A program made the position numbers and the translations under genes. Shown here one piece after another: positions 1 through 41,592 of a DNA stretch of 41,592 nucleotides. The DNA lies in NCBI GenBank assembly GCA_036170655.1, contig JAVHPP010000091.1, positions 1-41,592 on the forward strand, in the 5' to 3' direction. The DNA is from Candidatus Zixiibacteriota bacterium (GTDB lineage: Bacteria > Zixibacteria > MSB-5A5 > WJJR01). Below the pieces are notes generated by a model. That model worked only from the letters and a program-made list of their open reading frames with translations. It searched no databases and was not told where the DNA came from. The number at the start of each line of letters is the position of its first letter. The stretch's first letter is position 1.

Positions 1-1993
1 GCTTGCTGTGGCCAACGCAGGTGTAGTCGGGGCCAAAGGTCATGCCAACACCGGACGGTACAAACAGGGTGTCACCACTCTTCGAGGAGATCGTGTTGTC
101 CCCGCAGTCGTACGAGCAGAAACCAACATGCGGGCACAGGCCGATGTAGTTGACATTGCTGTTGACAAAGAACGTCAGGGTCGCAATCACGCCGGACAGA
201 TTGAACGCGCCCGGGGCGGGAGTGATACCGTTGTTCATGTCGGCAATGCCCACCAGCTTCACGAAACCATCGGGGCATCCGCCGCCGCAGTTGCCGCCGA
301 ACATGCCCGTCCGGAACGTGAAGTACTCAAAGGACGGATCAAGATCGGCGCCACGATTGGCGATCTGGAAGCTCAGGATGCTCTGATCGTAGCAGATCAA
401 GAAATCAAAGCCGCCTTCGCCGCCGGACGAACCGGTGGCCGGATCAACCCAGATACCGACGGTCTTGTTTCTGCCACCAAACGTGTGTGCATAGCCTGGG
501 GGAAGAATCGCCTGGCCAAGCGTGTCCAAATCCACGATGCAAACTTTGTACTTGGACTCAAACAGCACGTTGACACAGCACGCCGTCGAGGTTTGGCAGC
601 CGTCGCTGACGGTGAAGCAAACCACGGCCGGATTCTGGTCGGTGGAAGGACGCGTGCCAACGATCGTGTTGCCACTGATGCTGAGCCATGCCGGCCACGT
701 GCCGGATTGGCTGTAGGTCAGCGCATCGCCATCGCCGTCAGCCACGGGGCCCATCGGGATCGAGATCAACTGACCGATAGGAGCGGTCTTGTCAGCAGGA
801 TTCGAGCAGGTCGGAGCGGTGTTGGTAACATTCAGGTCGAAGTTGCAAGCGGCCTGCTGGCCAGTCGCGTCAGACACCGTGATCGAAATCGGGTGGCTGC
901 CAACATCCTGGCAGGAGGTCTGATACGACCAGTTGCCATTGGCATCAACCGTACCCGGAGCGCCGCCGCCAAAAGTATAGGGCGGGCAGCCACCGGAAAC
1001 GCCAACTGTCTTGGAAGCGAGAGCGCCAAAGTGGACGCTGACAGCGCCGCAATTGCTGGTCACCAGCGGGGTCGGAGCCACGTCAACATGGAATGTGGCG
1101 GAACCGCAGCTTCCCTGACCATTGGAGTTGTAGACTTCAAACACAACGTCGAAACCGGGGACATCAGCGCAGGTCGGGGTGTAGGACCACGAACCGGCAG
1201 CCGACGGCGGACCAGGCGTTGTGGTGGTGACAGTACCCGGACCGGAGATCTTCGCGAATGTGTCGGCTTCGTCATCCGTGGCGGAAAGCGCCTTGGATGC
1301 CGGCGAACCGACTGTCGCACTCACGTTGGTCAGAACGGTGGTGTTGACCGGGCACGGGTTGCACTGCACGCTGATGGTGCCCTTGCCAAACGACGGGACG
1401 AGTGAATTGGGTGTGCCAGTTGTCTTTACCATCAGAAGATGGTTGGCCGGGTCTGTGCAAGTGGTATCCACTTCGAATGTCCCCGGGCAGTCGGCGCCAA
1501 TGCCGACTTCGAGCACAAACGACGGATCGCCAGGCGCATCAGTGCCGGGCGGAACGGTCAACGCACCCACGATCTTGCCGCGCACGATCAATAAACCGAC
1601 CGGTAGCGCAGCCGCGTGGCTGGCATTGTCGTTCCAACTGATCGTCTTGAAGCCAACGTTTGGAGCTGTGGTCAAACAGAGACCGTCTTGGGCGAGGTAA
1701 CCATTATGGATGGCGATATCACCCAACCGGCCGTTAAAACGGGAGGTCGCGCTGCCATCCTTGATCGCCAAGCTGGTAATGCTGGTCCCGCTGACGTTGA
1801 CAATCTTCAACGGCTGGACATACTGCTTGATGTCAAGATCGTTGCGCACCAAGATGCCGATCGATGCGGTTGCACCGGCCGCAGTCGAGACAGACTGGAC
1901 GGTCACATCGGCTTGGGATTGCGCCTTGGCAACAGCACCGAACAGGAACCCCAAACAGGCTGCCAGACAAATTGTTACTGCAAAACGTTTCAT
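1..1993 (-). CDS. Large secreted Cys-rich surface protein with cohesin-like and Ig/cadherin-like domains; 3' end runs off the window
   Basis: Translated by hand: ATG at 1993 with SD GAGGAG, open for 664 codons to the window edge. Signal peptide MKRFAVTICLAACLGFLFGAVAKA/Q. Repeated PGTV..G.WSY..C.DV units, cadherin-like DGDGDALTY...PAWLSI, and a GGFDFLICYD...EYFTFR...NCGGGCPDG...DCGDN domain. Not in the ORF track because there is no stop in the window. Confidence 0.85.
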   Translation of the reverse strand, partial: MKRFAVTICLAACLGFLFGAVAKAQSQADVTVQSVSTAAGATASIGILVRNDLDIKQYVQPLKIVNVSGTSITSLAIKDGSATSRFNGRLGDIAIHNGYLAQDGLCLTTAPNVGFKTISWNDNASHAAALPVGLLIVRGKIVGALTVPPGTDAPGDPSFVLEVGIGADCPGTFEVDTTCTDPANHLLMVKTTGTPNSLVPSFGKGTISVQCNPCPVNTTVLTNVSATVGSPASKALSATDDEADTFAKISGPGTVTTTTPGPPSAAGSWSYTPTCADVPGFDVVFEVYNSNGQGSCGSATFHVDVAPTPLVTSNCGAVSVHFGALASKTVGVSGGCPPYTFGGGAPGTVDANGNWSYQTSCQDVGSHPISITVSDATGQQAACNFDLNVTNTAPTCSNPADKTAPIGQLISIPMGPVADGDGDALTYSQSGTWPAWLSISGNTIVGTRPSTDQNPAVVCFTVSDGCQTSTACCVNVLFESKYKVCIVDLDTLGQAILPPGYAHTFGGRNKTVGIWVDPATGSSGGEGGFDFLICYDQSILSFQIANRGADLDPSFEYFTFRTGMFGGNCGGGCPDGFVKLVGIADMNNGITPAPGAFNLSGVIATLTFFVNSNVNYIGLCPHVGFCSYDCGDNTISSKSGDTLFVPSGVGMTFGPDYTCVGHSK

Positions 1994-2780
1994 TGTGTTT
2001 TGCTCCTCATTGATTTTCCTGAGTTGAATTCTCGAATTCCCCAAAGAGAGACACATTCTGTCGGGGAACTCACGCGATAGTCATTCCCCCTGATTGCCGC
2101 GCTAAGAGTTTGCTCGTGTGCCTCAATACCGATTTTCTCTAATCCTCACCTCCAACATGCCATAAATCGTTCACGGTTTTTGTTGATTGAAGCGAGCGTT
2201 CAAAGACTCTTCAGTTCGTAACACCTCCTTTCACTGAAAATTGGTTTGTGGTTGATAACATCCGTTTTGACTTCAGTACCATCCGGCTACACGCCACCTC
2301 AATAGGGGTGTGTCCCGGAAAGTCCATGATGAACAGGCCAAGCCGCCCTAAAGCCGACTTAGCGGAAAAGACACAAGCAGACCGCCCCATTTCCGGGGAG
2401 GTTCGGCCACCACATCCACACAGCGCCACCCGATGGGCGCCGTCTCCAGATGGGTACCAATTGGCAGGACAACGAATCTGAGGGATTGTTATGCGTGTGG
2501 ACCATGCACGTCCTCCCTGTTCTCGAATCCGGTCAATGGGCCGTCGAATTGGCGGAAAGCTCATTTTGACAACCGCTTATGGCTATCATGAAGCGATCCG
2601 CCGAACTTCCGTCTGCCTTTCTTTATCTCCCCGCCGTGAGCGGGAAGGGGTGTGTTGAGTCCGCGTGAAACGCGGTGTGTAACTGTGGTGATCGCTGCGC
2701 CCTTACCGAGACTACCAGACTCGATTCGTCACTTGGCCAGCGTCATCACCTGAGACCATTGTAGAACTGCCGTTGCTTGC

Positions 2781-2796
2781 TGTGAACCATATCGCA
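2781..2796. promoter_or_regulatory. Possible CRP/FNR-family operator
   Basis: TGTGA-accata-TCGCA, a 9/10 match to TGTGA-N6-TCACA, just downstream of the predicted transcription start. Confidence 0.3.
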
Positions 2797-2821
2797 TGTG
2801 GTATCATCAGTTGCCGAGCAG

Positions 2822-2850
2822 AATATAGACCCCCCTGCCAAATCTGTCAA
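2822..2850 (-). promoter_or_regulatory. Sigma70-type promoter for the surface-protein gene
   Basis: Minus strand TTGACA (2850-2845), 17 nt, TATATT (2827-2822). Confidence 0.7.
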
Positions 2851-2998
2851 TACCCTAAATGCGTTTTTTTCGCTCGAGGGGTGCGTCAAACCAAAGGGGG
2901 CATACCGTTTTGCTTTCCAACAAGTTGCACTGCCGGGCCCAACTGACAAGCCGTTGTGTCAATTCGGGTTTGCGGTCCTGCAAACAGGCATGGCCTGT

Positions 2999-3862
2999 TC
3001 AGGGATGTCGCCGGGCCGTGAGGATTCGCTCAATGTGAGCCAAGTCTCGGTGGAATATCGGCGGATCCCAAGCCGGCCGCCGTTCGAGGAAATCGCGAAT
3101 CTCAGTGCCCTGATCGTAGCCAATTTCGCTGACAATCCACCCGCCCGGTTTCAGCAGCGTTTCAGCGCCAACCAGCAGTTCGGAGACGATTTCGATACCC
3201 AATGGCCCGGCGAAGAGAGCGGAGTGTGGCTCGAAGTCAACAACGGAGCGATCCAGATACGGATCGCCCAAGGCCACATAGGGCGGATTGGCAACGATCA
3301 GATCGAAGGTCGGGACAGGCCGAAACATCTGCAACGACCGGCCCGCAACCAGACGCACGCGCGCTGTCAAACCGAGGCGGCGGCGGTTTTCGTCCGCCAG
3401 CGTCAGCGCTGTCGGTTCGATGTCCGTGGCGATGACCCGCACATCCTGGCGTGCATGGGCGATGGCCAGCGCAATGTTTCCGGAACCGGTACCGATGTCG
3501 GCCACGAGGAGTGAATCACACCAGGATAAACCGGGCAGACTGTCGAGAGAAACCAAGACGAGTTCCTCGGTCTCGGGACGCGGGATCAGGGCACGCGGAT
3601 CGCACACGAGATCCATGCCGAAGAACTCCACCCTTCCAAGCACATAGGCAAGCGGCCGGCCGGTCAGACGATCCTCAATCAGCTTTGTTAGTGCGTCTTC
3701 CTGCGTCCGGGTCAGTGACAAGGCCGCCCGCAGGGTCAATTCGGTCGGCCCGCACCCCAGCAAATGACCGATCAGCCGATCCGCCTCAAACGTGGCCAGA
3801 TCACCGGCCACCGGACGAAGCCGTGCCGCCGTTTGCCGCCGTCGCTCCGCAATGGTCTTCAC
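2999..3862 (-). CDS. prmC: Peptide chain release factor N5-glutamine methyltransferase
   Basis: PLAYVLG, LIPRPETE, DIGTGSG and NPPY motifs; downstream of prfA. Confidence 0.95.
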   Translation of the reverse strand: MKTIAERRRQTAARLRPVAGDLATFEADRLIGHLLGCGPTELTLRAALSLTRTQEDALTKLIEDRLTGRPLAYVLGRVEFFGMDLVCDPRALIPRPETEELVLVSLDSLPGLSWCDSLLVADIGTGSGNIALAIAHARQDVRVIATDIEPTALTLADENRRRLGLTARVRLVAGRSLQMFRPVPTFDLIVANPPYVALGDPYLDRSVVDFEPHSALFAGPLGIEIVSELLVGAETLLKPGGWIVSEIGYDQGTEIRDFLERRPAWDPPIFHRDLAHIERILTARRHP

Positions 3863-3893
3863 AAGACAGAGGCGGACAAAAAGATCATGTCAG

Positions 3894-4118
3894 TCAAACG
3901 GACACAGAGCATCGGGGGCCAGAAAGCATTTCGTCCGAACAGTCCACAAATCGCGCGCACCCTGTCCTCGCCGATCCGAACAGCCGGTGTCGAGGGGGAT
4001 TGTCAGCTCCGCGGCGAGTCGTCGGTGATTTCGCGGAACTTGGGAAGACAGCATCCCACGGCAGCATTGCGGCGCCAGCCGCACAGGCGCCTACCAAGAG
4101 AAAATCACGCCGGTTCAT
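3894..4118 (-). CDS. Small (74 aa) protein with twin-arginine (Tat)-like signal
   Basis: ATG at 4118 with GGGAGAGG upstream, 10 nt after the tldE stop. MNRRDFLLVGACAAGAAMLPW N-terminus; fills the gap between tldE and prmC. Confidence 0.6.
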   Translation of the reverse strand: MNRRDFLLVGACAAGAAMLPWDAVFPSSAKSPTTRRGADNPPRHRLFGSARTGCARFVDCSDEMLSGPRCSVSV

Positions 4119-4128
4119 CGCCTCTCCC

Positions 4129-5472
4129 TCATTCCTTGTCCTCGACAAACGGCATCGCAGTGATCTTCATCGCCGGGACATAGAGCGCAGTCGAGTACTG
4201 GGGATACAGAACCCGATCCCGTCCAATCAGTTCGGCATGCGCAAACGTGTCAAGAATGGCCGGAGTCGCCCGCAGGTTGTGCACGGGCCTGGTAATCTTG
4301 CCGTTCTCAATCAAAAATGTCCCGTCACGTGTTGACCCGGAGACCTGTGCCTTCATCGGGTTGAGATAGTTGATGTACCAGAAGTGCGTGATCAGCAACC
4401 CCTTGGGCGTAGACGCAATCATGTCGTCCATGCTCGCGTTCCCCGGAAGCAACGTGATATTCTTCGGGTACGGCCCGCGCGGGTTGTCGGCCGGAAGTGC
4501 GTGCCCTGTCGACTCGGTCCCGGCCTGTTTCGCCGACCGGCGGTCGTGCGCGACACCACGGGCCACGCCATTCTCGATCAGGACAATCTTACGCTTCGGA
4601 ACCCCTTCGTAGTCGAAGGGCAAACCGGGAAAGACCGACAGGAACGGATCGTCCTCAATGGTGATGTTGGCGCCGGTGACCGATGAACCAATCTTGCCGC
4701 TGAGGACGCCACGGCCTTCGGCGAAGGATTTGCCCGAGAAGGCAAGAAAGCCGAGGAACAAGAGAAGCTGGCCAACCGCCGCTGGCTCGAGGATAACGGT
4801 GTACTCACCGGCGGGAATAACCTCCGGATGGCGCGAGCGGACGGCCTTGTCGACGGCGATCCTGCCCAGACTTTTCACATCGAGTTGCGCGATATCATGG
4901 CTGACTCCGGTTGACCAGCCCTGCCCCAGCGATGCGTCATCGGATGCAGAGACCGACAGCTCTGCTACCGTCTCTTCATGGAACTGCCGTGTGCCTTGGG
5001 AATTGACCACGGCGACACGGTTTGTTGTGAGACGAAACAGGCCGGAGGATTGAACGCCTGCCGCCCGAGCCATTGAGACGATATCAGCGACGGCTCCCGC
5101 GCGACGTTCTGGCAGGCACTGATTCGTGCCCCGAAAGAAGGTCGCAACGGCAGGCGCAGTCTCCGAATTGGCAAAGCCAGGGAACCCTTCATCGGGCGCA
5201 AGGAATGATGCAATCTCCATCGCATCCGTAATGGCCCTGTCAAGTCCCTCAGCCGAGAGGTCGTTGGTCGTGGATACGGCCACGCGTCCATCTTTCACCA
5301 GACGGACAATGGCGCGGCCATCGGCGGACACCATATTCTGATGGATGCCGTTTTCGGCGAAACGGGTCGTGGCATCGCGCACGCCCATGTACACGAGCTC
5401 CGTGCCATCGGCTGCCGACCGCTTGACGGCGCCCTCCAAGGCGGTGAGGATTTGATCTTTCGACGGCGTCAT
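4129..5472 (-). CDS. pmbA: TldE/PmbA family protein (non-catalytic partner subunit)
   Basis: TRFAENGIHQN, GEYTVILEP, PFDYEG and STGHA motifs; lacks HExxxH; follows tldD. Confidence 0.88.
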   Translation of the reverse strand: MTPSKDQILTALEGAVKRSAADGTELVYMGVRDATTRFAENGIHQNMVSADGRAIVRLVKDGRVAVSTTNDLSAEGLDRAITDAMEIASFLAPDEGFPGFANSETAPAVATFFRGTNQCLPERRAGAVADIVSMARAAGVQSSGLFRLTTNRVAVVNSQGTRQFHEETVAELSVSASDDASLGQGWSTGVSHDIAQLDVKSLGRIAVDKAVRSRHPEVIPAGEYTVILEPAAVGQLLLFLGFLAFSGKSFAEGRGVLSGKIGSSVTGANITIEDDPFLSVFPGLPFDYEGVPKRKIVLIENGVARGVAHDRRSAKQAGTESTGHALPADNPRGPYPKNITLLPGNASMDDMIASTPKGLLITHFWYINYLNPMKAQVSGSTRDGTFLIENGKITRPVHNLRATPAILDTFAHAELIGRDRVLYPQYSTALYVPAMKITAMPFVEDKE

Positions 5473-5485
5473 GATGAACTCGTTA

Positions 5486-6946
5486 CTACGCGGGCTGGCC
5501 GACCTTCACATTGGTGAATCGCGCCGGGGCGGCGCCTTGTCCGGTCCGCATGTTCTGCCCCGGCTGTCCCTTGCCGCAACTGGGAGTTCCCCAGATTCGC
5601 CATTCCTCCGGGCCGCAGATACGGTCACAGGAGTTCCAGAACTCCACGGTCGTTCCCGAATACACGGCGTTCTTGAAAATCTGGCCGCGCTGGCCGTTCT
5701 TGATTTCCCACGCGATTTCGCCACCCAGCTGGAAATTCTCTCTCCGGTCGTCGATTGACCAGTTGGCCGGAGTGGCGATGAGAACGCCGTCGGGCGTATC
5801 CGCAATCAACTGATCCAGCGTCCCCTGACCGGGGACCAGATTGATGTTGGTCATCCGTACCAGTGGGAGATCGCTCCACGATTCCGCCCGCATTGCGCCC
5901 GTAGATTGACGGTCCAACCGCGCGGCCGTTTCACGCGACGAGAGGTAGTCGACCAGCACACCGTTCTCGATCAGTGCCGACGCCCGCGCGGGAATGCCTT
6001 CATCGTCGTAACCAAATGTCCCCAGGCCCCCGGGCGCCGTCGGGTCGGCTTTGACCGTGACCGATTCGGACGCATACTTCAGGGATCTCAGGTTGTCCGT
6101 TGTGGCGAAGCTTGTCCCCGAAAAATTGCGTTCCGAGCCGAACACGCGGTCCAATTCCAGAGGATGGCCAATCGACTCGTGAATCTGGAGCGACACCAGA
6201 TCACCGGAGAGAATCAGATTTGTGCGCCGTTCGGGCAAGCTTGGCGCCGTCAGCAGAGCAACCGCTTCCTCGGCCACCACAGGCGCCGCCGCCTCCATAC
6301 CAAGACCCGTGATGATTTCATAACCGCCAGCGCCATGTTGTCCGCCCGATGTGGGGAATGATCGCTCGCCAACTTCGCGGCGGCTCTTCTTTGCCGCGGC
6401 GGTGAATCCGCCTCCGGAGTGGACGATAGTCTGCCGGATAACTGATCCCTCGGAGGAGTAAAACCACTTCTCCTCGCGGCGGAAGTCGAGAAAGGCGCTG
6501 GTGCTGTTGATACCGGGCGTGCGCCGCAAGATCTCATCCATCTGCTGCAGAAAACCGGCTTTTTCTTTCAGCGGTACTCCGAATGGGTCGCGTTGCACCG
6601 GTGTCTTGTACTCCCCTTTGACAGGAGCCAGAACCGGCCACTGGACGGGGGCAGGCGCCAGCTTTCCGGAAGCGCGGGCGATTTCGATCGCCTCTTTCAG
6701 CGTCGCCTTGACCGAATCCATCCCCAAGTCGGAGACGGCGGCGAATCCCCACGCCCCGTTGACCAGCGCTCGAATGCCATATCCGAAAGACACTTTGCGG
6801 TTGATCAGGTCCGGCTTGCCGTCCGCCAGACGGACGGACTCAGCCGTGACGGCAACAGCGCGGAAATCACAGTACGCCGCGCCATCTTTCCGTCCGCGCT
6901 CGCTGACAAACTGACCCGCTTTTTCAATGGCGACGATGTCTGGCAT
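5486..6946 (-). CDS. tldD: TldD family metalloprotease
   Basis: GYGIRALVNGAWGFA, HESIGH metal motif, GTFGYDDEG, RMTN and C-terminal CGKGQP. Confidence 0.93.
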   Translation of the reverse strand: MPDIVAIEKAGQFVSERGRKDGAAYCDFRAVAVTAESVRLADGKPDLINRKVSFGYGIRALVNGAWGFAAVSDLGMDSVKATLKEAIEIARASGKLAPAPVQWPVLAPVKGEYKTPVQRDPFGVPLKEKAGFLQQMDEILRRTPGINSTSAFLDFRREEKWFYSSEGSVIRQTIVHSGGGFTAAAKKSRREVGERSFPTSGGQHGAGGYEIITGLGMEAAAPVVAEEAVALLTAPSLPERRTNLILSGDLVSLQIHESIGHPLELDRVFGSERNFSGTSFATTDNLRSLKYASESVTVKADPTAPGGLGTFGYDDEGIPARASALIENGVLVDYLSSRETAARLDRQSTGAMRAESWSDLPLVRMTNINLVPGQGTLDQLIADTPDGVLIATPANWSIDDRRENFQLGGEIAWEIKNGQRGQIFKNAVYSGTTVEFWNSCDRICGPEEWRIWGTPSCGKGQPGQNMRTGQGAAPARFTNVKVGQPA

Positions 6947-6954
6947 GCTGTCAG

Positions 6955-7066
6955 TCCTGACGATGGTGAAATCTGGCCGACGGGCTGCCTCAGGGCAAGA
7001 GATTTCAGCAGGAACACCGGAGTTAACGCCCCTTCAGGCGCACGGGGCGTCACCCCCACGATCCGG
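6955..7066 (-). promoter_or_regulatory. Structured tldD leader (nested stems; SD may be sequestered)
   Basis: Inverted pairs TCCTG/CAGGA (6955-59/7009-13) and TGAAATCT/AGATTTCA (6967-74/7000-07) enclose two small hairpins; ACGCCCC/GGGGCGT (7026-32/7044-50) lies inside CCGGA/TCCGG. Confidence 0.4.
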
Positions 7067-7129
7067 GCTTGTGAGGTTATTCAGACCACCCAGTGAAAGG
7101 AAGACCATTTGTCAAAGGGTCTGGAGGAT

Positions 7130-8218
7130 TCAGGAGGCGGCAACGTGTGCGCCAGCGCTCGCCGCCAGCTGCCGTTTGCGATCATCTTCGCGGAGCGCCC
7201 CGATCAACGGGTCGAGTTCGCCGTCAATAATGCGGTCGAGCGTCTGGAGGGTCAGACCGATTCGATGGTCAGTCACGCGGTTCTGGGGAAAGTTATAGGT
7301 TCGGATCTTGGCAGACCGGTCACCGGTGGACACCATCTGGCGGCGTTCAGCGGCCAGCTTGGCATCATGTTCGGCCTCGGCAACGGCAAAGAGCCGCGCC
7401 CGGAGGACCTTGAGCGCCTTGTTCTTGTTCTTGAGTTGTGATTTTTCGTCCTGGCAGGTCACGACCGTGTTGGTTGGCAGGTGGGTAATGCGCACTGCCG
7501 AATCGGTCGTATTGACTGATTGTCCGCCGGGTCCCGAGGACCGGTACACGTCGATCTTCAGGTCGTTGGGACTGATCTCGATCTCAACCGGGTCGGCTTC
7601 GGCCAGGACTGCGACGGACGCTGCCGATGTATGGATGCGTCCGGATGACTCCGTGACCGGGACACGCTGGACACGGTGCACTCCCGACTCGAACTTCAAG
7701 GTTCCGTAGGCGCGTTCGCCCTCGACCGAAAACGCGACTTCCTTGAACCCACCCCCTCCGGTCGAACTGGAACCCAGCATCTCGACATTCCAGCCGTGTT
7801 TTTCCGCGTAGCGCAGGTACATGCGCATCAAATCCGCGGCGAACAGCGCGGCTTCATCGCCCCCGGTTCCGGCACGGATCTCGACGATGGCCGCTTTGTC
7901 GTCGTTGGGGTCCGGCGGGGTCAGCAGGTCACGTATCTTGGCCTCCAAGCTGGTCTTCTCGGCTCCCAGCCGGGAATGATCTTCCTGTGCCAGTTCGGTC
8001 AACTCTTGGTCAGCGCCTTCTTCCAAAATTGTCTTTGCTTCCGCAATATCCGCAAGGACCACGCGGTAACGTGCCGCCAGTTGCACGATCTCACTCAGGC
8101 GGCGGTGCTCGCGCCCCAGTGCACGCATCCGGGCGGCATCCCTGACCACCGTCGGGTCGGCCATCTGCGTCTCGAGGTCCGCGTGACGCCGGGCAATATC
8201 GTCGAGAATCTCAAGCAT
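7130..8218 (-). CDS. prfA: Peptide chain release factor 1
   Basis: EIRAGTGGDEA, PVT tripeptide anticodon (RF1), GPGGQSVN and RTYNFPQNRVTDHR. Confidence 0.97.
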   Translation of the reverse strand: MLEILDDIARRHADLETQMADPTVVRDAARMRALGREHRRLSEIVQLAARYRVVLADIAEAKTILEEGADQELTELAQEDHSRLGAEKTSLEAKIRDLLTPPDPNDDKAAIVEIRAGTGGDEAALFAADLMRMYLRYAEKHGWNVEMLGSSSTGGGGFKEVAFSVEGERAYGTLKFESGVHRVQRVPVTESSGRIHTSAASVAVLAEADPVEIEISPNDLKIDVYRSSGPGGQSVNTTDSAVRITHLPTNTVVTCQDEKSQLKNKNKALKVLRARLFAVAEAEHDAKLAAERRQMVSTGDRSAKIRTYNFPQNRVTDHRIGLTLQTLDRIIDGELDPLIGALREDDRKRQLAASAGAHVAAS

Positions 8219-8233
8219 AACGAGAGCAGGGCT

Positions 8234-9223
8234 TCACCCGTTGTCGATTCGGACAGTCCCCGGCAGGGGCATGCCCACCGAAGACCAGATCGCGATCCGG
8301 GCTACTTCGAGCTGTGCATGATCAGGGCTGCGTGTCGTTATGTGTTGGATCCACAGCCCCGGCGCCGCCAGAACACGCCACCACCAGCGCTGGGTGTGAC
8401 GCGCGGAGATCTTCAGAAGCTCGTACGCGGAACCGGCCACCACTGGCAACAACAGGAAATGCAGGACAAACCGATTGAAAAGCGGCGGCATCGAACCGGC
8501 GACCAACTGGTAGCTGGAATCGGCCAGCGAATACACCAAGATGGCGAGAATGGCGACGATAAAGATGAAGCTGGTCCCGCAACGCGGGTGGAAGGTCTTG
8601 TACTGTCTGACATTCTCCAGCGTCAGCTCGTCCCCGTTCTCGTAGGCGTAGATCGACATGTGTTCGGCGCCGTGGTACTCAAACAGACGGCGAAAATCCG
8701 GGAAAAAGCTGAGAGCACGGACATAGCCGACGAACATGGCCACCCGGATCAGTCCGGCCACCAGATTGAATGCTACGGCCCCTTTCTGCAGTCCCAAGGC
8801 CCGGGAAATCCACAAAGGAATGAACAGGAAGAAGAAGACTCCGACACTCAGCCCGACCAGCATCGTGAGCGCCATCGACACGGTTCCGAATCCGCCTTTC
8901 CCCTTCTTGGGATCATCACTTCCTCCAGCTGTCGGTGCGGGCCCTGATGTTTCAGATACAGTCCGGCTCTTGTCATCACGTGTGGCAATCTCGGCGGAGA
9001 AGTTCAGCGAGGCGATCCCCAGAACCAGCATTTCGAAAAACGAAATCGCCCCACGGATAATCGGGACATCCAACCAATGTTTCCGCTTGGCAAGGGATTG
9101 GTAGGATTGCCAGCGCACGACGATACCGCCATCCTGCGCGCGTACAGCCGTGGCGATCCGCTCGGATGAACGGATCATCACTCCTTCGATGACTGCCTGA
9201 CCGCCGACTTTGGGATCTGCCAT
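8234..9223 (-). CDS. DUF1385 (YqhQ-like) membrane protein, putative metal-dependent enzyme
   Basis: GGQAVIEGVM, EYHGAEH and HPRCGTSF motifs; usual position between rpmE and prfA. Start may be 9235. Confidence 0.9.
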   Translation of the reverse strand: MADPKVGGQAVIEGVMIRSSERIATAVRAQDGGIVVRWQSYQSLAKRKHWLDVPIIRGAISFFEMLVLGIASLNFSAEIATRDDKSRTVSETSGPAPTAGGSDDPKKGKGGFGTVSMALTMLVGLSVGVFFFLFIPLWISRALGLQKGAVAFNLVAGLIRVAMFVGYVRALSFFPDFRRLFEYHGAEHMSIYAYENGDELTLENVRQYKTFHPRCGTSFIFIVAILAILVYSLADSSYQLVAGSMPPLFNRFVLHFLLLPVVAGSAYELLKISARHTQRWWWRVLAAPGLWIQHITTRSPDHAQLEVARIAIWSSVGMPLPGTVRIDNG

Positions 9224-9276
9224 GTGATTTCTCATGATCTTCTATTGCTGGGCCGCTGGCACGCCTGGCAACACGA

Positions 9277-9310
9277 ACGCGACGGGATCGGTCTTGCCTT
9301 CCCGTCGCGT
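9277..9310 (-). terminator. 11-bp stem-loop after rpmE (partial terminator or mRNA stabiliser)
   Basis: Perfect inverted repeat ACGCGACGGGA-N12-TCCCGTCGCGT; only a weak U-tract on the minus strand. Confidence 0.45.
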
Positions 9311-9341
9311 GCAATGCCCGCCGTGGCAGACTAATTGATAT

Positions 9342-9590
9342 CTATGGCTTTGCGGTGGCCGCTTCTTGAGAGCCAGTACCGGTCTCTGAGCCGACCATGC
9401 CATATTTGCGGCGGAACTTCTCCACCCGTCCAGCCGTGTCGATTAGTTTCTGCTTGCCAGTAAAGAATGGGTGGCAAGCCGAGCAGATCTCGACATGCAG
9501 ATCCTTGACCGTCGAGCGTGTCGGGATCTCATTGCCGCAGGCGCACTTGATGGTTGTCTCGTAGTACTTCGGATGAATGTCTGGTTTCAT
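9342..9590 (-). CDS. rpmE: 50S ribosomal protein L31 (zinc-binding type A)
   Basis: [12 protein letters not shown]...[25 protein letters not shown]. Confidence 0.97.
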
Positions 9591-9631
9591 TTCTTCTCTC
9601 CACTTCGCCCCAACATCATTTCGGGATTACC

Positions 9632-9660
9632 ATGATACGCAATCGTCCTGGAAATGACAA
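9632..9660 (-). promoter_or_regulatory. Sigma70-type promoter of the rpmE operon
   Basis: TTGTCA, 17 nt, TATCAT on the minus strand, ~40 nt upstream of the rpmE ATG. Confidence 0.6.
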
Positions 9661-9698
9661 CCGATTTGTTGTCTTTGTTCCCAATGACGAGAGACACT

Positions 9699-11630
9699 CT
9701 ATGTCAACTGCCTGCGAACGAGGTTTTCCGCGCCGCCAGCGACGACCAGCTCCTGCGCGACTGTGGAGAGTGGCGAAAATGGGAACTGGCGGCCATCACA
9801 CGCGATGACCGACTTTTGATAATCAACATCGAGGTCTGGGCCAACAATTGTCGGTGCGGTGGCATCACTGTACTTCTCTCGCAGGAAGTCTACCAGGGCT
9901 GGGCACTCGAAGACGACAAAGCCGTTGTTGAAGGCGTTGCGCTTATAGGTCTCGTTGAATGACACAGCAATCACGCATTGGATACCACGGTAGTCGAGCG
10001 CGGTGGCTGCTTGCTCGCGGGAGGAGCCGGTGCCGAAATTGCGACCGGCGACGATGATGTCGCCCTTCTGGGCGAGTGTCTGGAAACTCGGGTCGTAGTT
10101 CAGCATGCAGGCGGCGGCCATTTCCTCATGTGTCAGATTGTCTTTGTAAGTAAAGGTGCCGCCGTAGATACCGTCGGTGTTGAGGTTGTCGACAGGGAGC
10201 CAGAGCGCTCGTCCGTGGATCGAAGACGGGAATCCGGCGACGATTTCTGTCGCTTTGGCCGCCTGCGGCGGTTTGTGATGCTTCGTTGATGAAATCCGTC
10301 CTGCCACTTCGCAGAAGTCGACGGGAGCCGAGATGTAGCCGGCCACAGCGGAGGCGGCCACGACCGCCGGGCTGCCGAGATAGACCTGCGCGTCACGATG
10401 GCCCATGCGCCCCTTGAAGTTGCGATTGGTCGCGCTGATGCCGACTTCGCCGGCCTGCAGCGTGCCGGTGCCCAGCCCGATACAGGGACCACACCCGGAC
10501 GGGAGCATGATGGCGCCGGCATCCATCAGAATCTTCCAGTAGCCCGACTCCTCGGCCTGCTTCTGGATATTGACGGAGGCCGCCGCGACATAGAACTTCA
10601 CCCCATCGGCGACACGCTTTCCCTTGATGATCCGGGCAGCCTCGGCCAGGTCTTCGAGACGCGCGTTGACACAACTCAGCAGGTACGCTTTGTCGATCTT
10701 GACTCGCTTTTTCTGAATCTCCGGCAGGGAGATCATGGTCTTGACATGGTTGGGACCAGACACGTGCGGGATCACTGACGATAGATCGAGTGTCAGATCA
10801 ATTGCGTAATACGCATCGGGATCGGGACTGAGCCTGTCGGCATGCCAGCGGTCAACATCGGCCCGTGAGTACCGCGGCGTCCCCTGCAAGGCAAGAAAAT
10901 CGGCACGGCCATGGAGATAGTCACGGAGCACAAGATCGAATGGGAAGACCCCGGCCAGTGCGCCCCATTCGGTCGTCATATTGGCGATGCTCATCCGCTG
11001 ATCCATCGAGATACTGGCGATGCCATCACCGGCGAACTCAACCGCCATGTTGAGCACTTCATCGTGGTTGAACAATCCGCAGAGTGTGATAATGATATCT
11101 TTCCCCACGACTCCCGGGCGCAGCCGCCCGGTCAGCGTCACACGTGCGACCGGGGGCGCCTGCCACCATGTCTGCCCAGTGGCCCAGATCGCCGCCGCGT
11201 CGGTGCGTACCACCGGCGTGCCCAGCGCCGCCATCGCGCCATATAGATTGGAATGAGAGTCGCTGCCGACAACCATGCTTCCCGGCGTGACGTAGCCGTA
11301 CTCGACCATGACCTGATGAGAGATGCCGGTCCCGGCCGGGTAGAAGTCGATGCCGTGCTCCCTGGCGAACACTTCGATCCTGGCGTATTTGCCGAGATTA
11401 TCAGAGGACGTGTTCTGGATATCGTGATCGATGGCAAAAACCGGCTGACGCGGATCAAAAACCCGGCCGGCGCCAATGGTCTTGAACTTGCTCATTACCG
11501 CGCTGGTATTGTCGTGCGTCATCACGTGCCTGGGGCGGATGCGGATGAAATCCCCGGCGTGCACCAGTTCTCCAGACGCAATCCCCACGGCGTGGGCGGT
11601 GGCGATTTTTTCTACAAGTGTCTGGCCCAT
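9699..11630 (-). CDS. lysF: Single-chain homoaconitase-family hydratase (fungal Lys4/LysF-like; large and swivel domains fused)
   Basis: HDNT, DHD.QN, SDSHSN and TPVVRTDAAAIWATGQTWWQ motifs; [4Fe-4S] ligands SCVN and CGPCIG; C-terminal DNLNTDGIY and NFGTGSSREQA. ATG 11630 with SD GGGAG. Confidence 0.88.
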   Translation of the reverse strand: MGQTLVEKIATAHAVGIASGELVHAGDFIRIRPRHVMTHDNTSAVMSKFKTIGAGRVFDPRQPVFAIDHDIQNTSSDNLGKYARIEVFAREHGIDFYPAGTGISHQVMVEYGYVTPGSMVVGSDSHSNLYGAMAALGTPVVRTDAAAIWATGQTWWQAPPVARVTLTGRLRPGVVGKDIIITLCGLFNHDEVLNMAVEFAGDGIASISMDQRMSIANMTTEWGALAGVFPFDLVLRDYLHGRADFLALQGTPRYSRADVDRWHADRLSPDPDAYYAIDLTLDLSSVIPHVSGPNHVKTMISLPEIQKKRVKIDKAYLLSCVNARLEDLAEAARIIKGKRVADGVKFYVAAASVNIQKQAEESGYWKILMDAGAIMLPSGCGPCIGLGTGTLQAGEVGISATNRNFKGRMGHRDAQVYLGSPAVVAASAVAGYISAPVDFCEVAGRISSTKHHKPPQAAKATEIVAGFPSSIHGRALWLPVDNLNTDGIYGGTFTYKDNLTHEEMAAACMLNYDPSFQTLAQKGDIIVAGRNFGTGSSREQAATALDYRGIQCVIAVSFNETYKRNAFNNGFVVFECPALVDFLREKYSDATAPTIVGPDLDVDYQKSVIACDGRQFPFSPLSTVAQELVVAGGAENLVRRQLT

Positions 11631-11669
11631 CGACGGACTCCCCGAATATTCAGATTCCAAAAACAGCGA

Positions 11670-12203
11670 TCACCCACCCACCAGCTCGAAATCGATAAAG
11701 TCGGCGTGATGCAGCACGATGCCCTCGGGGGTGCGTTTCCCGCCGGCCGCTTCTTTTGAGTGCATGGCAACAACATGGATAACCGCATCGGGAAGACCCT
11801 GCTCCCAGCAAAGGCCGACCCCCGAAAACGGGTGACGGAGCAGCTTGCCGTGCTCGCTTTTCACGAACTGTCCATCTTTCTTTGTGAATTCGAGCGCCTT
11901 GCCGACATCGGCCAGCATCGCACCGGCAATCAGGATGTCGCGGTTCACCATATTCCGGCTGCCATAGGATTTGTCGAGGACATCCCAGCAGGCCATGCAC
12001 ATCTTGCAAACCGTCCGGACATGTTCAACGAATGTCACGCTGACATTGGGCACCAGAAGAGTGAACGGCATGGCGCGCAGATCATCGTATGTCAGATCGC
12101 TGCGCTTCATCGCCGCGGTCCAGGCCGCAGCCGTTTTTGCGCGCAATGCCGCGTCCTTGATTTCATTGATCTCCGGGAAAATGGACAGGATTTCTTCGGG
12201 CAT
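11670..12203 (-). CDS. HD/HDIG-superfamily protein with HD motif changed to AD
   Basis: EHV...MLADVGK...RHPFSG...MHSKE...HHADF pattern; ATG 12203 with SD GAGG (alternative start 12224). Confidence 0.8.
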   Translation of the reverse strand: MPEEILSIFPEINEIKDAALRAKTAAAWTAAMKRSDLTYDDLRAMPFTLLVPNVSVTFVEHVRTVCKMCMACWDVLDKSYGSRNMVNRDILIAGAMLADVGKALEFTKKDGQFVKSEHGKLLRHPFSGVGLCWEQGLPDAVIHVVAMHSKEAAGGKRTPEGIVLHHADFIDFELVGG

Positions 12204-12224
12204 GGGATATCCTCGCTGTTCCAT

Positions 12225-13004
12225 TCAAGTCAGGTGCCGCAGCGGCGGTCCGTCATAAGTGATGTCGGTTGGGTGGATCCGCCGCATCGGCTTCTGGCGT
12301 GTCTTTTCTTCATGCGCATGGGCCAGAAGACCGGGCAGTCGTGAGATCATAAAGAACGCATTTCCAAGCGCCGGCGGAATGTTAAGATCAACCAAGACGG
12401 CGGCAATGGCGCCATCTACGTTCAACGGCAGCGACTTTCCGGTCGCACGTGCAATCGCCGCTTCCAGAGCACGCGCCATCTTCAGTCCATCTCCGGCCTT
12501 CTCGAGATCGTCAACCATCTGCAGCAGCCGTGTTGTGCGCGGGTCTTTGGTATGCAGGCGGTGGCCAAATCCAGGGAGGCGCGCACCGCGGGCCTTGTAC
12601 GAGTCGAACGTCGACTTGGCCGCATCTTCGACAGACAGTCCCTTGTCCCTGACCAGAATCAGGGCCTCACGCATCGCGGTCATGCTGTCTTCAATCGCGC
12701 CGCCATGGAACTTCGAGATTGCGAGTATCCCGGCCGCGACCGCTGAGCCGAGAGGCGCGCCCGTCGATGCCACTGTCACTGTGGCGAGCGCCGATGGCGG
12801 CGATGTGCCATGGTCGAGCGATGAGACAAAGATCGCATCGAGGATCGTGGCCGTGGCCTTGTCTGGGAGTTCGCCAGTCAATGCAAGGTAAATTGCCTCG
12901 GCAAATCCGGCATGTCCCATCAATTCTTCGACCGGGTACCCGCGCAGACGGATTGTATTCGGCCCGATTTCCGTGATGGCCGACGGCCAGTTCAGTTCAC
13001 CCAT
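12225..13004 (-). CDS. Citryl-CoA lyase (short citrate-synthase family)
   Basis: 259 aa; IRLRGY, DHG..PPS, HGGA, PGFGHR, DPR and NVDG motifs; too short for a full citrate synthase. Confidence 0.87.
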   Translation of the reverse strand: MGELNWPSAITEIGPNTIRLRGYPVEELMGHAGFAEAIYLALTGELPDKATATILDAIFVSSLDHGTSPPSALATVTVASTGAPLGSAVAAGILAISKFHGGAIEDSMTAMREALILVRDKGLSVEDAAKSTFDSYKARGARLPGFGHRLHTKDPRTTRLLQMVDDLEKAGDGLKMARALEAAIARATGKSLPLNVDGAIAAVLVDLNIPPALGNAFFMISRLPGLLAHAHEEKTRQKPMRRIHPTDITYDGPPLRHLT

Positions 13005-13075
13005 TTGTCACCTCAATCTTGCCAGTCCGGTCTGTGGAACAAACGCATTGTGCATCCGTGTCACAACGCCCGCCG

Positions 13076-14002
13076 TCATCGGGAAATGGGGATTTTCGCG
13101 GTGTCCATAGGGCGGATGACCGATTTGACGGCATCGGGAATGTCGCCAAAGTTATCGACCACGGTGACGCCGACCTCGCGCAGACGTTTGACTTTCCCTT
13201 CATGGGTACCACGGCCGCCTTCGATGATCGCACCGGCGTGTGAGAACCGTGTTCCCGACTGGGCGCCCTTCCCGCCAATGTAGGCGACCAGAGGCTTGGT
13301 GAATTTTCCGGCAGCAATCAAGTCAGCCACGCGCTCTTCCTGTGTCGAGCCGATTTCGCCGAACATCACGATGCAATCCGTTTCCGGATCCGCCTCGAAT
13401 AACTCCATGACCGCCGGATGGTCTGTGCCGACGATGGCGTCACCACCCACATGAACGATGGTCGAAAGACCAATGCCAGCGCGGGACAGATAGTAGGCGA
13501 TCGAGGAGGTGATCCCGCCCGATCGCGACGACACACCCACCCGACCGGGAAGAAACCAATCTCTGGCCGCGGCGGCGGAACCACCCATCATCCCAAACAC
13601 GGCCTTGCCGGGCGAGAGCAATCCCAAGGTGTTCGGGCCGATGAATCGCGCCCCCGCGTTTCTGGCGGTGGCGGCGATTTCGAGGACATCGTAGATCGGC
13701 ACACGGTCAGGGACGATTACCAGAAGCTTGATGCCAGCCGCCAGCGCTTCCAGCGCGGCATTCTTCACCAACGGCGCGGGCACAAAAACGACCGAGACAT
13801 CCAAGACACCGATCTTCTCCACTGCTTCGATGACCGTATCAAAGACGGGTACACCCAGCACATTCTGTCCCCCTTTGCCGGGTGTGCAGCCGGCGACCAC
13901 ACGGGTGCCGTAACGCTGCATCAATTGTGTGCGCGCCATTCCCTCGCGCCCGGTGATACCCTGCACAATGACAGTCTTGATTTCGTCGACGAGGATGCTC
14001 AT
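13076..14002 (-). CDS. SucD-like CoA-ligase alpha subunit (citryl-CoA synthetase small-subunit-like)
   Basis: MSILVD, VQGITG, PGKGG, IGPNTLG, SRSGG, GGD and GEIG motifs; phospho-His motif FSHAGA. Confidence 0.9.
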   Translation of the reverse strand: MSILVDEIKTVIVQGITGREGMARTQLMQRYGTRVVAGCTPGKGGQNVLGVPVFDTVIEAVEKIGVLDVSVVFVPAPLVKNAALEALAAGIKLLVIVPDRVPIYDVLEIAATARNAGARFIGPNTLGLLSPGKAVFGMMGGSAAAARDWFLPGRVGVSSRSGGITSSIAYYLSRAGIGLSTIVHVGGDAIVGTDHPAVMELFEADPETDCIVMFGEIGSTQEERVADLIAAGKFTKPLVAYIGGKGAQSGTRFSHAGAIIEGGRGTHEGKVKRLREVGVTVVDNFGDIPDAVKSVIRPMDTAKIPISR

Positions 14003-14051
14003 GGTATCTGAGAATGATACGTTTCTTCTGGTTCTCCCCTGACGGGTCAAC

Positions 14052-14075
14052 GGACACGGCAAGCCGTGTCCCTAC
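14052..14075 (-). repeat. REP-like palindrome (GTAG family)
   Basis: Minus strand GTAG-GGACACGGC-TT-GCCGTGTCC architecture in the beta/alpha intergenic gap; single copy in the window. Confidence 0.65.
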
Positions 14076-14089
14076 AAAGTCATGGATCC

Positions 14090-15652
14090 TCAGTTTTCGG
14101 CCGCGACCTTCGCACGGTATTCATCCAGTCCAGGAATCGGCAGGATGACCCGTCCGCCGCTTTTGCCACCGACGCGGCATTCGACTTCGCACGCCAGACA
14201 TTCGATGCACTTGCCGGCTTTGGCCTCGTCACGCGAGATGTTCAGCACCACAGCGCCATTTTCTTCTTTCAGGATCTGGGGCACGCAGGTCTTGATGCAA
14301 CTCTTCGTCGTGCACTCGCGGCACAGCGCGTGGTCGAAAATGATCCGGCCGGTCGGAGTTTCAAAGGAGTATGGGTCCTTGGCCACGAAGTCGAGAGTGA
14401 CGGGCGCCATGGGGCGCGGCGCCGTGTCCCCTTGCCGTGCATTGAGTAATGATTGCATCCGTTCGGCGCAGAAGTCGGCGGTGTCGTCTTTCTTGTATCC
14501 CTCGACCGGCGCCGGGAGGTTTTTCGTGTATTCGGTGAGAATGTGGATCGCCTGATCTTCTCCGTTGCCGCCGAGACGGATCACGGCGGGAATGGAAAGA
14601 TTCTCCTCCCAGAATGCCTTGACCAACCCGCGCGCGGAGTGAAATTGCTCCTGTGAGGCAACACCTGATCCCGAACCGAAATAACCGTCAATGTTGGGTT
14701 GCGAGAGAATGATCTTGGCGGCACGGTAGACTTTCGAGGCGGGCGGATTGCCGGATGTGTCGGTAAAGTTGGCGATCTTGTATCCGCGTTTGACCAGCGC
14801 ATCCATCGACATCATGGAACCGCCACCACCGGCGCCGTGAAATCCCAGATACCCCTCTCCCCGCTTGTACCCGCGCGCCATCTCAATGAAGTAGAAGGTG
14901 CCGCGGTAGTCATTCTTTTCCACAGTCCAGGCGATTTTGTCGAGTTCGGTGGGCGGGCGCCCAAACTCGCGCGCAATTTCGATCTTCAATTCCGGGTGAC
15001 GGAACACGGCATTGTCATCGACCACGAGACGGCAATCGCACGCGGTGAGCTTGCCATCGGGACGCAGAACAAGCGGGTTGATCTCAACGGACCGCGCCTC
15101 CCACTGGCGCGCAACCTGCCAGAGTCTGAGCAGGGCCTTGGTGAGTTCGTTCTGGAGCGAACCCGTGACGCCCGTCTTGCGCACCGCCTCGCGCGCTTCG
15201 TGTTCGCGCAGCCCGAAGCGTACATCGACCGGAGTCTTCGACACACTCTTGGGAGACTGGCGCGCGAGTTCCTCAACGCCCGATCCGCCAATCGACGAAA
15301 AGATCACCAGCGGCGTCTTGTTGGCATCATCCACGATGATCCCCGCATAGAACTCGCGTATAATTTCGACCCTTTCTTCGATCAAGACCTCAGTGACATC
15401 GAAGCCGCCGAGTTTGAGCGCGAGCATTTGTTCAACGGCTTTCGTGACATCTGTCGTGGTATCGACAAACGCAATGGCGCCCTTGGCTGCACGCGATGTG
15501 GTCCAAGCCTGGGCTTTCACCACGGCAGGGAGACCGCAGATATCGAGGGCGGCCCCGACCTCACGAGCGGAACGAACAACCTGTCCCTTGGGGACAGCAA
15601 ATCCTGCTTCCCGCAGAAGCTGCTTACCCTGATATTCATGTAAACGCGCCAT
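14090..15652 (-). CDS. ATP-grasp CoA-ligase beta subunit (citryl-CoA synthetase/ACL-like) fused to a C-terminal 2x[4Fe-4S] ferredoxin domain
   Basis: LHEYQGK, VKAQ, EINPL and DDNAVFRH motifs; GAGGGGS, ANFTDTSGNP and GSGVAS resemble ACL-type substrate loops; tail CRECTTKSCIKTC...CIECLACEVEC. Confidence 0.88.
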   Translation of the reverse strand: MARLHEYQGKQLLREAGFAVPKGQVVRSAREVGAALDICGLPAVVKAQAWTTSRAAKGAIAFVDTTTDVTKAVEQMLALKLGGFDVTEVLIEERVEIIREFYAGIIVDDANKTPLVIFSSIGGSGVEELARQSPKSVSKTPVDVRFGLREHEAREAVRKTGVTGSLQNELTKALLRLWQVARQWEARSVEINPLVLRPDGKLTACDCRLVVDDNAVFRHPELKIEIAREFGRPPTELDKIAWTVEKNDYRGTFYFIEMARGYKRGEGYLGFHGAGGGGSMMSMDALVKRGYKIANFTDTSGNPPASKVYRAAKIILSQPNIDGYFGSGSGVASQEQFHSARGLVKAFWEENLSIPAVIRLGGNGEDQAIHILTEYTKNLPAPVEGYKKDDTADFCAERMQSLLNARQGDTAPRPMAPVTLDFVAKDPYSFETPTGRIIFDHALCRECTTKSCIKTCVPQILKEENGAVVLNISRDEAKAGKCIECLACEVECRVGGKSGGRVILPIPGLDEYRAKVAAEN

Positions 15653-15660
15653 AGAAAGAT

Positions 15661-15719
15661 TGACCGGCGTCGCTACCGGTCAGAATAAACAATATCGGCT
15701 GACCCAAGATGGTTGTCAA
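15661..15719 (-). promoter_or_regulatory. Putative promoter plus inverted repeat upstream of the CoA-ligase operon
   Basis: TTGACA (15719-14), 17 nt, GATATT (15696-91); then TGACCGG-N8-CCGGTCA (15661-15682) just before an SD-less ATG. Confidence 0.4.
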
Positions 15720-15909
15720 TGCTGTGCAAGATGGCACGGGAGTTTCTGACACCGCATGGGTGTTTCCCCGATCAGAGGAAGCCCCCGTACGGAAGTCAGC
15801 CTGATTCATTAACACCTCGCCCGTCCGGCGTCGGACCGAATTCGCTTGTCCTGATGTTTCGTAATTAACAATACTTGTGCCCTGACCCAAACGCACAGAA
15901 GGAGATCGA

Positions 15910-17031
15910 ATGATGGCCAAATACAAGATCGCATGGATGCCCGGCGACGGGATTGGTAACGACGTTCTGGAGGCAGCGAAGATCGTCCTCGAGGCGCTCA
16001 AACTGGATGCCGAGTACATCCACGCCGACATCGGTTGGGAGTGCTGGCGCCGGGAAGGGAACGCGCTGCCGGAGCGGACGCTCAGTCTCCTGCGTGAAAC
16101 CAAATGCGCCCTCTTCGGCGCGATCACCTCCAAACCCAAGGAAGAAGCGGAAGCCGAACTGTCACCAGCGTTGAAGGGCAAGGGGCTGAAGTACTCGTCG
16201 CCGATTGTCGGTCTGCGTCAGGCATTTCATCTGCATACCAACCTGCGTCCGTGCAAAGCATACTCCGGCAACCCGCTCAACTATCGCGAGGATATCAACC
16301 TTGTGGTCTTCCGGGAGAACACCGAGGACCTGTACTCGGGCGTGGAGTTCCATCCCGTCCCCGATGATCTTCGCGCCAAGCTCTCCGAACACAACAAGAA
16401 TATGAGGAGATTCGACGCGGTGAGTGGTTCGGACCTGGCGATCTCTTGCCGTATCCTGTCGCGCCAGGCGTGCCGTTCAATCGTTACCGGCGCCTTCGAG
16501 TATGCCCGGAAGTTCGGCTATCCATCGGTCACGGTCATTGAGAAACCGAATGTCATTCGCGAGACATCCGGGCTGATGGTGCGCACCGCGCGTGAGGTGG
16601 CCAAGAACTACCCAGCCATCAAACTCCGCGAAGCCAATATCGACGCGATGTGCATGTGGCTGATCAAAAACCCGCAGGACTACGGCGTGCTGGCGACGTC
16701 AAACCTGTTCGGCGACATCATCTCCGACTTGTGCGCGCAACTGGTCGGAGGCCTGGGATTTGCCTCTTCGGGGAACATCGGCGACACGTATGCGGTCTTC
16801 GAGCCAACGCACGGATCGGCGCCCAAGTACGCGGGCCAGTACAAGGTCAACCCGATGGCGACACTCCTGACGGTCAAGCTCATGCTCGACTGGCTCGGCG
16901 AGATCAAGATGGCGACACGCGTTGAGAGCGCCGTGGCAAAGGTGATCAAGGCGGGACAGTGCCGGACCTACGACATGGGCGGGAACAATACGACGCTGGA
17001 AGTCGCCGAGGCCGTGGCCAGAAACCTGTAA
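15910..17031 (+). CDS. Isocitrate/homoisocitrate/isopropylmalate dehydrogenase family protein
   Basis: PGDGIG, YSSPIVGLR, NLRP, RENTEDLY, NLFGDIISDL and EPTHGSAPKYAG motifs; SD AAGGAG. Confidence 0.93.
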   Translation: MMAKYKIAWMPGDGIGNDVLEAAKIVLEALKLDAEYIHADIGWECWRREGNALPERTLSLLRETKCALFGAITSKPKEEAEAELSPALKGKGLKYSSPIVGLRQAFHLHTNLRPCKAYSGNPLNYREDINLVVFRENTEDLYSGVEFHPVPDDLRAKLSEHNKNMRRFDAVSGSDLAISCRILSRQACRSIVTGAFEYARKFGYPSVTVIEKPNVIRETSGLMVRTAREVAKNYPAIKLREANIDAMCMWLIKNPQDYGVLATSNLFGDIISDLCAQLVGGLGFASSGNIGDTYAVFEPTHGSAPKYAGQYKVNPMATLLTVKLMLDWLGEIKMATRVESAVAKVIKAGQCRTYDMGGNNTTLEVAEAVARNL

Positions 17032-17109
17032 GTCAGAACCGCCGGACGCACGTGACCCGCGGCGGGAGTTGACGCTGACATGACCCATGCCGGCCCCTGC
17101 CGGTAATCG

Positions 17110-17697
17110 TTAGAAGGAATCTTTCAACGCTTTGGTGTCGGTCATCTTGCCGGTGACCTGACGGCGCAACTTGATGCGCGTCAACTCGGGATCGGACTGA
17201 AAACCATATCCGGCCATCACGTCATCTCCACGCGTGATGACCACATACCCATCCGTGGAAATCGTCCGACTCGAGTCGTTCCAGGCCAGTTGCTCGGAGG
17301 TCAGCGTTGTCCCCTTGTCGGCCCGGATGCGCACATGACCGAAAACTTCGAGGCCGCGCTGATGTTCACGGAGCAAAGCAGAATCAGCGAGAAGCAGCGA
17401 CGTGTGCTTTCCCGCCTCATTGAAGAAATCCACCAACAGTTCATAGGCCCAGGCGGAGTCGCGCTCGGCGTAGTTGACAATCCGTCCGCTCTTAATCTTG
17501 GTGGTCACCACCGCGCCGGTGAGAAACACGGTGGTGGCATTGGTGGCTTCCGACGAAGGAAATGTCTGGGCTGGCGGTTTGACCGCCGGTTCCTGGGCTC
17601 CGCAGGAGACGAAGAAGAATGCTCCCCAGAGCATGATGATCGCGGCCCGGAAACGGCCGGACGGACGGGGATCCCCTGTCGGGAGACACGTGCCCAT
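17110..17697 (-). CDS. lptC: LPS export periplasmic protein LptC
   Basis: Lipoprotein-like FFFVSC; LLADSA, TTLTSEQLAWN and GYGFQSDPEL beta-jellyroll motifs; follows kdsD. Confidence 0.8.
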   Translation of the reverse strand: MGTCLPTGDPRPSGRFRAAIIMLWGAFFFVSCGAQEPAVKPPAQTFPSSEATNATTVFLTGAVVTTKIKSGRIVNYAERDSAWAYELLVDFFNEAGKHTSLLLADSALLREHQRGLEVFGHVRIRADKGTTLTSEQLAWNDSSRTISTDGYVVITRGDDVMAGYGFQSDPELTRIKLRRQVTGKMTDTKALKDSF

Positions 17698-17703
17698 AGC
17701 GTC

Positions 17704-18747
17704 TTATACCGCTCCGGAGGTGAGGATGTCGTGCAAATGGAGGATGCCTCTCGGACAGCCGTCGCTGCCAACCACAAACAGTGTCGTAATCTTGAATCCC
17801 TCCATTTTCCCCAGCGCCGCCACCGCCAGCTCAGTCTCCGCAATGGTTTTCGGATTCTTGGACATGACATCAGCTGCCGAAAGCGACATCAGATCGCCGA
17901 GCTGTTCGATGCGCCGACGCAAGTCACCATCAGTGAAGATGCCGACCAAATGCCCATTGTCATCGATGACTCCGGCCGCTCCCAACCGCTTGCGTGTCAT
18001 CTCAACAATAATATCTTTGAACGGCGCGTTGAGCTGAACCAACGGGATGGAATCACCGGTATGCATCAGGTCGGCGACCGTCAGAAGCAGGCGGCGTCCC
18101 AAAGATCCCTTGGGATGCAACCGGGCGAATTGCTCCACGGTGAAACCCCGTTCTGACAAGAGCGTAACCGCCAGGGCGTCACCCAACGCCAATGCCGCTG
18201 TCGTCGAACAGGTGGGTACCAGATCATGAGGCTCCGCTTCGCCGTCAACCACCGCGTCCAAAACAACATCGGCACGGCGCGCCAATTCGCTGTCGAGACA
18301 ACCGGTGATCAGAACGATCGGGGTGCCCAGCCGCTTGAACGCCGGCAACAACTCGCCGACCTCGTCCGAAGCTCCTGATTTGGAGATTGCCAAGACAACA
18401 TCGCCGGTACCCACGATACCGATGTCGCCATGCCCCGCTTCTACGGGATGGAGAAAGAAGGCCGGTGTGCCGGTTGAGGACAGCGTCGCGGCAATCTTCT
18501 GGCCGATCAGTCCGGACTTGCCCATGCCGGTGACAATGACGCGGCCTTTGACCTTCAGGAGCAGCTCCACGGCGGCGTCAAAGCGATGGTCGATCCGGTC
18601 GGCGAGAGCCGCGACCGCTTTGGCCTCGCTCAGGATAACGTCACGTCCGGTCCGGCAACGGCGCGAGGTGTCGCCCAGCGGCGATTGCAACAACGCGTCC
18701 GGCTCAGCGCCGGAATTCGGATTCTTGTCATTCCACGGTGTCGTCAT
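17704..18747 (-). CDS. kdsD: Arabinose-5-phosphate isomerase (KpsF/GutQ, SIS+CBS)
   Basis: VTGMGKSG, HPVEAGHGDIG, PTCSTTA and HPKGSLG motifs; CBS pair with GIFTDGDLRR. Confidence 0.95.
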   Translation of the reverse strand: MTTPWNDKNPNSGAEPDALLQSPLGDTSRRCRTGRDVILSEAKAVAALADRIDHRFDAAVELLLKVKGRVIVTGMGKSGLIGQKIAATLSSTGTPAFFLHPVEAGHGDIGIVGTGDVVLAISKSGASDEVGELLPAFKRLGTPIVLITGCLDSELARRADVVLDAVVDGEAEPHDLVPTCSTTAALALGDALAVTLLSERGFTVEQFARLHPKGSLGRRLLLTVADLMHTGDSIPLVQLNAPFKDIIVEMTRKRLGAAGVIDDNGHLVGIFTDGDLRRRIEQLGDLMSLSAADVMSKNPKTIAETELAVAALGKMEGFKITTLFVVGSDGCPRGILHLHDILTSGAV

Positions 18748-19310
18748 TTTCGCTCTTTGGCCGATTCCGGCCAGACAAACCCGCGCGCGTCCAAGACCGC
18801 ATCGATCGCCTCACGCACAATGCCACGTCCACCCGGCGACCGGCCGATCCAATGGGCCATGCCCTGAATCACTGGATGGGCATCGCAGGGCGCCAACGTA
18901 ATGCCGGCAACCAGAAAAATCGGACGGTCAGGAAGATCATCACCGACAAACAGGCACTCGGCGTCGCTCAACCCGTGTTTGCTCTTCAGTTCTTCATAGG
19001 CCACGCGCTTGTCGCGCACCCCCTGGTAGACATCGCCGATCTGGAGAAATTCGGCGCGTACCCGTGTTGACTTGTCTTGATTGCCCGTGATGATGGCAAA
19101 CTTGAGTCCCGCCTGATGACCCATGAACATGCCGACACCATCGGGGACCCAGAATTTCTTCATTTTCTCGCCATTCTCACCAATGTAGACATAGTTGTCC
19201 GTCAGGACGCCATCGAAATCAAAGACAATCATCCGGATTTTCACCAGGCTGGCTTTCGATGGTTCACCATGAATGTGGTTCACCATGTGTGGTTTACGCG
19301 TCTTTGGCAT
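18744..19310 (-). CDS. kdsC: KDO-8-phosphate phosphatase (HAD family)
   Basis: FDFDGVLTD, ITG, GDDLPD and GGRGIVRE motifs; Kdo operon context. Confidence 0.9.
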   Translation of the reverse strand: MPKTRKPHMVNHIHGEPSKASLVKIRMIVFDFDGVLTDNYVYIGENGEKMKKFWVPDGVGMFMGHQAGLKFAIITGNQDKSTRVRAEFLQIGDVYQGVRDKRVAYEELKSKHGLSDAECLFVGDDLPDRPIFLVAGITLAPCDAHPVIQGMAHWIGRSPGGRGIVREAIDAVLDARGFVWPESAKERK

Positions 19311-19331
19311 CACCCTCCAGATTGGGACAAT

Positions 19332-20162
19332 TCACGGTCGTCCGGCGATCCCGTCAGCACATTCCCACAATTCAGCGATGCGTGCCAGAGGCCACTGTGT
19401 TTCGCGGTCGGAAAGCGCGTTTTCCGGATCGGGATGGACTTCACAGAAGACCGCGTCGATCCCCACCGCGAGCGCCGCACGCAGGAGCGGCAGGAGAAAC
19501 TCGCGCTTCCCCCCGGAGCGTCCCCCCACCGAACCGGGGGTCTGGACGGAATGAGACGCGTCGTAGCAGACGGGGAACCCCGCGTGACGCATCGTCGTCA
19601 GCGAACGGAAATCGACGACGAGATCGCCGTAGCCGAACGTTGTCCCGCGCTCAGTGAGTATGACCTTGTCGTTCCCAGCACGCACCGCTTTGTCGGCGAT
19701 GTGCGGCATGTCGGCTGCCGATAGAAACTGTCCCTTCTTGATATTGAGGGGCTTGCTCGTCTTGGCGGCGGTTACAACGAGATCCGTCTGGCGGCAGAGA
19801 AAAGCGGGGATCTGAATGAGATCGACCACGCCGGCTGCCGCATTGATTTCCGCCACCGAGTGCACGTCGGTGGTTGTCGGCAGCCCGGAAGTCGAATGCA
19901 CTCTCTCCAGAATCTTCAAGCCGACATCGAGGCCGGGCCCGGCATAGGAATCCGCACGAAGCCGATTGGCCTTGGCATAGGACGCCTTGAAGACAATTGC
20001 GCGATTGTCCTTCATGGCGGCAGCAGCCAGACATTCGGCGATACGAAGCGCCATGTCTTCGCTTTCCAGAACACAGGGGCCGAGAATCCAGAGCAACGAG
20101 CCGGCGCCGACCGACGCTGTGCCGACGGAAAAATGACGTACCATCGTCTCGTGACGATTCAT
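19332..20162 (-). CDS. kdsA: KDO-8-phosphate synthase (metal-dependent type)
   Basis: GPCVLE, KASYAKANR, QIPAFLCRQTDL, KKGQF, ERG and DASHSVQ motifs; start 20162 or 20144. Confidence 0.95.
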   Translation of the reverse strand: MNRHETMVRHFSVGTASVGAGSLLWILGPCVLESEDMALRIAECLAAAAMKDNRAIVFKASYAKANRLRADSYAGPGLDVGLKILERVHSTSGLPTTTDVHSVAEINAAAGVVDLIQIPAFLCRQTDLVVTAAKTSKPLNIKKGQFLSAADMPHIADKAVRAGNDKVILTERGTTFGYGDLVVDFRSLTTMRHAGFPVCYDASHSVQTPGSVGGRSGGKREFLLPLLRAALAVGIDAVFCEVHPDPENALSDRETQWPLARIAELWECADGIAGRP

Positions 20163-20187
20163 GGCGCTGACGGGACAATAACCTCCG

Positions 20188-22622
<2,435 letters not shown>

Positions 22623-22630
22623 GGGTCCGT

Positions 22631-22658
22631 AACATAGCGACTGTCATTCCGGGGTCAA
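22631..22658 (-). promoter_or_regulatory. Putative internal promoter for kdsB (near-leaderless)
   Basis: TTGACC, 16 nt, TATGTT ending 8 nt before the GTG start; no SD. Confidence 0.35.
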
Positions 22659-22707
22659 GTGTTCTGATGTGCGTCAGTCTTCCGATCTGTCAATCTGTAG
22701 GGACCGT

Positions 22708-23001
22708 CTACCCAATCACTCTGGGTACGCGGAACAAACCATCCCGGGAATCGGGCGCTTGCGACACGGCGGCCTCGGGATCAAGCGACGGAGTCACAAC
22801 ATCATCGCGCATCGCGACGGCGTCTTTGATCAGCGGCAATACCGGCTCCTCCGATCCGTTCCCGGAGATCGCCTCAGACAACTGCGCCATGTATTCGGTA
22901 ATCCGCGCAAGTTCCCGCCCGAACCGTTCGATTTCTTCCTCGGTCAAGTCCAGACGCGCCAGTCTGGCGGTGCGGACGACATCCTCACGGGTTATGGTCA
23001 T
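22708..23001 (-). CDS. gatC: Asp/Glu-tRNA amidotransferase subunit C
   Basis: MTITREDV..ARLARL, MRDD and APD...FRVPRVI motifs; SD GGAG. Confidence 0.93.
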   Translation of the reverse strand: MTITREDVVRTARLARLDLTEEEIERFGRELARITEYMAQLSEAISGNGSEEPVLPLIKDAVAMRDDVVTPSLDPEAAVSQAPDSRDGLFRVPRVIG

Positions 23002-23045
23002 GGGATTCTCCGTTTTCAACTCTTTAGTCGAAACCAGACAGAGTC

Positions 23046-23074
23046 ATGGTATCGGGAGCGAAGGCGCGTGTCAA
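23046..23074 (-). promoter_or_regulatory. Sigma70-type promoter of the gatC-kds operon
   Basis: TTGACA, 17 nt, TACCAT on the minus strand. Confidence 0.65.
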
Positions 23075-23211
23075 TGCGATTCCCCTGCACCCGTGCGCAC
23101 ATAATCGTTACCCCCTTCAACCGGGCTGGTAGACACGGAAACCCGCTTGCCCGCCTTGGTCATCTCACGTTCATTGTCTGCTGTGCTGTTCCTTGGAGAG
23201 CCGACCCGGCC

Positions 23212-24390
23212 ATGAAAATTCCTCCCGAACATATTCAAGGTGCGATTGCTGGCGCTGGGCTTGACGGCTGGTTGCTCTGCGACTTCCACGGATCGAATCC
23301 CATCGCAGGTGAGCTCGTCGGCGTCTCGGGGCTCGTCACCCGCAGATGGTGCTGCTGGGTGCCACGCCACGGACGCCTCCAAATGGTCTGCCACACCATG
23401 GAGCGCACACCGTTTTCGCATCTCGACACCGAATACCGGTATTACCTGTCGTGGCGTGAGTTGGACGCGGCGATGCGATCGGCGTTGGGCGACGCCAGGC
23501 GGATTGCGATGGAATACTCCCCCGGTAATGCGATTCCGTATGTCGCCCATGTCGACGCGGGAACCGTCGAGAAGATCCGTTCGTGGGGGATCGAGGTGGT
23601 GTCGTCCGCGGACTTGGTGGCGCATTTTCTGGCACGCTGGACCCCCGAACAGATCGATGGACACCGAACAGCGGCGGCCGCTCTGCTTGACATCAAGAAC
23701 CAGACATTTGTGTGGATCGGTGAATGCTTGAGAAAAGGCAAGTCTATCAGTGAGTACGACGTGGCCGGCTTTGTCAGAGATCAGTTTGCGGCACGCGGGC
23801 TGATGACCGATGCGGGACCGATCTGCGCCGTTGATGGGCATGCCGGGAGTCCGCATTACGAACCGGCCGCCACCGGCTCGACGCGACTGGGTCCGGAACA
23901 ACTGGTGCTGCTTGACCTCTGGGCCAAATGGAGCACACCCGATGCCGTCTATGCCGACATCACCTGGACTGGATTCACCGGCAGCGTTGTCCCGCGACCG
24001 ATGGCCGAGGTGTTCGATATCGTGCGCCGGGCGCGAGACAGCGCGGTCGAATACGCCAACGTGCGTCTCGCCGCCGGAGCGGCACTCCACGCGTGTGAAA
24101 TTGACGACGCCTGCCGCCGCGTCATCGCCGACGCCGGATATGGCGACCGGTTTATCCACCGGACTGGGCATTCAATCGGCACCAGCGTTCATGGCGTGGG
24201 ACCAAATATCGACAACCTCGAAACGCAAGATCAGCGGCTCCTCGAAAACGGGATGTGCTTCTCGGTTGAACCCGGCATTTATCTGCCCGAGTTCGGGATC
24301 CGGTCGGAGATCGATGTCCTGATCGAAAATGATCGTGCCGTGGTCACAACGCTGCCGCTGCAAACGGAGATTGTCCCACTGCTGCCGTGA
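23212..24390 (+). CDS. Xaa-Pro aminopeptidase family (M24) metallopeptidase
   Basis: PHY, DLWAK, YADIT, HRTGHSIG, EPGIY and RSE metal-ligand motifs. ATG 23212; the longer ORF call overlaps gatC. Confidence 0.92.
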   Translation: MKIPPEHIQGAIAGAGLDGWLLCDFHGSNPIAGELVGVSGLVTRRWCCWVPRHGRLQMVCHTMERTPFSHLDTEYRYYLSWRELDAAMRSALGDARRIAMEYSPGNAIPYVAHVDAGTVEKIRSWGIEVVSSADLVAHFLARWTPEQIDGHRTAAAALLDIKNQTFVWIGECLRKGKSISEYDVAGFVRDQFAARGLMTDAGPICAVDGHAGSPHYEPAATGSTRLGPEQLVLLDLWAKWSTPDAVYADITWTGFTGSVVPRPMAEVFDIVRRARDSAVEYANVRLAAGAALHACEIDDACRRVIADAGYGDRFIHRTGHSIGTSVHGVGPNIDNLETQDQRLLENGMCFSVEPGIYLPEFGIRSEIDVLIENDRAVVTTLPLQTEIVPLLP

Positions 24391-24394
24391 GCGC

Positions 24395-24847
24395 ATGCAG
24401 ATTCCCCAGGATGGCGAGATGACAGCGATTCTCACTCCTGCACGCAGACAAATGCTGAAGGAACGGATGGCAACGGTCCCCTACCCGAACCTGCTGGGCA
24501 TGAAACTGGTCCGACTCGCGCCGGGTGAGGCCCGCATCAGCCTGCGGGCGGCGGTGCGCTTGCGTCAGTATCAGGGACTGATCCATGGGGGTGCGATCGC
24601 ATCGCTGGCAGATACGGCGGCGACTTTCGCGGCATTGACAGCCGTCCCGGACGGAATCGACGTGGTCACGATTGAATTCAAACTGAACTTCCTGGTTCCG
24701 TTCAAGAGCGGGCGCGCGCTGGCCGTCGGACAGATTCTGCGCTTGGGACAGCGAATCTGCACAGCCGATGTGCGGATCATCGCCGCACATAAAATAGCGG
24801 CCGTCGGGCTGTTTACCATGATGTGTTTCTCGTGCAAAGACGCTTGA
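24395..24847 (+). CDS. PaaI family thioesterase (hotdog fold)
   Basis: GLIHGGAIASLAD and VTIEFKLNFL motifs; start 24395 or 24419. Confidence 0.9.
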   Translation: MQIPQDGEMTAILTPARRQMLKERMATVPYPNLLGMKLVRLAPGEARISLRAAVRLRQYQGLIHGGAIASLADTAATFAALTAVPDGIDVVTIEFKLNFLVPFKSGRALAVGQILRLGQRICTADVRIIAAHKIAAVGLFTMMCFSCKDA

Positions 24848-24880
24848 ACAGGAGTGAGAGAGCAGCGAGCAAGACACGAT

Positions 24881-25492
24881 ATGTACATCTCCGAACAAAC
24901 GATCGCATCGTGGGCATCCCGTTACGGATCACCGCAGACATGGTCGCATCAACAGCCCATGACAGAGAGCGATTACGGGATTGTCACCGGGAGTCAGAAG
25001 CACGGCCGGCGCCACGACGTCACGTTCTACATCGAACAGCATGGCCGAATCGCGGTCATCGCGAAACCGTTCTACCCACCCGGTCTCTACCGCGCCCCGT
25101 CTGGGGGACTTGAACCGGACGAATCTCTGGAAACAGGCGCACGGCGCGAGGCGCTCGAAGAAACGGGGCTGCGAATGACGCTGGTCCAATATCTGCTGTT
25201 CGCACGCGTGACGTTTGCATCCGGCCGCCACCGGCTCGAATGGCACTCGCATGTTTTCTCGGCAACAACCAGCGATGCAGTTTTGATACCGACTGATCAC
25301 CATGAGATCCGCGAAGCCCGCTGGGCCTCGCCCGGTGAGTTTGCCGCATTCGGAAGAATTATGCGTCAGTCGCAACGGGGTGGCCTGTTGTATCGCGCGG
25401 CCTTGCACGAGCGAGTCGCAGCACTTCATCCGCTGTTCCGGGACACGGCCATCAAGGCAGCGGGAACACATTCATCGCGTCCCACCCGTTGA
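24881..25492 (+). CDS. NUDIX hydrolase
   Basis: Nudix box GGLEPDESLETGARREALEETG; start uncertain (24854 or 24881). Confidence 0.88.
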   Translation: MYISEQTIASWASRYGSPQTWSHQQPMTESDYGIVTGSQKHGRRHDVTFYIEQHGRIAVIAKPFYPPGLYRAPSGGLEPDESLETGARREALEETGLRMTLVQYLLFARVTFASGRHRLEWHSHVFSATTSDAVLIPTDHHEIREARWASPGEFAAFGRIMRQSQRGGLLYRAALHERVAALHPLFRDTAIKAAGTHSSRPTR

Positions 25493-25824
25493 CACCACGG
25501 TATTCCATGAGATATTGTGGAGGGACAGGTGAATCGTCTGTCGCGCATCGCCCTCACATGAGCATGGATTCTCGACACAACTGAATTGGGGATGGTTGCC
25601 ACAGTCTGTGGGAAGCATCCAACTACGTACGCACCGGGGCAAGCACGGACTTGATGGCGCCGATAATGCTACGCTGCTGCCGCGTTCCGTATCTTCTTCG
25701 TAAACCACAAGTTAGACAACACTCATCGGGGTCGACCGACAGCGATTCCAGTCGGCACCTGGCTTGCCCTTAGGCGCAGTGGGCCGAGATGTGTCGGTTC
25801 CCGAGCGGCGAAAGGATGAGCCTC

Positions 25825-26079
25825 ATGCGTGTCCGGTACATACTGACCATGGACAACCTGCACGTGCACGGTGAGCAGATCGACAACCTCGTGCTCGACT
25901 GGGAAGACGAATCCAGCCACGAGGAGATCATGCGTCTCTCACAAAAGTGGATCACGTCGCGCAACTTTCTCACCGAACGAATGAACGGCCTGACAGAAGT
26001 GGGAGAGTCGTCGCTGACAATTGAACCGATCGATCCGGAACCGGTGAGCGGGCTCCCGGAACTGAATTCCGCGCCATGA
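25825..26079 (+). CDS. Small acidic hypothetical protein (84 aa)
   Basis: SD AAGGA; protein-like composition MRVRYILTMDNLHVHGEQIDNLVLDWE...GESSLTIEP; ATGA overlap with the next gene. Confidence 0.7.
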   Translation: MRVRYILTMDNLHVHGEQIDNLVLDWEDESSHEEIMRLSQKWITSRNFLTERMNGLTEVGESSLTIEPIDPEPVSGLPELNSAP

Positions 26080-26405
26080 TCGCTGGACTTGCATCCTATA
26101 TGTTGAGCACGGTCCACGTGTTCTTGGGAGCCCTGTGGGGGCGTGTCGTTGCCTTGGATTTCTATCTTCAGAATCACTTTGGCCGTCTGGGCAAGTACGC
26201 CGTCTGGGCATTTGTGATCCTCGTGGTCTTTGTGCTGGCCGGTCATGCGACGAAGTTCACGTTCCAAGTGGTCCGCTACGTGCTGCTGCCTTCAGCGATG
26301 CTAACGGTCGTCCTGCTGATGCTGATGCCCTGCTGGGCGCCGATGAAAACGTTCCCTGTCTTTGTGGCTGTCAGCAGTGTGATCGCACTGGCACGTTCTC
26401 ATTAG
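26076..26405 (+). CDS. Hypothetical membrane protein (about three TM helices)
   Basis: Hydrophobic segments; coupled to the upstream gene by an ATGA overlap. Confidence 0.65.
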   Translation: MIAGLASYMLSTVHVFLGALWGRVVALDFYLQNHFGRLGKYAVWAFVILVVFVLAGHATKFTFQVVRYVLLPSAMLTVVLLMLMPCWAPMKTFPVFVAVSSVIALARSH

Positions 26406-26419
26406 ACCATGGTGGCGCA

Positions 26420-26602
26420 ATGCATTGGATCCGACGACGCCCACGCCTCTGCCCGATGTGTCGGGAGAAACTCGAACCGCTCGAGCAGCAGCGGCGGATC
26501 TGGGTGTGCCGTCGTTGCCTGCTGGTCCTGCATGGAGACACGTTCGAAGCGATCAAACCCGAAGCCCTCGGCTCGGCGTCGTTCTACGATCCGTTTACCT
26601 GA
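26420..26602 (+). CDS. Small zinc-ribbon protein (60 aa)
   Basis: CPMC-x15-CRRC; ATG 26420 with GGTGG upstream; converges with mnmA. Confidence 0.6.
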   Translation: MHWIRRRPRLCPMCREKLEPLEQQRRIWVCRRCLLVLHGDTFEAIKPEALGSASFYDPFT

Positions 26603-26623
26603 AAACCGAATTTCCGGGCCTTT

Positions 26624-27766
26624 TCAGTCCGGTCCGACCGCATCGATTGTGCCGCCACCGAGCACGCGGTCCCCGTCGTAGAAAACCGCCGACTGACCCG
26701 GAGTAATCGCACGCTGCGCATCATCGAAGATCACGGAGACGGCACCGTCCGTTACGGCGAGTTCCGCCGGCGCCGCCGGATGGCGATAGCGGATCTGGAC
26801 CAGTGCACGGAATACCGGAGAGGAAGGACCGGCCAACCAGTTGACGGCGCGCACCGCGCATTGGCGCCGGTAGAGATCCGCATTATCGCCGATGCTGACA
26901 GCGCCCGTCACGGGGTCGATGCTGGTCACGTACTGAGGACGACCGACAGCGATGCCCAGCCCATTCCGCTGCCCGATGGTGAGCGATTCATAACCGCCAT
27001 GACGCGCGATAGTCTCTCCTGCCACATTGACCACCGGACCGGGTGCAGGTGCAACACCGTCACGCAAGCCGCGCTCACGCATGAAACGCCCCAAGTCACC
27101 GTCACTGACAAAGCAGATGTCACGGCTCTCCGGCGTTTCGGCGTTGGGCAGCGCGAATGCACCAGCGATCTCGCGCACGGTGCTCTTCAGGAGTCCGCCC
27201 AGTGGGAACAAGGTTCGTGTCAGATAATCGCGCGGCACCCCCCAGAGAAAGTATGTCTGGTCACGCGACGGATCAGCGGCGCGTCGCAGTTCGACGCTGC
27301 CATCATCTCCAGCAGATAGCTTCGCGTAGTGCCCGGTGGCGATGGCTTCACATCCAAACCCAACAGCCTTTTCCCAGAGCGCTGGCCACTTGATCTTGGT
27401 GTTGCAGACCGCACATGGGTTGGGCGTGCGGCCCCGCCGATACTCGGACACGAAATGGTCAATGACATCGTGATTGAATTGAGCAGTGAAATCGATTGCG
27501 TAGTGCGGGAATCCATATTGATCCGCAACTGCACGGCAAGCGGCAAAAGATTCAACGGTGCAGCACCGTCCGTCGCGGGCGTTGTCGCCGCCGACGGCGC
27601 TGTAATCCCACAGCTTCATCGTGATACCAACTACCTCGCATCCGGCCTTGGACAAGAGAACCGCCGTCACCGACGAATCGACACCCCCAGACATAGCCAC
27701 CGCAATGCGATGCCCAATCCAACGGGGATCAATGAGATTCCTGTGCGGGGCACCAAGATCAGTCAT
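26624..27766 (-). CDS. mnmA: tRNA-specific 2-thiouridylase
   Basis: AMSGGVDSS, TPNPCAVCN, ATGHYA, DQTYFL, TIGQR and PGQSAVFY motifs. Confidence 0.96.
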   Translation of the reverse strand: MTDLGAPHRNLIDPRWIGHRIAVAMSGGVDSSVTAVLLSKAGCEVVGITMKLWDYSAVGGDNARDGRCCTVESFAACRAVADQYGFPHYAIDFTAQFNHDVIDHFVSEYRRGRTPNPCAVCNTKIKWPALWEKAVGFGCEAIATGHYAKLSAGDDGSVELRRAADPSRDQTYFLWGVPRDYLTRTLFPLGGLLKSTVREIAGAFALPNAETPESRDICFVSDGDLGRFMRERGLRDGVAPAPGPVVNVAGETIARHGGYESLTIGQRNGLGIAVGRPQYVTSIDPVTGAVSIGDNADLYRRQCAVRAVNWLAGPSSPVFRALVQIRYRHPAAPAELAVTDGAVSVIFDDAQRAITPGQSAVFYDGDRVLGGGTIDAVGPD

Positions 27767-27782
27767 GGGGATGGATATCACC

Positions 27783-28937
27783 TCAGGCGCGTGGGGACAC
27801 CATGGCCCGGAGGCGGGCCACTTCCCCGGCCACCGCTTCTGCGATCAGAGCGGCATCACCGGGGACGTTCTCGCGGCCAAAAGAAAAACGGATGGCACCC
27901 CGCAGATAGCGCGGATCGACGCCCATGGTCGTGAGCACATGGGACGGCTGGGCGGCGCCGGTCATACAAGCCGAGCCGGTTGACACGCAAATCCCGTGGA
28001 GATCGAGAGCAATGGTCAGCGACTCTCCATCTACACCGCCGAACCCAACACTCACCGTATTGGGCAAGCGACACTCCGGATCACCGAAGAACTCGATGTC
28101 GTCAATATTCGCCGTCAGCCGCTGCCGGAAGTCGCTGGCAATGGACGCCACTCGGGACATCTCGTCGGGGTCTTCGGTGAGAATCTTCATCGCGGCCGCC
28201 GTGCCCGCCACCCCCGGTATGTTTTCTGTCCCCGGCCGGCGCCCGGTTTCCTGTCCGCCGCCATGGATGATTGGCGCCAGACGCGTGCCGGAGCGAACAT
28301 AGAGAATCCCCACGCCTTTGGGACCATAGAACTTGTGTGCGGCCAGCGACAAGAGATCCACTCCCAGATCGTCGACATTGACGGGGATCTTTCCCATGGC
28401 CTGGACCGCATCGGTGTGGAAAATCACGCCGCGTTCGTGCGCAAGATCGGCCAGCATTCTGATGGGATGAATGGTCCCCACTTCATTGTTGGCCAGCATA
28501 ACCGATGCGATCTGCGTTGTTGGCTTGAGTGAGCGCGAAAATTCATCTGGATCAACACGCCCGAACCGGTCAACGGACAGAATCGAGACGTCGTATCCAT
28601 GGCGTGCAGCCCAATCGGCCGAATGGGTGATGGCATGATGCTCGGTCGATGCGGTAACCAGGCGCCGACAGCGGGCTTCAGGCGACACCAGACTGCCGAA
28701 GAGCGCCAAGTTGTCTGATTCGCTGCCGCTACCGGTGAAAACAATCTCCGAGGGCTTGGCCCCCAAGCACGAAGCGATTTCCGCCCGGGCCCGATCCAGT
28801 AAAGCCCGGGACTTCTGCCCCAGACGGTGCCCGGATGACGGGTTGCCAAATGTTTCGACTGCCATCTCACGCATCACGTCGGCGACACGGGGGTCCGTGC
28901 GCGTCGTGCTGTTATGGTCGCAGTAGATCGTTCTCAT
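27783..28937 (-). CDS. iscS: Cysteine desulfurase (IscS/NifS family)
   Basis: GNPSS, HTDAVQ, AHKFYGPKG and STGSAC motifs; directly upstream of mnmA. Confidence 0.93.
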   Translation of the reverse strand: MRTIYCDHNSTTRTDPRVADVMREMAVETFGNPSSGHRLGQKSRALLDRARAEIASCLGAKPSEIVFTGSGSESDNLALFGSLVSPEARCRRLVTASTEHHAITHSADWAARHGYDVSILSVDRFGRVDPDEFSRSLKPTTQIASVMLANNEVGTIHPIRMLADLAHERGVIFHTDAVQAMGKIPVNVDDLGVDLLSLAAHKFYGPKGVGILYVRSGTRLAPIIHGGGQETGRRPGTENIPGVAGTAAAMKILTEDPDEMSRVASIASDFRQRLTANIDDIEFFGDPECRLPNTVSVGFGGVDGESLTIALDLHGICVSTGSACMTGAAQPSHVLTTMGVDPRYLRGAIRFSFGRENVPGDAALIAEAVAGEVARLRAMVSPRA

Positions 28938-28976
28938 GTCACATATCAGGATTGAAGCGTCAATGCATGCACCATG

Positions 28977-29744
28977 CTAAGCAGTGACCCGCCGGCGAGC
29001 AAAGTCTGCCGAGGCGCCGATGAAAGCCCGGAAAAGCCGGATGGTGGCATCGTCCTGCGCCCGAACTTCGGGATGCCACTGAACGCCTACGACAAACCGG
29101 TCCCCATTCCCCTCGACCGCCTCGATGACACCATCTTCCGAGGCCTTGGCCACGATGCGCAATCCCCGTCCGACATCCTTGATCGCCTGGTGGTGGCTGG
29201 TGGCCACAGGGATGCGTGCCCGTTCCAGCACCGCATGCAACCGGCATCCCGTTGTCACTTCGACATCGTGCGACTGCACATACTTCCCTCCCGACCCGCG
29301 CGAATGGTCGCGCGGCTTGCCGGGAAACTGTTGATCGAGATCCTGGTAGAGGGTCCCTCCGCGAGCAACGTTCAAGACTTGAATCCCGCGACAGACGCCA
29401 AGTATCGGCATACCGATCTCATCAGCGGCCGCGATGGCAGCCAGTTCGACCGCGTCGCGCGCAGAATTGAGCTGCAAATTACCGACCGCATCGGCTTCGC
29501 CATAATGTTCCGGAGCCACGTCTTCCCCGCCGGTCAGGAACAAGCCATCGCTGCGTCCGATGGCATACGACACAGAGGAAGGATCGCACCTGTTGGAGAT
29601 CAGAAGGGGTACACCGCCTGCGCTTCGGATCGCCTCGGAAAAGGATGACGGCAGCCACTCGAAGGGATAGGGCGTCGGTTCCCGGCGCGAATCGTCCGCC
29701 GGGCGGTCACGCAGGGTCAGGATAATGATCGGCTGTTCGCTCAT
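28977..29744 (-). CDS. Gamma-glutamyl-gamma-aminobutyrate hydrolase family (peptidase C26, class I GATase-like)
   Basis: TGGEDV, GVCRG.Q, GGTLYQD, SHHQA and QWHPE motifs. Confidence 0.92.
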   Translation of the reverse strand: MSEQPIIILTLRDRPADDSRREPTPYPFEWLPSSFSEAIRSAGGVPLLISNRCDPSSVSYAIGRSDGLFLTGGEDVAPEHYGEADAVGNLQLNSARDAVELAAIAAADEIGMPILGVCRGIQVLNVARGGTLYQDLDQQFPGKPRDHSRGSGGKYVQSHDVEVTTGCRLHAVLERARIPVATSHHQAIKDVGRGLRIVAKASEDGVIEAVEGNGDRFVVGVQWHPEVRAQDDATIRLFRAFIGASADFARRRVTA

Positions 29745-29828
29745 TTTTGTCGGCAACCTCCCAACGGAGAAAATCACACAAGATTACGCAGCGCGAAGAT
29801 CAATCGTTGTCGGCAAAGAACCGGGACA

Positions 29829-31736
29829 TCAGAAAGCAAACAAGATCGACAGATGCAGTCGATCCGAAGCTGGGTAATCGGGATGCAACACCCGCCGGGC
29901 ATAATCGAGACGGATCGGGCCAACAGGAGCAATGTATTGTACACCGACACCCAGCGAGAAGAGCAATTGGCTGAGGGCAACGTCGTGAAAGCTGGACCAA
30001 TTGTTCCCGGCATCGCCAAACAGAGTAAACCAGAACTTTGTCATCAGCGGGGTTCGCAACTCGAAATTGACCAAGGCAATGACCCTCCCCCCGGCCGGTG
30101 CTCCGAGGGAATCGACCGGACCGACCCGATTTTCAGAATACCCACGGATGGAATTGGCGCCTCCCAGATAAAAGCGGTCGATCGTGGGAACGAATGCTCC
30201 GCCCGAGTGCAGACCCGCCCAGCCTACACGGACACGACTGGCCAGGACTGTCGGCGTACTGATGATCTGATACCGCGACCAGGTGAAATCAAGTTTGTAG
30301 AAGTCGCTGGCCCCGCCGAGTATCCCTCCGACGTAGTCGAAGTCGAAGCGTGTTCTCGCACCCGCAGTCGGCACGAAAAGGTTGGGACGGGTGTCCCGCT
30401 CGAGCGCCATTTTCCAGCGGCGTTTGACGGTGATACCCTGTTCGTCCAATAGCGACTGCTGCCGCTCTTGGGGAAGGCCGTAGATATTGACCCTCTCGAC
30501 AACCAGCGAGGACCAGACGCGGTTCACACGCCGAAAGCGCCGTGTCACGCTCAATTCACCCGACATTTTTTCCACACGGTAGTCCTGCGTCGGCGAACGG
30601 ACTCCCGGTTCATAAGCCAAGGTCAGGGACGTGGGAAGGCGTAGCCCAAAGATCCATGGCTCCGTGTATCGCCCAGAGAACCGGTGATGCAGAACACGCC
30701 ATTCCGTCACGACCACGAAACCCGATTGGGCGGTCAACGCCCACTGGCGACCCGTCCCCAGCCAGTTGCGGCTTCCCCACTCGGCGGCATAGTCGAGGGT
30801 CAGGTCCCGATCCGGGTCCTGTCCGGCCCCGATGTGGAACCCAATGTAGGATGGAGGCCGTTCCACCACGTGGACCTTGATGTCTGCGGTTTGGGGCGAC
30901 ACCCGCGTGGTGGTATCCCGATAGACGGGTGTCACTTGAACAAAGGTGAAGAGACCCGTGGCGTACAAATCCTGCTGCCGTTCGAGCAGTTGTTCCCGTG
31001 AGAAGAGGTCCCCCTCGGTCAGCCGTACTTCACGTCGCACGACGTTCTCTCGCGTGCGCAGAGTGCTGTCGATGAAAACGCGTCCCAGTCTGACCTCCGG
31101 CCCCTCGTCCAGGATGAAGAGAACATCAATAGTATCCTGGCGCGGGGTAACCTGTGCATTGATCCGGCTGAAGGGGTGTCCCCAATTGGCGCAATCTGCC
31201 TGCATCTGGGCTGCCACCAGGACCAATGCGACCGAGTCAGCCGCGGTTCCCCGTTTCAGCAGGGAAGCGCGACGATCCAGACGAGAAACCAGCGATTGGT
31301 AGGTTCCCGTGACCGACACCTCACCCCAGAACGATCGCGACCCCTCGGCAATCGAGACATCCAAGACGGCATGATCCTGATCCTGCTCCGGTCGCGCGGT
31401 GATCGTGGCGCACGCCTGCCAGAATCCCAGCGAGCGGTATTCACGTTCGATGGACACTTTGTCCCGAACCAGAGTCGTCGGATGCAGGCGTGGTTTGGCA
31501 CGCAGACGGAGCCGCGACCAGAGACCTGCCGGAGACAGTTGCATCAAATGCCGGATACCACCTTTGCTGATGAAGGCATTACCGTTTACGTCGATGCGTG
31601 TCAAGGCAGGCCGCTTCCGCAGCCACTGCGAGGTCCACTCGGCCGAGGAATCGCGCATCTGGGCTGGCACCGGCATTGCGAGAATAAGCAGCAGTGCGGC
31701 GGCGACGCCGGCCAGCATGGTGACATGTGATCTCAA
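29829..31736 (-). CDS. Omp85 family (TamA/BamA-like) outer-membrane protein with ~3 POTRA domains
   Basis: POTRA-like segments, FYLGGANSIRGY, GPIRLDYA and C-terminal Phe. TTG start overlaps the tamB stop; start uncertain. Confidence 0.9.
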   Translation of the reverse strand: MRSHVTMLAGVAAALLLILAMPVPAQMRDSSAEWTSQWLRKRPALTRIDVNGNAFISKGGIRHLMQLSPAGLWSRLRLRAKPRLHPTTLVRDKVSIEREYRSLGFWQACATITARPEQDQDHAVLDVSIAEGSRSFWGEVSVTGTYQSLVSRLDRRASLLKRGTAADSVALVLVAAQMQADCANWGHPFSRINAQVTPRQDTIDVLFILDEGPEVRLGRVFIDSTLRTRENVVRREVRLTEGDLFSREQLLERQQDLYATGLFTFVQVTPVYRDTTTRVSPQTADIKVHVVERPPSYIGFHIGAGQDPDRDLTLDYAAEWGSRNWLGTGRQWALTAQSGFVVVTEWRVLHHRFSGRYTEPWIFGLRLPTSLTLAYEPGVRSPTQDYRVEKMSGELSVTRRFRRVNRVWSSLVVERVNIYGLPQERQQSLLDEQGITVKRRWKMALERDTRPNLFVPTAGARTRFDFDYVGGILGGASDFYKLDFTWSRYQIISTPTVLASRVRVGWAGLHSGGAFVPTIDRFYLGGANSIRGYSENRVGPVDSLGAPAGGRVIALVNFELRTPLMTKFWFTLFGDAGNNWSSFHDVALSQLLFSLGVGVQYIAPVGPIRLDYARRVLHPDYPASDRLHLSILFAF

Positions 31737-34700
31737 TAGTCCCAATTGAGGTGAAGGTTTAAGCGGTAGAGGTTGTTCTTGTCCCGGTTGCCTTCAAGAT
31801 AGAGCCGACGGTTGAAGCGATACTCGAACCCGACCTCCTGCCCCGCCCCGACATCGAGGGGACTCGATCCATACAAGTATAGATGTGGCGAGACATACCG
31901 GCCAACGGTGATCTCGGTCAGGCGCGGGTCGCTTCCCGAGGTGATCTCGAGGGTTTCCAGTCTCAGCTTGCGTGCCACCACTCTTTGGACTTCGGAGAAC
32001 AGAAGGCCGGTTGCGGCGAATTTCAGCCGGTCGGCCCATGGGTCTCGCGCAGCGGTGGTGTCCCCCGCGGCCAGCGTGCTGTTCGCCATGAGCAGCAAGA
32101 GAAAATCCTGCTCCGTGTATGGCGGTTCAGGCTGAATCAGAGGCTGACTGGCCCGGCCAGCAACGTGAACGCCCAACTCAATGATGTCTCGATTACTCGT
32201 TCCCGGCATCGTCTCGACACGTGGCTGGTTGATGCGGAATGTTACATCGATGTCCAAGGTCGGGTCGGGAGTATTCGGGTCGTCAAATGTCAGCGACCCC
32301 CGGCGGATGGTGCCAGTCTTATCAAAGATATACACCTTACCGCGCAGGATTTCCGCCGTGCCGAGGTATGTCAAACGGCCACGATCACGCACGAGCCGCA
32401 AGTCGGATGAGAGCTCGGCATCGATCTGGTCGTTGTGAATCCAGTAATTGCCCGGCAGTTCGACGGTCATGTCCCAATTCCAGAGCGTTGTGTCCAGAGG
32501 TGTCTCCATTGTCTCGTTTGCAAAGGGCTCTCGATCTTCAACGCGGGTGGGAGAAATCCGGCCGCGCACGGTGGGAGGCGTCGGTCCCTCCACCGTCAGA
32601 TCGAAGTCGGATTCGACGGAGAAATCCTCAAACTCGAAGCGCACGGGGACATGCCGCCCGGTCAGAGAAACATCATAGTCAAACTGGTTGTATGCCAGGA
32701 TACGCACTTTGCCGCTCGCCGTGATCTCGCCGGTGCGTCGCTTTTCCCGAACAATTCCTGAGGCCCGCTTGATTTCGACGGTGTCCTGGTACAGAGAGAC
32801 GTCGATTTGCACGTCCTGGATCGGGTTGGCGATATCGACCGTTTTGATGACCCCACCACGCAGATACGCATCGCCTGTGATACGTGGGGTGCGGGGTGTT
32901 CCGCCCAAGGCCACCGAGACCGAGAACGGCCCGCGGATCGATTCGAGCGTCTCGGGAAGGAAACGGGTGACCGCATCTAACGAGGCACCGGTCGCAACCA
33001 ATCGGCCCGACAGGGGTTCATCCAGCACCTGCGCTTTCGGTGAATCGAACCGCAACTCCATCGGCAGCACACCAGTCACGAAGATCCGGTGATCGGGGCT
33101 TTCGAGGACGAGTTGATCGGAACTGAGACGCCGGTTGGAGTAGGACAATGTCCCCGAAAGATCCCCAAGGGATCCACTTTCGAAGCGAAGATCCAGAACG
33201 TGCACGTCGAGGTCAAATTTTGGTTCGGACAACGTACCCTGCAGGCGACCCGTACAGTCCAATTGACCATCCAAGGCTGTCTGGGGGAAGAATCGCCGAC
33301 CAATCGTCGGGACAGGAACCCCCTCGACATCCAGAACGAGATCCAACGATTCGTCGTAGTTGACCCGGCCATACAATTGCAGTGTCCCCCAGGCGCTCTT
33401 CACGGAAAAGTCGGAGAAATTAAATCCGGTGGAATCGACCACGAGCTTGACCGTGTCGGTGGCGGTCAGGGATTCATCGAGCCAATGGGCAGTGACAGGA
33501 TAGAGCGTGATGGGAATGGTATCGGCAGTCCAGTCGAGCTGCCCCCTCCCTTGGATCACCGCCTCTGGCGCGCTCCACGACAACGAGTCGAAGAAGACAA
33601 GATGTTCCGCAAGCCTCGCCCGCACATAGACAGAATCAATACCCCACGCCCATGCCATCGAAGGGCCGAAGCGTGCTTCCACATCGCCCGTGGGATGGGT
33701 CAGAAAACGCGGCACAAAAAAACTGGCTTCGAAGCGATGCGTCGTCAAATCGTACATCCGCAACGAATCTGAGGTGATCCGTCCGGACAGGTTGGGATCC
33801 CGGGTCAGACCCGACAGATAGACATAGCCATCGCTTCGTCCGGCGAGAGAATCCACAAACACGTAGGGATCCCATATCCGAAGATCGTTGCAGGTGACAT
33901 TTGCAAAGACATCGATCGAGTCGGAGAAGCTAATGCGCCCTCCTCCAACCATCCCGGTGGGACCGCGCTGCAGACGGAAATCCTGGGCAAAGACAATGTC
34001 TTCGGACGTTGCGCGCAGCAAACCAGCGGCGGAGTCAAAGGTGACACTGTCGAACTGACCGGGACCCAACTGGATATCCAAGTCCAAGGCGAGATCCTCG
34101 TTCCGCAATCCCTGCCCCGTCATCCGGACATGACCGGAGAGGTCCGACGCAAACGTTCCCGGGGCGAACTGCTCCAGATTGAAGTGCTGGACGTTCCCGT
34201 GGTACGCATATCGTTCCGGCTTGACGCCGAGGTCAACCCATCCCGCACCGCGCCAAGTGGCGTGGGAGACATCGCCGGAAATCGAATCCAAGGTGATATG
34301 GGATCCCATTACCGAAAACTGGGCACCCACATTGTCGAATGTGAACCCTTCGAAGTCGCCATTGATGTGTCCCTGGCCATACCAACCACCGGAATCAGAA
34401 GGTGGAGCAATGTCCCCGGTAAACAAAACTGTCCCATGCAAGTCCTGGCCAATGAGGCCGCCGAGCTCACTCAAGTCCAATGGCTGAGTTTCGAGTTTCC
34501 ACTTAATCGGCGTACCCGAAGCCAGGATCCGAGAATGCGAGGTTGTAATATGGACTGAATCGGCGGACCAGATACCCTTCTCCGTTTTCCAGATCCCGGA
34601 AGCGAGAGTCCGCCCCAGCCTTGGAACCACCGTCGAGAGCCGGTCAAGGTGCACCGTCAGCCGCCCATCGGCCCGTACTGCCGACAGCGCCACATCGATC

Positions 34701-35236
34701 GAATCGAACAGCGCAGTTGAATCGTGATAATGTAAGAACGAACCGTGGCGAATGATCAGCGCAGCCAGATTGAAGTTGAACGCCGCACCGGGGCCGGTCT
34801 TTTCTCTGTCGTGTTGAATGTTCTGTTGCAATCTGGTGCGCGTGGGCTCCGGTGGCCACCAGACACGGGGAGAATCCAAGAAGACAGACTGGATTTTCCA
34901 TTCTCCGCGCCAGAAGTCAGTGAGAGTGTACTGAATAGAGAGACGGGGGATAATCGCGAGCGTGTCGGCGGTGGAGTCCACTGTGCTGATGACCACCGAA
35001 TCGGCGATGATCTCTGAAAACAGGTTACCGGAGATGTCGCGGACATCGACATGAAGGGATGTGGTCTGGGCCAGCGCCCGATTAAGATATCCCATGGCGC
35101 GGCGTTGCATCCATCCGGATTTGAACGCCCAGACCACCGTCGCGCCTATCACAAGCAAGAGCAACGCGAAGGACAACAAAGGGATTGTATAACGCTTACG
35201 CACCGGCGCGAACCACTGCCCTCGATCACACGTCAT
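31733..35236 (-). CDS. tamB: Translocation/assembly module TamB (AsmA-like/DUF490)
   Basis: N-terminal TM anchor, long beta-rich body, C-terminal DPTLDI...VGRY...EYR...WDY; adjacent to an Omp85 gene. Confidence 0.85.
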   Translation of the reverse strand: MTCDRGQWFAPVRKRYTIPLLSFALLLLVIGATVVWAFKSGWMQRRAMGYLNRALAQTTSLHVDVRDISGNLFSEIIADSVVISTVDSTADTLAIIPRLSIQYTLTDFWRGEWKIQSVFLDSPRVWWPPEPTRTRLQQNIQHDREKTGPGAAFNFNLAALIIRHGSFLHYHDSTALFDSIDVALSAVRADGRLTVHLDRLSTVVPRLGRTLASGIWKTEKGIWSADSVHITTSHSRILASGTPIKWKLETQPLDLSELGGLIGQDLHGTVLFTGDIAPPSDSGGWYGQGHINGDFEGFTFDNVGAQFSVMGSHITLDSISGDVSHATWRGAGWVDLGVKPERYAYHGNVQHFNLEQFAPGTFASDLSGHVRMTGQGLRNEDLALDLDIQLGPGQFDSVTFDSAAGLLRATSEDIVFAQDFRLQRGPTGMVGGGRISFSDSIDVFANVTCNDLRIWDPYVFVDSLAGRSDGYVYLSGLTRDPNLSGRITSDSLRMYDLTTHRFEASFFVPRFLTHPTGDVEARFGPSMAWAWGIDSVYVRARLAEHLVFFDSLSWSAPEAVIQGRGQLDWTADTIPITLYPVTAHWLDESLTATDTVKLVVDSTGFNFSDFSVKSAWGTLQLYGRVNYDESLDLVLDVEGVPVPTIGRRFFPQTALDGQLDCTGRLQGTLSEPKFDLDVHVLDLRFESGSLGDLSGTLSYSNRRLSSDQLVLESPDHRIFVTGVLPMELRFDSPKAQVLDEPLSGRLVATGASLDAVTRFLPETLESIRGPFSVSVALGGTPRTPRITGDAYLRGGVIKTVDIANPIQDVQIDVSLYQDTVEIKRASGIVREKRRTGEITASGKVRILAYNQFDYDVSLTGRHVPVRFEFEDFSVESDFDLTVEGPTPPTVRGRISPTRVEDREPFANETMETPLDTTLWNWDMTVELPGNYWIHNDQIDAELSSDLRLVRDRGRLTYLGTAEILRGKVYIFDKTGTIRRGSLTFDDPNTPDPTLDIDVTFRINQPRVETMPGTSNRDIIELGVHVAGRASQPLIQPEPPYTEQDFLLLLMANSTLAAGDTTAARDPWADRLKFAATGLLFSEVQRVVARKLRLETLEITSGSDPRLTEITVGRYVSPHLYLYGSSPLDVGAGQEVGFEYRFNRRLYLEGNRDKNNLYRLNLHLNWDY

Positions 35237-35312
35237 TGACCATGGGCATCAGATAGGATACCAATTGTCCAGCCAACGGGCAAGTAGACAGACGGAAGAT
35301 CCGCACGGTCGA

Positions 35313-36722
35313 TCAGCGGGGAAGTGTGCGCTGCAGGAAGAGCAATTCCATTTTCAGAGAATCGACTTGCCTCTGGAGGGAAATGAAACGCCGTTCCCAG
35401 TCCGCTGCGGGTCGTGCCGTTGCGCCCGACGGGGTTGGCATGGGAGAGCGGTTGTCAAACGATGCGGGGGTCGGCACAGCCCCTCCGGACGAACGAACAG
35501 TCTGCGGAATGGGGGAGTCGGACGATGATCCGCCCTGACGTTGCCAGCGTGATTTCGCATCATTCTCCACCATGCTGAGGTGGCCGGCCTCTGCCCGCCC
35601 CAACTCGACAACAAGCTTGAGCGGCTGGCCCCCACGAATCAGATCAAACATGAGCCGCTGTCCGGGACGCCCCTGACTAACGACCTGTCGAAATCGCCGG
35701 ACCGATTTCACGGCCTGCCGGTCGACCGTCGTGATGACATCGCCCTCGAGCAAGCCCGAGGCCTTTGCCGGTGTGTTGTCGACGACGCTGGAAACGAGGA
35801 CACCTTCGCTGGTCTTGAAATGCGCCACGTACCACCCGGTCAGGTCTTCGACGTAGATTCCCACATATCCCCGAGGCTCCGCGCCGGTGGCAATAATTCG
35901 TTCAGTTGTCCGGAGCGCTGTTTGGATAGGCACCGCCAGCGAGACCGAAGAGGTCGGCAGTTCCAGTCGGCGACCGGGCACCGTGACCATCCCCAGATCC
36001 TTACCCGCAGTGCACTGCATGGGATCGATGTAGTATGGCTCAGATATCTTGGCCTTGATCATACCGACAACCTGACCACGTGTGTTGACCAAAGCGCCTC
36101 CGGTGCTGCCCGGAGAAACACCCAGAGACAACTGGATGGTCCCATCGGGACGGAATCCGTTGACCTCCCCCCAAGACACGCCGCCGGAGTATCCATACGA
36201 ATTGCCGACGGCAGCCACCAGAGATCCCACACCCAATTCGACGGCATCACCGAATGGCGCTGCTTTCAAACCCTGGCTTTTGATTTGCAGGACGGCCACT
36301 TCGTCGCTCGATCCCAGGAGCACCGCTTGAAAGAGTCGTCCATCGGCGGCCTCGACCCAGAAGTCGTCCGAGCCATCGACCACTCGGCTACATGTCAGGA
36401 TACAACCATTACTGTCAAGGACGACACCCGACCCCACCGACATCGCCGGACTCGCGGCCGTCTGGCCGAGACGTGTCTTTTCCGCGCTCTTGGTGGCGCG
36501 GATCGTCACCACAGACGGCGCCACCGCCCCCAACACAGCCTGGAGATCACGCTCGAAAAGTTGGAGAATGCTCGGCCGCTCGGCCAAGTCGGTCTGCGCG
36601 CGTGCCAAGTTGTGGGGACCAAGACAGAAGACAATTCCGACACACAATGTCATCGGGAAAAGACGCCATACTCGATTTCGGAAAAGCCGTCTGTCGTCAA
36701 CTGGAAACCGTTCAAGAGTCAC
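35313..36722 (-). CDS. HtrA/S1C trypsin-like protein with PDZ domain; catalytic triad substituted
   Basis: APSVVTI, GSGVV, VGN.YG and PGSTGGALVN..G.VVG motifs; PDZ GYVGI...TPA..SGL.EGDVI; SD GGAGG before GTG. Confidence 0.88.
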   Translation of the reverse strand: MTLERFPVDDRRLFRNRVWRLFPMTLCVGIVFCLGPHNLARAQTDLAERPSILQLFERDLQAVLGAVAPSVVTIRATKSAEKTRLGQTAASPAMSVGSGVVLDSNGCILTCSRVVDGSDDFWVEAADGRLFQAVLLGSSDEVAVLQIKSQGLKAAPFGDAVELGVGSLVAAVGNSYGYSGGVSWGEVNGFRPDGTIQLSLGVSPGSTGGALVNTRGQVVGMIKAKISEPYYIDPMQCTAGKDLGMVTVPGRRLELPTSSVSLAVPIQTALRTTERIIATGAEPRGYVGIYVEDLTGWYVAHFKTSEGVLVSSVVDNTPAKASGLLEGDVITTVDRQAVKSVRRFRQVVSQGRPGQRLMFDLIRGGQPLKLVVELGRAEAGHLSMVENDAKSRWQRQGGSSSDSPIPQTVRSSGGAVPTPASFDNRSPMPTPSGATARPAADWERRFISLQRQVDSLKMELLFLQRTLPR

Positions 36723-36897
36723 GTGACTGAGTGACCTCCTTCCCTATCGTCATTCCATTGTACCCCGCGTCTAGTGTCTGGCGCCATAGGTTTCATCAGA
36801 TTGCGGGCCTTGACTCTCACCACTTTTCTTCAGCGGCGGCCAGAAACAGGAACGGCCGCCAAAAGGTGGCCGCCACAAACACCTAAGTCACTCCAAA

Positions 36898-37551
36898 TCA
36901 ATAGCTTACCGTGCGGACCATCTGATCGGAACGCTCCATCGGCAGGATATAAACGGGCATTGGCTTCGCAGAGTTGGGATCATCCAAACCAACGACATCG
37001 AGGACGTAGTCATTTGTCCCCTGACTGGCCTTGAGATAGAGACGCTGCAGCCGACGCGCTCCCGGGGAAAACTCCTCAATGGGAGTCCAACCTGCGGGTA
37101 TCGCAGGATCAGTCTGGCCGGATACAAGAGCTCCGAAATAGTCAAGCGTCGACTGTGCCCTTGTCTGGGTCGCAACCAATAAGGCCGCTTGGGACTTGTT
37201 GGTCATGTGGGCGCGGTACCCGCCATAGGTCAAGCCCACAATTAGAACCACCGAACAGACCGCCATTGCACGCCGCCACGGATTCTGAGCGATCAGACTG
37301 TACCACGGCGCTGAGGCGGCAGACGCGGTTGCGGTACGGCTGATCGCCGCACGCAGCCGCAGGTCGAAATCCGGGCGTACGGCAACTGGCTCCATACGGC
37401 CCGCCAAAGTGGCGATCTCGGAGAAATAAAACGACTCACGCCGACAGACGGGACAGGACTTCAGATGGTCATCCAAACGCGCACGCTGGCGTTCGGACAA
37501 GGTCCCATCACATCGAGCGGACAGGTACCAATGTGCCTTGCGACAACGCAC
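36898..37551 (-). CDS. Zinc-binding (zf-HC2/ZAS) membrane anti-sigma factor
   Basis: C...HLKSCPVC (HxxxCxxC), one TM helix; overlaps the sigma gene. Confidence 0.88.
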   Translation of the reverse strand: MRCRKAHWYLSARCDGTLSERQRARLDDHLKSCPVCRRESFYFSEIATLAGRMEPVAVRPDFDLRLRAAISRTATASAASAPWYSLIAQNPWRRAMAVCSVVLIVGLTYGGYRAHMTNKSQAALLVATQTRAQSTLDYFGALVSGQTDPAIPAGWTPIEEFSPGARRLQRLYLKASQGTNDYVLDVVGLDDPNSAKPMPVYILPMERSDQMVRTVSY

Positions 37552-38104
37552 GCGACTGCTCCAGTTTCGGTTTGAGTTGTTCTTTCAATTCGGCGCGAGC
37601 ACGATTGACTCTGGACTTCACTGTACCCAAGGGAACACCCAAGATCTGCGCCACCTCTTCGTAGGACATCTGTTCGACATCACGAAGGAGGAATGCCGTT
37701 TTGTATCTGGCTGGAAGAGTGGCTATGGCCTGTTGCAGGATATGTCCGAGCGCCGACGGGCCCATTTTGGGATCGGGCAGTTCTATGCCCTTGCTGGCCA
37801 TGTCTAACAAGTTGACGAACTTGAACTTACGGTACCTGCGGAGCTCGTTCTTCGCCAAGTTCAGGGCGATCGTGTAGATCCACGTCGACAGGCAATAAGA
37901 GAAGTCGTAGTCCTGGCGATGGGTCCAAACGCGCAAGAATGTTTCCTGAACAATATCTTCCGCCTCGGCCTGATCATTGAGCATGCGATAGATCAGGTTT
38001 ACCAATCGGGTCTTGTATCGCCCGACCAGCTCCTCAAATGCGTCGTAGTCGTCCTGCTGGACGCGTCTCATAAGAGTGTGGTCGATGGCTTTCTGTGTGT
38101 CCAA
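37508..38104 (-). CDS. ECF (sigma-70 group 4) RNA polymerase sigma factor
   Basis: AEDIVQETFLRVW, STWIYTIALN and SYEEVAQILGVPLGTVKSRVNRAR motifs; TTG 38104 with SD GGAGG. Confidence 0.94.
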   Translation of the reverse strand: MDTQKAIDHTLMRRVQQDDYDAFEELVGRYKTRLVNLIYRMLNDQAEAEDIVQETFLRVWTHRQDYDFSYCLSTWIYTIALNLAKNELRRYRKFKFVNLLDMASKGIELPDPKMGPSALGHILQQAIATLPARYKTAFLLRDVEQMSYEEVAQILGVPLGTVKSRVNRARAELKEQLKPKLEQSRALSQGTLVPVRSM

Positions 38105-38150
38105 TGTGCCCTCCGAGTCTGCTGAGCCACGATCGTCAAACCAGTTCATA

Positions 38151-38176
38151 TACACGGCAACCCCCATTCCCGTTCC
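38151..38176 (-). promoter_or_regulatory. Putative ECF-type autoregulatory promoter
   Basis: GGAAC, 15 nt, CGTGTA about 50 nt upstream of the sigma start; spacing is one base shorter than the common AAC-N16-CGT. Confidence 0.4.
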
Positions 38177-38470
38177 GTTTTCTTGTACGCAGGAATTGGT
38201 TCATTCGAAGTTGTTCTGGTACTCCTCAAGCAACAAAAACCGGGCAATGCACTGGCCTGCAAAAAGATAGCCACAGCGTCGGTGCTGCAACGCAATCGCC
38301 TCTCCCGAGGCAGATTCATGAACTGAAGGGGTATTCACCTTCACACGTTGGCATCCAATGTCGGCGCCTGCACTGATTGAGTGCATCCGCAGTCGGGAGT
38401 TGTGCGGAAAACGCATCTGGGTTATGCTCACCATGTGGGACATCGATCCGAGACAATAGATCGAACCGAG

Positions 38471-39820
38471 ATGGACAAACTGGAGTCCCCGCTTTCTCGT
38501 TGGACACAACACAGGACCCAATCTCAATTCGGGGACGCCGTTTTGGAGGATCATTTGGGCAGACCGGGAGTCGGCTTCTCGGGCTTGCAAACAGGCAACT
38601 GCATCGGGCGGTTTGCTGCCATGGATTCCTGTTGGACATACGAGACGGTTACTGGCGTTGCGCGGGGCGATACCCCCGCTGATCCGCTGGAGAGTCTGAA
38701 TCATGCTTTCGAGGAAACAAAGAGAGCTTTCCCCAAGGCGGGGATGATTGGGTACATCGCCTATGAGGCGGGGTTCCGGTGGCTGAATCTGAAGCCCCGC
38801 CGCCCTGACGGCGACCCGTTTGCTCTCCCGCTGGTCCAGTTCCTCGTCTTTGATGAACTTGTGCGTGGAGCGAAGGTGCCAACGCGATCATCCCCATCGG
38901 TTGCCGGCGACCCATTCTTCCCTGATCAATACCATCGCCTTCTTGAGTCACCCCATGTTCGGAGGACAGTCGATCGTTCCGATTATTTGTCTGCGGTTCG
39001 CCAGATCAAGCGGCACATCAGCGATGGAGACATCTACCAGGCAAATTATACCCAGGCCTTCGATATTGAGTCTCCACTTTCCGGGCGGGAGATTTATGGC
39101 ATGCTGGCCCGCTCCAATCCAGCGCCGTTCGCTGCTCATTTGCATTTCGCTCCGGTTCGCATGGGCGACAGCGATCGTGGCCCCCGGATCGCCTTTCCGA
39201 CGGTCGAGGTCATCAGCAGTTCTCCAGAAAGATTCTGGAAAAAGCGCGGCGAATTCGTGGAAACACGGCCAATCAAAGGGACGATCGCACGGGGCGTGAC
39301 CCCGGCCGAAGACCGGCTCTTGCGGCGCCGGCTTGTCGCAAGTGGCAAGGACCGGGCCGAACTCCTGATGATTACCGATCTGGAGCGAAACGATCTGGGT
39401 GTTTTCGCGGATATCGGGTCAGTGCAAGTGGAGGCGTTGCGCCGCATCCGTGGCTTTGCCTCGGTGTGGCATCTGGAATCCATCGTCACGGCACGGGCGC
39501 CAGAGTCAACCGGATGGGAACAGATCATGCGTTGCATGTTCCCGGGCGGCTCGATTACCGGCGCTCCCAAGAGGCGCGCCGTGACGATATTGAGAGAACT
39601 GGAGAATGTGCCGCGCGGCGTCTATTGCGGGGCGATTGGATGGATCGACAGCCGCGGCAATGCGGACTTCTCGGTCGCGATCAGGACAATGGTCAAAATA
39701 GGCAGCCGGGTGCGCGTCTATGGCGGCGGCGGCATCGTTGCCGACTCCGATCCTGACGCCGAATACGAGGAATCGCTGATCAAGGTGGCGCCCATTCTCC
39801 GCTGCCTGATTCGTGAGTGA
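38471..39820 (+). CDS. pabB: Aminodeoxychorismate synthase component I
   Basis: GYIAYE, GDIYQAN, SSPERF, PIKGT (PabB-type rather than TrpE PIAGT), DLERNDLG and FPGGSITGAPK motifs; start uncertain. Confidence 0.88.
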   Translation: MDKLESPLSRWTQHRTQSQFGDAVLEDHLGRPGVGFSGLQTGNCIGRFAAMDSCWTYETVTGVARGDTPADPLESLNHAFEETKRAFPKAGMIGYIAYEAGFRWLNLKPRRPDGDPFALPLVQFLVFDELVRGAKVPTRSSPSVAGDPFFPDQYHRLLESPHVRRTVDRSDYLSAVRQIKRHISDGDIYQANYTQAFDIESPLSGREIYGMLARSNPAPFAAHLHFAPVRMGDSDRGPRIAFPTVEVISSSPERFWKKRGEFVETRPIKGTIARGVTPAEDRLLRRRLVASGKDRAELLMITDLERNDLGVFADIGSVQVEALRRIRGFASVWHLESIVTARAPESTGWEQIMRCMFPGGSITGAPKRRAVTILRELENVPRGVYCGAIGWIDSRGNADFSVAIRTMVKIGSRVRVYGGGGIVADSDPDAEYEESLIKVAPILRCLIRE

Positions 39821-39838
39821 ACCGCAGGAGTCTGGACC

Positions 39839-40744
39839 ATGCAATCAGGAAGAAGCAGGCAGGAAGCAGGCCTGACAAGACAGACGGAAACGATCGTGTC
39901 CATCGACGGCCGGATCAGACGCGGAGCCGCCGCAACAATCTCGGTCCACGACTGGGGGTTCCGCTACGGATGGGGAGCATTCGAGACAATCCGTATCTAT
40001 GAGGGGCGGCCCGTTTTCCTGTGGCAACACCTCGAGAGGCTCGCCCGTACAGCACGGGTCCTGCTTCTTGCGGAAACGGACGAATCGGGATGGTGGCGGA
40101 AGGAGATCCGGCATGTCGTGAACCGCACACAAACCGGTCGCGCGGCTTTGAATTTGTACTGGACACGTGGTGAAGCGCCATCGTTCGCGGGGCATCGGAT
40201 CGTTTGCGTCCGTCCGCTGCCTGCCCAAAAACAGGGTTCCTGCAGGGGGTGGATTGCACCCTGGCCGGTCGAGCCACGCGCACCGGGCATTGGCGCCAAG
40301 ACCCTGGCCTACCTGCCCTATACGTTCTCCGCCGTCTGCGCTCAGGCAGCAGGATTCGACGACGCGCTCCTCTTGAATACCCACCAGCGGGTTGCGGACG
40401 TCGCCGGCGCGTCGCTGTTTATCATCGACAAGGGACGTCTGCTCACCCCCCCTGTCGATGAAGGCGCCCTCCCGGGAATAACACGGGGAGTCGTGCTGAC
40501 CGAAGCCAAACAACTGGGCATCCCGGCAAAGGTTATGCCTGTGCCACGGAAACGGCTGTTATCAGCCGACGCGGTCTTCTTGACCTCGGCGCTGCGCGGA
40601 ATACGTGTGGTGCGCCAGATCGACGGGCGCCGTGTCTCCGCGTCGCCTGCGGCACGGCAGATCATCGACCGTCTGCGACGGGGGTATGCACTGGCAGTCC
40701 GCGACGATCTGGCGGGTTTCTCATGGCAGACGAGCAAACCATAA
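39839..40744 (+). CDS. pabC: Aminotransferase class IV, probable 4-amino-4-deoxychorismate lyase
   Basis: D.GFRYGWGAFET, HLERL, KT..Y, LPGITR and FLTS motifs; follows pabB. Confidence 0.8.
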   Translation: MQSGRSRQEAGLTRQTETIVSIDGRIRRGAAATISVHDWGFRYGWGAFETIRIYEGRPVFLWQHLERLARTARVLLLAETDESGWWRKEIRHVVNRTQTGRAALNLYWTRGEAPSFAGHRIVCVRPLPAQKQGSCRGWIAPWPVEPRAPGIGAKTLAYLPYTFSAVCAQAAGFDDALLLNTHQRVADVAGASLFIIDKGRLLTPPVDEGALPGITRGVVLTEAKQLGIPAKVMPVPRKRLLSADAVFLTSALRGIRVVRQIDGRRVSASPAARQIIDRLRRGYALAVRDDLAGFSWQTSKP

Positions 40745-40822
40745 CCCCTGACAATTTCTGTTGACACGGTCGCCCGGTAGCGGATTCTTGCATTTGGCAG
40801 GGGTTATCCGAGAGGGGGTACT

Positions 40823-41592
40823 ATGCGTTACCATGCGCCCGTGACCGGGCTTGTATTTGTGGGTTTGCTACTGGGATCGAGCCTTGATGCGTCGGCTCAG
40901 TGGCCGCGCCGCGACCGGCGTCCAGCCGAAAACGAAGACAAGACCGTCGCGACCGACGGCATGCAGGCACCGCGAAGGATGATCGACGCACCCACAGCCG
41001 GGACGCTGGCGCGGGGTTCTTTTGACACCGAGTTGCGCGCGTTTCCCCAGGGAGGCGTGCTGGGCATCCTCCAGATTGGCCTGACCAACCACTGGCAGAT
41101 CGGCCTCAGCTACGGCGGAACCGAGATGATTTCCTCATCGGATCCGAATTGGAACCCACGGATGCAGTTTCTGACCAAGGTGCAGCTCGTCGGGGAAAGC
41201 ATGGCATTCCCGGCCGTCGCAGTGGGTTTCGAAGAGCAGGGATTCGGCCCATGGATCGATTCGTTGCACCGTTACGAGTCAAAGTCGAAGGGTTTCTACG
41301 CGGTCGCGTCGAAGGGATACCGGGGAAGCGGATTCACGTCATCCATGCACGGCGGAGTCAACTACTCCCGTGAGGACCGCAGCGACAATGACATCGACTT
41401 CTTCTTCGGCGCCGACATGCGGTTCAACACAAATCTGGGTCTGGTCGCCGAATACGACATGGGGCTCAATGATGACCGGCCGCCCAGATCACTGGGGAAG
41501 GGGCGCGGGTACCTGAACTTTGGCGTGCGCTGGACCATGCTGGAACGGTTGCAGATGGAAGCCAATCTCAAAGACTTGTTGGCGAATCGTCG
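40823..41592 (+). CDS. YjbH-like outer-membrane beta-barrel protein; 3' end runs off the window
   Basis: Translated by hand from ATG 40823 (SD GAGGGGG): signal peptide MRYHAPVTGLVFVGLLLGSSLDASA/Q, then IDAPTAGTL, GLSYGG, PAVAVGF, KSKGFYAVASK, AEYD and GYLNFGVRW; open to the window end. Confidence 0.8.
   Translation, partial: MRYHAPVTGLVFVGLLLGSSLDASAQWPRRDRRPAENEDKTVATDGMQAPRRMIDAPTAGTLARGSFDTELRAFPQGGVLGILQIGLTNHWQIGLSYGGTEMISSSDPNWNPRMQFLTKVQLVGESMAFPAVAVGFEEQGFGPWIDSLHRYESKSKGFYAVASKGYRGSGFTSSMHGGVNYSREDRSDNDIDFFFGADMRFNTNLGLVAEYDMGLNDDRPPRSLGKGRGYLNFGVRWTMLERLQMEANLKDLLANR

Follow-up and report, generated by a model that had tools for sequence, protein, structure and literature searches.

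Which substrate do six neighbouring genes serve when a CoA ligase and lyase of the citrate-cleavage kind stand beside a hydratase and a dehydrogenase of the alpha-aminoadipate (AAA) kind, and in which direction do they run? The genes lie at 9699..17031 of a 41,592-nt stretch from Candidatus Zixiibacteriota bacterium (GCA_036170655.1, JAVHPP010000091.1), which was analysed whole and is called the window here. An earlier note had joined them into one reversible route, acetyl-CoA + 2-oxoacid <-> tricarboxylyl-CoA <-> tricarboxylate <-> longer 2-oxoacid + CO2. This single route is supported, as the ligase falls in a clade apart from SucC and the neighbourhood is conserved. Our best reading, held with slightly more confidence than doubt, is carboxylating lysine catabolism, in which 2-oxoadipate + CO2 + NADPH + ATP + CoA would give acetyl-CoA + 2-oxoglutarate. 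We infer this direction and substrate, the most likely ones, from genes, families, motifs, synteny and co-occurrence.

All six ORFs described in that note were recovered, five on the minus strand and one on the plus strand, and the distance separating the divergent starts is indeed 257 nt (15653..15909). The divergent layout exists here but is lineage-specific: of 42 loci holding the dehydrogenase gene, only 3 show it divergent and 39 have it running with the others. In the 257-nt region there is one sigma70-like site (minus strand, 15719-15691) besides a hairpin at 15682-15661, both consensus matches only, and promoter-like sites between 9200 and 17200 were at chance level (3 found, 2.5 expected). 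Synteny is kept across many uncultured phyla, with at least 543 relatives among 599 stretches. The ligase alpha gene adjoins beta in 75 of 80 homologous loci, the lyase gene is present in 66 and the HD-protein gene in 47. A plasmid search returned only paralogues below 60% identity. As had been claimed, the window lacks homocitrate synthase and other AAA lysine genes; neither a DRE-TIM synthase nor a LysW gene was found there. The module is not self-contained, however. A seventh component, a PrpD-like gene, is located on contig C61 of the same genome, and it lies inside the operon in 15 of the 80 loci.

The ligase consists of an ATP-grasp beta subunit (14090..15652, minus; 520 aa), the proposed homocitrate-CoA ligase large subunit, and a SucD-like alpha subunit (13076..14062, minus; probable start 14002 at residue 21, giving 308 aa). 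In the NCBIfam profile search alpha scored 292.6 (SucD cut-off 336) and beta 231.7 (SucC cut-off 370). Alpha retains the phospho-His motif FSHAGA. The substrate loops of beta (GGGGS, ANFTDxxGNPP) are citryl-CoA-synthetase-like, with one loop a residue longer than in H. thermophilus CCS (6hxq; HMMER alignment). The cluster ligase has the forms GAGGGGSMM / GSGSGVASQEQ / RLGGN and lacks the SCS forms GxVNGAGLAM / NIFGGIxRCD / RLxGTN, which the separate SucC of the same genome carries. In an 18-row tree built without CCS/ACL sequences, the beta clade was separate from SucC (SH-aLRT 100), and the genome's true SucC grouped with E. coli SucC. Succinyl-CoA synthetase was rejected on these cut-offs, loops and clade. 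A fold search with beta (predicted structure, pLDDT 89) returned SCS, CCS and ACL chains alike. Its C-terminal tail has two four-Cys motifs of 2x[4Fe-4S] type (C444-C456 and C482-C492), conserved in 80/80 homologous loci.

The lyase (12225..13004, minus; 259 aa, citrate-synthase fold), proposed to act on (S)-homocitryl-CoA, scored 235 against the citryl-CoA lyase profile NF004869 (cut-off 212). It matched H. thermophilus Ccl (PDB 6hxp) at E 2.3e-54 and kept the motifs DHG, GHR, DPR and NVDG. The nearness to Ccl and the CCS-like beta loops would suit one version of the route in the earlier note, a second citrate/isocitrate/2-oxoglutarate branch made of 'homo' enzymes and an ATP-citrate-lyase-like system, which would form acetyl-CoA or make citrate with ATP yield. 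The occurrence of the trio in a different context (locus L042) points the same way. There, in genome G061, ligase and lyase with an identical loop stand without a dehydrogenase or PrpD orthologue, so the trio by itself does not fix the substrate.

The ORF of the HD-fold protein (11670..12224, minus; 184 aa) abuts the lyase stop with zero gap. The protein had no Pfam or NCBIfam match of its own; its YhaM-like HD domain aligned with YhaM over 160 residues (Z 16.5, rmsd 3.4; Atlas value for the fold 0.98). Ala-Asp replaces His-Asp at the metal-ligand site and the remaining His/Asp residues are invariant. Fold comparisons pointed to no function, with cyanamide hydratase Ddi2 (Z 7.8) among many tied rows.

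The last two enzymes bear on the substrate series. The hydratase (9699..11660, minus; probable start 11630) is a fused, fungal-type, Lys4-like homoaconitase with large and small domains in one chain and the small-domain motif at residue 494. It is proposed to interconvert homoisocitrate and cis-homoaconitate, and scored 742.8 against TIGR00139 (cut-off 529.9). The beta-decarboxylating dehydrogenase (15910..17031, plus; 373 aa), a proposed 2-oxoadipate reductive carboxylase, stayed below every named profile cut-off (best NCBIfam, methanogen AksF2, 326.7 < 540) and matched no fungal Lys12 profile in the same search. Its substrate motif YSSPIVGLR (95-103) is homoisocitrate-type and matches S. pombe Lys12 (3ty3), with neither the IDH Asn nor the IPMDH Glu. 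Its cofactor motif HGSAPKY (301-307) is NADP-type and occurs in 36 of 37 full-length module dehydrogenases, the other having KH; the NAD-type HGSAPDI of Thermus HICDH is absent. An NADP motif like that of bacterial IDH again fits the citrate branch. Against that branch, the IDH S-x-N-V motif is absent from all module dehydrogenases read, the hydratase exceeds a homoaconitase equivalog cut-off, and the branch would be redundant beside the separate citrate synthase (Si-type), aconitase, IDH and SucCD of the host. The citrate branch is thus disfavoured, and we consider it quite unlikely. The homoaconitase score, the Lys12 motif without the IDH Asn, the separate citrate/isocitrate/succinate set and the longer beta loop together make a C7 (homo) series quite likely.

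The earlier note had cautioned that citrate-synthase-fold enzymes attack the Si face, while (R)-homocitrate comes from Re-type synthases. The caveat is real, and appears to be answered by an extra dehydratase outside its view, PrpD-like or a second LeuCD, giving (S)-homocitrate. PrpD carries out syn elimination, which is impossible for aconitases, and Lys4 performs only the homoaconitate-homoisocitrate half (PMC3556520; PMC5690661). A PrpD-like orthologue was found in 52/80 genomes and a second LeuC in 20/80, with both in 0/80. Exactly one of the two is held by 68 of the 71 genomes that have dehydrogenase and lyase (core genomes); one with neither is G029 (100% complete). On the ligase tree this exclusion corresponds to 3 changes, 2 forced by starred branches, with only 2-3 independent switches, and a sign test on independent pairs was not significant (p 0.5). 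A sister operon, whose lyase is of the HMG-CoA-lyase family, has a single LeuC (31/80 loci), and neither PrpD nor a further LeuC was found beside any of its 52 lyases. The extra dehydratase thus goes with the type of lyase, as an intermediate with (S)-homocitrate configuration would lead one to expect; citrate is achiral, and a citrate branch leaves this pattern unexplained. The single locus with the pro-3S citrate-lyase subunits CitE/CitF again has PrpD, HD and Lys4-type genes, in keeping with (S)-homocitrate. The CitE/CitF homologues as such, and the PrpD family name NF006943 with its citrate/aconitate activity, speak for citrate. The LeuCD pair of contig C184 was rejected as the missing second hydro-lyase; it had no LeuC2-query match at E 1e-95 and a different LeuD motif.

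The PrpD-like protein also belongs to the methylcitrate dehydratase family, which raises another series (2-methylcitrate, longer (homo)n-citrates or isopropylmalate) or no series common to the enzymes. The AksF2 top score of the dehydrogenase, below cut-off, and the VorB-like branched-chain 2-oxoacid oxidoreductase genes adjoining the sister operon (9/80 loci) agree with this. But E. coli PrpB gave no tblastn match in the host genome or the module loci, on which ground the methylcitrate cycle was rejected, and 2-methylisocitrate is a tertiary alcohol, not oxidisable by a dehydrogenase. The host has separate LeuA/B/C/D-like genes, the dehydrogenase motif is not of the IPMDH type, and the strong synteny points to one series. 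We regard these alternatives as very unlikely.

The preferred reading would be the upper AAA pathway reversed, where homocitrate synthase, an irreversible enzyme, would be replaced by a 'homocitrate lyase' that works in two steps and depends on ATP. Lysine would supply 2-oxoadipate through lysine-6-dehydrogenase-like, aldehyde-dehydrogenase (C134, candidate) and LysN-like aminotransferase genes at other sites of the host genome. The dehydrogenase would convert 2-oxoadipate + CO2 + NADPH to homoisocitrate, which the Lys4-like enzyme, judging from its family, would dehydrate to cis-homoaconitate. The PrpD-like enzyme, or the second LeuCD pair in other lineages, would then hydrate this to non-standard (S)-homocitrate, the isomer that a citrate-synthase-fold lyase would need. 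With ATP, the alpha/beta ligase would form homocitryl-CoA, and the lyase would release acetyl-CoA and 2-oxoglutarate.

Might the same (S)-homocitrate series run forward, from acetyl-CoA + 2-oxoglutarate to homocitrate, with ATP gain at the ligase, and on to 2-oxoadipate + CO2 + NADPH? By analogy with ACL and IDH, every step should lie near equilibrium, and the NADP-type motif would also suit an oxidative run that supplies NADPH. The product could be oxidised by way of glutaryl-CoA, or in some Anaerolineae could enter lysine synthesis of the LysW type. Several loci have ETF genes and genes for a 2-oxoacid oxidoreductase or dehydrogenase complex beside the module, and a glutaryl-CoA-dehydrogenase-like gene occurs in the host genome and adjoins prpD-hacA in G025. 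However, 41/71 core genomes had no match to the host's glutaryl-CoA-dehydrogenase-like protein (this type alone), and the 3 pathway-negative genomes matched it. Among the 71 core genomes LysX was found in only 14, LysA in 23 and neither in 40, which also speaks for cleavage. Eight have LysX without LysA, and five of these (G053, G063, G067, G068, G075) yielded no homocitrate synthase, either above cut-off or within the lysX cluster, which favours forward flow; 4 of 14 lysX clusters have their own LeuA-family synthase, which does not.

The host genome, 100% complete by markers, bears on the same point. LysX, LysA, DapB, DapA and AAA reductase were not found in it, and its sole DRE-TIM gene scored 184.5 against TIGR02146 (cut-off 413.55), below all LeuA/HCS cut-offs. 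Lysine synthesis in the host was rejected accordingly, and of the homocitryl-CoA route in the earlier note, 2-oxoadipate degradation is retained, and replacement of homocitrate synthase for lysine synthesis is not supported in this genome. Of the enzymes which that note had listed for a genome check, citrate synthase, aconitase, IDH, SucCD and 2-oxoacid oxidoreductases are present, a set that speaks against the forward run, and homocitrate synthase and LysX were not found. Lysine-dehydrogenase-family, LysN-like or glutaryl-CoA-dehydrogenase-like genes adjoin module genes in six loci; most of the 80 have no upstream lysine-breakdown gene. LysDH-like genes (61/80 genomes; no match in 13/71 core genomes) and LysN-like genes (57/80) include pathway-less genomes, and these, KamA (14/80) and glutaryl-CoA-dehydrogenase-like genes did not discriminate by co-occurrence with the module. 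A single dehydrogenase clade (100/99) goes with three activation-plus-lyase systems, with a synthase beside none in the loci read. This, the NADP-type motif, the missing genes for synthesis of lysine and several other amino acids and the lysine-catabolic neighbours make cleavage likely, once the C7 series is granted; the forward run we hold to be unlikely. With its glutaryl-CoA-dehydrogenase-like enzyme and 2-oxoacid oxidoreductases, the host may already have the classical 2-oxoadipate route.

A further variant, which we consider highly improbable, would make the module the upper arm of an analogue of the reductive TCA cycle with intermediates one carbon longer and with two carboxylations: glutaryl-CoA -> 2-oxoadipate -> homoisocitrate -> (S)-homocitryl-CoA -> acetyl-CoA + 2-oxoglutarate. 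A 2-oxoacid:ferredoxin oxidoreductase would carboxylate glutaryl-CoA, the Fe-S tail of the ligase would be tied to ferredoxin redox state, and 2-oxoglutarate could regenerate glutaryl-CoA via 2-hydroxyglutaryl-/glutaconyl-CoA. Candidate genes are the oxidoreductases, the glutaryl-CoA-dehydrogenase-like gene and a 2-hydroxyacyl-CoA-dehydratase-family pair (candidate) in the host genome. The host looks heterotrophic. Several further amino-acid pathways are missing, making it a multiple amino-acid auxotroph, which argues against autotrophy. If true, the variant would be a way of carboxylating twice, or an electron sink, that has not been described.

The reverse homocitrate route appears to be undescribed. 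Literature searches returned no description of it, and we found neither homocitryl-CoA nor a metabolic role of (S)-homocitrate reported. If correct, it would be a CO2-incorporating breakdown of lysine (2-oxoadipate) in many uncultured phyla. The glutaryl-CoA dehydrogenase step is a high-potential one; anaerobes would bypass it and retain the five-carbon skeleton for glutamate. The lyase-type versus dehydratase-type pattern offers a direct and cheap stereochemical test. The route also gives a first substrate hypothesis for one MmgE/PrpD subfamily and one LeuCD subfamily, both so far without assignment. MAG studies take ccsAB/ccl as markers of the reverse TCA cycle (PMC10439189), and the cluster genes could pass for autotrophy, succinyl-CoA synthetase or leucine synthesis in annotation.

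Among known systems, SucCD structures are the best whole-chain matches of beta in sequence and fold, but the cluster ligase differs in its NCBIfam scores, loops and clade. Like CcsAB (6hxq) and Ccl (6hxp) of the H. thermophilus reductive TCA cycle, the cluster is split into three genes, two for the ligase subunits alpha and beta and one for a separate lyase of citrate-synthase fold. It has the four lyase motifs given above, and its beta loops are similar. In contrast, its beta has the 2x[4Fe-4S]-type tail and the longer loop, its partners are homoaconitase/HICDH-type enzymes, PrpD or LeuCD2 and the HD protein, and its auxotrophic host has a Si-citrate synthase. In the 2-methylcitrate cycle (PrpC, PrpD or AcnD+PrpF, AcnB, PrpB), PrpD is replaceable by an aconitase-family enzyme and a helper, AcnD+PrpF (PMC5690661). 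The cluster likewise pairs a citrate-synthase-fold enzyme with a PrpD-like protein or LeuCD2, but the PrpD-like protein is only 23% identical to E. coli PrpD, a PrpC orthologue, like PrpB, was not found, and in their place stand a dehydrogenase of the decarboxylating kind and a ligase that uses ATP. With the fungal and Thermus upper AAA pathway (homocitrate synthase, Aco2/Lys4, Lys12) it shares the Lys4-type homoaconitase and the Lys12-type substrate motif. It differs in having no homocitrate synthase, no LysW or saccharopine-route completion found in its host, and an NADP-type motif instead of Asp-Ile, and it is predicted to use (S)- rather than (R)-homocitrate and to run in the opposite direction.

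All six ORFs of the module proposed in the earlier note were found at 9699..17031, and the spacing between the divergent starts, described there as a shared control region, measured 257 nt. The five minus-strand ORFs, from the ligase beta subunit to the hydratase, are separated by spacers of 27, 71, 0 and 9 nt. By NCBIfam the hydratase scored above the homoaconitase equivalog cut-off (742.8 > 529.9); the short gene of citrate-synthase fold fell in a citryl-CoA lyase subfamily (235 > 212). The surrounding genes assigned by NCBIfam (prfA, LPS/Kdo and pyrG) are housekeeping genes, the GC content is uniform along the window and the nearest named homologues carry the Zixibacteria label. We take a short minus-strand ORF at 9322-9609, flanked by the hydratase on one side and DUF1385/prfA on the other, to resemble ribosomal protein L31. 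The window ORFs at 8-1405, 23071-24171, 24344-24898 and 24929-25471 had no confident family in Pfam or NCBIfam.

The dehydrogenase contains YSSPIVGLR, compared with YSSPIVALR in S. pombe Lys12, whereas IDH-type chains have S-x-N-V. The SPIV core was kept in all 45 module dehydrogenases with a readable pattern, and 13 further rows gave no pattern match. Like the NADP-IDH of the window's own genome (G000), and unlike Thermus HICDH and the other IDH-like enzyme of G000 (both HGSAPDI), the module dehydrogenase has the cofactor loop HGSAPKY (36 of 37 full-length copies), whose Lys-Tyr is presumably an NADP signature. Where hydratases are split as LeuC/LeuD, the small subunit retains PGKYTY, which we take to be the Lys4 motif, as in the fused orthologues. 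The beta subunit has two ferredoxin-type motifs with eight Cys, invariant across 29 aligned betas; its best whole-length match is SCS, and its substrate loops are CCS-like plus one extra residue. Alpha, beta and the dehydrogenase all scored under every NCBIfam cut-off. Beta formed a clade of its own in the tree, separate from SucC, and the possibility that the ligase is SucCD did not hold.

The lyase retains Ccl motifs, which with the CCS-like loops would suit a citrate series. On the other side stand the Lys12-like core and, in G000 (2.6 Mb, 100% complete by marker genes), the separate standard set that the earlier note had suggested looking for: Si-citrate synthase, aconitase, NADP-IDH and SucCD, all above their own cut-offs. 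G000 also has a second IDH-like enzyme bearing the IDH motif and four oxidoreductase alpha subunits. We regard a citrate series as improbable, and some other series as less likely still. Between ndk/sucCD and mdh/icd lies a LarA-family nickel-dependent racemase homologue under all subfamily cut-offs (L098, contig C140:24088-25458), and another G000 ORF (L158, C113:5536-7059) has a degenerate aconitase-like domain preceded, in the same protein, by a series of repeated helix-turn-helix-like segments at the N terminus.

The beta alignment was used to scan species genomes, which gave at least 543 relatives among at least 599 stretches; the best 80 were retained, many of them ending at contig edges. 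Among the names in the record titles are Zixibacteria, Calditrichota, KSB1, Marinimicrobia, Anaerolineae, Aminicenantes, Acidobacteriota, Gemmatimonadetes and Hydrothermota. Among these best 80 of at least 543, the ferredoxin-type Cys motifs of beta were found at all 80 loci, alpha at 75, lyase at 66, the HD gene at 47, dehydrogenase at 42 (39 co-oriented with the module, 3 divergent), an aconitase-family gene at 41, a second LeuCD pair at 17 and a PrpD-like gene at 15, and no lysW-pathway cluster recurred. Genes for 2-oxoacid dehydrogenase, 2-oxoacid:ferredoxin oxidoreductase and ETF/Hdr-like proteins (the last named by sequence likeness) recur as well. The neighbourhood, on whose conservation the original proposal depended, is kept across many uncultured-phylum records. 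At one locus (L042:6319-13435) the two ligase subunits and lyase lie behind genes resembling ADP-ribosylglycohydrolase-fold proteins, and no orthologue of the dehydrogenase or of PrpD accompanies them. Glu stands in this lyase at the position that is Arg/Lys in most module lyases and K98 in that of the window. Other Zixibacteria (L123-L132) have a second SucCD-like pair, which falls in a SucC-like clade of its own and has the loop GMFPGGAGFG. Genes for asparaginase II, HD, TrpB2 and LeuC2 (second LeuC) often adjoin this pair, a candidate for an alternative ligase in the same route.

One paper states that fungal homoaconitases interconvert only homoaconitate and homoisocitrate, and that aconitases are unable to perform the syn elimination required when methylcitrate comes from an enzyme of citrate-synthase fold (PMC3556520); another states that AcnD plus PrpF can substitute for PrpD (PMC5690661). 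If the geometry is as in the methylcitrate case, the citrate-synthase-fold lyase should by analogy require (S)-homocitrate and a special hydro-lyase. The panel of 80 genomes that we searched consisted of G000, 35 of its 40 relatives (the five omitted were each <90% complete) and the source genomes of 44 of the 80 loci. A dehydrogenase orthologue was present in 72, lyase in 76 and both in 71. A PrpD-like orthologue occurred in 52 of the 80 (56 matched; 4 with only 27-32% paralogues were removed) and a second-LeuC orthologue in 20 (35 matched; 15 with a best match of 43% or less were removed), and no genome had the two together. The PrpD-family gene of G000 is 48% identical to the operon-borne PrpD-like gene. 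Among the 71 core genomes with dehydrogenase and lyase, 49 had PrpD-like, 19 second LeuC and three neither (G008, 88% complete, G011 and G029); G024, G026 and G035 lacked all four genes. The type switches three times along the ligase tree, a careful tree forces only 2, and a sign test on independent pairs was not significant. The same pattern holds in Zixibacteria without the Fe-S-tailed beta, which have a different SucCD-like family. The HD motif tracks the type, being Ala/Cys-Asp with PrpD (17/17 assignable loci) and His(Arg)-Asp with LeuCD2 (17/17), with 13 loci unassignable; in the exceptions, G025, G034 and G038, all of which carry PrpD, a copy with intact HD adjoins the other SucCD-like pair.

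G011 has a sister operon that combines the same dehydrogenase family with a CaiB CoA-transferase, a single LeuCD pair and an HMG-CoA-lyase-family enzyme scoring above cut-off; a LysR-type gene is divergent to it. The sister dehydrogenase also turns up in records of Geothrix and Holophaga. Around the sister dehydrogenase at 80 metagenome loci, many of them short, the lyase was found at 52, CaiB at 39, a single LeuC at 31, PrpD at 1 and a second LeuC at none. HMG-CoA-lyase-fold enzymes belong with Re-type synthases, so one hydro-lyase would be enough in the sister operon. The lone PrpD locus (L246:8001-16401) has no HMG-CoA-lyase-type gene; a single run of HD (Ile-Asp), dehydrogenase, Lys4-type, PrpD, CitE and CitF homologues lies there, with a Na+-decarboxylase-like cluster upstream of it. 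On gene content this arrangement is a putative third cleavage system, and both pro-3S systems are accompanied by the extra enzyme, unlike the HMG-CoA-lyase-type sister operon. The dehydrogenases of all these systems group in the tree as a single clade (100/99) that excludes IDH and IPMDH; the outgroup branches are long. A fourth arrangement, seen once (L261:2156-8311), joins the same dehydrogenase family to a PrpB/isocitrate-lyase-family gene and LeuCD.

The cleavage direction is favoured by three activation-plus-lyase systems with no synthase at the loci read, by the NADP-type motif, and by hosts that for the most part leave the LysW route to lysine incomplete. Among the 71 core genomes LysX was found in 14, LysA in 23 and neither in 40. 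In G000, LysX, LysA, DapB, KamA and homocitrate synthase were not found, nor was a thioester (AAA) reductase above cut-off, and tblastn with 42 E. coli protein queries, which distant orthologues may escape, gave no match for DapA, IlvI/H/D, HisG/D/A/F, ArgB/C/E or ThrB/C. G000 has a protein with highest likeness to P. horikoshii PH1688, presumably a lysine 6-dehydrogenase, a LysN-like aminotransferase (2egy, E 2.6e-91), an aldehyde dehydrogenase of no specific assignment, and an acyl-CoA dehydrogenase; the substrate helix of this last protein is as in glutaryl-CoA dehydrogenases, though over its full length short-chain enzymes give the highest score. Other genomes show local ties to the chemistry of six- and five-carbon compounds: a LysDH-like gene lies 4 kb from the module (G015), a LysN-like gene 270 nt from the dehydrogenase (G028) and a glutaryl-CoA-dehydrogenase-like gene beside prpD-hacA (G025); saccharopine/lysine-dehydrogenase-family genes adjoin the sister operon at 3 of 80 loci. 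Counter to cleavage, upstream lysine genes also occur in pathway-negative genomes, a classical glutaryl-CoA route may coexist in 30 of the 71 core genomes, and the ligase-lyase trio stands in a different context at L042. The same module could be used forward in five LysX genomes in which neither LysA nor a synthase was found, and since the reaction should be near equilibrium its direction may differ from host to host. Forward use as the general reading seems to us unlikely; we lean, with modest confidence, towards carboxylating cleavage of 2-oxoadipate to acetyl-CoA and 2-oxoglutarate.

Further G000 loci were recorded. At L180 (C104:11745-13175) and L181 (C105:14234-15031) there are MurE with a DNPR motif, which we take to be the meso-DAP type, and a DapF-like gene; DapA, DapB and LysA were not found. 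At L095 (C125:20001-27451) a LeuA-family gene under all cut-offs and a LeuB above cut-off, the latter with the NADP-type Lys-Tyr motif, lie together with genes for an acyl-CoA dehydrogenase and for proteins like crotonase and 3-hydroxyacyl-CoA dehydrogenase. IlvI/H/D were not found in this genome, and the L095 set may also run backwards. L153 (C134:5550-8018) is a 2-hydroxyacyl-CoA dehydratase/benzoyl-CoA reductase family pair near the aldehyde dehydrogenase mentioned above.

The module is real and conserved, a probable pathway that draws on known enzyme families and is apparently undescribed. In the literature searched, subscription papers and supplements being outside its scope, no paper joined citryl-CoA lyase and homoaconitase, and none treated homocitryl-CoA or homocitrate lyase or described this cluster. 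New here are the mutual exclusion of PrpD and LeuC2, its tie to the type of lyase and to the HD motif, and the genome-wide lack of lysine synthesis. One paper treats ccsAB/ccl as reverse-TCA markers (PMC10439189). In operation the module would resemble the citrate cleavage of the reverse TCA cycle with one more carbon, and also a reversal of the upper AAA pathway, without belonging to either.

What the first reader, a model, noticed from the sequence alone, without database searches (positions are those of the whole stretch)
14090..15652. CoA-ligase beta subunit fused to a 2x[4Fe-4S] ferredoxin domain
Seen: after the ligase domain and a Pro-rich linker come CxxCxxxxCxxxC and CxxCxxCxxxC. The substrate loops read GAGGGGS, ANFTDTSGNP and GSGVAS, and the SucC GGRGK loop is replaced by TSRAA. 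Known: SucC, AclB and CcsA perform non-redox chemistry and characterised members have no Fe-S domain; the loops resemble ACL (AGGGAS, EYSGAP, GGIANF) more than SucC (DVGGG, FGGI). Inference: the clusters may act as a redox/O2 switch on flux direction, or dock a ferredoxin-dependent 2-oxoacid oxidoreductase.
Basis: partly seen in the sequence, partly recalled or inferred. Interest (0 to 1): 0.8.

Follow-up and report, generated by a model that had tools for sequence, protein, structure and literature searches.

The report
Iron-sulfur-tailed homocitrate-cleaving ligase subunit
This gene encodes a CoA-ligase subunit with a conserved iron-sulfur-type tail, and it sits in a widespread six-gene cluster that likely runs the first half of the fungal lysine pathway backwards, splitting homocitrate rather than citrate into acetyl-CoA and 2-oxoglutarate.

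Summary
The 520-aa gene ends in an eight-cysteine ferredoxin-fold domain, intact in 119 of 120 top homologs and 80 of 80 GTDB loci. The ligase domain is closest to citryl-CoA synthetase CcsA, not ACL, and lacks CcsA's citrate-loop residues. It heads a conserved cluster: alpha subunit, citryl-CoA-lyase-like protein, HD protein, homoaconitase (fungal Lys4 type here), and a dehydrogenase with the fungal homoisocitrate-dehydrogenase motif. Most fully seen loci add a second dehydratase, PrpD or an aconitase-type pair, never both. In 15 of 31 related loci with that dehydrogenase, citrate-lyase-like CitDE/CitF replaces the ligase trio. The host has a separate TCA set and no recognisable lysine biosynthesis. 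Best reading: a split ATP-homocitrate lyase acting on (S)-homocitrate, likely disposing of 2-oxoadipate (substrate about 0.7, cleavage direction about 0.6 given that). The tail likely binds two [4Fe-4S] clusters, but a redox or oxidoreductase-docking role is unsupported: relatives lose one or both clusters and neighbouring oxidoreductases have their own delta subunits. Nothing is biochemically tested. My literature searches found no description. The scan noted this family before on other DNA (at least 8 notes).

The parts
14090..15652 (-). Beta (large) subunit: ATP-grasp domain (res 3-215), CoA-ligase domain (about 225-405), linker, ferredoxin-type tail
   Evidence: (SucC models 232 and 222 bits, below cut-offs 370 and 376)
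14117..14383 (-). Dicluster-ferredoxin-fold tail (res 424-512)
14285..14323 (-). Cys motif 1, CxxCxxxxCxxxC (C444, C447, C452, C456)
14177..14209 (-). Cys motif 2, CxxCxxCxxxC (C482, C485, C488, C492)
14654..14836 (-). Carboxylic-acid-substrate loops GAGGGGS, ANFTDTSGNP, GSGVAS(QEQ); invariant or nearly so in the family
13076..14002 (-). Alpha (SucD-like) subunit, 308 aa, with the FSHAGA phospho-His-type motif
   Evidence: (below SucD cut-offs)
12225..13004 (-). Citrate-synthase-fold acyl-CoA lyase (citryl-CoA-lyase family)
   Evidence: PRK06224.1-6, 235 bits over cut-off 212; best PDB match 6hxp, E 2e-54
11670..12224 (-). HD-fold protein of unknown role; the most constant marker of both operon types; the His of the HD motif is Ala here
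9699..11660 (-). Fused homoaconitase of the fungal Lys4/LysF type (likely start near 11630)
   Evidence: TIGR00139, 742.8 bits over cut-off 529.9; Fe-S Cys motifs present
15910..17031 (+). Beta-decarboxylating dehydrogenase with the YSSPIVxLR motif of fungal-type homoisocitrate dehydrogenase; divergent here, in the same operon in most relatives

Best explanation
The protein is likely the large subunit of an ADP-forming (S)-homocitryl-CoA synthetase that, with the adjacent alpha subunit and lyase, is predicted to work as a split 'ATP-homocitrate lyase', and its conserved eight-cysteine tail likely holds two [4Fe-4S] clusters in a structural or accessory rather than catalytic role. Predicted route, reversible but most likely net cleavage: 2-oxoadipate (from lysine breakdown) + CO2 + NADH -> homoisocitrate (dehydrogenase, 15910) -> cis-homoaconitate (homoaconitase, 9699) -> (S)-homocitrate (PrpD-like enzyme, encoded on contig C61 here; an aconitase-type pair in other genomes) -> (S)-homocitryl-CoA (this ligase, ATP) -> acetyl-CoA + 2-oxoglutarate (lyase). 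Shown: the genes, their conserved linkage, family assignments, motif matches, gene swaps and tail conservation. Inferred: substrate (about 0.7), stereochemistry, direction (about 0.6 given the substrate), cluster binding (about 0.9), and the tail's role.
For: (1) Conserved operon in 80 GTDB loci: alpha 75, lyase 65, HD 46, aconitase-type 41, dehydrogenase 36, many loci being cut by contig ends. (2) The window's aconitase passes the homoaconitase model, as do two relatives tested. (3) The dehydrogenase has YSSPIVxLR, as in homoisocitrate dehydrogenase 3ty3, where the isocitrate dehydrogenases aligned have S-L/I-N-V; SPIV in 35 of 37, 29 of 31 and 120 of 120 homologs. (4) A second dehydratase slot is filled by PrpD or a type-B pair, never both: 14 v 15 of 40 loci with >=8 kb downstream, p=3e-4; 14 v 11 of 31 HD-anchored loci, p=1.5e-4. 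The host has the PrpD ortholog (46-58% identity). Homoaconitases handle only homoaconitate/homoisocitrate and need a second enzyme, and PrpD dehydrates the methylcitrate that aconitases cannot (PMC3556520, passages). Citrate would need neither. (5) CcsA's GG-TANNTR and VRRNG loops are GSGVASQEQ and IRLGG here. (6) The host has its own citrate synthase, aconitase, IDH and SucCD. (7) Direction: 15 of 31 loci with the same dehydrogenase clade carry CitDE+CitF-like genes instead, none of 89 loci has both; the host (100% complete) has no LysX, DHDPS, DapB, lysY/Z/K or large aminoadipate reductase; LysX in 0 of 16 module-bearing relatives; 4 of 5 CitDEF-type genomes have DapB; LKR/SDH-type genes in 8 of 23 module genomes v 15 of 178 others, p=0.001. 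(8) Tail: four relatives lose exactly Cys 1, 2, 3 and 8 and keep 4-7, the crossed ligand set of one cluster; four lose both sets but keep the domain.
Against: No enzyme of the cluster has been assayed. Over its whole length the dehydrogenase ties between isocitrate dehydrogenase 6ltf (227.8 bits) and homoisocitrate dehydrogenase 3asj (227.2) and passes no NCBIfam cut-off. The lyase keeps citryl-CoA-lyase motifs with no obvious change. Homocitrate synthase is depleted in module genomes (3 of 23 v 92 of 178; 3 of 12 v 87 of 130 among LysX-positive ones) and only 3 of 17 lysW operons from module genomes carry a synthase, which fits the synthetic direction. A rough energy estimate with recalled constants is near equilibrium (+3.5 and -2.5 kJ/mol), so direction is not fixed. 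The host lacks LKR/SDH; its lysine entry rests on one PH1688-like protein and an aldehyde dehydrogenase that scores best with other families. All Fisher tests ignore kinship. All eight Cys are invariant in the core family, which a purely structural role does not demand.
Confidence: 0.5

Rival explanations
1. Same homocitrate chemistry but net synthesis: lyase and ligase replace homocitrate synthase and conserve one ATP, making 2-oxoadipate for LysW-type lysine synthesis or for oxidation through glutaryl-CoA.
For: Homocitrate synthase depletion in module genomes (over cut-off in 2 of 51); most lysW operons in these genomes lack synthase, homoaconitase and dehydrogenase; several LysX-positive genomes (G018, G023, G028, G032) have only two Iso_dh-family matches, LeuB-like plus a module-type one; near-equilibrium energetics.
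Against: LysX in only 16 of 50 module genomes, 0 of 16 relatives and 3 of 25 Acidobacteriota-phylum operon genomes; none in the host; swap with citrate-lyase-type genes, known (recalled) as a cleavage system.
Confidence: 0.22
2. An ordinary citrate system (CcsAB + Ccl) linking acetyl-CoA, citrate and 2-oxoglutarate with broad-specificity aconitase and dehydrogenase.
For: Ligase domain closest to CcsA and lyase closest to Ccl; dehydrogenase ties with an IDH; dual-specificity dehydrogenases exist (NF040855).
Against: Changed citrate loops; missing IDH Asn; true homoaconitase; the PrpD/type-B slot has no purpose for citrate; redundant with a full TCA set in the host.
Confidence: 0.15
3. The module handles another tricarboxylate, such as 2-methylcitrate or a longer homologue.
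For: PrpD-family partner; type-B dehydratases and the HD protein are uncharacterised.
Against: The methylcitrate cycle needs a methylisocitrate lyase, and 2-methylisocitrate has a tertiary alcohol that a dehydrogenase cannot oxidise (established chemistry); no such lyase was recognised among the recurrent neighbours, read by eye; the PrpD homologs score far below the PrpD model.
Confidence: 0.08
4. On the tail alone: the clusters are a redox/O2 switch on ligase activity, an electron relay for an oxidoreductase, or a reductant that reactivates the Fe-S dehydratases of the operon.
For: Eight invariant Cys; best full-length profile match is the delta subunit OorD, E 0.004; oxidoreductase genes lie upstream in 6-7 of 80 loci.
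Against: Those oxidoreductases have their own delta subunits; clusters are lost in L301 and L202, which keep the operon; CitDE/CitF genes have no such motif; no step of the ligase needs electrons.
Confidence: 0.2

Closest known systems
Citryl-CoA synthetase CcsA/CcsB plus citryl-CoA lyase Ccl of Hydrogenobacter thermophilus (PDB 6HXQ, 6HXP)
   Same: Three-gene split architecture; shared RPPTE, GGGGS and ANFTDxxGNPP segments; lyase best match E 2e-54.
   Different: Ferredoxin tail; third and fourth substrate loops changed; operon with homoaconitase, HICDH-type dehydrogenase, HD and PrpD/type-B genes; 26% structural identity.
Succinyl-CoA synthetase beta subunit SucC (PDB 3UFX)
   Same: Best whole-protein match, E 3e-57; same two-domain fold.
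   Different: Below both SucC cut-offs; different loops; separate branch; host has a canonical SucCD elsewhere.
ATP-citrate lyase AclB/AclA (PDB 6HXJ, 6HXI)
   Same: Predicted overall reaction type; one locus has an alpha-lyase fusion like AclA (L082).
   Different: Weaker match (E 2e-24); lyase normally a separate gene; tail; altered loops.
Upper alpha-aminoadipate pathway (homocitrate synthase, aconitase + Lys4/LysF, Lys12; PMC3556520)
   Same: Lys4-type homoaconitase, fungal-type dehydrogenase motif, two enzymes for the isomerisation.
   Different: Reversible ligase + lyase in place of the hydrolytic synthase; predicted (S)- instead of (R)-homocitrate; PrpD or type-B instead of aconitase; mostly in genomes without LysX.
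Citrate (pro-3S)-lyase CitDEF and the PrpD/AcnD swap of the 2-methylcitrate cycle (PMC5690661)
   Same: CitDE/CitF-like genes replace the ligase trio in related operons; PrpD swaps with an Fe-S dehydratase, as in the methylcitrate cycle.
   Different: CitE and CitF scores are below cut-off; a dehydrogenase, not a methylisocitrate lyase, completes the set.
Delta subunits of 2-oxoacid:ferredoxin oxidoreductases (OorD 8YS5, PorD 9BT4) and non-redox ferredoxin domains (archaeal RNA polymerase D, ABCE1)
   Same: Dicluster ferredoxin fold.
   Different: Fused to a CoA ligase; x4 spacing in motif 1; 12-24% identity.

Membership tests
SucC | Score over PRK00696 / TIGR01016 cut-off | tested here: not met
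   231.7<370 and 221.5<375.6; the host's own SucC scores 508 and 477
SucC | GGRGK, DxGGG and FGGI loops | tested here: not met
Citryl-CoA synthetase (CcsA) | ATP-grasp + CoA-ligase subunit with separate alpha subunit and stand-alone CS-fold lyase | tested here: met
Citryl-CoA synthetase (CcsA) | Citrate loops as in 6HXQ (GG-TANNTR; VRRNG); their citrate-binding role is recalled from human ACLY N346/T348/R379 | tested here: not met
   GSGVASQEQ and IRLGG, invariant in 35 sequences
Citryl-CoA synthetase (CcsA) | Same clade as CcsA | tested here: inconclusive
   separate from SucC-loop and ANF/NT-loop groups, but CcsA itself was not in the tree
Citryl-CoA synthetase (CcsA) | ATP-dependent citryl-CoA formation | not testable with these tools
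   needs an assay
ATP-citrate lyase | Lyase fused to the alpha subunit | tested here: not met
   separate genes in the window; fused in 1 of 80 loci
2x[4Fe-4S] ferredoxin domain | Eight Cys in two motifs with crossed ligation | tested here: met
   coordinated loss of Cys 1, 2, 3, 8 in four relatives
2x[4Fe-4S] ferredoxin domain | Ferredoxin fold | tested here: met
   (moderate Z, 7.0 at best; no competing fold among 50 rows)
2x[4Fe-4S] ferredoxin domain | Pfam Fer4 gathering score | tested here: not met
   21.6<27 for the window's tail
2x[4Fe-4S] ferredoxin domain | Bound clusters (UV-vis, EPR) | not testable with these tools
   needs protein
Homoaconitase (Lys4/LysF), neighbour at 9699 | TIGR00139 over cut-off | tested here: met
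   742.8>529.9
Homoisocitrate dehydrogenase, neighbour at 15910 | Substrate helix SPIV as in 3ty3, without the IDH Asn | tested here: met
Homoisocitrate dehydrogenase, neighbour at 15910 | Score over an HICDH model cut-off | tested here: not met
   AksF2 326.7<540; AksF 280<500; both are methanogen models
LysW-type aminoadipate lysine biosynthesis (host) | lysX, lysY, lysZ, lysK present | tested here: not met

The most novel reading that the evidence does not exclude
An undescribed, CO2-fixing route of lysine/2-oxoadipate breakdown, the reverse upper aminoadipate pathway through (S)-homocitrate, run by the first ATP-homocitrate lyase, present in hundreds of uncultured species, with an Fe-S module on the ligase that gates it by redox state; the bacterial operon may also be the source of fungal Lys4 and Lys12 (untested).
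Probability: 0.4. Interest if true: 0.85.

Novelty: new variant of a known kind. Interest (0 to 1): 0.72.

Why it matters
It would add a new substrate and a new cofactor-binding domain to the SCS/CCS/ACL family, and a new junction between lysine metabolism and central carbon metabolism in Zixibacteria, Anaerolineae, Calditrichota, KSB1, Marinimicrobia and Acidobacteriota. Public records call these genes succinyl-CoA synthetase or citryl-CoA lyase, which can be misread as reverse-TCA carbon fixation. The operon is compact and each step has a direct assay. A reversible, ATP-coupled alternative to homocitrate synthase would interest people engineering adipate and lysine routes.

Tried and rejected
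Fusion artefact or chance motif: rejected. Tail as a captured delta subunit for a delta-less oxidoreductase: rejected. Module as the host's main TCA enzymes: rejected. Strict coupling to LysW biosynthesis: rejected. Complex prediction of the tail with two lyase copies: no verdict, score 0.00, not evidence either way. RNA runs: no RNA holder listed. ESM Atlas for the tail: not answered; for the HD protein it gave only 'putative HD domain' clusters. First tree run did not finish and was redone with FastTree on 89 of 129 rows. Promoter scan: 4 sites against 3.0 expected, uninformative. Literature: 'homocitryl-CoA' 0 papers; 2-oxoadipate + reductive carboxylation + homoisocitrate 0; homocitrate + PrpD + homoaconitate + dehydratase 0; citryl-CoA synthetase/lyase + homocitrate/homoaconitase 3 papers, 2 listed, passages of one read, no such operon seen; taxon search listed ecology papers only. 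Primary papers on ACLY citrate binding and on the HICDH specificity residue could not be retrieved, and the passages found concern inhibitors, so those residue roles are recalled. Most subscription journals are outside the library, and no supplements were read.

Full report
1. Observation. The gene at 14090-15652 (-) is a 520-aa ORF. Pfam finds ATP-grasp_2 over cut-off and only sub-threshold Citrate_bind and Fer4_9; the SucC models stay below cut-off. The 120 best homologs are 58-85% identical and mostly 496-558 aa long; 119 carry both motifs and the other is a partial sequence. They come from Anaerolineae, Calditrichota, KSB1, Marinimicrobia, Aminicenantes, Gemmatimonadota, Acidobacteriota and others; the nearest named proteins are from Zixibacteria. 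The family is in 12 of 14 genomes of the host's family, 3 of 3 others of its order and 1 of 43 further genomes of its class.

2. The tail. AlphaFold2 gives the full protein pLDDT 91.9 and pTM 0.85 and the tail alone pLDDT 94.3. The 50 structural matches listed for the tail are by title ferredoxin-fold or Fe-S chains, best Z 7.0, a moderate score; Foldseek gives none at E<=0.001. The best full-length profile match in the PDB is the oxidoreductase delta subunit OorD, E 0.004. The strongest sign of real clusters is evolutionary: among more distant relatives P0123, P0124, P0148 and L301 have lost Cys 1, 2, 3 and 8 and kept 4-7, exactly the crossed ligand set of one cluster in a dicluster ferredoxin (P0182 is similar but keeps one extra Cys). 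P0127, P0156, P0171 and L202 have lost both sets yet keep the domain. L301 and L202 lie in the same operon type. So the clusters are likely real, and likely not required for the chemistry. The docking idea fails a simple check: 5 of 7 oxidoreductase loci next to the gene, and two of the host's sets, encode their own two-cluster subunit. Three tail-less sister ligases of 422-426 aa have different loops; two sit beside what read by eye as CitE-type lyases, not a CS-fold lyase (not HMM-tested).

3. The ligase. The whole protein is nearest SucC, the ligase domain alone nearest CcsA, with ACL well behind. Against CcsA, the first two loops agree but GG-TANNTR becomes GSGVASQEQ and VRRNG becomes IRLGG, both invariant in the family. 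From memory, the equivalent human ACLY residues N346, T348 and R379 bind citrate; I could not retrieve the paper. A FastTree tree of 89 rows puts the family apart from SucC-loop and ANF/NT-loop proteins; CcsA itself was not in it.

4. The operon. Downstream lie an alpha subunit, a citryl-CoA-lyase-family protein, an HD protein and a fused homoaconitase that passes TIGR00139 (742.8 v 529.9); a dehydrogenase lies divergently upstream. In the 80 loci: alpha 75, lyase 65, HD 46, aconitase-type 41, dehydrogenase 36, with many contigs ending early. The dehydrogenase reads YSSPIVGLR against YSSPIVALR in homoisocitrate dehydrogenase 3ty3, while the isocitrate dehydrogenases aligned have S-L/I-N-V. SPIV is in 35 of 37 locus copies (which printed its results before a late script error), 29 of 31 in a second set and 120 of 120 homologs. 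Over its whole length, though, it ties between an IDH and an HICDH. Where homoaconitase is not fused, a two-subunit 'type A' pair with NTDVI[FY]PGKYTY takes its place; fused and type A never co-occur in 89 loci.

5. A second dehydratase. PrpD-family genes and a 'type B' aconitase pair exclude each other: 15 and 18 of 81 loci, none with both; among 40 with >=8 kb downstream 14, 15, 0 both, 11 neither, p=3.3e-4. A second set anchored on the HD gene (49 of 74 metagenome loci, the 25 weakest dropped, and 40 of 108 genome hits) gives 14, 11, 0 and 6 among 31 loci with the dehydrogenase, p=1.5e-4. Kin are not independent, so these p values overstate. The host has the PrpD ortholog on contig C61. Fazius et al. 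(PMC3556520; abstract and passages) show that homoaconitases convert only homoaconitate and homoisocitrate and need a second enzyme, and note that PrpD dehydrates (2S,3S)-methylcitrate, which aconitases cannot. PrpD swaps with AcnD/PrpF in the methylcitrate cycle (PMC5690661, passages). Inference from established stereochemistry: CS-fold lyases and citrate (pro-3S)-lyase use the (3S)-thioester, so the homologue would be (S)-homocitrate, the mirror image of the homocitrate synthase product. Ordinary aconitase would not fit it, whereas PrpD already dehydrates the acyl-derived arm of a Si-face product. For citrate this slot has no purpose.

6. Direction. A scan note (e1-8381045) reported the same genes with citrate-lyase subunits, and I tested it. 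Of 31 HD-anchored loci with the dehydrogenase, 15 carry a CitD-CitE-like fusion plus CitF-like gene (scores slightly to well below cut-off); none of 89 has both these and the ligase; L229 pairs CitF-like with the CS-fold lyase. The dehydrogenases of both operon types form one clade, support 98. The host has separate citrate synthase, aconitase, IDH and SucCD and no LysX, DHDPS, DapB, lysY/Z/K, argG/H, large aminoadipate reductase or lysine aminomutase. It has a protein whose best PDB match is PH1688 (recalled as lysine 6-dehydrogenase). LysX is in 16 of 50 module genomes, 0 of 16 module-bearing relatives and 3 of 25 Acidobacteriota-phylum operon genomes; DapB in 7 of 68 but 4 of 5 CitDEF-type genomes. 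In 201 genomes of one class (that of L026, Anaerolineae), 23 have the module; LKR/SDH-type genes are in 8 of 23 v 15 of 178. Against a purely catabolic reading: homocitrate synthase is in 3 of 23 v 92 of 178, and 3 of 12 v 87 of 130 among LysX-positive genomes; only 3 of 17 lysW operons from module genomes have a synthase; and a sketch with recalled constants and assumed concentrations is near equilibrium. The module is probably reversible, mostly cleaving, and may feed lysine synthesis where LysW exists.

7. Verdict. Feature real; substrate likely homocitrate (about 0.7); net cleavage likely (about 0.6 given that); clusters likely bound (about 0.9) with a structural or accessory role, a redox switch not excluded (about 0.2). 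It works like CcsAB+Ccl or ACL but fails their defining loops and is not filed as a member. No description was found. The scan has noted the family on other DNA at least eight times, mostly as a citrate enzyme; what is added here is the dehydratase exclusion with its stereochemical reading, the ligand-loss pattern, the check on delta subunits, and the link to the CitDEF version. The HD protein remains unexplained. Interest 0.72.

Noticed in passing
window 11670-12224 (-): The HD protein keeps H68, D106, H131, H150, H155 and D175 in 47 of 47 copies, but the His of the HD motif is Ala in 24, and Arg or Cys in 4. It marks both operon types and occurs in 108 of 401 genomes of one phylum. Role unknown.
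   Followed up: partly
G000:C125:23149-27451 (L001:6150-10452) and G000:C184 (L004:6890-8649): The host's only HMGL-family synthase (434 aa, below all cut-offs) lies near an IPMDH-like gene and crotonyl-CoA enzymes; similar pairs are in G002, G003, G004, G006, G049. A HacA/B-type pair is on C184. Possibly a second, Re-type route.
   Followed up: partly
G000:C134 (L189:3905-8018): Four genes resembling class I benzoyl-CoA reductase or 2-hydroxyacyl-CoA dehydratase (BcrB 421<487, BcrC 342<421, two activase subunits) run into an aldehyde dehydrogenase.
   Followed up: no
L082:4288-5985: Alpha subunit fused to the lyase in one 565-aa ORF, the AclA arrangement, in a member of this family.
   Followed up: partly
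L140 (G202:C12): Two tail-less beta/alpha pairs in tandem with what read as CitE-type and HMG-CoA-lyase-type genes and an ABC importer: the wider clade seems to hold several undescribed hydroxy-acid CoA ligase systems.
   Followed up: no
P0157, P0169: Tailed relatives whose substrate loops and Gly-rich motifs are degenerate while all eight Cys remain; possibly inactive partner subunits.
   Followed up: no
window 15661-15719 (-): A sigma-70-like site (10 of 12) and an 8-bp hairpin lie just upstream of the beta start; site counts are at chance level.
   Followed up: no
L045, L051, L052, L053, L080: In five loci a UbiD-family decarboxylase follows the beta-alpha-lyase trio in place of HD and homoaconitase, suggesting reuse in another pathway or a split operon.
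   Followed up: no
window 8-1405 (+) and 23071-24171 (-): ORFs of 465 and 366 aa without a Pfam match. The rest of the window is housekeeping: prmC, tldD/pmbA, prfA, rpmE, lptC, kdsD/C/A, pyrG, kdsB, mnmA, cysteine desulfurase-like, tamA/B, DegP-like, ECF sigma pair, chorismate-binding enzyme.
   Followed up: no
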